Assembly (NCBI RefSeq): GCF_030684315.1
Contig: NC_081362.1
Location: forward strand, 89,049,022-89,113,021
Direction of reading: 5' to 3'
Origin: Stegostoma tigrinum
Taxonomy: Eukaryota
Length of the DNA: 64,000 nucleotides
Shown piece by piece: positions 1 through 64,000 of this stretch; within the stretch, counting starts at the first letter, position 1, and every line of letters begins with the position of its first letter. The notes beneath the pieces were generated by a model that was not told where the DNA came from, did not search any database, and saw only the letters and a list, made by a program, of their open reading frames with translations. The translations under genes were made by a program, and so were the position numbers.

Positions 1-478
1 ACTAAATAGTACTGCATATTTACCTAGGCTTAAAATCTGTAAAATATGATTAATCACTCTAGGGATGGTGTCAAATTATTGCAGAAATACCATAGTTCTA
101 TGGACCTATTGTGTGTCCTATGGAATCAGTGTCCTTGTCTTTTCAGTAAATTTAACAATAGCAGCCAAGCCTTGCATTTTTAATTTTTTTTTGAAAAGAG
201 GAAAAAATATACATATCTCTTGTGCAACTGATCAGGATCAGTCAAAATTGATTAGCTAACAACTCATTAAAAATCACTTTTAAGATAATGAAACTTCTCA
301 AAGTGCTTCACAGGTGCATTATTGAACAATGTTTGGCTGTGTGCCACGCACAGGTGATATTAGGTTGATTGAGATCAGTTTCAGCAATGAGACGTTCTAA
401 CAAGTGTCTTAAAAGGAGAATGGTGAGATTGAGAGGAGTAGGGGAGTAATTCAAGAGCTCACGGACTAAGTAACTGAA

Positions 479-686
479 CAAAAACAAAGTTGCTGGAAAA
501 GCTCAGCAGGTCTAGCAGCATCTGTGGAGGAGAAAAAAAAGACTTAACATTTCGGGTCTGGTGACCCTTCCCTCAGAGCCGGACCCAAAACATTGACTCT
601 TTTTTTCCTCCTCCACAGATGCTGAGCTTTTCCAGAAACTTTGTTTATGTTCCTGATTTACAGCATCCGCAGTTCTTTAGGTTCTT
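479..686. mobile_element. Short palindromic Penelope-derived element (family B)
   Basis: Inverted arms (AAAGTTGCTGGAAAAGCTCAGC / GCTGAGCTTTTCCAGAAACTTT); flanking direct repeat ACTAAGTAAYTGAA at 465-478 and 687-700. Confidence 0.7.
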
Positions 687-909
687 ACTAAGTAATTGAA
701 GACCTAACCACCAATGATGGAGCAACTATAATTGGATATCTCAGAGGGTTGTGCGGTTGAAGGTAATTTTGGAGATTGAGAGGGAGCAAGACCTTGTGGG
801 GATTTGAAAACAAAGATGAATTAAGGATAGGAGCTTTCTCCTATGTAATAAACAATTATCCTTGGGCTGTATGCAATATTTAACATTCTAAGCGAGCAAG
901 ATCTAGTTG

Positions 910-1120
910 AAGATAACAAGGGGTGGAGCTGGATGAACACGGCAGGCCAAGAAGCATCAGAGGAGCAGGAGAGCTGATGTTTCAGGTCTGAACCATTCTT
1001 CAGGGTCACTTTTTGAAATATCAGCTTTCCTGCTCCTCTGATGCTGCTTGGCCTGTTATGTCATCCAGCTCTACACCTTGTTATTGCAGATTCTCCAGCA
1101 TCGGCATTTCCTATTATCTC
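910..1120. mobile_element. Short palindromic Penelope-derived element (family A)
   Basis: AGATAACAAGG...GAGCTGGATGAACAC arm and its reverse complement; the same arm caps the Penelope fragment at 1263. Confidence 0.7.
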
Positions 1121-1262
1121 AAGATCAAATCTAAATTATAATCTGGTAGTACAGAAGTTAGGTATTGGCAAAATGTCATTTTCTCAGCAAAGTTTTGAGA
1201 AGTTTCCTCCCACACTCAGGATAAATCACAGAAGTAAAGAGAACACAACCTTAAAACACAGA

Positions 1263-1745
1263 GGTAGTAAAAACTGTCGATGCTGGAGTCAGAGATAGCA
1301 CAGTTTGGAGCTGGAGGAACACAGCAGAGGAGCTGGAAAGTTGAAGTTTCAGTTGGGACCCGTCGTCAGAAACGGGGGAGGGACAAGGGAGTTCAGACAT
1401 AAATAGAGAGGAGAAGTGGGCTGGGGAAGGTAGGTGGGATGGTGATAGGGGAATGCAGGTAGGGAGTGTTGGGGATTGGTCAGTGAGGTGGGAGAAGCAG
1501 ATAGTTGGGGGAGGTTGTGTCAAGTCAAGGAGGTGGGGATGAGAGGGAGGGTTGGTCGTGGGATGAGGCTGGGAGTGGGGAGATTTTGAAACTGGTAAAA
1601 TCTACATTTAGGCCATTGGGCTGTAGGCTCCCAAGGCAGAATACGAGGTGCTGCTCTTCCAGTTTCCAGGTGGCGTCATTGTGACACTGAAAGAGGCCCA
1701 GGATGGACATGTCACCCAGGGAGTGGGAGGGATTTGAAAGGTGAG
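1263..1745 (-). mobile_element. Penelope-like element 3' fragment (GIY-YIG C-terminus + terminal repeat)
   Basis: Minus-strand HSLGDMSILGL...KLEEQHLVFCLGSLQPNGLNVDF continues the endonuclease region seen at 62400-62660. Confidence 0.75.
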
Positions 1746-2349
1746 TGCTGATTGGCTGACGAGTGGATTCTGATTGATCGAGATGTTGCCACGGAGAATG
1801 CACCAGTTAATGACTGACTGACAATTAGCTGTCAAGCTTTCGTTAAATTTTAAACAAAGCAGGTTGACTCACTGATCAAGACAATGCCCTGGGAAATGAA
1901 CTAGTGAATAGTTGTCACTTATTTTGTTACATTTAAACAGGCAGTGCACATATATAATTTTCCCGTCTTCCACAAACAGAGCCCTTTCGCTGCCAGTACA
2001 CTACACTGAGATCCAGAATGGCAATGCTAAATTGGTGGTCAGCCTAATTTTTTTCACAATTGCAAATCACATGTAATTATGGAATCTGTGTGGTGAATTT
2101 AAGCAGTGCAAGTTGGTTACACTCAGTATCTTGCTTACTATTAACAGCTAAAGGGACATGCTGGTTGATATAATCTGCCAGTCTTGGGACATTAGGCCTA
2201 CAAAACTAACAATCAGACTGAGTGAAATTCAGCAGCAGCGTGAAAAAGTAACTTCATCTGTTGCTCAAATTCTTGTGATGCCTCGTCTGAGGTACTGGGA
2301 CACTTTACAGGACAGCCTTAGATCTGTTTATAATTTTGTACCTTGTACA

Positions 2350-2665
2350 GTGAGAAATAATCTGATTAGGGTAGCCATTAGCCCCACAATGGCTCTAATG
2401 CAGCTAATTCAACATCTAGCTCGCACAACGAACAAATGGCTCAAACCCTGTTTATATGCTAGCAAATGAGGCGCATATTACAGCACATGGAACTGTAGGG
2501 ATTCCAACAAGCATACTGACCAGCGAAGGTACCTTCGCAGCAGACGGGAGTTGAAAAGTCCCTCAGCCAATTTCTCAACCAGGGCGTCTAAGGAAGGGAT
2601 CTCACTGGACTCTCCCAGTTCAAGGGTGAACTTCGAGTCCAAAATGGAGCCCACTAAGGTATGTA
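2350..2665 (-). mobile_element. Degenerate Penelope-like reverse transcriptase fragment
   Basis: KFTLELGESSEIPSLDALVEK resembles the PLE RT motif KFT.E.E....LPFLD.LV. Confidence 0.55.
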
Positions 2666-3754
2666 AGGAAAGCATTGACAAAAGGTGTCTATTTCCAGTA
2701 ACACAGAAATTCTGTATGACTGAACAAGTACATTTTAGGAAATAATTACGTGCAGCTATGGATTCAAATACAATAAGACATTATCAACTGGAATTATGCA
2801 AGATGTAGGTGGTTAGGTGTCATTCCAAATATTTTTATGGAACCTAACAAAGATGTTGTGAAAATTGGGCTTAACTATCCTACGGCAACACTATCTATTT
2901 GAGTGTTGTTAAGTCTGAGCTCAAATGTACAGGTTCTTAAATTCTTAACTTTATGAACATGATTCATAGAAGGATGGCAGGACAAGACTGCCTTAATATT
3001 GTGCTATTGTACAAATATCTTTTTTTTTGAGCAATATATTTGTGAAAAGACTAGCAATCTTGAGTGCATGGATACTGCATTGCTGTTGATATGCAAAACT
3101 TCAACAAAACGTGTTTGTTTTCAGCAACGTGCAAGACGTAATCTGTTTTTAAGTTGGTGCCTTCGGGAGATAAGTGGTTGACCTACATCTGATAAACAGT
3201 CTGCATTTATAATCAGTTTCTCTAGTCACTGTAAGAGTTTGAACTTCTCTCCCAACTGCCCATTGCTGCCACCCCAACCACGCCAATTCCTATGCAATTT
3301 GTCCAATCTGCCTCTTGGTAGTGGCAACTCAAGAGTCCAACTGGCTGTAACCTGGTTGTCAACTCCACACATGGTCTAACCAGTTTCAGCAGTGACATAT
3401 TATGGCCTCAGCTCAGCATACATGTATTTGTAAGGAAAGTCCAATAGCTCACAGCAGAAAACCCAAACCAAGCAAAACTAAAATTGCAAAACACACCATA
3501 AACATGCATGGCTGGGTTTTGGCTTTCATCGTCTACGTCCTTTTTTTAGGTCAAAACGAATGCAACTGTTCTGGTCAGAAATTCTCTTGAGTACTTCCAT
3601 ATGGAACAGAAAGTATCCACTTATACATAGAGTTACTCACAAATCCAAGAGGGAGAATACAGAAATTAAGGGCATGAGAAAAAGTGATTTGTGAGGCTAT
3701 GCAATGCACAGTTAGTCAGTGAGCAGATGCAATATCAACATTCAAGATAAGACA

Positions 3755-5815
3755 GGAGATGTGTGAAATACTAAACAAATATTTTGCTTGTATTTCCTGT
3801 GGAAGTGGATGTAGAAGCTAAGCAACTTGGGGAAAGAAACAGCGATGTCTTGAAAAAAGTGTCCACATTACAGAAGAGGAGGCCTCACAAGACACACGGG
3901 TAGATAGACGCCTGGGAACGATCAAATGTATCCCAGAACATTGGGGGAAGCTAGGGGAGAAATTTATGGGCCCCTTACTGAGATATTTGCATCATCAATA
4001 GCTATGGGTGAGGTGCCGGAGACTTACGGGTGGCTAACATGGTGTCATTATTTAAGAAAGGCTGTAAGGAAAAGGCAGGGATCTTATAGACTGGTGAGCC
4101 TGATGTCAGTGGTGGTTAAGTTGTTGAGGGGATTCTAAGGTAATTCTGAGGCATAGGAGATATACATGCATTTGGAAAAGCAAGGACTGATTAAGGATAG
4201 TCAACATAGCTTTGTGCATGGGAAATTACGTCTGACTAATTTGATTGAGTTTTTGAAATGGTGACAAAGATGATTGTGTGTCTGTATGGACTTCAGCAAG
4301 GTTCTGCATGATAAACTGGTTAGCAAGGTTAGCTCATGGAATCCAGGTAGAACTAGCCAGTTGGATATAAAATTGGCTTGAAGGTAGAAGACTGAGGACA
4401 GTGGTAGAGGGTTGCTGTGCAGACTGGAGGCCTGTGACCAACAGTTTGATGCAAGCATCAGGACTGGGTCCACTACTTGTCATCATTTATATAAATGATT
4501 TGGACATGAATTTGGGAGGTATGGCGAGTAAGTCTGCAGATGACATCAAAATTGGAGGTGTAGTGGACACCGAAGGTTATCTCAGAGTACAACAGACCTT
4601 GATACAATGGGCCAATAGGCCTACGGCTGGCAGATGGAGTTTAATTTGGATAAATGAGAGATGTCGCATTTTGTTAAGGCAAACCAGGGCAAGACTTATA
4701 CAGTAACAGTAGGGCCTTAGGGAGTGTTATTAGAGAGACCTATGGGTGTAGGTGCATAGTTCCTTTAAAATGGAGGCTCAGGTAGAATGGGTGGTGAAAA
4801 AGGCACGTGGCACACTCATCTCCATTTGTTAGCATACAGAGTATAGAAGGTGCAACATCATGTTGCGGCTGTAGAGGACATTGATCAGGACCCTTCTGGA
4901 ATACTGCCTTCAATTCTGGTCTCCCTGCTATAGCAATGATGTCGTTAAACTTGAAAGAGTGCAGAAAAGATTTACAAGGATATTGCTGGGATTGGAGGGT
5001 TTGAGCTATAAGGAGGTTGCATAGGATGGGGCTACTTTCCCTGGAATGTTTGAGGCTGATGGGTGACTTTACAGAGGTTTATAAAATCATGAAGGGCTAG
5101 ATAGGGTGAATAACCAAGGTCTTCTTCCCCAGGGTAGTGGAGTCCAAAACTAGAGGGCATAGGTTTAAGATGAATGGGGAAAGATTTAAAAAGGGAGCCA
5201 AGGAGCAACATTTTCTCACAGAGGGTGATGAGTATGGAATGAGCTGCCATAGGAAATTTTTCTTCTTTATTCATTAATAGGATGAGGACATTGCTGGCTA
5301 GGTAGCATTTATTATCCATCCCTGAATGCTTAGAGTGCAGTTCAGAGTCAACCACATTGCTGCAGGTCTGGAGTCACATGTAGGCCAGACCAGGTTAGGG
5401 AAGGAAACTGCCATCCTTAAGGACATCAGTGAACCAGATGGGTTTTTCTGACAATCGGCAATGGATTCATGGTCATCATTAGACTGTAAATTCCAGATAT
5501 ATTTTATTGAATTCAAATTCCACCATTTGCCACGGTGGGATTCGAACTGTCTCGAGAACGTTATCAGGTCTCTCGATTAACAGTCCAGCAAAAATATCAT
5601 AAGGCCATTGCCTCCCTCTGCTGGAGGCTAGTACAATTATGGTGAAGGCTAGTAGAATTACAACATTTAAAAGGCATCTGGATAGGTAGGTGAATAGGAA
5701 GGGTTTAAGAGTGATAAGGGCCAAATGTTGGCAAATGAGATGGGACCAGTTTCGGATTTCTAGTTAGCATGGACGAATTGGCCCACGGGGTCTATTTCCG
5801 TACTATATGACTCAA
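3755..5815 (+). mobile_element. Decayed CR1-type LINE (RT region to 3' end), interrupted by a SINE
   Basis: YRLVSLMSVVVKLL, LGPLLVIIYINDLD, SKSADDIKIGG remnants with frameshifts. Confidence 0.85.
5256..5618 (-). mobile_element. tRNA-derived SINE inserted in the CR1 LINE
   Basis: B-box-like GTTCGAATCCC on minus; body AAAAACCCATCTGGTTCACTGATGTCC recurs at about 13520-13870, 27270-27800, 31615-31945, 33705-34050, 37870-38050. Confidence 0.75.
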
Positions 5816-6736
5816 TTAGACTGGAGGAATGGAGAAAGGAAAGGGAGTTGAAGCAATATGGGAGCAAGGTAGATAATCGGTATTCAAACAAGTCACCAAC
5901 TGAAAGGATAAAAGATGACACAGCTAGTTCAACGAGGAAACTCTGTCTGTAATACTATAAAAACATTATTCAGCTGCCACGCTAAATTATAATGTTAAGA
6001 GAAGTTCCATACATCCAGCCACTTACTTCATTATTCAGCTAAATCCATGGCAAATCTTTTTGAGGTTTCCACTCCAAATTGCCACCCAACCTGATACTGT
6101 GACAACAGACAAATGCAGTTTCCCATATTATAGACCATATGCCTCAATTTTTCCCCATTGACTTAATTTCTGTGCCCCTTTGCAGATTCCCTAACTTATG
6201 TTCCTACTCGTGTCTGTGTCATCAGCGACTTGAGCAATTGATGTACACTGTTAGCTGCAGCCTTGGCATCAACTCTCCCCTATGAGACTTCTGTCAACTG
6301 CACACTTGTAGTACGTGCATTCAATATTGGCTCTGTCCATCAGCTGGCCTCTCTCTTCAGAACTGCAGCCTGGTGTGTTAATGGTTCTGATTCAGAAATT
6401 GAGTTTCCTTGCAATTTTAGAATTCATGTAATGGAGCTGGGGGAGGGGTGGTAATTATGAGGTCTAATCCAGCTAACAGATGGCTTAGGTTTTCTAACAC
6501 AAGTACAAAGCAGAAGTCAGGCACTGACAAAATAAATGCAGAGGTACTAACCACACTTCAAAACCACATGCTACTTTTCACGCAACACCTCAATCTACTT
6601 AGCTTCAAATCACAATGGAAATGTGGCATATAAAAAGGTATATATTAAAACCTCCAATGGAATGTAATAGACCAGTGGTGCTGCTGTGGCACCAATCTCT
6701 CTCTTTCAGTTTCAGAATAAAGGGAAAAAAAATCAA

Positions 6737-6945
6737 CATCTGTGGATGCTGGAGATCTGAAACAAAAACAAAAACAAAAACAAAAAATTAATGGAGAAAC
6801 TCAGCAGGTCTTGTAGCATTTGTGGGAGGAAACAGAGTTAAAATTCAAATTCAGTGACTGTTGAAGAGTTTCAGACTTGAAACGTTAACTCTGCTTCCTT
6901 CCCACAGATGCTGCTAGACCTGCAAAGTTTCTACTTTTGCTTCAG
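6737..6945. mobile_element. Palindromic Penelope-derived element (family B)
   Basis: GGATGCTGGAGATCTGAAAC...ACTCAGCAGGTC arm with partial inverted arm. Confidence 0.6.
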
Positions 6946-7339
6946 AATAAAGAGGTGCCAACTGAAGATCGAGATGAGAAAGAATCTCTTCTCTCTAAGG
7001 GCTGACTGTGTTTGGAACTCCTTGCCACAGGCAACTGTGGGGGCAGAGTTGTTGTGAATATTTCAGGCTCAGATAGATTCTTGATGGTCTCATGGTCTTA
7101 GCCCAATTCTATCCACTATCCTGTTTCTTCTTTACTTTCAAAGCTAGAATCTTGTAAGATTGCCTGCAGATAACATATAGATTTCTCATTATTTCAGTCG
7201 CAAACATATCTCCAAAGGTTGACCTTTACTGTTAACAGACAACTCACCAGTTATCTAAAGTCAAAGACTCCTGGTAGCTCAGCTCTCCCCAGCAGCACAG
7301 TTTATTCACCTGACAAGGATTACCTTAACCATGTTCTTG

Positions 7340-7466
7340 TCTGATAAGCGTCTAGGCCCAAAACATCAGCTTTTGTGGTCCTAACATGCTGCTTGGCCTG
7401 CTGTGTTCATCCAGCTCCACGCTTTGTTATCTCGGATTATCCAGCATCTGCAGTTCCCATTATCTC
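7340..7466. mobile_element. Penelope-derived terminal arm (family A)
   Basis: TCTAGGCCCAAAACATCAGC...CCAGCATCTGCAGTTCCCATTATCTC. Confidence 0.65.
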
Positions 7467-7711
7467 TTTCCTGAATGCTACTTGCCAATTTTTTTAAAAT
7501 CTGCTCTATTGTTTGCTTGAGTTTCATGATAATATCAAGCATATTTCACCACTAGGTACCTACAACCTTAATTAATATTGCTGCCAACTCACCCCATTTT
7601 GAATTATTTGAGTGGAATCTCAGAGAGATGATAAAGTAGGTACGTTACAAAACAGGTTAAGACAGAGTACCAGTAAGAACATGCTTCCAGTTCAAAGCAA
7701 TGCACTGTCAT

Positions 7712-8706
7712 AGAACACAGAACATAGAACATTACAGCACAGTACAGGCCCATCGGCCCTCGACGTTGTGCCGACCCGTCGTACCGATCTCAAGCCCATT
7801 TAACCTACACTATTCCATGTACGTCCATATGCTTGTCCAATGATGACTTAAACGTACCTAAAGTTGGCGAATCTACTACCGTTGCAGGCAAAGCGTTCCA
7901 TTCCCTTACTACTCTGACTAAAGAAACTACCTCTGACATCTGTCCTATATCTTTCACCCCTCAATTTAAAGCTACGCCCCCTCGTGCTCGCCGTCACCAT
8001 CCTAGGAAAAAGGCTCTCCCTATCCACCCTATCTAACCCTCTGATTATTTTATATGTTTCAATTAAGTCATCTCTCAACCTTTTTCTCTCTAATGAAAAC
8101 AGCCTCAAGTCCCTCAGCCTTTCCTTGTAAGACCTTCCCTCCATACCAGGCAACATCCCAGTAAATCTCCTCTGCACCCTTTCCAAAGCTTCCACATCCT
8201 TCTTATAATGCGGTGATCAGAACTGTACACAATACGCCAAGTGCGGCTGCACCAGAGTTTTGTACAGCTTCACCATAAACTCTTGGTTCCGGAACTCGAT
8301 CCATCTATTAATAAAAGTGAAAACACTGTATGCCTTCTTAACAGCCCTGTCAACCTGGGTGGCAACTTTCAAGGATCTGTGTACACGGACACCGTGATCT
8401 CTCTCCTCATCTACACTAAGAATCTTACCATTAGCCCTGTACTTTGCCTTCTTGTTACTCCTACCAAAGTGCATCACCTCACACTTGTCTGCATTAAACT
8501 CCATTTGCCACCTCTCAGCCCAGCTCTGCAGCTTATCCACGTCTCTCTGCAACCTACAGCATCCTTCGTCACTATCCACAACTCCACCGACCTTAGTGTC
8601 GTCTGCAAATTTACTAACCCATCCTTCTACGCCCTCATCCAGGTCATTTATAAAAATGACAAACAGCAGTGGACCCAACACCGACCCTTGCGGTACACCA
8701 CTAGTA
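7712..8706 (-). mobile_element. Young 5'-truncated CR1-type LINE (RT C-terminus + 3' tail)
   Basis: VTSGVPQGSVLGPLLFVIFINDLDEG...SKFADDTKVGG...LERVQRRFT; short AGAAC/AT tail; ACTGTCAT duplicated at 7704-7711 and 8707-8714. Confidence 0.92.
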
Positions 8707-9802
8707 ACTGTCATGGGGAGAAACACATGCATTAACGACACAGGAGAACTAACGTACATAGAGATTAGAGCAGAATCTTAAATCAGTATATAGATCATTC
8801 TGGATAGAAGCAAAAGAGAAAATTACACATTCATAGGCAACTCATGGAAAAACTCTGAACATGCACAAATCAGATCAAAAACAAACTGCATTTATGCAAT
8901 GTCTTTAAAAAGTTCCAACGAAACATAATCAAACAAAACTGATGTTGAGTCAAAGAAAGTAATATCAGAAGAGTCTTCAACATCAGAGGGGGGAGAACGA
9001 AAGGCCATGGAGATTTCAACAAGAGAACAAAGCATTTTAAACGGAAACTTTTGCGGGACTTGGGGTCCAATGTACGTCAGTGACCACAGGGGTCAAACGA
9101 GGTGTGATTCATGTAAAATAGAACTGGCAGAATTTTAATGAGCTCAAGTCAGTGGTAGAAGATGGGAGGTTGAAAAGGAGAGCAATGAAACGAATGTGTG
9201 TGTGGATGTGGCTTTAGGCAACAGATGATTGGCAGGAAACGTCATTTATATTAGAAACTGACGTTGGACACCAAGACAAGAAATCGGACAAGCAAACGAA
9301 GTTTGTTGGAGACAGAATTAGGACAGGTAAGCTCAGGTGGAGGGTAATAGACCGAGTGTTTTTTTTTAAATCATTGCCCACTATCCCCATTATAATAGAA
9401 AATAACTGTGGCTTTATAAAGAGGGCAATGAACCATTAATAATATCATTATACATAACCTATAAAACACGCACACATCTACAACACTAAATCCACAGTGA
9501 CGCCAATGTTCGCACGTATAACTCCATATACAATATTGATTTCCGTATGCAAGTTTAGAATTCCACGGTGGTTCAAATCCAAATAGGCACGATAGGTATT
9601 TCTCATCATTGCAAAATAACCTGCAACAATTATTGGATCGAACTCATCAAATGCATCTCCATTTTCCATCATTATAGGTTTAACAGCCTGACCACATCCT
9701 GCATATCATCTAACTCTCAATATCTTCCTTCGCTCTGACATATGACCAAAATACCAAACGAGTCCCAGACACGCACAGTAATGACACGAGCACACAGTCT
9801 TG

Positions 9803-10087
9803 ATTAGATTCCCTACAGTGTGGAAACAGGCCCTTCGGCCCAACAAGCCCACAGTGCCCCTTGAAGCATCCCACTCAGACCCATCCCCCTATAATCCACA
9901 CACCCCTGAACACTACGGGCAATTTAGCGTGGCCAATCCACCTAACCTGCACATCTTTGGACTGTGGGAAGAAACTGGAGCACCCGGGGAGAACGTGCAA
10001 ACTCCACACAGACAGTCGCCCAAGGCTGCAGTCGAACCTGGGTCCTTGGCGCTGTGAGGCTGCAGTGCTAACCACTGAGCCACCCCA
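9803..10087 (-). mobile_element. HE1/V-SINE-like tRNA-derived SINE
   Basis: GTGGCTCAGTGGTTAGCACTGC head, GTGTGGAGTTTGCAC...GGTGGATTGGCCACGCTAAATTGCCC core. Confidence 0.85.
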
Positions 10088-10089
10088 GT

Positions 10090-11350
<1,261 letters not shown>

Positions 11351-11351
11351 T

Positions 11352-11930
11352 GAGGAGGAGGGGATGGGGGTGAGGGGGCGGGGATGATGGTGAAGGGGTG
11401 GACCTAGGGTGAGGAGGCGGGGCTGGGGTTGAGGAGGTGGGGGTGGAAGTGAGGAGGAGGGAATGGGAGTGAGGGGGCGGGGATGATGGTGAAGGGGTGG
11501 ACCTAGGGTGAGGAGGCGGGGCTGGGGTTGAGGAGGTGCGGGTGGAAGTGAGGAGGAGGGGATGGGAGTGAGGGGGCGGGGATGATGGTGAAGGGGTGGA
11601 CCTAGGGTGAGGAGGAGGGGTTGGGAGTGAGGGGGCGGGGACGATGGTGAAGGGGTGGACCTAGGGTGAGGAGGAGGGGATGGGAGCGATGGGGCGGGGA
11701 TGATGGTGAAGGGGTGGACCTAGGGTGAGGAGGCGGGGCTGGGGTTGAGGAGGTGGGGGTGGAAGTGAGGAGGAGGGAATGGGAGTGACGGGTCGGGGAT
11801 GATGGTGAAGGGGTGGACCTAGGGTGAGGAGGCGGGGATGATGGTGAAGGGGTGGACCTAGGGTGAGGAGGCGGGGCTGGGGTTGAGGAGGTGGACCTCG
11901 GGTGAGGAGGAGGGGCTGGCGGTGAGGGGG
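11352..11930. repeat. G-rich compound minisatellite (about 99/59/39-bp variant units)
   Basis: Eight copies of GACCT(A/C)GGGTGAGGAGG at about 11401, 11500, 11599, 11658, 11717, 11816, 11855, 11894. Confidence 0.92.
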
Positions 11931-13519
11931 TGGGGCTCGGGGGTGAAGGAAGGCGGGACTGTGTGAGGAAGTGGATTCGATGAGAGGGCGGAGGTTTGGA
12001 ATGAAGGGTCGGGCCTGGGTTGGGGGTTGTGGGGTGGAGGTGTGACTGGGGAATGGGGGGGGGTTGTCCGAGGGTGAGGCTGAGATTGAGGCAGATGGGG
12101 CTGAGTGAACAGTGGATTTGATTTTTGTCAATACGGTTGTGTGTATTTGGAAGAGCTTTGAGATGTGGGAGGGCAGCTGGCAATGGGGAGGAACAAGGAA
12201 TGGTGTGGGACAGCTTCTTTTTCACTATCATATCTACCAGTTTTGCCTCAGCAACCTATTCAGAGATGTTACTTCTGGAGCAGATGATACTTGAACCCAG
12301 GACTCCCAGTCTAGGGGTAGGGACACTACTTCTGTGCAACAAGGGGGACCTTAAGACGCTCATGCCTACTATTTATTAATATTGTTAGCTCTATCTAATA
12401 TGCAAAGGCTTCTTAAATTGCCTCATCTATGAGTGCACACCCATCCCACCACCTGTTTTATGCAGCAGCACCATTTTTCCAGGCATTGGTACTGAGAATA
12501 CATCGCACAGACCCATCACAAGCATCTCAAATTACCTCAGAACCAATGAACTATTTCTAAAGTGTGCTCACTGTTCTAATTTAGGAAACACTAAACAGCA
12601 AAGGTGATAATCAAATACTCTGTTTAATGATGCTGACTGAGGGATAAATATGATCATCTTCAAAATAGTATCACAACATCTTTTGCATCACCTGAGAGGG
12701 CAACAGGATCTTGTTTTAACACCTCAGCTGAAAGACAGCACCACTGTCAGCCTAGAGTGAGACTTGAACCCACAGTGCATACACTCTGATGTAATCACTG
12801 ACAGGCCAGTTTTATGTTGGGTTAAGTTCAAAAGGAAAACTTCTTTTTACATATCCTGAATCAATCAACCGACAGCCTTTCTGTTGCATGCCCAAGTGTT
12901 TTGAAGCATGAAAGACAATTGTCTGGACATGTTTTATATGTCCAGGCTCTGGATTTTGCTTTTATTGCAAGTTGAGGATTCCCTTCACTGCATTTCACTA
13001 TGGTTATCAGGACAAATAGATATGCGAGTCTCCAGGTGAAAGCAATACCTTTTGAGATCTTGAACTATGGAAAGCCATCGTATTTAGGGGAGCACATCTC
13101 CCACTGGTAAACCTAATGAATTTCTTACAGTGTACTGAATCTATGATTGAATCTGCGAGCAATTTCACCAGCTAGGCAGTATCACCCATGCAAAGGAACA
13201 TCTCAATACCTTAAAAATGAGGGGAATTAAGATGCATGCCAGATAAAATCTTAGATGTAAGGTGGAGTCTGGAGAAGACCATAAGAAATAGGAGCAGGAT
13301 TTGGCCATTCAGCCCCTCTGCCTGTTCTGCCATTCAGTAGGATCATGGCTGATTCGGCAGGGGTTACATTCTGAAGAGCAGATAAGTTAAACATTGATTC
13401 AGAAGAGGTATTAAAAGTCATTAATTATTTCAATGGAATAAATAAAATGAAACAGTTTTTGATGACAAGTGTTGATTGAGGACATCAGTAAAAGGGACAA
13501 CATGCAGAAACATGTTTTA

Positions 13520-13870
13520 ATTCTTTCATGGGATATGGATGTTGCTAGGCAGGGCAGCATTTGTTGCCCATACCTAATTGCCCTTGAACTGAGTGGCTTA
13601 CTAGGGCCGTTTCCGAGGACCGTTCGAGTCAGCCACATTGCTGTGGGTCTGGATTCAGCTGTGGGCCAGATCATGTAAAAACAGCAGATTTCCTTTCCCA
13701 AAGTGAGCCACATTGATTTTACAACAATCAATGATAGTTTCATTGTAACTGTCATGGAGGTAAGCTTTTATATCTGGATATATCTGCCCTGGTAAGAATT
13801 TGAATCAATGACCTCCAGTGCATTACCCTGAGTTTCTGCATTACTGGTTCAATTACATCACTATTATGCT
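13520..13870 (-). mobile_element. tRNA-derived SINE (same family as 5256-5618)
   Basis: GCAGCATTTGTTGCCCAT...CCACATTGCTGTGGGTCTGGA shared body. Confidence 0.65.
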
Positions 13871-14689
13871 CCCATAGTCCACTCTTTTGGTGATTGAAAC
13901 TGTTTTCTCAATTATTTTCTCCATCAAAATGAGTGTTGTCTAATAGAACTAACCTTCCAGTGTTTCCTTTTACAGTGAAGTCTACTCTCCTTCCTAGCAA
14001 TCTTTCCAAATCTTTTCTGCATTAACGTACTCAGCAAATGTTCCAGCTGTCATTGACAGTCGAATTCTCCTGCATTTCCAGTCCAAAGGTACAGATAATG
14101 TTGCACTAGTCCTACTGGACCATAAGGCTATTGGCTGATTAGAGAGATGAATGGTGCTGATTTAATCTGAAGGTTGTTGTGCCTCAGACCAGGGGATAGG
14201 TTGAGAAGGAGTGTCCTGTGTGGTAAACCCAGCCATTGCGGGAATTGAACCCATGCTGTTGGCATTACTCTACATTGCAAACCAGCCATCCAGCCAACTG
14301 AGTTAACCAAGTGGAAGACAAGGTGGTGCCCTTCCAACTTCTGGAGAGATGCAGCAGGCCTAAAACAGTAATGTTGGCCTGTTGAAGTGGCAGAGAAATG
14401 GAAGGTCAAGGGCATTTTTACAGCAGTGTGTAGGCTTTGGATAGCAGGGAGAGAGGTAAACGAGACAAGTGTTACACTTTCTGCAATTGCATGGGAAGGT
14501 GCCACTAGAGTGGGGGAGTGGACCGGGGTCCTTTAAATGGGGAGGGTATTGAATTGAATTGAATCATTTATTGTCATGTGTTTTCAATGTAAAAATACAG
14601 TGAAAAGTGTGTACCTTCACGGTGTATAACTGGCACCATTCACATTAACTTAGAATAAGATAAGGAAAAAACAACTTGAGAGTCCAAGA

Positions 14690-15135
14690 GGTAACAAGAA
14701 CTACAGGTACCGGGATCAGAGATAACACAGTGCGGAGCTGGAGGAACACAGCAGGCCAGGCAGCATCAGAGGAGCAGGAAACCTGACATTTTGGGTCAGG
14801 ACCCTTCTTCAGAGTCCAACTTCCCTTTCCACTGCCACAGTCCCACTTCAGGCTTGTCAGCCCATGCCATGCCTCTGCCAGAGTGTGGACCGGAGGCACC
14901 CAAACATTGATGTGGGAGGGAAGAGATTGGGTGAAGACAGAAGTGTGGGAAATGGGTTGGACACAGTTGAGGGCCCTGTCAACCACAGTAGAGGGGAAAT
15001 CCTCAGCTGAGGGAAAAAGTGAATATTTCTCAAGGTCCCCTTGCAGCAGGTGGTGTCTTTAGAACAGAAGCGACAAAGATACTGGGAGAATGGAATGGAA
15101 TCCTTTACAAGAAGCAGCTTGTGAGGATGTTCGTG
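14690..15135 (-). mobile_element. Penelope-like remnant (family A arm + decayed internal sequence)
   Basis: AGATAACACAGTGCGGAGCTGGAGGAACACAGC arm; related segment at about 16400-16540. Confidence 0.55.
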
Positions 15136-15429
15136 TGTCCTTCAGATTGCCAGCATCCACAATTCTTTTTACTGTTAAACTGGGCTGAGTATTACCAGTC
15201 TTCCAGCTTCTGCTTTGTCCTATTGCCATTATGGTTTGCTTCCATCTAGTGGATGATCACGTTCAATGCAGAAACTCATCCACTGAGTCCACTTCAGTAT
15301 AACCGAATCAGGCACCATTCCAACAATCACAACTGTGTGGGTATCTGCTAAACAGGTGCAGAATATCAGTTTTACAATAACATGTCTCTATTGTTTTCAT
15401 GATGTTTTTGAGGCCTAAGGAAAAAATAA

Positions 15430-15600
15430 ATTAAAACCACACCACACCAGGTTATAGTCCAACAGGTTTATTTGAAAACACAAGCTTTTGGAGTCTCTCT
15501 CCTTTTTCAGGTGTTTTCAAATAAACCTGTTGGACTATAACCTGGCGTCGTGAGGTTTTTGACCCGAGCCATTCCAGTCCAACTCAGGCATCTGCACATC
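15430..15600. mobile_element. Palindromic element, family C
   Basis: CCAGGTTATAGTCCAACAGGTTTATTTGAAAACAC and its reverse complement at about 15511-15545. Confidence 0.7.
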
Positions 15601-16889
15601 ATTTATATTTTAATAAAACAAAGAACTGCGGATGCTGGTGATCTGAAACAGTAACAGAAATTGCTGAAGAAACTCAGCAGGTCTAGCAGCATCTGTGGGA
15701 AGAAAGCTGAGTTAATGCAGAGAGTCCAGTGTCTCTTCATCAGAATGGATTTTTATTTTAAGTGCTTTGCAAAGTTCCACAGTGACACAATGCAAAATGA
15801 TTCCAGGCAATTCTCATCCATCACCACATCACAGGTGGGTTAGAGGCAACCCTCTAGTGGTCTGAAATTGTGTGTTCTACTTTGGTGGAAAAGTCATAAT
15901 TAATTTTTCATGAATATAATACAATATGAATTGAGAAGACTGAAATCGTTGTGATGGGGACTGAAGACAATTTTCTGAGCACTGCACCATCCCTCCCCAT
16001 TGTGAGTGGCTAAAGCTGAACCAGACTTGCTGTCACATTTAATTGCAAGTTGAGGTTTCCCTAACCCTAAGCAGAGACCTGCAATTATCACCAAGACCAC
16101 ATATTTCCACATCTTTACTATTCCCATGTCTGCTGTGAGCTTATCTAAAGCTCAGCCAACTGTGTCCGAACTCGCATCAAATTCCATTCACCATTGTCCT
16201 AACTCTTGCTAACTTACACTGGCTCCCTGTCAAGCCATATTTCCATGATAAAATTCTCATCATTTTCAATTCCCTCCACAGCCACTCTTTATCTCTATAA
16301 TCTCCTCCCTTCTTACAACACAGGTTTCAGATACCTGTACACCTTCAGTTTTGGCCTCTCGAGCATCCCAATTTTAATTGCTCCATCATCAATGAGGTGG
16401 GGCGAGTCCTCAGATATGGAAAATGTTGTGGACATTTCTGAGGCCCTCTTCTAGAAGATGGCATTGTCAAAAATGGCATTGAGATGGAGAAACTGGTAGA
16501 ATAGAATAGAGTCCTTACAACGAGCAGGGTGTGAGGATGTTGCTTTGGCCCTACGTTCTGAATGTCCTCTCTCAAGCCCCTCTGCCTCCTCATTGTGCTT
16601 TCCTCCTTTAAGACACCTTCTCATAACATTAGCATTTGGTCATCAACCCAAAACAGTATCTCCTTTTGTGGGTCATTGTTATGCTGTTTTACAATGCTGT
16701 TGTAAAGAAGGATGTCAACACATTAAACAGAGTAGGAGAGATTCATGATATTGGTTCCAGACATGAGAAACATAAGTTATGATGGTAGGCTGGCGAAATT
16801 GGGATGTTTGCCTTGGAGAGGCAGCCAAGGGAAAATTTGATTGAAGTTTTCAAATCATGGGTTCACTAGGTGAAACAGTTTATGGTCTT

Positions 16890-17850
16890 AAAAGGATCAG
16901 GTCTGGGTCCTCTTTTGTTTTTCATTTGTATAAATGATTTGGATGAGAATATAGAAGGCATGGTTAGCAAGTTTGCGGACGACACCAAAATTGGTGGCAT
17001 AGTAAGTAGTGATGAAGGTTTTCTCAGATTACGTAGGGATCTTGATCAAATGGGTCAACGGGCTGAAAAATGACTGATGGAGTTCAATCTAGATAAATGA
17101 GCGTGCTGGCTTTTTGGTACAACAAATAAGGGTAGGGTTTATACAATTAATGGCAGGGCCTTGGGTAGGGTTGTAGAACAGAGGACCTCGGGGTGCAGGT
17201 ACATAGTTCTTTGAAGTTTGCGTCAGAGAGAGAGGGTGGTTAAAAAGGCATTTGGCATGCTTGCCTTCTATACTCAAGGGACTGAGCAAGGGAGTTGGGA
17301 AGTCATGTTGAGGTTATACAGGACATTGATGAGGCCTCTTCTGGTGTACTGTGTCCAGTTCTGGTTGTCCAGTTATAGGAAGGATATTATTAAGCTGGAG
17401 AGGGTTCAGAAGAGATTTACCAGAATGTTACTGGGAATGGAAGGTTTGAGTTACAAAGAAAGAATGGATATGCTGGGACATTTTTCACTACAGCATAGGA
17501 GTTTGAGAGGCAATCTGATAGAAGTTAATAGAGTAATGAGGAGTATAGATAAAGTTAATGATAGTTCTCTTTATCCCCTAAGATGGGGCATTTCTAGACG
17601 AGGGGGCACATTTTTAAGGTGAGAGAAAAGAGATTTAAAAAAGACTTGGGGACAATTTTTATTGAAATCCAAGGGGATGGATGCAGGCACAATTACTACA
17701 TTTAAAAGACATTTGGATAAGTACGTGAATAGGAAAGGTTTGGAAGGATATGGGCCGACAGCAGGCAGGTGGCACTAGTTCGGTTTGGGTTGGTGTTCGG
17801 CTTAGACTGGTTGGACTGGGGAGTCTGTTTCTGTGTCGTGTGACTCTGTA
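16890..17850 (+). mobile_element. 5'-truncated CR1-type LINE
   Basis: LGPLLFFICINDLDENIEGMVSKFADDTKIGG; LERVQKRFTRML. Confidence 0.9.
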
Positions 17851-20800
17851 AGAACAAGATGCTACAGATTTAAAGTGACTTGTAAAAGAAGTAAGTGAGA
17901 TGTGAGAATAAATGGTTTCATGTTGCAAGCGGTTTGGTATAGATTGCAGTACCTGAAAGGATTTTACCTCAACTGAGGTAAGAGAACACTTTTTGATTAT
18001 TTATGTGCAGGATGAAGGGGATTGGCACTAAGTCAAGATGTTTATTCAAACAGCTGGTGCAAACATGATGGACTGAATGACCTTCTGCTGCACTACTGTA
18101 ATTTTGTAAATACCCATTTTACTCATGACAAATAGACAGGCCTATCTTCTCTGCATCACACTGAATCAATCAGCACAAATGGTGGTTGTAAGGGACCTCT
18201 CAGCGCCATTTCTACTCATTAAATTATTTCTGTGCTTATTTCCACAATCTCTGGAAGTCTAGTGCACAGGGTGCTTCAGACCATCTTTTGTGGAAGAGTT
18301 CACATATCCAATATGTCAAACATTAGACAGAAAGGTGACTTCTGGACTTGTGTGTGAATGATGTGTCACTTATCCAATCTCGGTCATCAGACATGTCAGT
18401 GGTGTTCAGACATTGAAAAATAATGAAGTTACGACTTCAGACTGATTAACTGTGGATAAGGGGCAGAATCAACAAAATCTCTGATCAGCAGAACATGTAA
18501 TTAGGTACATATTCCATTTAGCCCAAACAGCACAAGGCCACAGGGCAAAGAAAGTGGTGAGACAACAGTACCAATCAACCGTTTGGCCTTTCCTCATTCC
18601 CTATATAATAAAGTCACTGATGATAAAACTTCAATTTCTCAAAACCAGGAAACTTCCCCCGAGAAGATAAAGGATCAAAATTAGCATCAATTACGTAAAA
18701 TAACAAATTGTACATTGGATTATTTGGTTTCATTGGAACACACAAAAATAAATTAAAAGTGGCTACTGCTGTTCCTCATCAGACCATCTATGTCCTTCAC
18801 AATTCCAGTTGAAGTGTTCTTTCCAATCCTGCAGATTGAGAGTGGAATGTAATTTAGTGGGGGAAGCCTGATAACTGGCTCTATTTCGTTGTGTGGTGCA
18901 TTGACATTCCTATATATGAGCGATTAACAAACAGCTTTGATAACCACTTTAAAGAATGCCTTTGTGTATTCAAACTTGATTCTAGCTTCTTTGTAGTGAA
19001 ATTTCTCATATGTATTGCATTTTGGCAAAACGTCCCTTCAGAGTGTCACATTGTGTGAAAAAAGGATTTCAAAGTGCAGGTAACAAACTTTGACTATTCC
19101 ATTTGCATTGGTATCAACCAAATGCCTTGGAGTAATACCTTTGATAACAGTATGTAGGCAGAAAGGAGGCAGACAGAGAACAAAATGAGGGAAGGGGTTG
19201 AAAATAAACAACAAAATCTCAATTATTTCACAATTATTTATGAAAGCAGCTCATAATTCCCCTTCCAAAAGTTAATAGTCCTGGATCTACCACACAGGCT
19301 TTTACTTACTAAACTCATGATGTTGCTCATTTTTGTTCAAAAATGTGGCATACTATGCATACACAATTCTTCCCCTTTGAACAAAGCTCAGTGATAACAG
19401 GGGTCAACCTGAAATGTTAACTTTCTCCTCTCCAAGGATGCTGGTTAACCTCCTGAATGTTTTCCAATGTTTTTCTGTTTCAATCATGGAAAGGGTGAAC
19501 CAATCCAAATTATTTGCAAAGCCACACAGGAAGAGTGAACTGCTATAAATGTCACTAAACAATAAGTGTTTTGACTAACTAAAGGTACAGAATCACACTG
19601 ATTGGGAAGAATGCCACATGTGTTGATGATTTAGAACAGAGGTCTCAGATAAAGGTTTTTGGTCTACACCATGAGTAGTACTAAAAAAGGCAGCAATTAT
19701 GGGTTATTTATACAGTGTACATGGGTCTGTAAGGGGGTAAGTTTAGTGACCTTGGAATTTTCAGCTGTGAACTATTAATAAAAAGTGCATGTATAAAGTA
19801 CTCAGTAATCTCAGCTGCTCAAACCCCTTGTCAAAATTGGAATCCATTCATCCCAGTAACCATCCTAGTAAATCTCCACTGCACTCTCTCCAAGGCTTTG
19901 AGATAACTCCAAAGTCTGGTGCTCAGGACTGAAAACTACTTCAAAAGGTCACATAACTCGTGATCTAATGGTTTAGCATGGAGTGAAGAATTGTGCCAAA
20001 GTTTCCACCTTCATTGTCCATTCAAAACAAGCTTTGCTTAAAAAAAAACAACAGGTCTGGCTTTACTAGTTTCTACCCATCTGCTGGTCCAGCTATTGTT
20101 GTTTCACTGAAGGCCATGCTCTGGATTCACCTTCTGTATCTCACATGTTATGACTGTTATAAAAGGTTCCTCCTCGTTCAGCACCTTTCAAACTGAGTTT
20201 TTATTATGCAATTCCTCCCTACTTTGTTTTTTGATAGTGGAGTTACAAATATACATTTTCATTGAAAAAAGTTCATACACTTGAAACAAAATATAAAAAT
20301 CCTTATAAAACAATAATCAATTAATACACATAGTAAAGTCAAAAGAACATCAGTTAATTACATTTGTGTGGATGCCTATTAGATTGATGGACATAATGCA
20401 CTCCTACAGTGGGTGATCAATACACTATGCGAAGCACTTTGAGGCCAGGATGAGAAAAGCACCAATGGTATGCCAGATTTTACACTTTGGATTCTACTAG
20501 AATATTGATGTTTTCTAATGGAAGCTATGTGGACACCAGTGAGGATCAGAGAACCAGTCCCCCACCAAATGCTTTCCAGTTAAGGTTTTATAAAACATAT
20601 ATCACAAATAGGGTGGCCTCAAAAATCAACTGGAAACCATTTTCATTTGTAGTGGAAGCGTCATCATCGATAAGTCTCCTTTATGGAATTTATCACACAT
20701 CAAGGACTTGCAAGTTTCTTCTTCCATGTCATTGAACTTCCATTTATATAGACCTTTTCACCACCACAGAACGGCTTGAAGAAGTTTACGGCCAATCAAA

Positions 20801-21404
20801 TAGTTTTGAAGTACAATCACCCACTAATTTGCACAGAGAAAGCTCCTACGAAGAGTAAATGAAAACTGTCCAAATGCTGTATTGATCGATAATTAAGTTT
20901 TGGTCACTGTCATCAGGGAGAACGCCACTGTTCTTTTTCTGTCCTTGTACCTTTTATGTGCACCTGAAAAGGCTGATGAATCTGGTTTAATGTTTAATCA
21001 AAAGGTCAGCCCTACTGATAGTGCCACACTCTCAGTACAGCACTGAAGCATCAGTCTACATTTTTCTGAAGTCTCTGCAGTGGGAATTCTACTCCACAAC
21101 TTTATGAATCAAAAGCACTATCAGCTCAGCCACAGCCAACATCAGCATTATGCTATCAATTGATTAACTATCCCCTTTCACTCGTAAAATTTCAAGCTGT
21201 ACATGCGTGGTTAGGGAATGAGATCAAAGCCTTTGTCCAGCCTTAAGGTCAAGGTGAAGTTTTTAAACCCCTCAAGCCTCACATTTGCCATTTTGTCAGC
21301 ATCTGCTTGTGTGTGAATCTGAACAGAGGATTAAGGGTTGATCTAATTGAGATTACCTAGCACAATACTTACAATGATTAATGGTTTTGGGTTGCAGAGT
21401 CAAT

Positions 21405-21450
21405 GAGAGAGAGACAGACAGACAGACAGAGAGATACACACACAGAGAGA
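21405..21450. repeat. (GA)n/(GACA)n/(CA)n microsatellite downstream of the INTS9 stop codon
   Basis: gagagagagacagacagacagacagagagatacacacacagagag. Confidence 0.7.
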
Positions 21451-21865
21451 AAAAAAGCAAAAAAAGAAAAAGGAAACCTTTCCTCTAATGCACAATTCTA
21501 AAACAAGGTTAGCACAGCCTTAAAACTCGAGCTTGGCTGTTCAGAGTAACGTTAGAAAACTGTCCATGGCAAGTTAAAATCCAGAACTCTCCAAAAACTA
21601 TTAAGACTGGGCAGTCAATTGAAAATTGCAAAACCTAAGTTTGATAGATTTTTGATAGGTGAAATTATTAAGGGTTACATAAGCAAGATGAAGCTATAGA
21701 ACACCCATGATCTAAACAAATGGTACAACTGGCTTCAGGGACTAAAACGGCCCATTCCTATGACAGTGCATAGTATCCTCTGACAACCATTTATATCATG
21801 CTCCGGTCAGTGAGTCTGAAATTCACAAGCTACTAAAAATTAGTCACAAAAGGTCAAAGCCTCAC

Positions 21866-22042
21866 TCATAGCTTTTGTAGAAATTTGAGGACTAAGTCAC
21901 GGAGCTTGGTGCGAAGTGGTTCATTGTTGTCACAAATAATATGAGTGGAATCTTCTTCAATTTGGACGAGTGTATCTTCAGACTGAAGGTGGACAATATG
22001 TCCCTCCGGCGTGTCTTCAACTTTGACATCTGTGATGCCATG
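21866..22042 (-). CDS. INTS9: INTS9 exon 17 (last coding exon)
   Basis: [58 protein letters not shown] then TGA at 21868-21866. Confidence 0.96.
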
Positions 22043-25000
22043 CTGTGGGGAAATGAGGAGACACGTTACTGACAGTGGTGGTGTGCATCCAGTTGCTTCT
22101 CAACTAAAATGCTACTTAAAAACAACAAACAGATGTGAGGCACATTGATTTGGGAGTATCTCAAATAAGACATAATAAATTACGTCACTAGAATGAAAAT
22201 ATGGATTGAAAACCCTTCTGCTCATTAAGCTTCCTCCCTCCCTCAGGACCAAACCATTCACTGGAGTTCACAAGGTGAGAAAAATGATAAGAAAATGAAG
22301 ATTACTTCCAAAAAAAGCCGTGCTCACTGCAAAACCTATAAAACATCAAGCATTGGAACAAGAGAAGTGAGCTCGGAACGTGGCTCCTTTTGATGATCCG
22401 CCTCAGTCAGAGGGTGGTGAATCGGTGGAACTCATGGCCTCCACAGCCCTCTGTGGCAAAGTCATTGAGTTTAAGACAGAGATGGACAGGTTCTTGATTA
22501 GTAAGGGGAACAAGGGTTATAGGAAGAAGGCTGGAGAATGTAGCTGAGAAACACATTAGCCACTATCAAATGGAAGAACAGGCTCAATGGCCCAACTCTG
22601 TTCTGATATCCTATGGTCTAACTTTGGAGAAAGACAGACTGACCCCAATGTGTGCTCCCTCAATCACTCCCTAGACTAGAGAATTTGAGGTATTCGAGGG
22701 ACTTCACAGTATAAACACACATACACAGGTCAGATCAAAGAATCATTGACATTTGCAGTTATTTTTAAAATACTTAAAAGCTACTATGAAGACAGCTGGG
22801 AAAATTTATAAGCTGAAGAACTACTTGTAAATGGCACTAGACAGACTGATGGAGTATTGTTTCTGTCATGATGATCATCCAGACACACTGGGCCAAATTT
22901 CCTCGTTCTGCACAATAACAATGTCATAATTTTATGAAGCAAGGGGAAGTACGGTGTATTACCTCAAATGGGAGGAAAAGCTCAAACTCCTTTAGTCACA
23001 ATGATTCAATACGTCAACTGCAAAGTGTCAGGGTCACTATCACCATCAAACATTGACCTTAAAATCGTTCTCTTGGGTGTTTTCTGTGACTCTAAGAAGT
23101 TCAACAACACAAACTGAAATGTCCCAAAGTACTTACAATATGTACAAAATGTCCCAAAGCACTTAAAAGAAGCATGCATAACAGCCCAAAATAACCCAAA
23201 GCTGCATTAGCAACTATTAGTAAAGGTGATTAAAGAGCCTGGAGTAGGTGTTAAACCAGGATTCCCAAACTGTGGCTCCTGAGCCCAATCTTTTCTCTCG
23301 TAGTCACTTCCAAAGTCAATGCAGCCTCAAACTGGCAAGAAGAGGAAGCGGGCAAATGATGATACTCCTGAATTCAAACCTCCCAAACCGCTACTGTGTG
23401 GTTCGATCACCATTGAACAATTTGTACAGAGCCATCACAGTGGGGTCACGAGCTCCAAGACAGCAACAGCTGCTGCCAGCTCAAACTGATTGCTAAGAAG
23501 GCTCTTTAAGTTCTCAGTTACTTTATTCTTTCTTGGGATATGAGGCCAGCATTTGTTGTCCATCCCTGAATGGCTCGCTTGGACATTTCAGAGGACAGTT
23601 AAGACTCAACTGTATTGCTGTGGGCCTGGAGTCAGAGGTAAATCACACACTGGCTAAGGGTGGCAGATTTCCTTCCCCAAAGGATCATTGAATCTCTACA
23701 GTGTAAAACCTGGCCATCCGGCCCACCGAGTCCACATCGACCTTCCCAACAGCAGCCCAGCCAGACTCACCCCCTACTCTATCCCTGTAATCCTGCATCT
23801 CCATGGCTAATCCACCCCACTTGCACATCCCTGGACACTATGGCCAACCCACCTAACCTGCACATCTTTGGACAGTGGGAGGAAACTGGAGCACCCAGAA
23901 GAATCCCACATGGACAGTGGGAGAATGTGCAAACTCCACACAGACAGTCATCCAAGTGTGGAATTGAACCCTCAGTGCTAACCACTGAGCCACAATGTCG
24001 TGGATAATCAATATAGTTTTGTGGCACCATTTCTCAGACTGGCTTTCAATTCCAGGTCTTTAGTAATTGAATTCAAATTCTACCAGTTGTTGTGGTTGGA
24101 CTTGAGCTCATGTTCCCAGAGCAAAAGCCTTGGATAACTAGCCCAATGGCATTAGCCCACAAAAAGTTGTGGATTTTTTCTTTGTAGAATCTGGACTTTT
24201 CTTGAACTCCCTTACTGCCCAACTCATGCCCCCTCTATCTTAACAACTATGAAGCCTTTGCTTCCTACCCCTCGCTCAATGGCGAATTTTCAATCTGGCT
24301 TCACACAAGATTTAAAGTATTTAAAGTGGGATCGCACAAGGATAAAGTTTGGGAAGCACTACCTTAAGCAGGGATTTAAAGATAGAATGAAAAGATGGAA
24401 AGGCATAGGGCAGGAATTCTGGTGTTTAGGGCCTTGGTAGCTGAAGACATGGCTACTACTAATGAAGCAGAGGATCTGGGAAATCCCAGGATAGCAGAAT
24501 TGATACTTACCTTCTCTAGGCTCTGTACAAATTGTTCAATGGTGATCGAACCACACAGTAGCGGTTTGGGAGGTTTGAATTCAGGAGTATCATCATTTGC
24601 CCGCTTCCTCTTCTTGCCAGTTTGAGGCTGCATTGACTTTGGAAGTGACTACGAGAGAAAAGATTGGAATATCACAATGTATTTAGTAAAAATGTAACGG
24701 AGCAATTAAGACACACTCAGTACTTCATTCCACTGCTTTGAGGGATGGTGTGTAATGATAAATTTATTCACATCATACAATCCCCTGATCTAAGAAATCA
24801 GTCACAAAATTAAGCAGCTTCACTTCAGAACCAAAAACAAACTGCTGGAGAAACTCAGATAACAAGGCGTAGAGCTGGATGAACACAGCAGGCCAAGCAG
24901 CAGAAAAGCTGACATTTTGGGCCAAGACCCTTCTTCATTTTCTGAAGAAAGAGGGATGAAAATCTGCTATCCTTACCTGTGTTAGCCTATATATGACACC

Positions 25001-28000
25001 AGACTATCAGCAATGCCCTCGAGATGATTGGGGATGGGCAATAAATGCTGACCCAAATGGAGATGAAGAAATAAATGAAAATCTTGCATTTAACAAGGTT
25101 AGAAAGGTCCAAAGTACTTTAAAATCAATGACTTTCCTCTGAAGTGGTATTACTGCTGTAAAGTATAAAAACATTGAATGTGCTTGTGCACAGCACGCTC
25201 CCACCAACAGTAATGAGCTAAATGATCATGTTACTTCTTTCGATCATGCTGGCTGAAAGTAAACATTGACGAGAACATTTGATGAACACTGCTTTTTTGA
25301 AGTTATGCCATACTTTATGTTCATCTATAACTGTATCTTGTACTAGCGATGAAAAGTCTATGTGAGCACTAATGAACAGCAGTTAACCATGCCACAAGTT
25401 TCTGCTTGGGGTTGGGGGAGAAAGAGAGAAAAAGAGGGGTAAAGCTGATGACATCCTACCTGTGGTGCTTCCACACATCTCCCAACTAGCATCAATTATT
25501 TACGTAGGTTAAGTGAAATTGTGGAAAATAAATCCAATTCAAGTCTTTTGGGCTAGTGTAATTTTATGACTAACCTGCAGAATGTGCTTATTGTCTTTGG
25601 TCTGTAGTACTGCAGACACAGTTACCATGGAAATGCCAGGTTTTATCTCAGAAGGCACCAGGGACTCGGCGAGCTGTAAAACAATGATAGTACAAGAGGA
25701 ATTAAAATCAGGGACGGCAAGAAAAAAACTTGGATACATACGTCACCTTTCATAACTATTTGATATCTCTAGGTGCTGTATAGCCAACAATGTATGTTTA
25801 TTTTCTGAATGAAGCGTAGTCACTGCTGTATTAAAAATGCAGCAGGCAAGCTACGCACACAGCAAGTTGCCACAACCGCATTCTGATAATGACCAGGCCA
25901 ACTATTTTAGACACGCCGGTCAGAGATAAATATTGGCCAGGAAATTGGGAAAAATCCCCCTCTTCTTCAAAATTGTGTCATGGGATCTTTCATGCCCACC
26001 AGAAGAGGTAAATGGGACCAAGGTGAAGGACAGCATCTCTAACTGTGAAGCAGCATTTTCTTATTTTCTATAAGCGCAAACTTTGGACAAAAATACAGTG
26101 ACTACAAAACATTTCCCAATCTATGGTAAACCAGTGTATTGGGAAAGAAACATTTAACCCATCCTACCTGCAGTTTGCCACATGCTATTTAAATCTGCAG
26201 ACTGCAAGCAGTCTGACATGGCAAGAGGCTATCTTTTCTCTCCCACAACGCACTGGCCATGAATTAAGTTTTCTAATCTCAGTCGCTGTCTTCCAGCAAA
26301 CTTCTCAATTCACGGCTGATGTCAGCTTTCAATATAAGCTTGAAGGAGAGTCCAAGCTCATCCTCACAATGGTGTTAAGTTTAAGGCTTGAGAGGGAGGG
26401 AGGGCCAAGAGGGAGGAATGAAGGAGCAACAAAAGTAAAACAAACAGAGTGAATAAATATAACTGCACCAATAGATCAAAAACAGCCACTCACTTACATC
26501 AGGCATGAGCTCAATCTTCTCATAGCGCCGTTTGAAGGGGAGGGTCAGCACTTCAGCCCTCCGGTAGGCCATTGGTGGGGGCTGGCAGTCAATCATCAGA
26601 TCAGTGCGGTGCGATTGGGCAGGTGGAGGTTGAGTATATTGTTCTGGACACACAACATGCAATGGCTGGAAAACCAAAACAGGGAGTGTTGATGGGTAGG
26701 GGTGCAAAACACTAAATAACATTTTACTGATCAGTCCCACAGTCTGACATTCACTGACAGTGTGGGTTGGGTAGGATTAAAAAAAGAGGCCATTTCATCT
26801 CCCTTGGGACTGGTCGATCTTCACATTTCCTCAAGTTCTAATGAGGAAATGCCACTGCACGGAATTGTAAATCCTTTTCAAGGTACAATGATGCTAAGCG
26901 ACTCTGGCCTCATCATACATGGTTGCAGAAAATTTACGTGTATTTGTAATAACGCACTTTACTGATTATGGTATTGTTACACTAGCAAAGGGATTGAGTG
27001 CTATAGATCAGCCAGAGGCAAGCTGGAAACAAAACAAAGGGAAGTAAAACTCCCCAAGATCATTTGAGAAACAGATGGATTAGCAGAGATTGGCTTACTC
27101 TGTTCGCACCTATTTTGCAAAGTGAAAACAACTCTATATTTGACAATTCATCAGCCAACATTCACGCAAACAGAATGTGCAGTATCTTTGGCCTGATATG
27201 CTGCATCACATGATTTATAAAACGTTAAGATAATACATATATTGGCAAAAAAATTATTTTAGACTTTATTTGGCAAGAGTAGCATTTGTTGCCCATCTAT
27301 CATTGCTCTCAAAATGAGTCACTTACATCCCATTCCAGAAGACAGTCAACCAAATTCCTGCGAGCCAGGAATCATGTCAACCAGGCTCGGTAAGGATGTC
27401 AAATTTCTTTCTTCAAAAGGGTTCACTAATGTCACTTAAGGAAGGAAATCTGCCATCCTTACCCAGTCTGGCCTACATGTGACTCCAGACCAAGTGCAAT
27501 GTGGTTGACTCTCAACTGTCCTCTTGGGCAATTAGAAATGGGGAATAAACACGGGCCTGGCCAACAACATCCATGTTCTGTGAATGAATTAAGAAGAAAT
27601 TCATGAACCAGATGGGGTTTTTATGATAATCGACAATGGTTTCACCGTCACTATTGAGACTGGCTTTACATTCCATATTTAATAACTGGGTTTAAATTCC
27701 ACCAGCTGCTGTAATGGGATTTGTTCCCATGTCCCCAGAATTTTAGCCTGGGCCTCTTGATTGCTAGCCCAGTGACATTACCTATATGCCACCATCTCCA
27801 TCACTGATTGAAGTTTTCTGCTTTCTCCTGACTAAAATGACAAAAGAATGACACCAATCAACATACCTGAACCTCCTTCAATAATTTTGAAACTTGAATG
27901 AAGTTTAATCGAGTATCAATTGGACAGTAAACACATTTCATAGCCAGTGGCTGGTATGGTGCCAAAGCGTCGAGATAGGAGAAATCCGGTTCTGGAAGGA

Positions 28001-31000
28001 AATCAGATACAATAGATTACCATAAGAAATAGGGGCAGGAGTTGGACCCTTGATCCTGTTTTACTAGTCAGTTGGATCACGGCTAATCCGAAGTTCCTTT
28101 CGCAATGCAAGTTATTTTTTTAATTCAAGACACAGATTATCTCAGGCTTAATGAGTGATGCCTGTGACGGAAAATGAAGCTGTTCTGTATTTTTTGCACA
28201 TAGAATCATTTACATCCCATCCGAGGGGTCAGCCAAGGCCTTGGTTTGACATTTCTCTAGAAAGGTGGATGATGTGTCCACTCAACCTGCCTTCCAGCAC
28301 CACACCATTCATCCTTCCTTTCATTTCCAACTGTGAGTGGTTCAGTTACCTGTGAAAATGATGGTGTTGAGGCTGGATTTTCCCCACAGCTCCAGGAAGT
28401 GTACAACGTCCCCATAACGTAGGGAAGGGTGGCCTGTAAATACCACGCAGGGCTGCTTGAAGTCATTGCTGAATTCCCCATGTATACTGGGATAATGCTT
28501 CAATTTATTGGTCAAAATCAGCTGAAAACAAAATCGAGATAGGAAAGGACAGAGTAAAGAGCACAATAAGCAACTATCAGCTAAACTGGAAAGAAGCGGT
28601 GAAGTTTCAGCAGGTTCAAAGTACTAAACAAATTCTATTCTACTCCCCATCATAGCCTAGAGGATGGGCTGTTGACTCTTTCCCAAGTTCTACGTAGAAC
28701 ACCACCCTGGAAATTTTCTGTTCCTCTCTTTCAAAAGCAGAAGCAACTTTGGTGTTTAGCTAAGCATTTGCTCACAATCAAGTGATTAAGGTTGGCACAG
28801 GAAGCACAGAGGGATGAGGGGAATATCCCAGCAAGTTATGGGGAAAATCATTAAAAACTGACTTAGCACAACAGTTTGATTTATAATGGAATACAATAAT
28901 CCGAGAATCTCAAAATTCAGCACTTGGTCATTTAATAGCTGCCTTAACCTAGGAGTGCATACATGAACACTTACACCACCCACATCAATTAACAAACCAC
29001 ACCTACTTAACACACAATATCACATTCAAAGTAACAAAGCCAATTTTCAAAGCTAGATGCAGTCAAAACATGAGTTACTTTTCCATCAAGTTGGCCACAT
29101 GCAGATATACAATACTATGGAAATGTAGATCCCAAAGCAAGTCAATGTGCAAATTGTGTGCTTCATAAAAGCAGCACTAAAGAGTACAGCCTCAAAATCC
29201 TTCAGACTTGTTCCTTACCTCTGCGTGTGGGAATGGCGGCTCTGGCAGGTAGACTTTTGACTGTTTGTTGTGACAAAGCCTTAAGTCCGAACAGGTGATA
29301 GTGGGCAGGGTTCGAAGATAAAAGAGAAAAAAGTGAAACAATTAAGAGATTGAAGTTTGTCATGACAAGATAATATCATCAAACTATTAAAAAAAAATGA
29401 CAAGGTGAGATATTGAGCCTTATACACACAGGCATGACTATAGTGGTGATGGTGGGTGATTTAACGGACTAGTAATCCATCAGCATTAGAATAACTTAGA
29501 AGTTGAACTGAAGATTTGCTATCTGACCAATCTGAGAATTTGAATCATTTAAATACAATACTGGAAATAAAAGTGACTTTGACAGACAGGATGTTGGCTA
29601 GCTAGGTGTAAGAATTTAAAAAAACACCTGCGAGGCTGCATAACAATTATCTTTCCTCGTGTCAACAATGAAATGGATACCTTTGAGGGCTCAGTTCGTT
29701 ATCTCTACAGTTATCACACACTTACCACTCTGCAAAGATCTGAGAAAACTCCAGCGAGCTGTTGGCCACAGGAGAGATGAAATAAAATGGGATAGTGGAC
29801 AGTCCAGCTGAGTCAATGTATTGATACAGACATTCCAGAAGGTCGTAAATTACTCCCGAGGGATAGCATGGAACCAGGACATTCCCACCACTTCGGACAG
29901 TCACAGCTGTGGGCAGAGGAAAAGTCCGCACAAAGCCTTTAACACTTGGGGAAATTTTGTTTTTCTCACCAGCAAGACTGGATAATTTTGCTCCAAGTAT
30001 AAACCAACCTCAAAAGCTAGAGAAGGGATTTGAAAGCTGATAGATGAAGATACTCTTTTGTTTTATTTGCTTGGCCTTTTTTATTAAAATGCGCAAGTGT
30101 TCTTTTTCTGAGAACATCAAGTTTGCAACAGAGGGAGGCAAGAGTAAACCTGAATGAGATGTACAGTTTTGAGATGGGGCTGGATATAGCAGATGGACTA
30201 GTGACTAATTTTAAAATGATTAGTACAAGGATTGGGGGGAGTCAAGGACAGGAGTTTTCGTTTGGAAGGTGTCTGGGATCCAGAATTCATTGCCTGAAAA
30301 GGTATTAAGTGCAGAAACCCTTCACTCGTTGAAAAGATGCCTGGATGTGCACCTGCAGTTCTACAATCTCTAGGGATACAGACGAAGTGCTGGTGAGTGG
30401 GGCCAGACTGGTTAGCTAGTTTTTCAGCCAGCACAGACCTAATGGGTAGAGTGGCCTCCTTTCATGCCATAATTTTTTCCACATTTTCTAAATATCTGAA
30501 CAGCAGAAATGTAACATATATGTCAAGTGAGCAGGGGTTGGCAGCACACAAATCAATCTTCAGGAAATTGAGCATGGATGTGATGGGTTTACGCTGTAAT
30601 AATTCTTTAATTCCATGACATATGAGCAGCACAGTGGCTCAGCAGTTCGCACTGCTGCCTCACAGCATGGGGGGCCCAGTTTCAATTCTCCCCTTGAGCT
30701 ACAGTCCATGTGGAGTTTGCACATTCTTTCTGTGCCTGCGTGGGTTTCAATCTGGTACTCCAATTTCCTCCCACAGTCCAAAGGTTAGGTGGATGGGCAA
30801 TTTGGCATGACCAATAGTATCCAGGGATGTGTAGGTTATGTGAAACAGCCATGGGAAATGTAGGGTTATAGGGACAGGGAGGGGGGAGTTGGTGGAATTG
30901 AAGTGCTCTTCAGAGGGTCGTTGGAGACTGGATGGGTCAAATGGCTTGTTTCCACACTGTAGGAATTATATCATTCTAATTCTGCTTGCCCCCGTTTATT

Positions 31001-34000
31001 CGACTTCCAGCATTCACAGTATTTTAGTCTGGGAATCAACAGAGAAATCAGTTTGGATTTAAGACAAAAGGACAGACGACTGACCCACTGTACTAAGTGA
31101 GTCCAACTTTGAAGATGCTACCAAATACAAAATTGATCTTGAGATGCTAAGTACATTTCTAACTGAAAGGACGTTAAAAAAAAAACGCACCTCAGGGAAC
31201 AAAATAAAATATCTTGAGCCCAGGACTGAGTAAATTGAAGTCCTGGCTCTCAATACACCTCCTTCCTAGTCTGTTACCTAGATTACTGCAGAATTCTCCC
31301 AACATGCCATCAGGATTAGCGGTCGGAATCTGTGTCAGTCCAGTCAGGATAAGGACATCACTATTTTTCAGAGAGGTTTGTTCCATGGGCTGAAATTGAA
31401 CATATTTTTTTTTAATCAATTCTTCTCCTTTCTTGAACCAGCTGCACCTCAACATTGAGAAGGTGCACAAGTTTTTAATCTTTCCATCCTCTTCCTAATC
31501 TTACCTGTTGGGCTCCTTAAAACCCATTTTGCTAATGAAGCTTTTGGCTATCTGTTCTTCATCAGCTTGTTGCACAAGTGTTTTTAAAGATAAAGCTCCT
31601 GTTAAACGTCAGTGGCAAGAGCAGCATTTGTTGACCATCCCAACTTATCTTGGAATGGAGTGGCTTGCTCAGTAATTTAAGAAAGCAGCTATTAGTTAGT
31701 CACATTGCCACGGGTCTGGAGTCACATTGGGTAAGGACCAGATTGGGTAAGGACCTTTGGTCTTTCCTGAAAGACATTTGTGAACCAGATTGGTTTTTAG
31801 GTTAATCAACAATAGCTTTGTGGTCACCATTATCGAGACTCGCTTTCAATTCTGGATCTATTAACAGGTTTAAATTCCACCACGGAATTCAAGTCAATGT
31901 CCCCAATGCATCAGCCTGGGCCTCTTGATTACTAGTCCATTACACCATCAATGTCCCAATAGTGGGAAGGGATCTGGGAGGAGAAGGTAGTTACCTGTGG
32001 ATGTGTGGTGAGCAATGAGGATCCAGACACATAGGCCACTTTCTCGTAGTGCGACTGGATGATCCAATTGGAGCTACCCAAACAGTAGCCTGAGCTGAGT
32101 GGTGTGATCTGTACTGCACCGAATAACTCCTGATATATCACAGAAAGAAACTGAACTCAATCGACAGGATTCTCATCTTTAAATACATAACCTAATACCA
32201 TCCACTTTCTTAAAAGCAATGATTAACTAATATGTCCACTAAGATAGTGAACTTTGTTAGGATCTTCACATATGGCTTCATTCGAAACCCACACATAATT
32301 GCTTCCAGCGATGCTCTTTTGGATGGTGATTGGCAACTAAAATTTGGCTGACTTTCATCTCCTTCCAGTGTAGGGATGTAGAGGCTAGATGTAGCCCTCC
32401 AATTGCCTGATAGAGATCAGCTACTAACTCTGAAGGCCTCAGTCCTGATAAGAGTATCGGAAATATTCTACTTAAATTCAATAGAAAATTGAAAATTGAT
32501 GTACATAGTTTCTGACTGAAATAAACATAAAAGCAAGCAATTCTGCATCTTCAAGCAATTTCTCTGAACATTTTTCATTATAAACTTGTACATCTACGTT
32601 TATGTTGTAAACTGGTCACACTCTACTTGCAACTTCCTGGAAGTGCAAATGATTCAACACCCTTAGCGATGGGATGATTTAGTTACAGCTCGGCAAGCGT
32701 ACCCATGTGGAAAGCAGTCCAAATGTTGACATTGAAATTCCTAATGTAAACGTGTAGAAATAAGGACTGAATTTATATTACTTCACACAGCGGTGGGCGG
32801 AGTACATCAGTACATCGTAGACCAACAATTCTCTTTTCAGTTGACAATTATACTTGGTTTTGACTGCAACTTCACAGGAGACCAGCCAACACATTATACA
32901 AAAACAAAAACAAAAGTTGCTGGAAAAGCTCAGCAGGATTGGCAGCATCAGTGAAGAAAAAAAAAATCACGGTTAATGTTTCAGGTCTGGTGACTCTTCT
33001 TCGGAACTCAGATGCTGCAGACCTGCTGAGTTTTCCCAGCAACTTCTGTTTTTGTTCCTGATTTACAGCATTTGCAGTTTTCATAGAATAGAATCTATTC
33101 AGTGTGGAAACAGGCTCTTCTGCCTAACAAGTCCACACCAGCCCTCAGAGCATCCCACCCAGAACCCTTTCCCCTATACCACTCATCCCTGAACACTATG
33201 AGCAATTTAGCATGGCCAATCCACCAAACCTGCACATCTGTGGACTGTGGGAAGAAACTGGAGCACGTGGAAGAAACCCACACAGACACAGGGAGAATGT
33301 GCAAACTCCCCACAGACAGCCGCCCGAGGGTGGATTCAAACCAGGGTCCCTGGCGCTGTGAGGCAGCAGTGCTATCTCCTAAGCCACCATGCTGCCCTGC
33401 TTTCATTTTTTAAATTATCCAAAAAACCTCCTAAGGCACATAAATATATGTTGAAGGAACTACAGTGCAAACTGTTATCACATTGAGTCAGGCTTTTCTT
33501 TTAACATTTGCTGTGTCAACTAACAATACACAGGGTCAAGCCTGTGTGTTGTAAACTTCTTTGTGTACACATGTCTTGTTAGTAAAAAGGTTTCTATTTG
33601 TCAACTAACAATCAGGAGACAGACTATGCATTGATCTTGTTGGTTAATGATCAAGACATTCTTCTCATCAAGACTATGATTCAGTAAGATTTTTAAAATT
33701 ACTTTCATGGGATGTGGGTGTCACCGTAATGCCAGAATTTGTTGCCTATCCTGACCTTGTCCTTGCAATGTGTGGCAGTTCAGTGTCACCATATCGCTGT
33801 GGGTTTGGAGTCACTGCTAAGCCAGACTGGTTTAAGCATAGCTGACTGCCATGTCTAAAGGACCTTGGAGAACCAGATGGGTTTTTACAACAATTGATGA
33901 TAGCTTCATTGTCTCCATTACTGAGAATAGCTTTCAATTCCTGATTTAACTGAGTTTAAATTGCACCAACATCTTTGGTAGGATAAGAACCTGTGATCCC

Positions 34001-37000
34001 AGAATATTTGCCTGGGTTTCCGGATACTAAACCAGTGATGTTACCAGTGTGCAGTTCTCTCCTCAGAAATAAATCCTAAAGAAAAACAAACACACAAAAA
34101 AAACTCCACAACTGCTGAAAGACAAAACTCAAAGCAAAATATTGAGGTTGAAAGGTTTTACCCAAGGCATTAACCCAACCGTTGACAATTTTACTGTGCA
34201 TTCTCACTATTGTGTTTCCCTCACTCAGTAAGTTTAATAATCACTTTAATGATAAACGAATACTTACTATTTTCTGAGAGTACCCTACAAGCTGAACCTT
34301 GCTTAGAGCCAAGTTAACCTCTGGCATTGTGTAACAACGCTTCCATGTCAAAACCTCCACAGCATCCTTTAGAGGGACAGGTAAGTGCCTGGAAGCAGGA
34401 ACAGGATAGAAAATGAGGAATAATAATGACAGCGAATTCAAGAGACACTTCTTTACCCAGAGAGTGGTTAAAATATGGAACTTGCAACCATGATGGGTAG
34501 CTGAGGTGAACAGCAAATTTCTATTTAAGGAGAAACAAGAAAACAATGAAAAAGGAATAGAAGGACATTTCGATGGAGTTACATAAAGAGGACTGTTGGA
34601 GGCTCACGAGGACAAAGTATAATGCTGAATGGTGGTACTGTGCAAAGAAAAATCACATCCACACAACAGAGCTCATTATTAGAAGTAGCATCGGAGTGAT
34701 TCAGAAGAACAATAGCAACAAATAAGGATCAAGTCTCTGTCTCTCAATCTCTGTGCTGAATAGATTTGGCAGTGAGACACTGCTAGCAAAAGAGGAAGGT
34801 ACAAAAATCACTGGGCTCAAAACACATTAACTCCGTCCCTCTCCACAGATGCTGCCAGAGCTGCTGTGTTTCTTCAGCAATTTTTGTTTCTGTTTCAGAT
34901 TTCCAGCACCTCCAGTTCTTTGTTTGATTTCACAAATATTTAAGACTTTTTTTTTACACAAAGGGCTTCAACTGAACACTGTTAGCTGAGAGCACAAGAA
35001 TAGTGGAACAGAGATTTAATACGGTAGATGAAAGATGCAAGTAGGTTGAGAGGAAGAACTCTATGCTATGTTCAGCCATGATCTTCTTGGATGGCCTTCT
35101 CCTAATGCCTATGTTCCCCTTAGGGTGTGGAAGCAGAAACAATAAATGATTTCAAAAGAATGGTTGATGGGCACTTAAGAGTGCTACAGGGATTGAATCA
35201 GGAATGAGACTGAGCAGAGAGAAGCTTGGGCAACCAGTACAGACTTTATAGGACAAATAGCCTCTTTCCGTGTTGTAAATGAAATTAGTTTGCATTTCCT
35301 CGCATGCAATAGCCTGTTCAAACAGGATGCAGCGTTTATGACTAATTTTACAGGTCTCGAACATTTTCTGAGGCACTGACAAAACAGGCTTTAGCTTAAA
35401 TAGTGCCAACTACCATTTTATCTTAACTAAATTACTATTCTTCACATCAAAGACTAGGGCATGACTACTTGGTGACTATGCTATTGCACATCAAATGACA
35501 ATTTTCAAACTATACTTATGGCATTGTTAACACATCGAAACCAGAAGAAATCCTTCCTCACGCTGAAACTCACCATATAAATTTGAAAAAAATGGGATGT
35601 TGGCATCACTGGCAAGGTCAGTGTTTATTGCCCATCCCTAACTGCCCCGGAGGTGGTGCTGATTAGCAACCTTTTTGAACTGCCACAGTCCATGTGTTGT
35701 AGACACACCCACAGTGCTATTAGGGAGCGAGTTCTACAATCATGACTCACTGATGATAAGAGGAACAGCTTAAGAGACTTCGGAATCATGATGATGTGTG
35801 GCTTGGAGGGGAACTTGCATATTATACAGTTTCCCTGCTCCTGGTGTCGTACTTCTTCTAGACAGTAGAGGTCATGGCTTTGGGAGTTGCCTCCTTGGTG
35901 AGTTACTGCAGTGCACCTTGTAAATAGTACACTCTGCAACCACTGTATGTACACGACTGGTCCAATTAATCCATGAGTCATGCGTAGCTATTCAGAATGT
36001 CTTGGATACTCCATGCAACATCCCACAGGTATTTCCTCACTTAATATTCCTAATATTACAGCGTTTTTTTTTGTAATCTGTTCACCTAGAAATTAAAAAG
36101 TGGACAAATAACACTTACAAAAATATAAAGAGAAGAAGCAACAGTAAATTATACAGTTTTAGTCAAGAGTTTAATTCAGCTAATTGTTCAACCTGAGCAT
36201 TTCACGGTTCTTCCAGTAGGTGGCAGACTGCGGCTTTGGTACACGCTCCATAAAGTTGACTAGCTCCTCCATGAGAAGCCTGTTGAGAATAGGAGGAAAA
36301 ATATAACAATTAAAATAATGATTTTAATATAGTGAAAATGCACCAAGCTGCAGTGGCCACATACACTGTTACATTATCAAAATATCATGAATTTAGAAAT
36401 CAATGTAGGTAGCAGATAAGGAATGAATTGAGGTAAATTTTACGATCAATTATTCCAACATGTAAAAATATGAAATGAAGAGTGTAAAATAAAATTCAGA
36501 TCATTAGATTAGGGTCTTTATATTAACAGGGTTCAGAGTTTAACAGCAGTTAGATTGAATTGTTTTAGGGACAAGATATGGCATTGGACTGATCTTATTT
36601 TTTTTCACATCTTAATGAGCTAATTGTTTTGGGTTCCAAAGCTGGTGGTCATTGCGAGGTCTGTCTGCATGTAGCAAGTACTGAAGCTTGGTGTTCAACA
36701 GTGATCTTGTGAAAGAACAATAGAGGTGAACATATCAGCTTTCAAGTGTCACTAAACCACGAATGTGTCAGGCCCTGGGTCATAATTAGGGCCAAGAAAG
36801 ATTTTGCAACCTTTCTTCTGAACACAACGCTGCTTTTGAGTTTAACTGTGCAGGTGACTCATATTCCAATATGGGGCAAGTAAAATAAAATTAAGTATAT
36901 TTCTCCTAAAACTAACTTCCTCCTTTAACTGCCATCTGACCTGTGTGCCTATTCATTACTTCCATTTTTCACTCTGATTTTCCAACATATTGCTGGACTC

Positions 37001-40000
37001 AGCACAGACAGCTACCTTAAATTTCAGGGACACGGGGAAAGAGCAGTGGACTGGGTTGGACTGAATTGCTCTTCAAAGGGACTTTAAAGCTAACTTGATG
37101 AACTAAATGCTCCAGTTCTAAGTTGTATCATTCTATGTTCTAAGTTCCCTCCATATCAATTATCATCTTCCTTCAGATATTTATATCACAATACCTTAAT
37201 CAACGCTGGGCAAAATTCTGAATCTCCCTTGCACTGTAGAGGCACTTCATTTACAATACTCATCACCATCTTCTTGAGGGCAATTATGAATGAACAATAA
37301 ATGTCAGTCTTGCCATTCATGCTCACATTCCAAGAATAAAGTTTAAAAATAAACACGGGCCACATCAGATCAATCACTGAAACACTTCAATACTGGAATG
37401 GATTGTCAGGAAGGCAGAATAAATAGACTTATGATGACAGTGGTTGTATATAATGCATTTTTCTTCAAAATCTTGAATGAAGTGAAATTACTTGCCCTTT
37501 TTAAATTGCTCCAAAAATAAAACAGCACCCACTCTCTGTGATCTAATGTTTTTTGATACCTAAAAGAAACACTCTGTCTCTTCACCTTGTACTTCTTTAA
37601 ACCTGTGCCAAATCAAATGTCTCTGACTGACCTTTGGAAATACAGTCAGAGTTGTTATGGCCCAGAATTCTCTACGGAGCTTAGTCATTGAGAAATTCAA
37701 GTCAGAAATTGATAAATGTCTACATGCGAATGAAATCAAGGATAGGTGTATCTAGAGACAGCGAGGGTAAGTGGAATTGATGTGTATGATCAATCACAGT
37801 CTAGAATCGTTGAGTAGCTAAATGGCCTATTGGTCCTGTGTGCCTGAAGAGACTGTTTTGCCCATAAAGTAGGTCTAGAGTCATATATATGCCAGATCAG
37901 GTAAAGATGGCAGATTTCCTTCCTTAAAGAACATTAATGAATCAGATTTACAGTAATTACTGGTAGTTTCATGGTTACCATTACTGAGACTAGTTTTATA
38001 CTCCAGATTTATTCAGTGAATTCACATTTCAACAGTTACCTGGTGCCCAGAATTAGACTCAATACTTCTGCTGAGGCCAAACCAGTGTTTTATAAAGATT
38101 CACCAAAACTCCCTGACTTTTGTATTCCATGTCTGTGTTTATGAGAAATAAGATGATGTTTCCAGACAAGATGGCCCTCAGAGGAACAATACATTTGCCC
38201 TGCAGTTGACACTCGAATGGCATCTTTGAGAGAGTTACAAATAGTAAGACTTTACACATGGAATAGTGTCACAGCTGCGGTCAACATTGTCAGGAACAAA
38301 GGGAAAGGTAGAAAATGTAAATTGAGCAATGGAGGGGACAGAGAATTAAATTTTAATTTTAAATTTTAAAAAACTCTCAAGTGCTTACCTTCCAATCTGC
38401 ATTGTGGGTTCAGTGGAATAGACTGTGCCAGTAAAGCCAGTGTGCTCTGTAATATATGGCAATGCCATCATACAGTGATAATTTGATATCAGGATCACAT
38501 CTACAGTGGAGAGGTCCAGCAACTCTGTCTGTAATGGACATTACAAACATTTTAAAGGAATACAGCCACAAAAGGAATCAGGTGTACCTACAATTTGCAT
38601 ACACTGCAGAAAGGGGAAAGTATGTTTAAGGAAAAGCACACTCTCAATCTCAATGCACAAAAATGTTATACTTCTAAACCCAGACCCCATCACCCAGTTC
38701 CTTTCCCTCTTTGTCACGCTGGCTGCTCAATCAGCAATGATAAAGCTCACACTTCTCAGAGCTGCTGCAGTCACTTCCACTTTTGTCCCAAAGTCAGACT
38801 GGTCAGCCTAACCCAAGAAAAATATACTACTGTCAAAGAAGCAAATACTTGAATGGCAGCTGAGAGGACTTGTTGCTGCTGGAGAAGCCAGTGCCTGAAT
38901 TAGGATCCATTATTTCATTGCTACAGGCAGTATGAATGGGTGTCTACTAATTTTACTATTAGAGATACCAGCACAAATGGAAACATGACACTGCATAATT
39001 AACACTGGACTACAAGTATAGTACCTCAAATCCAAGACTGTTGGATTTCAGATATTTTAGGTCAGACAGTTTAGGCTTGGATGGTTTGAGTCAAGCTTGG
39101 GTTGGTATAGTCAACAGTAACTTGCAATATGAGACAGAGCAGCAGGTGAAGATGTTAACTAGTCTGTAGCCATATCACAATGTTGCGTCAAATTAAATTG
39201 GTAAGTTTATGCAATTTGAAATTGATGCAAAAGATGTCCAATTTTTGGATGACTCCACTAGTCAGGTAGTTGGATTTGAGGTACTCTACCTATACTGCTC
39301 TTTCTGAGCACTAGTCACTTACTCAAACACAAGGTAACCTTTTTTTACCTCTGGTAGGCAGAACTCTGGCACAGAGTCAACGAATACTCGTCCGGCACAA
39401 TCTTTCAGCTCCTAGAATGGAAACATTAGATTACCACTGTTAAAACAGTAGGCAAGAAGTTACAAGTAATTATCAAATTGCTGATGAATGAGTGAGAGAA
39501 GACTTGTGCTGTATTCACAAAGTTTAACCCCTCCCTACCTATCAGTCACCTTGTGAAGTCCCAACCGTGATCTCCTATATCAGTTTGGAAGATCTGAGCT
39601 ATAGGGAGACATTGAATAGGCTGGGGCTATTTTCTCTGGAGCGTCAGAGGCCAAGGGGGTGACTTTATAGGTGGTTTATAAAATCATGAGGGGCGTGGAT
39701 AAGGTGATTAGCGAGGGTCTTTTCCCCGGGATAGGGGAGTCCAAAACTACAGGGCGCAGGTTTCAGGTGTGAGGGGACACCGGGAACTGCATAGTATTAT
39801 CTGCATATCACAATCGTGGCAGGAAGGACAGATGATGGGAGGGGAGATAAGTAATTCTAATAAAGACAAATCTATTATTTGCTGCAACAGAACTGTGAAC
39901 AACTATGATCAATATTCAGAATAAATTTCTCATACTTGTACAGTGAAATGGTCCCACTTTACCTTCTCTAGCATGGTATTACCATCTTTTAAAATCCAGC

Positions 40001-43000
40001 CTGGAAGTTTGGAAAGTCTTGGGCTGGGGGAGGAAAAAAAAATTGCCACAATCAAAATATTTTCATCACTATCGTAATGAATCAAGGTCTCTTAATACAA
40101 TACAAGCATTGACCAGAAAATGAACAGGCCCAACCATACTTAAAAGGCAGTTTATAAATGTTATCATGCAGTCAGAGACTGGGAATTCTGTCATGAATAA
40201 AACCTCATGACTTCCTTAAGCCTGTGCACTATCAATAAAAGGCACAAGTCAGGATTGTGTTGGAATACGCTTGACAACTCCAGTACCAGACAGTTTGTGA
40301 CACCATCCAGAACAGTCTGATTTTCCTTCGTTGTGTCATTGAACATGAGCATCACTGGCAAGGCTATCGTTTGTTGCCTTTTTTAATTTCCCTTGAACTG
40401 AGTAACTTTCCAGGCTATTTAATAAGGTAGTTGAAAGTCAACCACATGGTTTTGGTTCTGAAGTCAGTTATAGGTTGGGCCAGGTGAAGTTGGCAGGTTT
40501 CCTCTCCTGAAAGTCATTGGTGAACTAGGTTTTCACAACAAAAATGAAGTCAAATAGAATCACTGACAACAATGCATCCCTCCCCGACGAGCTCAATGTA
40601 TTCCACGTTCATTTCAACAGAAGGTCAGTGAAATGACGTGACCTTCCCTGACAGCATCGGGTGCACCTGTACCCATAGTCACCACTGCAGACATCAGATC
40701 GGCCTTCTTGAGGGTGAACCCATGGACAGCAACTGGCCTGGATGAAGACCCAAGACATGCACTCAGATCCCTTGAGGACCAGCTGGTGGGAGTATTTGCA
40801 GACGTCATTAACCTCTCCCTACTACGCTGTGAAGTTCCCACCTCCTTCCTACTGGTGCCAAAGGAAAACCAGACAATGTGCTTTAGCGACAACCATCTGG
40901 TGGCTCTGACATCCAACATTATCAAGTTTTTTTGAGAGGTCAGTAATGGCATACATCAACTCCAGCCTCCCAGATTGCCTTGATCTACTACAATTTGTCT
41001 ACCATCACAACAGGTCCACAGCAGATGCCACCTCCCTAGCCCTACACTCATCCTGGTACATCTGGATAGCAAGGAGAGCTATGTGAAACTCCTACTTATT
41101 GACTTTAGCTCCACCTTCAACATCATAATTCCAAGAAAACTCAACTCCAAGACCTAAGACGCTGTTAACCCCCATGCAAATGGATCCATGACTCCCTACC
41201 TGCAGACCACAATCAGTGAGGATAGGCGAAAACACCTCCTCCACAATAATCCTCAACACCAGTGCTCCGCAAGGTTGTGTGCTCAGCCCCTTACTATACT
41301 CCCTATACACTCAACTGTTTGCCAAATTCAGCTCTAACTCCAATTACAATTTTGCTGATGCCACCACCAGAGTTGGATTTCAAACAACGACGAGACAGAG
41401 TACAGGAAGGACAGATGAGGTTAGTGGCATGGTGTAAAGACAACAATCTCTCCATCAATGCCAGCAAAGAGGAGGAGCTGGTCATCAACTTCAGGAATTA
41501 GAGTGGAGGATACACCCCTGTCTGTATCAATGAAACTGAAGTGGAGGTGGTTGAGAGTTTCAAGTTCCTAGGAATAAATATAACCAACCATCTATCCTGG
41601 TCCTACCATGTTGATACAATTGTCAAGAAAGCATACCAACACCTCTTCTTCCTCAGAAAGCTAAAGAAATTCTGCATGTCCACCATGAATCTTACCAATT
41701 TTTATAGATGCACCTTAGAAAGCATCCTATCCGGACGCATCACAGCTTGGTATGGCAACTGCTCTGCCCAAGATCACAAGAAATTGCAGAGATTTGTGAA
41801 TGCAGCCCAGTTCATCACAAAAATTGGCCTTCCTTCCATTAACTCCATTTACATTTCCCACTGCCTTGAGAAAGCAGCCAACATAATTAAACACCCCTCC
41901 CACCCTCTTCCAAAGGGCAGAAGATACAAACGTTTGAAAACATGTCACAGAGATTTAAGAACAGTTTCTTCCTCACTGTTATCTGACTTATGAACAGTCC
42001 TCTCACATACTAGAGTTGGTCATTCTCTGCACCTTCACCGTAGCTGTAACACTGTATTTGGCATTCTGTTTGATCACCCTGACGGGCTGATGTAAGCTAT
42101 GATTTGTCTGGCTAGCATGCAAACCAATACTTTTCACATGTTTCTTGGTACATGTGACAATAAATCAAATCAATCTGTTTTACTTTCATCACTGAGACTA
42201 GCTAGCACTGTCAGCTTTATTCAATGGAAACAAATTCCACCAGTTGCTGTGAGAAATTGAACTCATTCCCCAAGGCCTGGGCCTCTAGATTATTAGTCCA
42301 ATGACATGACCATCACCACACCATCTCCCACTAAACGCTTAACTGACACTCCATCATTACTAACAAACAGTAGCTGTGCACAAACATCTGCAAGATGCAC
42401 TGCAGCAGTTTGCCAAAGCTCCATCGTCAACACGTTCCAAATCCACACCCACTATAATCTCGGAGAACAAACAGTAACCTTTGCATAAGAACACACCACC
42501 CTGACTTCAGTCTGTCATAGGGTCAAAATCCTGGAACTACTTATGTAATGGTATGATGGGTGCACCAGTGCTATATTGACTGCAGTGATTCAAGAAAGCA
42601 GCTCACTACCACCATCACCTTCTCAAGGCCAATTAGGAATGGGAAAAATTGCCCACATCCCATGAATGCAGAAATAATTAAGATAAGTGAAAAGAGAGAG
42701 AATGAACAAGGCACAACCAGACTTCCTCACACAGGTTTGATTTGCTGCGCTATACTACAATTCCATACTTTAAAAGTCAATGGGGTACTGCAAAGGGCAC
42801 CTTCTAAGTGATTAACTGAATTATTTCAAGCTAACAGACTACATCTGTGTGGCTAGCTGACTCGAATTGCACAGTCTACACAAAACAAGGAGTCCTGTGT
42901 ATAATCTATGAAAGTGTCAGATCAGAATAGACATCAACATGTGACTGCACTTCAACAACTCAAAATGACCAAGTTCATTGCTGTGGTTAATCCTACCATA

Positions 43001-46000
43001 GTTAAAAGGTGGTGGAGATGTATGGGAAGGATAACAAGATCACTGTGATCTTTTGATATTTGTGCGATCACCTTCAGGAATTTCTTAGAATGTTTTCCCT
43101 GAAATAGGTTTGGATGTGTTAAATGTTCTTAATCGGTTGGTAGTACAATGGAGAAGCATGATGCTCAGTCGCTTCATGACTATTTGGGACAGCACCTAGT
43201 CCCTGCCTGTTCATTCTATCCATCCTCAGATGCAAGCCTAGCTAGTAAAGATAAGCAAACCTGACCAAGCAAAATGTTATATTTGAATCTACTCCATTCA
43301 TCACAATTTCCACACAAGAGAGGTTCTAGATTTAGGAGGGGATGGGGTGGAACTTCACTGCTGAAGACCGGACTAGCTCTTGCAAAATAAAGGATATTTA
43401 TCCACAAGGTGAAATCCTACTGCAACAGTAGCAATGTCAGGCAGGAGTAATGTCATTCTGAGGTAGAATTGGGAGAATGGATGCAGGAGAGACCGGATGA
43501 GTGAAATTACATTGATTTTCCATTCTTTCTTTTGTAGACATTCCAGAGCACAGTGGATTTATTTTTAAGCTCTGATTGGTCAATTACTTCATTTTATTGT
43601 ACATTTGCCTCCCAAAGTTATTCCCCACTCTCTTCCGGAGGTTAGCTGGAGCATTCTCCTTGCTTCCCATTTTGAACTAGCATTTCTTGCCCCTGTACAC
43701 GCTTGCGCCATTTGATATGATGTGCAGCTGTCACAAAAGACTGAACACCGAACATTGCCACTGAAAGTAAGCAACAGCTCTAGCAAAATGAAGGAGTTTT
43801 TGTCAAATTCCACTGAAACAATAGCAATGTCACGCTAATGTTTGGGGTGTAATGGGGGAAATGGATGCAGGAAATACAGGATTTACGCACATATGATTAT
43901 AAAAATGTGTAGTGATGTCCCATAACTCCAGTGATCAGATCAGCAGCAGGACACACATTGATTTTGTTATTCAGAGCCTAGGATAACTAATATTCCATCC
44001 TCATCATTACCCCAATTTAGCTAAGATAATTTGGCACAAACTGCAGTTTTAATCTGGGCTATTTTTAGGACATCTACTGCAACTTTTCATCAAGCGGTAT
44101 ATTTGCATAACAATAAATCATTCGTGGTTCATAATTTTAAATGTTATCCAGTGTTAATTAATGCCATTACTGGTCAAGCCAGATCCTAGACTGAAATCTG
44201 GCTTGTTGCGTTATATTTTTGTTTTGTTTTCATATGGTTTTTAACAAGTTCCTCTCTCATTGAAATATAAGCATGCAATGTTGCAGATTTGTCATTCATA
44301 ATAAAACAAGTATACTAAGCAAAAGGAATAGAGTTAAAATAGAATAATCCAGACCATTTCCTTAGAGCACAAGATTTGAGATGACAGATTTTGAAGCTCC
44401 AAATACAGTGTCAATAATCCCAAAAACACTCCATTACAGATCCTAAAACACCTCTATATGATACCCATAAGCATCCCTTGTACATTATTCACACCAGAAA
44501 ATTCCTATGTCCAACACTTCAATGGGTTTGACTCCAACCTGGAAAAGCTTAATGCTTCTTCCTGGAGCTATCACACATCTGAGCTTAAATATTGTCAGCT
44601 TCAAGTAACCTCTTCAGAGTTTTATCAAAACAGTTCCAGTCTGGAACCATCACTAACTCCTAACTCAAAGGTAATGTAGTGTTAGCAAATCTAACTACTT
44701 CTCCCTTTCCCGGGAGCAACCTTACACATAGAAACTTCTGCAGAACCGGCCAAAACAAAGTAAAACTGAAAAAAATCTCTCTATGCTATGGGTGTTTCCC
44801 CTAACCTTAAAAAGAACAAGTCCAGAAATTTCTCCCGAAGGTCTTGAGGCAATTTCCTACTAGGTTGTAAATCATCTGAAGGTAAATAAAAAATCAATGT
44901 CTGGAAACTCGTCCTCACAATCAGTTTTAAAAATATCATCATTGCTACAGAAACAATAAGTTAATTATTAACCCTTCAAAACACAGAAAAATCTGTTAGT
45001 ACATCAAAATCCAAAAATCGATACTTAAGACGAAAGACATTAGGGACGTTTCTAAATGCCAGTTTAAATCACACAAGAAATTCAATCAGAGACACTTACC
45101 TGTGGACAAGCGGTAAAGGTAAGAAATGAAGGGCTGAGGTCATGTCTAACCCACAGTCGAGCATAATGGTGGTTGATTTGAACTTCAAGACATTGCATGG
45201 CAATGTCGGATGACCAGACAAGCAGTACTGAGGGAGAAAGTAAAACGATATGGATTTCATTGCTGATAGAGCATACAAACATGCATAAAGTGTTCCGCAA
45301 CGTCCAATACCATTTGAGACTTTTCAGATTCTGAAGCCCTCCACGGCCGTATGTAGTAGACCTGGACAACATTCAGCATTGGGCGAACAGATAAGTGGCA
45401 ATTAATTCCAGTGTCACACAAGTTTCAGACAATGACCACCCCCAACCAGAGAGAGTGTAACCATGTTTCCTCGACATCACCACGACTGAATCCCCCACTA
45501 TCAACATCCAAAAAATAGCATGGCGTTTGTTTACCATTGGCCAGACACCGATTTGGAAGAACCATACCGTTATGATCGCAGTGAAAATGGACCGTCAGCA
45601 TTCAACTTCCATAATTTGAATTTAATGCATGAAACTTTCATGAATTAAAAATGGTTTTAAAAAGGACACTGCTGACCTAAATTGGCTGCTGTGATCACCT
45701 GACAACCTCAAGGAATTTATGTGGAATACAAAAAACTGGCTGCATTGGAAATACCATTTTAATCAAAAGGCACTGAAATTCAATAAGATATCAAGAAATT
45801 TGTATCTCGTGTTTTACTCGCACTTGCACGATGATTATACCTACTCGGAGATGAAATGTTGCCCACAACTAGCCAATTTGGAATGAAACAATGACAAATA
45901 CACCAAAATCTGTAAAGGAGTGGTATATCAACAGCAGCTTTTGAGCAAAGAGACAGAGAAAGAGCAATGTACACTAATAACGGCAAGTACACTGGAAGCT

Positions 46001-49000
46001 CTTCTCTCTCCTTCATTCAATCTCAGTCCCACAAACAGGCATTGATGAGAAAGAAACTCAGAAAATTGATGCACTGAGTATCCAAGCTCTGAAAAATGTG
46101 TCATTGATAAAGAAATAAGACAATGGTTAAACAGTTGGACTCTCACATTTTCATTCTCACAACCCACGGGACTCTTAAAAACTGTAACTGCATTTGCCTT
46201 TACTTTCCTGTCTGTACTACATACCTCTCTCTGCCCTCAACCTTTTTGCAAGCTCTGCATTTGTGTACCTTTATAATGTCATGCTTTCTTGTATTTTTAT
46301 AATAAAACACTCTTTTGCACTCAGGAAAACCTTGGAATTTTCTCTTCTTCATTCTTAATCTAGTTAATTAAGTTTGATTGAAGTGTGGTTGTTATGTGCT
46401 TTAAAATAACAAAAATTGTTGCAACTGATCACTTGAATTAGATTAGATTAGATTCCCTACAGTGTGGAAGCAGGCCCTTCAGCCCAACAAGTCCACACCG
46501 CCCCTTGAAGCGTCCCACCCAGACCCATCCCCCTATAACCCACACACCCCTGAACACTACGGGCAATTTAGCATGGCCAATCCACCTAACCTGCACATCT
46601 TTGGATTGTGGGAGGAAACCGGAGCACCCGGAGGAAACCCACGCAGACAGTCACCCAAGGTGGGAATCGAACCCAGGTCCTTGGGGCTGAGAGGCTGCAG
46701 TGCTAACCTCTGAGCCACCATGCCGCCCTAAAATAGAAAATAAAGAGTGGAGTTATGACCTCTCCTCACCTAGTTATAACAATATTAATACTGTGGCTAC
46801 AATGGCACATCAGAATCTGGGAATTCAGTGTTAAAGAACTCACTCCCTGACTTCCCAAAGGGTGTCTAACTACTTGGCTCAAATCAGGAATGTAATGGAA
46901 TACATTATTCTTGCCCAGAAGGTGGTTTCAACAATGCCATCCAAAACAAAGTAGCCCACTCAACTGGCATCCCATCTGCCATCTTCAACATTTATTGCTG
47001 TTTCTCTTAGGCAATTCCTCAGTATCCAAAGATAGTAAGAACTGCAGGTGCTGGAGTCAGAGACAACAAAGTGTGGAGCTGAAGGAACAGGTAAGTTCAG
47101 AAAATCCCTGAAGAAGGGTCCCGACCCAAAATGTCAACTTTCCTGCTCCTCTGATGCAGCCTGGCCTGCTGTGTTCCTCCAGCTCCACACTGTTATCCCT
47201 CAGTATCCAAGGTGATTTCCTTCTATTCTGGTTCAATTGGTTTTAGGTTGGCTGATAAACCCAATGCATGATCTGCAGTCCTGATGGTTTGGCCAAATGA
47301 CACATTTGGGAATTTATGTACCGTCTCCACCTGACAAAGTTTCTCGATGTGTTTTGTGCCTTTCTACTAAAAACCTTCTCCATTTTGGTGTGTTACCAGC
47401 CAGGCTCCCATTAGTCAGCAGGGATCTTTTCAGTACTGTTTTGAAGACACCCATAACCCTTAAAAAAAAAAATCACTAGCTCTACCATCAACATACAGTG
47501 GCAACTGTGCATAGCATCAACAAGATGCACTGTCACAACTTGACAAGGCTCCTGCAACAGAACCTTCTAAACCTGCAATCACTCCCAATGGACAAGGGAA
47601 GCAGACACATGGGAGTATGACCGGCTTGCAAGTTCCCCTCCAAGCCACACACATATTTGATTTGGAACCGTACTATCATTCTTTCACACTCACTGAGTCA
47701 AAATCAGGGAACTCCTTTCTTAACAGCGCTGTGGGTGTGCCTACACCAGATTGACTGCAGTAGTTCAGGAAGGTGACTCACCACCAGAGTCAGAAGGGCA
47801 ATTAGAAGATGAGCAACAAAGGCTGCCCTTCTCATGGACACTCACATTCAAAGAAAGAATTAACAAAGCAGAAAGAAAATATTTGGCTCCTTTTAAAATG
47901 ACAATACTGCCCACTATCCCTACGTGAATTAAGTCAAAACCAAACAAACTGCGGATGGTGGAAATCAGGAAAAAAAAACAAAGTCGCTGGAAAAGCCCAG
48001 CAGGTCTGGCAGCATCTATGAAGGAAAAAAAGAGAGTTAAGATTTCGGTTCCGGGTTCTGAGGAAAGGTCACCGGACCCGAAACATTAGCTCTGTTTTTC
48101 CCTTCACAGATGCTGCCAAACCTGCTGGGCTTTTCCAGCAAATTTGTTTTTGTTCCATGTATAAAGTCTCCTGTTTAACAGCAACTTGCATGTCACACAG
48201 ATTTTATGAAAGAGTTTCCAGCAGGCAGGAGGTCTCATCCCAACAGCTGCCTCATTAAAAGGCTTAAATTTCCAAGTTATTAAAGCTTCTTTTTTTCAGT
48301 TGCCATGCAGGTCAGTTGCTGCAGTGACTGACAGCCACCACCACACAATCTATGCTTTATGTAAACAATTTTAGAGGGGTGGGTTGCAAAAATGAATGCC
48401 AAGTTAAAGCAGAAAATATTAGAAGGGCTTGGTGTGCTGGATCGTGTCCTAGGCAGCAAAATACATAACCACAGTGTGGGGCAAGGGTGCCCTGGTCAAC
48501 CTTTAACCCTTGGCCAACATCACTACAACTGTGTCCAATTTTGGGCCCCACACCTCAGGAAGGTCATACTAGCGCTGGAGGGTGTCCAGCGGAGATTCAC
48601 ATGGATGATCCCTGGAATGGTAGCTTTAACGTATGATGAACGGCTAAGGATCCTGGGATTGTTCTCATTAGAGTTTAGAAGGTTGACCGGAGATCTAACA
48701 GAAACTTACAAGATAATGTATGGTTTAGAAGGGTTGGACACTAGGAAGCTGTTTCCGTTAGGCAGGGAGACTAGGACCTGTGGGCACAGCCTTAAAATTA
48801 GAGGGGGTAAATTTAAAACTGAAATGAGATGACATTTCTTCAGCCAGAGAGCGGTGGGCTTATGGAATTCATTTTCGCAGAGTGCAGTGGAGGCCGGGAC
48901 GTTGGATGCCTTCAAGGCAGAGATTGACAAATTCTTGATCTCAGAAGGAATTAAGGGCTACGGGGAGAGTGTAGAGAAGTGGTGTTGAAATGCCCATCAG

Positions 49001-49788
49001 CCATGATATAAATAGCGGAGTGGCCTTGATGGGCCGAATGGTCTTACTTCCACTCCTGTGTCTTATGGTCTGATGGTATGGTCTAACTCCAATGATTGCA
49101 CTGAATTCTGGAACAGTATCATCCTATGTTCTTATCTGATCATTAGCACAATCCTGATGGTGGGATTTTGATGTCTATAAATTAGCCACTGCCTCTCTTA
49201 CAATACAACCAGTGACTGCACTTCAAAACTCTTGCATTGGGTGCAAAGCATTATGAGAGGTTCTGATGTTGTGAAGGGTGCTACATAAATCCACATCTTT
49301 CTTAACAGCACAGTCGAAATACAAGCTAATAAGAAATAGCTGGATACAAAGTTTGTGTGGGGCGGATGGTGAGAGGGAAGACATTTTATGGACCATGGAT
49401 AGTTTCAGAGGTACATTTCTCATCCCTTTTGGTGAGAATAGATAAAAATACTCAGGGAGGGAGAAAGGGCGAAGCAATTAAACGTAACCCTCCAAGCAGA
49501 CAGTCCAGAGCATCCAAGTGCTCCCAGGAACCAGAGCAGACGGTCTCCAACGCCAGCAGATTATTCCAGACATTGACTGAAGCACAGAAACGTAAATAAT
49601 GTAAGTGGAACACAGACATGAAACTGCTTATATCATTTACATTGAAATGAAATGAAGCTGCAGACCCTTTTGATTTCTCTTGGTCTGATTTGACTCAACC
49701 TGCGTTCGCCATGAATACACAATAAGCACACCTCCTACTGTATGTGAGATGGGTTGAAATACATAAAAAAAATCCTCACCAGCTTCAT
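21866..49788 (-). CDS. INTS9: Integrator complex subunit 9, complete gene span (17 coding exons, 1977 nt, 658 aa)
   Basis: Exons join in frame with GT-AG borders from [29 protein letters not shown] to [12 protein letters not shown]; close match to vertebrate INTS9 as recalled. Confidence 0.97.
23285..23433 (+). repeat. Inverted 149-bp duplicate of INTS9 intron 15 end + exon 16 (24519-24667)
   Basis: Base-by-base comparison with the reverse complement of 24519-24667 showed no mismatch. Confidence 0.95.
23690..23998 (-). mobile_element. HE1/V-SINE-like SINE nested in another SINE remnant
   Basis: AACCTGCACATCTTTGGAC...AAACTCCACACAGACAGTC...GTGCTAACCACTGAGCCAC. Confidence 0.8.
24511..24648 (-). 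CDS. INTS9: INTS9 exon 16 (contains basic KKRKR cluster)
   Basis: [46 protein letters not shown]; 138 nt, phase 0-0. Confidence 0.95.
25575..25673 (-). CDS. INTS9: INTS9 exon 15
   Basis: [33 protein letters not shown]; 99 nt. Confidence 0.95.
26498..26665 (-). CDS. INTS9: INTS9 exon 14
   Basis: [56 protein letters not shown]; 168 nt. Confidence 0.96.
27867..27991 (-). CDS. INTS9: INTS9 exon 13
   Basis: [41 protein letters not shown]; 125 nt. Confidence 0.96.
28350..28521 (-). CDS. INTS9: INTS9 exon 12
   Basis: [57 protein letters not shown]; 172 nt. Confidence 0.96.
29219..29279 (-). CDS. INTS9: INTS9 exon 11
   Basis: [20 protein letters not shown]; 61 nt; AAG acceptor, GTAAG donor. Confidence 0.94.
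29726..29906 (-). CDS. INTS9: INTS9 exon 10
   Basis: [59 protein letters not shown]; 181 nt. Confidence 0.96.
30624..30965 (+). mobile_element. HE1/V-SINE-like SINE
   Basis: GCAGCACAGTGGCTCAG...TGTGGAGTTTGCACATTCT...GTTTCCACACTGTAGG. Confidence 0.8.
31278..31389 (-). CDS. INTS9: INTS9 exon 9
   Basis: [37 protein letters not shown]; 112 nt. Confidence 0.96.
31995..32129 (-). CDS. INTS9: INTS9 exon 8
   Basis: [45 protein letters not shown]; 135 nt. Confidence 0.96.
32898..33082. mobile_element. Palindromic Penelope-derived element (family B)
   Basis: AAGTTGCTGGAAAAGCTCAGCAGG / CCTGCTGAGTTTTCCCAGCAACTT inverted arms. Confidence 0.7.
33095..33397 (-). mobile_element. HE1/V-SINE-like SINE
   Basis: Same family as 9803-10087. 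Confidence 0.85.
34268..34388 (-). CDS. INTS9: INTS9 exon 7
   Basis: [40 protein letters not shown]; 121 nt. Confidence 0.95.
36193..36279 (-). CDS. INTS9: INTS9 exon 6
   Basis: [28 protein letters not shown]; 87 nt. Confidence 0.94.
38389..38528 (-). CDS. INTS9: INTS9 exon 5
   Basis: [46 protein letters not shown]; 140 nt. Confidence 0.96.
39349..39411 (-). CDS. INTS9: INTS9 exon 4
   Basis: [21 protein letters not shown]; 63 nt. Confidence 0.95.
39585..39778 (+). mobile_element. CR1-type LINE 3' fragment
   Basis: GAGCTATAGGGAG...TTTATAAAATCATGAGGGGC...GGAGTCCAAAACT matches 5000-5170 and 55810-55970. Confidence 0.75.
39963..40023 (-). CDS. INTS9: INTS9 exon 3
   Basis: [20 protein letters not shown]; 61 nt, AG/GT borders. 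Confidence 0.93.
40555..42175 (+). mobile_element. Rex1/Babar-type non-LTR retrotransposon, 5'-truncated and decayed
   Basis: [75 protein letters not shown]; ends AATAAATCAAATCAA. Confidence 0.88.
45100..45227 (-). CDS. INTS9: INTS9 exon 2
   Basis: cag|[42 protein letters not shown]|gtaag; 128 nt. Confidence 0.96.
46441..46728 (-). mobile_element. HE1/V-SINE-like SINE with (TCTAA)n tail
   Basis: Near-identical to 9803-10087; ATTAGATTAGATTAG tail on plus. Confidence 0.88.
47030..47198. mobile_element. Palindromic Penelope-derived element (family A)
   Basis: Inverted arms; CCTCAGTATCCAA direct repeat at about 47017-47029 and 47198-47210. Confidence 0.75.
47945..48155. mobile_element. Palindromic Penelope-derived element (family B)
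   Basis: GCTGGAAAAGCCCAGCAGGTCTGGCAGCATCT / AGATGCTGCCAAACCTGCTGGGCTTTTCCAGC. Confidence 0.75.
48525..49075 (+). mobile_element. CR1-type LINE 3' fragment
   Basis: [30 protein letters not shown]...GDLTETYKI. Confidence 0.88.
49780..49788 (-). CDS. INTS9: INTS9 coding exon 1 (MKL)
   Basis: ggacgATGAAGCTG|gtgagg; A at -3; at the edge of the CpG island. Confidence 0.85.
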
Positions 49789-49859
49789 CGTCCCTTTCAA
49801 GCAGCACAAACCGTTTCCATGGACAACCTACCCTCCCCAACCCCTCACACTCTTTCACC

Positions 49860-50400
49860 TTCTCTCCTCACGCGCCAGAAGATGAAATGTCAGAGTTCGA
49901 GGAGAGGAAGGCGCAACCGTCGACGTCGTCGTCGTCGTCGTATGTGGGGAACGCGCGTGCGCGACCCATGAGCCCCGATCGCAGGGAAGGCTGGGAACTG
50001 TAGTCCGAGCGCCGACCACGCCTCTCGCGTTACGGGGCCGGAAAGCTGAAGTTTCGGGTCGAGATCCTCATACAGAAAGGTTATTCTGAAGAAGTGTCGC
50101 GACCCGAAACGTCAGCCTTCCGGCTCCTCTGATGCTGCCTGGCCTGCTGTGTTCATCCAGCTCTACAACCTGTTATCTCAGATTCTCCAGCACCGGCAGG
50201 TCCTACTATCCCGTTTTGATGGGGGTTTAGTGTAGGGAGACTACATGTCCCGGCGTTCTGCGCGAGCGCACCTGCGCACCCCTGAGCAAGAGGCGGAGGG
50301 CGGGGATGAGGGAGGGACGGACGGACGGAGAGCTGGCCGCCCCCCGCCTCTTGTCGCTGTGGGAGCTTGATGTTGTTAATCATGGCGGGTCTGAGGCAGA
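49860..50400. promoter_or_regulatory. CpG-island bidirectional promoter shared by INTS9 and HMBOX1
   Basis: Dense CpG; ZNF143/SBS-type motifs GCTGGGAACTGTAGT (49990-50004) and ACTACATGTCCCGGC (50240-50254); GCGCACCTGCGCA NRF1-like site (~50266); GC boxes; YY1-like ATCATGGCGG (~50379). Confidence 0.85.
50037..50210. mobile_element. Family A Penelope-derived element inside the bidirectional promoter
   Basis: GCCGGAAAGCTGAAGTTTCGGGTCG / CGACCCGAAACGTCAGCCTTCCGGC inverted pair followed by the family A arm. Confidence 0.8.
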
Positions 50401-50597
50401 CAAAGGCGTTGAGACCTACTCCTAAAGTGCAGATTTAAGAAAGTTTCTCGCGTGGTGTTTTTCTCTTTTTTTGAAAGAAGGAAAATTTAAAAATATAAAT
50501 GAAACAGCTAGCTCCTTACTGGGTAAGAGAATGCACCCTGATTATGTTTAAATGGATGAGATTATTTCCAAGAATCGCAGAGGAAGCTGATAAGGTG
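50340..50597 (+). other. HMBOX1: Probable HMBOX1 5' leader exon
   Basis: Leaves the CpG island and ends at a consensus donor GTG|GTAAGT (50598); alternative donor GTAAGA at 50523; start is approximate. Confidence 0.55.
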
Positions 50598-53500
50598 GTA
50601 AGTGTTTTATTTATGCTTGACGGAGGCTGTTTATTTTTAATTTGTGGGTAGTAATTGGTAAGTCTGAGCTGTTTGTGTCAGGCTAATGTACATAATGTTT
50701 TGTTTCATCTAAATACTATTTAGTGTGTATGTGCTCATTGTGCAGAGAATCAACTCAGCTAGTTATCAGAACTGTCAAATTTCAAGGAAAATGCTGAGAT
50801 TTATAAGAAGAAAGGCAACACGTAGTTACCACAATCAAATGTGGTTTTGTTTTCCAGAGTGCACTGCACCAAAATACTGAATGTCGTTGAAAATAATGTT
50901 CCTTAAATTGTGAGATATGATATTTGGCATTAGGTCTCAATGGTGTTTTGAATTTAGGAAGGATTCTCCTTCGGAGGTTACGCAGGCAAGTTTCGAATGG
51001 GTTATTTTGTTCTACACAGTCTCACTGTTGTGACTACTTACGGGCAAGTTTCCATATGGAGGCAAAACACATGGAGCTGTGTGACTGAGTCATTCCAGTC
51101 TTCTGTGCTGGAAGGATGCTATCAATTCATGTTATTGTGTTTAGGGCCAGGTAAACACTTTAGCGATCACAGGTGGCCTAATATTCTTTAACTGTGACTT
51201 GAGTTTCTGCATTGTATGTTTTGAATTGGAGTTTTACTGTCTTATTTGTGCTACAGTATGAGCCATTGCTCCTGGATATCTTGTTAGATGAAGGCTATGC
51301 TTGTTATTGTTGTTTCATGTAAATTTAAAGCTGAGTATGGGGATATTTGTTAAAGCACAGATTTTAATGGATTAGGTTTCCAATAAATGGTATATTGTAA
51401 CACAACTAGATATTTTCAAATGTGCTGGAAAACACACTGGGATTACATTTTATGCGTGTTCTGTCATTTTTTAACGTATATCAGGGACTTGTGCAAAGAC
51501 AATAGCTGAATACAGTGGAGTTCTTAAATCGTGAGGCAGCTGTACAAACTTGACTGTGAATGGAGTAGCAGTGGTAGTCACATGTGGCCTTGTTAGAATG
51601 TCTGAAAGTACTTGAGTGAATGAGTGACAGATTTGGATCTGCCTCACTTAAAAGTGAACTTTTCAGCAGGCTGCATTAGTTTTTTTTTGTTTTGACTCAG
51701 CATGGTTCCTCTTATGATACACTACAACTCTGAGTTCACAGCTCAGGCATGGAATTTTGTGGATAGAAAAGCATTGGGGGGAAGAAAACTCTTGTACTGG
51801 TACAGAATTGCCTGATGCTGATTTAAGCAGAAGTATCTTGTCTCAATGCAAAACATGTAAAAAGCATTTGAGATTATTTTTCTCTTGTTGGCAGCAATCA
51901 GAACATAAATACAGCTAGTGATGAGCAAAGACCATTGAATTCATTTTTGAACTCACCCAACAGATGGCTAACTGCATCTTCAACTCCACAATATCTTCAG
52001 CTCCAATCTTGTGGGCTTGATAAATTTGGGGATTTATTACCATTTTTGTGTGGAGAATCTTTGGCTAAGGCCTTTGTTATTTGGCTGAGACTTTATACTG
52101 GGGTCCATCTGCCTCTTGTGCTATTTTGAAGGACAGTAAAATTATCTCCAGTGTCATGGCCAATGTTGTATCACTCACCATTACAAAAACCCAAAATCTA
52201 TCTTTCTTTGTGGGTGAGCTTGCTGTGTACAAATTGGCTGTAGACCATACATTTGCAATGTCTTAGAGTCATGCAGCATACAGATGGGCCCTTGACTCAC
52301 CATGTCTACACCAGACTATACTGATCCCATTTCCCATGCTTAGTCAATAGCCCGTTATGCCCTGGCATTTTAAGTGCTCATTCTGAGGTGCTGAAAACAT
52401 TTGGTTGACATTAAATTCCTTTTGCTGTTTACTTGCCCAAATATGAACTTTTTGCAAACCCTAATTGCAGTTCTCAATAAGCATTTTTTTTAGGGAATCT
52501 AGCAAGCTGATAACTTCTACCTTTATCCCCACAGTGTAGTGTTTGTACAAAGATTCCTGTAACCAATTTTTACTTCCTTCACATAGCATTATGCCTCTTA
52601 CAAATGCACAGTTTCCTTTTTTTGTCCAGTTTCTTATCCAGACCCACAATGTTCTCAGGATTTCCATGTATTGTAGTTCAACTAGTATCCTTTCAGTTGG
52701 GAATCTGTATGCTATTCTTTGGCAAAATGCAAAACTTGCATCACACAGTATCTCATTATTAAGATTTTTCTAAAATGCTTCACATAATATGCTTTTGAAA
52801 TGTAATGACTGTTGTTTTAACTGCAAGCACAGTGGCTAGTTTATGCATAGCAAGACCACAAAGAGTTAGTGAGACTAATAATGTACTTGTATTGTTCATG
52901 GAGAGAGAAATTTTGGTTAGCTAGCTGGAGAATTCCTGATCTTTTAATCATAACATGGGGCCTTCTAGATTCCTGAGAGCTGTGTTGAGGTGGCAGAAAT
53001 GATCAAAGATGGAAAGAAGGAAATCTTTCTTCAGATACAGCTGTAACCACTTTCAGTTTATCAATCCTTTATGTTTTTTATTGCTGTTGGCGGAATCCTG
53101 TGTTTAGCCTTTTTTATGAAGTTGTATGAACCAAATGTTAATTTATAATACAGTTGAGTGGATGTGTCTAGATATCTATCTATATCTTGAAATTTGCAAA
53201 GCGACAGACAGATTGTACCAGCAACAATATTGCATTTGCAACAAACAAGTTATTTTGATAATGACATCCAGCCTACAGTAATACCAAAGAAGTCTCTCAA
53301 ATCCTCTGTATGTGATCAGTAAACCTTCTGTAAGGCCTGTCACCATGCACAGAGGGTTCTGAAAGAACATTTTGGAATTTACAATATTTCCTGCAGAAAA
53401 GAGATTCAAGCCAGCTGCAACTGATCTATCAAGCCATCTCTGCCATGAGTTTGTGTGTGCAAAGTGACTTTAGCTACAGATCAATGTTTGGGATGATCTG

Positions 53501-54438
53501 TGAATTACCCATTTCTCCTGAGTTTATGTCACTTGGCTAAAATACTTAAGATAAACTGTTGCAGAGTTTTGTTTTTCATCAAATCTGAAGGTTGTGTGTG
53601 AGACTTAGTTTTCAAGAAATGTAGTATATATATTTTCGTAAAGTGTTTAAGAATTAACTGGGTTAGTATTTCAGAACCATGATTGTAAACAGCGTCCGGA
53701 GTATTAATGGGAAATTTATTTACATGGTCAAGAATTATGACAGGGGAAAAAAAAATTGGAAGACATTGTCCTAAACACACAAGTAAATTAATCAAGGAAT
53801 GACTTTACCCCAGCAAAATCCAAAGAATGGAAAGCTTTTGGGCAGTCCTAGGAAACTTGATGCAAGTCAGATGCAAGTATAGTTTTTCCTGGATCCCCTT
53901 GTTCAGATCAGTGAGGGAATAAGTTAGCTCAGGGAAAGAGTTTATTTTGTGAAAAATCCAGACCCACAGTATTTAGTTGGAACCCTGCAGGCTATTTAAA
54001 GAAAGCTTAAGCTCTTTAATTGTGTGAATATTCAAGAAAAATGCTTTACAGATCACAAGACTGGAACTGAGAAGAAGTTAAGTCAAACTTACAGGTTTTA
54101 TGGGATGAGAAAATCTTTTGGTGTTTTGATTAACTGTATAGTGGTAGTGTTGGGGAATAGATGGGATTTTGTTTTGCCCTGTATTTTGAAGTATTTCAAA
54201 CTGTTGTGTTAGCTTGGTTAGATCTATTCTAATTTGATTACAACTGTGTAATAAACTTGTTATATTGGTGAATCAAAATCTATAGCCTTCTGTGTTTGTT
54301 TCAGTGAAAGACTGCCATTTTAAAGTTGAAAAAAAATTATCTTTAAAGCCACATTTAGTTCTGTGATCTGACTTGCCCAATAGTAACATCAGCTGAGACT
54401 ATCACACTAACATTTTTTTTCCGCTTTACACCCATACT

Positions 54439-54781
54439 GGATGTGAGTTTGCTCCCTGAGCTAGAAGGTTCGTTTTCAGACGTTTTGTCACCACTGTAGG
54501 TAACATCATCAGTGTCCCACTTTCTATTTATCTGTTTAGGTTTCCTTGGGTTGGTGATGTCATTTCCTGTTCTTTTTGCATCACCAACAAATGACATCAC
54601 CAACCCAAGGAAACCTAAACAAATAAATAGAAAGTGGGACATAACACCAGCGCTTCACCGGAGGCTCACTGATGATTTAACCTACAGTGGTGACAAAACG
54701 TCTGAAAACGAACCTTCCAGCTCAGCAAGCAAACTCACATCCAGAACCTCAACCTGAGCTACAAATCTTCTCAAAACTCGC
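54439..54781. mobile_element. Long fold-back element (family D) with 13-bp target-site duplication
   Basis: TTACACCCATACT at 54426-54438 and 54782-54794; nested inverted arms. Confidence 0.85.
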
Positions 54782-55799
54782 TTACACCCATACTCTTTTT
54801 CATTGCTAAGTAGTTGGAATTTGAGGTAATCTGATCTTAATTTGAAATTGTAAATTGGGACTTTTTATTTAAATCTGAATTTGTGGGAAAAATTACAACT
54901 AATAGAATCGGAATAGGATCCTGTTTACATTCAAATATCTGCACATCTTGGCTACACCAGTGTCAATACTGCACATGAGCCTCTTTCCATTCAACTTGTT
55001 CACACACTGTTAATTTCCTTGCTTGCATTTAAGGTATGAAAGTACTTCCTTAAAAAATGTTGAATAATGTGAATAAGGTTCATTATTATCCAGAGGTTGG
55101 AGTTTTCGACACCAGAAGGTTTAGTGGTGACCTGTTTTCTCTTTCAAAACAAAACACTAGTTGTCAGGTGTATTTGCCAGTTGACTTCCAGCATTCTGTC
55201 CAGTGGCTATCTTTCAGCTGTGAGCTTGGAAAATGAGTGCCTGAACATCATTTGCCTGTAGGGGCATCACCGCTGAGCCCATCCTGTTATCAGTGAGTTT
55301 TTAGCAGCTGTTTGGTAGCAATAAACAACTTGTCAAATATCATTTTGTCAGTTTATTTTTAATTGTGAACCTTTACCTAAAATGTCTCACCTGTTTGTAG
55401 ATATAACCATCACAGCGCAAAAGAACCACAAGTTTTATGTAAAGTGATTTAAAACACTGTTAGCACAGTTGGATGCCTCGTAATTAAACTTATTCCTTTT
55501 GACACTCTTTCGTGGAGTTTTTGTTGGGTATGTGATGCTCATCTCTCAGCACCTACACACTGAAGAATCAACTGCTGGACCCGTCCTGTCCCAGTGACAT
55601 TACTACTCATCTTTACTCTGTCCATCATAACTATACCAATAGAAAGTAAAGTTCAGAGGAGAAATATTTGAAGGTGAAGAGGGGATGCTACGTTAGTCAT
55701 TTAATTTTCAAATGAAATCAGTATGCACATTGAAATCAATTAATTACCCACTTTTACTAAAGCTAGAAATGCTGGTCAGAGAAGTGGTTAACAGGGACT

Positions 55800-56212
55800 A
55801 GAGGCTTTGAATTATAGGGAGAGGCTGTTTAGATTGAGCTTTTTCCCTGGAGCATTGGAGGCTGAGAGGTGACCTAATAGAGGTTTATAAAATCATGAGG
55901 GGCATGGATAGGGTGAATAGCTGAGGCCTTTTTCCCAGGGTAAGGGAGTCCAAAACTAGAGGGCATAGATTTAAAAAGGACCTGGAGAGTAACTTTTTCA
56001 TGCAGAGGGTGGTGTGTGCATGGAACAAGTTGCCAGGAAATGGTGGGAGCTGGTACAATTTCAAATTTAAAAGATACTTGGATGGCTACATGAATAGGAA
56101 GAGTTGAGAGGGATATTGGTCAAATGTTGGCAAATGGGACTAGGTCAGTTTGGGATATGTGGTCAGTATGGAAAAGTTGGACCGGAGAGTCTGTTTCTAA
56201 GCTCTGTGACTG
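55800..56212 (+). mobile_element. CR1-type LINE 3' end
   Basis: Matches 5000-5250 + 5640-5815. Confidence 0.8.
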
Positions 56213-58039
56213 TATTTCAGATCACTGACCTTGTGATAGAGCTCTGATTTTTCTGATAAAACACCATTGACCTGAAATGTAACCTCTGTTTCTCCCTCAA
56301 ACGGCACTGTGTGAGTTGTTAGAAATTTCCAGCAATTTCTGTTCTTATTTCATATTTTCAGTATCCATTTTCATCATTCCTGTGTTAGTTGTTGTTCAGA
56401 TATACGGGTGAAGGGTATTGCTTAAATAATTACCTATAGCAGTAATGGTGGTCTTGTGCCACAGCGATAGTATCCCTGCCTCTAGATCAGAAGGCCTCGT
56501 TTCAAGATCCACATGCTCCTGAGGTATGTAATAGCATCTCTGAACAGATCAGAATCCCAACAGTGTGGCAGCAGGCTATCGAGTCCACATTGATCCTTGA
56601 ACAGCATCCTAACCATACCCACCCCCTTACCCAGTCCCTGTAACCCTGCATTTCCCATGATTAATCCACCAAGCCTGCATATTCCTGGACACTGCAAGCA
56701 ATTTAGCATGGCCAATCCATTTAAGATTGGTTCGAAAAAGAAATCTGTGCACTATTGGGGCTTTTTTGGTGCAGTGCTAGGGTCTCTACCTCTCAAGCAG
56801 GGGGCCTTCACAAATGCTCCACCTGCTTTAGCAATGTGTAACAATGCACCTAAACAGGTCGATTTTAAAAAAGTACATCGAGCACTAATTCAGTGTGCCA
56901 GGATGTCTGGGTTCAAGTCCCAACTGCCACCGGGAGTGTACCGTAACGTGGCTGAACAGTTGATTCATAATATCTCCCTTGATCACTAATTAGGTCTTGT
57001 GACACACCTCTGAGCCCATTGGCTTTTGTTCAAGCTCCACCTGCCACCCCTCATTGAAATGTCAGAAATAATGGCTTTGCACAACATTGGGGCTCTTCTG
57101 GTGCAGTGGTAGTGTCCCTACCTCTAGTCCAGGAGATACAGGTACAGGTCACACCTGTATGTGATAACATCTTTTGAACAGGTTATTTAGTAAATATTGT
57201 ACAGCAATAAAAGAGACACTGCTGAGATCCTAGGTATTAGTTGAAGGCAGATGTAATTCTGAAATTTCTGAGTAAGCTAGCAAAAATGTTTTTTCTCATT
57301 TCACATATCAACTGATGATGGAATTTGTCGCTTAGCTTCTGTTTTCTGCTCAGTGTGAAAGGCCAGTTTTCTATATCAAATGAATAGTAGTAGTAAACTG
57401 ATTAGAGAAGGGGCATGAGAAATGTAAAATTGATTGACTATCTGAATAGCAGGAGAAAAGCCTTTTGGAAAGGTTAGAGGAATACATTGAAGGAAATGCT
57501 TCCCAATAGTTTTGGAGCTCCATGTGGAAAAATGACTAGGCAGAACAATCCAATAAATTACAATGGTACCAGTCGACCAGAAGAGAGTCGAATGAGGTGT
57601 ATGAGCCAAACAACAACAATGCAGTACTTAGAGTGGCTGGCAGAATACATCATCATAGCCCAAAAGTCCTTGATATTTTGTTGCTTCTGAAGCGCCATAA
57701 TGAGGGACGTATTGCAGTGCAGGTATTATTGTGCAGGAATAGATGGAGAGGGAGAGTCCACGTGGAAGCTGAAGTTAAAGAAGAAATGGTTTTAGCCAAT
57801 TAGTAAAGGTTTTAAAGCATAGCACTATGCAGGTGACAATCCTTCGATCTGCTTCCTGATTTGTGCACTGAATGGAGAAAGGTCTGCACAGAACAAATAG
57901 ACCAAAAAAAAATCATAGGTACAGGAAGAAAAACAGAAAAGGGTGGAAATACTCAGCAGTGCACATGGCATTTGTTGGAGAGAGAAACAAACTACATATT
58001 TAATGTTGATGATCTTATTCATCAGAAGCAGGAATAAGT

Positions 58040-58155
58040 GTCTAGGCCCGAAACGTCAGCCTTCCTGTTCCTCTAATGCTGCTTGTCCTGCTGTGTTCAT
58101 CCAGCTCCACACCTTGTTATCTCAGATTCTCCAGCATCTGCAGTTCCTACTATCC
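58040..58155. mobile_element. Penelope-derived terminal arm (family A); a second arm in opposite orientation lies at about 58563-58680
   Basis: TCTAGGCCCGAAACGTCAGC...GCAGTTCCTACTATC. Confidence 0.7.
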
Positions 58156-58839
58156 CAGGAATAAATGTCGTCTGCAGAGAATAACAGCAGCAAAAAGGTA
58201 ATTCAAAAGATTGTATAAATTAAGGGAAACCAAGTGGGAGAAATCATTTTCTAGGCATACTTAGACCTAGTAGCACTGACAGAGCTTGTAATCTGGACAA
58301 AAAAAGTCAACACATTGTTAATTAATGTGGTTAGAAGCATTAAATAAAACAAAGAAGCTGGTATGGCACTATAAGCTTGTCAAATAGGAAATACATCCGA
58401 AGAGAGGGATGATGCAGGACATGGACAGATTCAGTGAGATTGAAGTTGAAAGATACTCTTTTTTTATGAGAGGAGCTTGTTATAAAGTAACAGGCCCGGG
58501 TAGGAGATATAAATATCCTGAGGAAGATACAGAGGTCCTGAAGATTACATTTCAGTGTTCTCAGAGATAATGGGAATTGCACATGCTGGAGAATCCAAGA
58601 TAACAAAGTGTGAAGCTGGATGAACACAGCAGGCCCAGCAGCATCTCAGGAGCACAAAAGCTGACATTTCGGGCCTAGACTTTAGCATGGAGTTGATTGG
58701 AAGGAGAGCCGAGCAGGGAAGACAGCGAGGAGCAACAGTGGCAGGAGTTTCTGGGGGTAATTCTGAAGGCATGGCAGAAATTCACCCCAAGGTAGAAGAA
58801 AAATTCTAATGGGAGGATGAGGCAACCGTGGCTGTCAAG

Positions 58840-59970
58840 GGAAGTCAAGGACAATTGTGTTGAAGATAATTGGAATGTTAGAAGTTTGGGAAACCTGTAT
58901 TTTTCTTAAAGAAAAAGCAGAAATTACTAAATAAAATAGTTGGGAGAAGATAAATGACATTAAACCATCTGGTAACGTTAAAGAAGATTGCAAGAGTTTC
59001 TTTGGATGTATAAAAAGTAAGAGAGGCAAGAGTGGATATTGGACTGCTGGAAAATGAGGCTGGAGAAGATGGGTGCAGAGGAACTGAATAGACACTTTTC
59101 AGTTTTCACTGGAAGACACAAGCGGCATACCAGAATTTCAAGAGTTGGTGTCAGAGGTGAGTGTAGTGGACCATTACTAAGGAGAATGCGCTGAGGAAGC
59201 TGAAAGGTCTGAAATTGGATAAACCACCCTGACCAGCTGGACTATACGCCAGTGTTCTGAGGGAGATAGCTGAGGATGCATTGGTGGTGATCTTTCAGGA
59301 ATCACTGGAGTCAGTTACGGTCCAAGAGGTCTGGGTAATGGCTAATGTCACAGCCCGTTTAAGATTGGCTGGAGGCAGAGGATGGGAAATGATAAATCTA
59401 ACCTCAGTCATTGGTAAGATTTTGGAGTTCATTATTAAGGCTGAGATTACAAGATAATTGGAAGTGCATGGTAAAATCGGGCAGAGTCGGCATGCCTTCG
59501 TCAAGGGGAGACATTCAATTCGATTCAGTTCCCTACACACTGGAAACAGGCCCTTCGGCCCAACAAGTCCACACCGTCCCTTGGAGCATCCCACCCAGAC
59601 TCGTCCCCCTATAACCCACACACCCCTGAACCATACCTGTTAGAATTCTTCGAGGAGGTAATGAGCAAGTTAGACAAAGGAGAGCCAGTGGACGTAATTG
59701 TTTGTACAGCCTTGGAGTGAAGGGTTGACCCTTTGGAACTAATGAGTTTCTTCAGGCAGAGGATGGTTAATCTGTGGGATTTATTACTGCAGAAGATTGA
59801 GGAGGCTGAGTGATTTAAGTGTATTTAAGACAGGTTTTTGACCAGTAGGGGATTAAGGGTTACAGGGAGAAGATAGGAGATTGAGGTTGAAAAAGATATC
59901 ACTCATGATCAAACAGTGGCACACATGTGCTGGCTGTATGACCTAATTCTGCTTGTACATCTTATGGCCT
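58840..59970 (+). mobile_element. Fragmented CR1-type LINE with an HE1-like SINE tail inserted at about 59520-59632
   Basis: GGACTATACGCCAGTGTTCTGAGGGAG, CATGCCTTCGTCAAGGGGAG and 3' tail remnants. Confidence 0.65.
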
Positions 59971-61355
59971 AATGGAAAGATGAGGACACAGTACCAAGAG
60001 AATCAGAGGAGGCGGAAGCTCCGAAAGGTCAGGATTTGTAATTTACTCATCATGACGAAAATAAGTGACGTAGTTAAGTAACTTGCACTGTTCTTAGTAA
60101 GGAGAAAGTGAATCCAGAAATAAAAACAAGATATTGTGCACGATGGAAATCTGAAATTACAAGTAGTACATTGTCCTAAACTAGTACGTTGCAAGCAATG
60201 GGGAGAGAAACATTTCAAATCAATTATAACTGTTCTTTGGAACTTGAAGTGCCAATTGATTTGATTTTTAGATGGTTGAGAGTAAACTGAATGATATCAA
60301 AGAGGATGACGAGAAAGATAGAAAGATAACCTGTTCAGATGTATAATGTGGCATATCCAGTGGGACTTGAACCTGGACCTTTTGACCAGAGCTTCAAATG
60401 TTTCTGGCAGTACCATTGCACCAATGAGCCCTTTGTTTAGTTGGTTAAAGTAAGCAAACTTTGCAGGACCAGATGGAATACACCCTAATATTCTAAAGGA
60501 GGAAATTACAGAACGCAGAGAACTGGTACTAATATGTTGAAAGACTGAAGAGTCGCGAGTGTTGTATGCATTTGTTTTAGGAAGAGTGTCAATGAGGTTA
60601 ATTACAGAGCTGTTCAGGAAGATGTTAGTGTCGCTCAGGAATCTAAAAGTGGAATTGAAGTAATCAGCACAGCTTCCAAAAGCAATGACTGAGATTGACA
60701 AACTTGGTAGTTCTTTCAGGATGTAACAAACGTGCAAGTACTGTTGTGCATATGGACTTCAGCCACGTGGGTACTGTGGAAGAGCTAGAGGTTTTGCTGT
60801 TTTGGCTTCATCGAATGTTCAAGTTCAGGAAGGCAGTGTGTTTTCGAAAAGGAATGGAGTTTATCACTATGTAGAATACCAGTGAAAATGAGCTTTAACA
60901 AAAATGAAAACCTTGGTTAGAATACCATGTGCAGTATTTGGCATTAAATCATAGAAAGAATGTTTGGATTTTGTGCAGATTTACTACATTTCTGCATGTT
61001 ATGAGGGTATTTAAATAGACAGTTTGTAAAACTTGGTCTTTAATAGCCATTTGCAGATGATGTGTTAGTGTTTAAGCTGTAGTTGAGGGGTTTGGAGTAA
61101 GGAGCAAAGATCAAAGATTAAATTCGAGCAATATAGAACAGAGGACAAGAGATATGTCTTCATGCCACAAATTATGAGGCTGTATAATCTGGTTTCTGCC
61201 TCAACCACTGACCCTGAAACTCAAAATCAGCTTGGATAAACTGGATGAATGAGAATGAGTTTGGACTATTTGCTCGTCAGAAGATTGTACTGACGTGGCC
61301 TGGTAGAGCAGAATAGTCTGTTTCCATGCTGTAATCTCTTGGTACATGTATGTAA

Positions 61356-61622
61356 GGGTAGCACAGTGACTCAGTGGTTAGCACTGCTTCACAGCACCAG
61401 AGGCCTGGGTTCGATTCTACTCTCGGGCGACTGTGTGGAGTTTGCACGTTCTCACATGTCTGCATGCGTTTCCTCTCACAGTCCGAAGATGCGCAGGCTT
61501 GGTGGATTGGCAATGCTAAATTGCTTATGTGTTCAGGGATGTGTAGATTAGGTGTTCATGTGGAGATGGGTCTGGGTGGGATGCCGTGAGAGTTGGTGTG
61601 GACTTGTTGGGCCAAAGGGCCA
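61356..61622 (+). mobile_element. HE1/V-SINE-like SINE
   Basis: GCACAGTGACTCAGTGGTTAGCACTGC...TGTGTGGAGTTTGCAC. Confidence 0.82.
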
Positions 61623-62660
61623 ACTTCCTACAGACTAAGGCCATGGGAACCCCCATGGGCCAAAGGTATGTCTGCCTTTTTGTAGGCTACATGGAACAGT
61701 CCCTCTTTCGCAGCCACACTGGCGCTATCCCCCACCACTTCCTCCACTGCATCGATGACTATCGACACTGCCTCGTGCTCCCACGAGGAGTTTGAACAAT
61801 TCATCAACTTTACTAACACCTTTCACCCTAACTTCAAGTTCATCTGGATCAGCTGATACTTCTTTCTCCTTCCTGGACCTCTCCATCTGTGGTAACCGTC
61901 TCAAAACCGACATCTATTTCAAGCCCACCGACTCCCATAGTTACCTCGACTACACCTCCTCTCACCCACTTTCCTGCGAGAATGCAATTCCTACTCCCAA
62001 TTTCTTCATCTCTGCTACATCTGCTCCCAAGATGGGGTGTTCCACTCCCGAACATCCCAGATGTCCTCTTATTTCAAGGACTGCAGCCACCCCCCCCCCA
62101 CCCCCAAATCAGGGGTCGAAAGTGCTCTGGAACGCATCTCTTGTGTTTCCCACACCTTGGCCCTCGCATTCCCTCCCTGCAACAAAACCAAAGACAGAAT
62201 CACCCCATTAACCTCCGTATTCAACATATCATACTCCGCCACTTTGGCCACCTGCAATCTAACCCCACAACCAAAGATATATTCTCCTCCCCCCAACACC
62301 TCTTTCTGTGTTCCATAGGGACTGTTCTGTCCACAGCTCCCTTGTTCGCTCCGCAGACCCCACTACCTCTGCCACCTATCCCAGCAACTGCAGGAAGTGC
62401 TACACCTGCCCCTATACCTCCCCCCTCACCTCCATCCAAGGAACAAAACAAACCTTTCAATCAGACAGAGGTTCACCTCCACATCTGTCAACGTGGTCGA
62501 TTGCATCCCCTGCTCCCAATGTGGCCTCCTCTACATCGGCGAGAACAAACAGCGGCTTGGAGACCTGTTTGTAGAGCACCTGCGTTCTGTTTGAGACAAA
62601 CGTAGCACCTTTCTGTCATGAACCATTTCAACTCCACCTCCCACTCCCTGCATGACATAC
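61623..62660 (+). mobile_element. Penelope-like element internal fragment (RT + GIY-YIG endonuclease), frameshifted
   Basis: AMGTPMG..YVCLFVGYME, HCIDD, SFLDLSI, DIYFKPTDSHSYLDYTSSHP, CRKCYTCP, CSQCGLLYIGENKQRLGDLFVEHL. Confidence 0.9.
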
Positions 62661-63212
62661 AAGAAGTTGTCTTTTCTGTTGCAGATGATGTCTTTAAATG
62701 AAATAAATACTTGAGTACAACTTTCTTGGCTAGCATTCTGAATAATAATTGCTAGGATTTAAATGCAGGGAAAAGCTTGCATTATGCCCGTATGGATACT
62801 GCAAAGCACCAGTTTAGCATTTTGACTTTCAGAACTTGTCATGTTAAGACTGTGTTGTAACAATTCAGCGGTGACAGGGCTGTCATTCAGTGGAAGAAAT
62901 TTGAAGTAATGAATTAATTCATAAACAATGTGCACAACTATGGCAACACACACATACTTGGGAGCCAATTTTTATTTACTTATTTAGGTTTCCCCTTTTC
63001 ATTGTATGTCAAAACTGTGTCTCGATAAGCTCAACGATAGCTCCAGGGCATTGATGATATTTTGGTTGTGAGAATTAATTGAACCATTTCATAATGGCAT
63101 TAAAAGAAAGGTGGGATAACGGTTACCAAACAGGAGGTAATTGACTTTGATTTGTCTGTTCCTCATTGAGGGTTTAATGCCTTTTTCCTATGCCCCATTT
63201 AGCAGTAACACA

Positions 63213-63676
63213 ATGTCACACTACACAGATGAGCCCAGGTTTACAATTGAACAGATTGACTTGCTGCAGCGACTTCGGAGGAGCGGGATGGCAAAACGTG
63301 ACATAATCCACGCGCTGGAGACCTTGGACCGACTTGACCAAGAGCACTCTGAGAAATTTGGCAAACGGCACACCTACAACAACAGTTCCCACAGCAACAG
63401 CAACAACGTCTCTGCTTCATCCTCGACAGTCACAGCCGCGACACAGACACAGCACAGTGGCGCGTCGCCATCTCCGAGTAACAGCTATGACACCTCACCA
63501 CCACCGTGCAGCACTCATCTGAATGGGCGGGAGAGCTACAGCAACGAGAAACCGCCAGTGGCCAATGGCAGGCTGTCACCTAACCGTTTCCACACAACCA
63601 GTAGCCAGAGGACAGGAAATTTCCATGCCATGGAAGAAGAGACAGACCTGGAAGAAAGGGTTGAAGAGCTTATGAG
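63213..63676 (+). CDS. HMBOX1: Homeobox-containing protein 1 (HMBOX1), first large coding exon; gene continues beyond the window
   Basis: MSHYTDEPRFTIEQIDLLQRLRRSGM...LETLDRLDQEHSEKFG...SPSPSNSYDTSPPPC...VEELMR; TAGCAG acceptor at 63200-63205, donor GT at 63677; head-to-head with INTS9 as in human. Confidence 0.93.
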
Positions 63677-64000
63677 GTTGGTTGAAATGACTATTCAGTT
63701 ATTTTTACTGTTGAGGTTTAAGTCGCCAAAGGCAGCTTTCCATCTTTTGTAGGATAATGACTTGTGTCATGTTAGCCAACTCTGTTGAGCAGTGCCTGGT
63801 GTAGTTGAGGAGCCCCATTAATATATTCAAAACTAGGAAGGTAACCAGCATTTTTGTTTTAAATCTTACAGCAGTAGATTTTAGTGGCTGATGATAAGGG
63901 GATGTGGAACTTAGATACAGAGCCACCATGATTTAATCCAATGGCAGAACAAGCTTGAAGGGGCTGAGCAGCTTCTTCCTGTTTCTGTGTCGCACCGTTA

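What the first reader, a model, noticed from the sequence alone, without database searches (positions are those of the whole stretch)
23285..24667. Perfect inverted copy of INTS9 exon 16 and its 3' splice site in the next intron: possible RNA-duplex splicing or editing switch
Seen: 23285-23433 is the exact reverse complement of 24519-24667 (149 bp, 1085-nt spacer). It covers the last 19 nt of intron 15 (pyrimidine tract + AG) and 130 of the 138 exon nt, but not the donor. Exon 16 is phase 0-0 and encodes GKKRKR, which resembles a monopartite NLS. Established: long intramolecular pre-mRNA duplexes can mask splice sites and are ADAR substrates. Inference: the hairpin could cause in-frame skipping (a 46-aa deletion removing the basic cluster), A-to-I recoding of the lysine codons, or hairpin small RNAs against INTS9. 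It is not a TE-derived inverted repeat. Perfect identity points to a very recent event, gene conversion, or an assembly artefact.
Basis: partly seen in the sequence, partly recalled or inferred. Interest (0 to 1): 0.82.

Follow-up and report, generated by a model that had tools for sequence, protein, structure and literature searches.

The report
Backwards exon copy in shark INTS9
In one shark lineage, a likely DNA-copying slip pasted a perfect backwards copy of exon 16 of the essential gene INTS9 into the next intron, where it is predicted to pair with the exon in the RNA and likely causes some transcripts to skip it, as similar accidents do in human disease.

Summary
The repeat is real. 23285-23433 is the exact reverse complement of 24519-24667. 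Both junctions are in short-read contigs of two samples, and two related organisms have an empty site. The event is a 151-nt insertion (145 nt copied from exon 16 and its acceptor, plus 6 nt of filler) with a 4-nt microhomology, the signature of a template switch. At least three more local inverted copies lie in the surrounding 864 kb, so the DNA event is ordinary. The RNA side is more interesting. The RefSeq set that matches this gene has an isoform lacking exactly exon 16; none of 21 other named cartilaginous fish has one listed, but some birds and a turtle do. Human CHM and MANBA disease alleles skip exons next to an inverted copy. Skipping removes KKRKR and the first helix of the INTS11-binding domain, so it is likely a leak to a crippled protein, not an NLS switch. 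No RNA of this species could be examined, so cause, editing and small RNAs are untested. Perfect identity does not mean very recent on a shark clock. This scan noted similar inverted exon copies in three other genomes (unchecked).

The parts
23285..23433 (+). inverted copy: exact reverse complement of 24519-24667; antisense to exon 16 in the INTS9 pre-mRNA
   Evidence: both junctions in short-read contigs
23289..23439 (.). the inserted DNA, 151 nt (boundary can slide by 1 nt): 145 nt from the donor segment plus 6 nt filler
   Evidence: empty site in organisms C (23287 joined to 23439) and B (23288, one letter, 23441)
23285..23288 (-). 4-nt microhomology (TTGG on the minus strand) shared by target site and donor end
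23434..23439 (-). 6-nt filler TGTGAT; the same 6-mer lies at 24671-24676, 3 nt beyond the donor boundary (possibly templated, could be chance)
24519..24667 (-). donor segment: pyrimidine tract, AG and 130 nt of exon 16
24511..24648 (-). INTS9 exon 16, residues 555-600: end of CTD1, linker, first 19 residues of CTD2
24601..24615 (-). codons for KKRKR (residues 566-570), conserved basic cluster; NLS function not shown
   Evidence: KKRKR in 112 of 117 proteins that hold the exon
24680..24690 (-). branch-point-like ACTAA about 36 nt upstream of the exon, outside the duplex
   Evidence: consensus recalled
25575..25673 (-). INTS9 exon 15 (99 nt, phase 0-0)
21869..22042 (-). INTS9 exon 17 coding part (IntS9_C profile positions 15-71)
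23256..23530 (-). old interspersed repeat that hosts the insertion; another genomic copy (L040) aligns to both flanks with about the empty-site spacing; the hAT-like look of its end is recalled, not tested

Best explanation
A 151-nt insertion found in this shark lineage and absent from two relatives, likely made by a microhomology-mediated template switch, placed an exact antisense copy of the exon-16 acceptor and exon 1.1 kb downstream, where it is predicted to form a 149-bp RNA duplex that likely makes a fraction of INTS9 transcripts skip exon 16. Shown: the repeat, its junctions in reads, the empty ancestral site, the microhomology, and an annotated 15-to-17 isoform in the matching species. 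Inferred: polymerase slippage as origin; the duplex forming in time; the duplex as cause of the skip. The copy is transcribed about 1,350 nt after the acceptor, so exon definition likely wins the race in most transcripts and full-length protein is still made. The skipped product lacks the CTD1-CTD2 linker and the first CTD2 helix and likely binds INTS11 poorly, so the effect is most likely a tolerated leak, not an evolved switch. About 0.9 for the origin, about 0.65 for a measurable skipping effect.
For: Junctions in reads and empty sites. 4-nt microhomology and 6-nt filler, like the inverted, microhomology-flanked insertions in PMC8421209 and the CHM allele with 8- and 4-bp microhomology and 4 added nt. 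Duplex energy -299 kcal/mol at 37 C, 149 of 149 pairs in the MFE; pyrimidine tract and AG go from mean P(unpaired) 0.34 to 0.00 when the copy is present, donor and branch region stay as open as before. P0131 (XP_048392612.1, Stegostoma tigrinum isoform X3) lacks exactly residues 555-600; the window matches that species' full-length protein at 655 of 655 residues found, and those proteins were called on a contig of the same length as C11. 1 of 40 cartilaginous-fish proteins that reach the C terminus (22 named species) has this join. Human precedents: CHM exon 12 and MANBA exons 8-10. Domain limits CTD1 507-556 and CTD2 582-658, CTD2 needed for dimerisation.
Against: The isoform is a computed annotation; its read support and abundance were not seen. 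The same species also has an annotated skip of exon 8 (P0001), which has no such copy, so its annotation may simply be rich in skip forms. The same exon-16 skip is annotated in birds and a turtle (P0040, P0083, P0142, P0185: 4 of 135 other vertebrate proteins with both flanking motifs); their introns were not checked. The human alleles are much longer (1.75 and 13 kb) and cover both splice sites. A strongly skipping allele of an essential gene would be selected against, yet no empty allele was seen in the two samples, which argues for a weak effect. Equilibrium folding says nothing about co-transcriptional timing.
Confidence: 0.6

Rival explanations
1. Neutral scar. The insertion arose the same way but exon 16 is committed before the copy is transcribed; the annotated skip isoform is the background skipping also seen in birds and turtles.
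For: Similar local inverted copies are common: 4 low-copy pairs of 117-292 nt at 88-100% identity in 864 kb, 4.6 per Mb (95% interval 1.3-11.9). Exon-16 skip annotated in amniotes. A second, unrelated skip isoform in the same species. Strong donor GTAAGT left free.
Against: Among 22 named cartilaginous fish the skip is listed only in the species that matches the insertion carrier. Exon 16 accounts for 4 of the 39 other proteins that lack one of the five most often lost in-frame exons, so a chance hit is possible but not the likeliest outcome. Human precedents show such copies do act.
Confidence: 0.27
2. Selected regulatory switch. The duplex, tuned by elongation rate, temperature or ADAR, sets the dose of full-length INTS9 or makes an isoform without the basic cluster.
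For: Zero differences between the arms (about 4-5 expected if as old as the split from organism B, P0 0.007-0.018); no empty allele seen in two samples; in-frame skip; conserved KKRKR.
Against: Zero differences fit an ordinary age in the later part of the branch. Absent from both relatives. The skip cuts into CTD2, which points to loss of function. No tissue or condition data.
Confidence: 0.06
3. The main effect is ADAR hyper-editing or hairpin small RNA, not steric masking: A-to-I changes in the duplex recode exon 16 or destroy the acceptor AG.
For: A perfect 149-bp duplex with 42 A in the exonic part; long perfect duplexes are ADAR and Dicer substrates (established knowledge, recalled).
Against: No RNA evidence. 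A transcript in which the duplex has formed before splicing is more likely to skip the exon than to carry it edited into mRNA (inference). No Rfam match in 21800-25800.
Confidence: 0.05
4. Assembly artefact, or an old duplication kept identical by gene conversion.
For: 100% identity between the arms.
Against: Both junctions are in short-read contigs of 2 of 2 runs laid from this organism, with doubled depth on the arm; both relatives have a clean empty site and a single, uncollapsed exon contig in organism B.
Confidence: 0.02

Closest known systems
Human CHM exon-12 inverted duplication (PMC8756506; passages read)
   Same: Inverted copy of an exon inserted in the next intron (693 nt downstream), junction microhomology plus a few added nt, FoSTeS/MMBIR proposed, hairpin proposed, exon skipped in mRNA.
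   Different: 1,752 bp and both splice sites covered; out-of-frame, disease-causing and private to a family. Here 149 bp, acceptor and exon only, in frame, no empty allele seen, full-length form still annotated.
Human MANBA intragenic inverted duplication (PMC6549551; passages read)
   Same: Microhomology-flanked inverted duplication; skipping attributed to a pre-mRNA hairpin.
   Different: 13.1 kb, Alu-mediated, several exons, no wild-type transcript found in the patient.
MMBIR-type templated insertions, MMB-TI (PMC8421209; passages read)
   Same: Short inverted copy of a nearby template with junction microhomology; found as germline variants (about 100 per person at 25 bp or more).
   Different: That study's search only took templates within 100 bp; here the template is 1.1 kb away, and one junction has filler instead of clean microhomology.
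Inverted Alu loop-out skipping (PMC13019027; abstract and outline read)
   Same: Lineage-specific inverted repeat creating a pre-mRNA stem linked to exon skipping.
   Different: There both arms are intronic transposons that loop the exon out; here one arm is the exon and its acceptor, masked directly, and is not a transposon.
ADAR editing-site complementary sequences (e.g. GRIA2 Q/R; recalled, no call)
   Same: Intronic sequence downstream that pairs with an exon.
   Different: Those are imperfect, conserved across species and site-selective; this is perfect, lineage-specific, and no editing has been shown.

Membership tests
Microhomology-mediated templated insertion (MMBIR/FoSTeS type) | Insertion absent from the ancestral allele | tested here: met
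   Empty site in organisms B and C, and in repeat copy L040
Microhomology-mediated templated insertion (MMBIR/FoSTeS type) | Inverted copy of a nearby template | tested here: met
Microhomology-mediated templated insertion (MMBIR/FoSTeS type) | Microhomology at the junctions | tested here: met
   4 nt at one junction; 6-nt filler at the other, whose origin is unresolved
Microhomology-mediated templated insertion (MMBIR/FoSTeS type) | Made by a replication restart and not by polymerase-theta end joining | not testable with these tools
   The two pathways leave overlapping scars
Inverted exon duplication with hairpin skipping (CHM/MANBA type) | Antisense copy of the exon in the same pre-mRNA, able to pair with it | tested here: met
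   149 of 149 pairs in the fold
Inverted exon duplication with hairpin skipping (CHM/MANBA type) | Transcripts that skip the covered exon | tested here: inconclusive
   Annotated isoform X3 only; no reads or abundance seen
Inverted exon duplication with hairpin skipping (CHM/MANBA type) | Skipping depends on the copy | not testable with these tools
   Needs a minigene or comparative RNA-seq
Transposon-derived inverted repeat (IRAlu type) | Arms are copies of a dispersed repeat | tested here: not met
   Arm found twice in the genome search; only the landing site is an old repeat
ADAR editing-site complementary sequence | Conserved across related species | tested here: not met
   Absent in organisms B and C
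ADAR editing-site complementary sequence | A-to-I editing in the paired exon | not testable with these tools
   No RNA run of this organism could be laid
Hairpin-RNA / endo-siRNA locus | 21-24 nt reads from both arms | not testable with these tools
   No small-RNA data; no Rfam match
Monopartite NLS in INTS9 | Basic cluster needed for nuclear import | not tested
   KKRKR conserved, absent from the Drosophila chain; searches listed no paper on an INTS9 NLS; PMC9757034 describes an INTS11 NLS

The most novel reading that the evidence does not exclude
A single template-switch event gave a wild vertebrate a built-in antisense element against an exon of an essential gene, creating a new, species-specific alternative exon that now tunes Integrator dose through elongation rate or ADAR; thousands of local inverted copies per shark genome would make this a general, transposon-free route to new splice isoforms.
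Probability: 0.1. Interest if true: 0.8.

Novelty: new member of a known kind. Interest (0 to 1): 0.47.

Why it matters
The mechanism is known from rare human disease alleles, where causality could not be tested with minigenes because the introns are too long (PMC8756506). This case is compact (exon 15 to 17 spans 3.8 kb), has close relatives with the empty allele as natural controls, and masks only the acceptor and exon. It makes an old question directly testable: how well does a perfect duplex with a 1.1-kb loop compete with co-transcriptional exon definition? If the skip is due to the copy, it also shows that templated insertions can create alternative exons in essential genes and persist.

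Tried and rejected
No RNA holder of this organism was listed; this says nothing on expression. Reads were laid on 21800-23800 only, so exon 15, exon 16 itself and a 15-to-17 junction could not be seen directly. The idea that TTAAAGAGCCT inverted ends (23230-23240, 23499-23509) mark a young TTAA-type transposon carrying the copy was dropped: each flank found only itself in the genome search, and the repeat homology on the right ends near 23256. A converging plus-strand gene that could use the copied acceptor was not found: the downstream neighbour is a minus-strand SH3-kinase gene (25 long ORFs scanned). AlphaFold models were of low confidence (mean pLDDT 42 and 41); they place a helix at 591-600 and give the C-terminal domain pLDDT 54-76 in the full-length model and 31-44 in the skip model, a hint only. 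Rfam: no match. No complex prediction was run, since a missing score cannot show loss of binding. Two structural papers sought by DOI were not held, so their statements on CTD2 and nuclear import were not read; no supplements were read.

Full report
Observation. 23285-23433 is the exact reverse complement of 24519-24667 (149 of 149 nt, spacer 1085) and does not extend on either side. It is the only 100% inverted pair among the 25 longest of 70 in the window. A genome search found this arm at two places only. The gene is INTS9 on the minus strand: exon 17 matches Pfam IntS9_C and the human chains 5v8w and 7bfp. Exon 16 is 24511-24648, 46 codons, phase 0-0, residues 555-600 of a 658-aa protein.

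It is real. Short-read contigs of runs X1 and X4 (organism A, two samples of one study) each give three unitigs with no differences from the window: 22491-23314, 23285-23433 and 23404-23797. The flanking ones reach 30 nt into the repeat, and the 149-nt one has about double depth, as expected for a collapsed two-copy sequence. The flanking unitigs do not break at the insertion point, so no empty allele was seen. Contigs drop rare variants, and the two samples may not be independent of each other or of the assembled animal, so fixation is not shown.

It is a lineage-specific insertion. In organism C one contig joins 23287 directly to 23439; in organism B one joins 23288 to 23441 through one letter, and its exon-16 contig is single-copy with 2 differences in 149 nt. 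The insert is therefore 151 nt: 6 nt of filler and 145 nt of donor, joined to the target by a 4-nt microhomology. The filler 6-mer recurs 3 nt beyond the donor boundary; it may be a second short template switch, but I put the chance of such a match at several percent. The landing site is an old dispersed repeat: a 20-nt flank pattern has 40 matches against 2 for the control, and 2 of 29 other loci (L038, L040) align to both flanks above all 100 shuffles and in the right order, L040 with nearly the empty-site spacing; a third (L030) only just passed, on the wrong strand. This anatomy fits the microhomology-flanked inverted insertions described in PMC8421209 (passages).

The DNA event is ordinary. 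In 864 kb around the window, 4 low-copy local inverted pairs of 117-292 nt and 88-100% identity were found, this one included. Two of the other three were searched genome-wide, and their next-best matches elsewhere are partial and weaker. That is 4.6 per Mb (1.3-11.9), or roughly 4,000-38,000 per genome if the region is typical. Some will hit exons by chance. Whether the other three are insertions was not tested against relatives.

Age. Organism B differs from the window at 82 of 1,520 aligned, mostly intronic positions. A copy as old as that split would carry about 4-5 changes (P of none 0.007-0.018). With a flat prior the median age is 14-17% of the branch and the 95% bound 57-67%. At 7e-10 per base per generation, measured in the epaulette shark (PMC10587355, passages), the mean wait for one change in 149 nt is near ten million generations (my arithmetic). 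Perfect identity therefore does not mean very recent and needs no gene conversion.

RNA. The arms pair fully in the minimum-energy fold; the duplex is -299 kcal/mol at 37 C and -347 at 25 C. With the copy present, the pyrimidine tract, AG and exon body are fully paired, while the donor and the branch-like site about 36 nt upstream stay as open as before. The complement of the acceptor is made 1,346 nt after the acceptor, so the spliceosome has a head start (inference).

Evidence for skipping. The window's exons match the Stegostoma tigrinum full-length protein P0121 at 655 of 655 residues found; Rhincodon differs at 1, Hemiscyllium at 4. The Stegostoma proteins were called on a contig of the same length as C11. 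Isoform X3 (P0131, XP_048392612.1, 612 aa) lacks exactly residues 555-600. It is the only one with that join among 40 cartilaginous-fish proteins that reach the C terminus, from 22 named species and 3 unnamed entries; one N-terminal fragment was dropped. In organism C, which lacks the copy, an mRNA contig runs unbroken from exon 16 into exon 17, a weak hint of inclusion there. Against: these are computed annotations whose read support I could not see; isoforms X1 and X2 keep exon 16; X2 skips exon 8, which has no copy; and 4 of 135 other vertebrate proteins (birds, a turtle) have the same 15-to-17 join (large clusters were read only in part, 40 of 791 in one). I judge the coincidence several times likelier if the copy acts than if it does not, not proof.

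Consequence. Human INTS9 CTD1 is 507-556 and CTD2 582-658, and CTD2 is required for INTS9-INTS11 dimerisation (PMC7980224, passages; numbering is colinear with the shark protein). Exon 16 thus encodes the linker with KKRKR and the first 19 residues of CTD2, including a predicted helix at 591-600 (low-confidence model). KKRKR is in 112 of 117 proteins that hold the exon, but five searches listed no paper on an INTS9 NLS; the one read describes an INTS11 NLS (PMC9757034, passages). The skipped product is more likely crippled than relocated.

Comparison and novelty. It works like the CHM and MANBA alleles (PMC8756506, PMC6549551; passages): inverted exon copy, microhomology, proposed hairpin, skipped exon. 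It differs in size, in leaving the donor free, in staying in frame and in being tolerated. It is not a transposon-derived repeat and fails the conservation test for an editing-guide sequence. A search for Stegostoma, INTS9, inverted duplication and exon skipping (25 of 38 listed) showed no paper with the species name among those listed; subscription journals are not covered. Three unchecked notes of this scan describe similar inverted copies near exons in other genomes.

Verdict. Real, lineage-specific templated insertion; likely partial, hairpin-driven skipping of exon 16 (about 0.6 overall); selected switch about 0.06. New member of a known kind; interest 0.47, carried by the matching isoform and by how easy the case is to test.

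Noticed in passing
G000:C11:89273612-89273728 / 89275199-89275315; 89323608-89323893 / 89324445-89324735; 89047383-89047539 / 89047792-89047954: Three more low-copy local inverted duplicates (117 nt 98%, 292 nt 91%, 164 nt 88%; spacers 1470, 551, 252), probably older events of the same kind.
   Followed up: partly
G000:C11:88868448-88868946 / 88869565-88870063: Exact 499-nt inverted pair of a young high-copy repeat, 618 nt apart; several similar pairs of 200-324 nt nearby.
   Followed up: no
G000:C11:88950564-88950753: Perfect 92-bp palindrome with a 6-nt spacer made of a high-copy repeat.
   Followed up: no
G000:C11:89451863-89452359: Long near-perfect inverted pair with an exact 86-nt core, 325 nt apart, in otherwise unique flanks; may be a small foldback element.
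   Followed up: partly
window 10302-11177 (-): First coding exon of an SH3 plus kinase gene (MLK-like; label recalled) downstream of INTS9 on the same strand, with GC-rich tandem repeats at 11350-12025.
   Followed up: no
window 63141-63749 (+): HNF-1_N domain ORF, probably HMBOX1 (label recalled), head to head with INTS9.
   Followed up: no
window 23590-23676 / 27440-27524: 87-nt, 78% inverted repeat pair that brackets exons 14-16; a much weaker possible loop-out.
   Followed up: no
proteins P0040, P0083, P0142, P0185, P0093; P0048-P0059: In-frame skips of INTS9 exon 16, exon 15, or both are annotated in birds, a turtle and a donkey.
   Followed up: partly
window 23117-23146: 30 nt present in the window and missing in both organisms B and C, a second lineage-specific indel in intron 16.
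   Followed up: no
window 8220-8777 (-): Reverse-transcriptase fragment (Pfam RVT_1).
   Followed up: no
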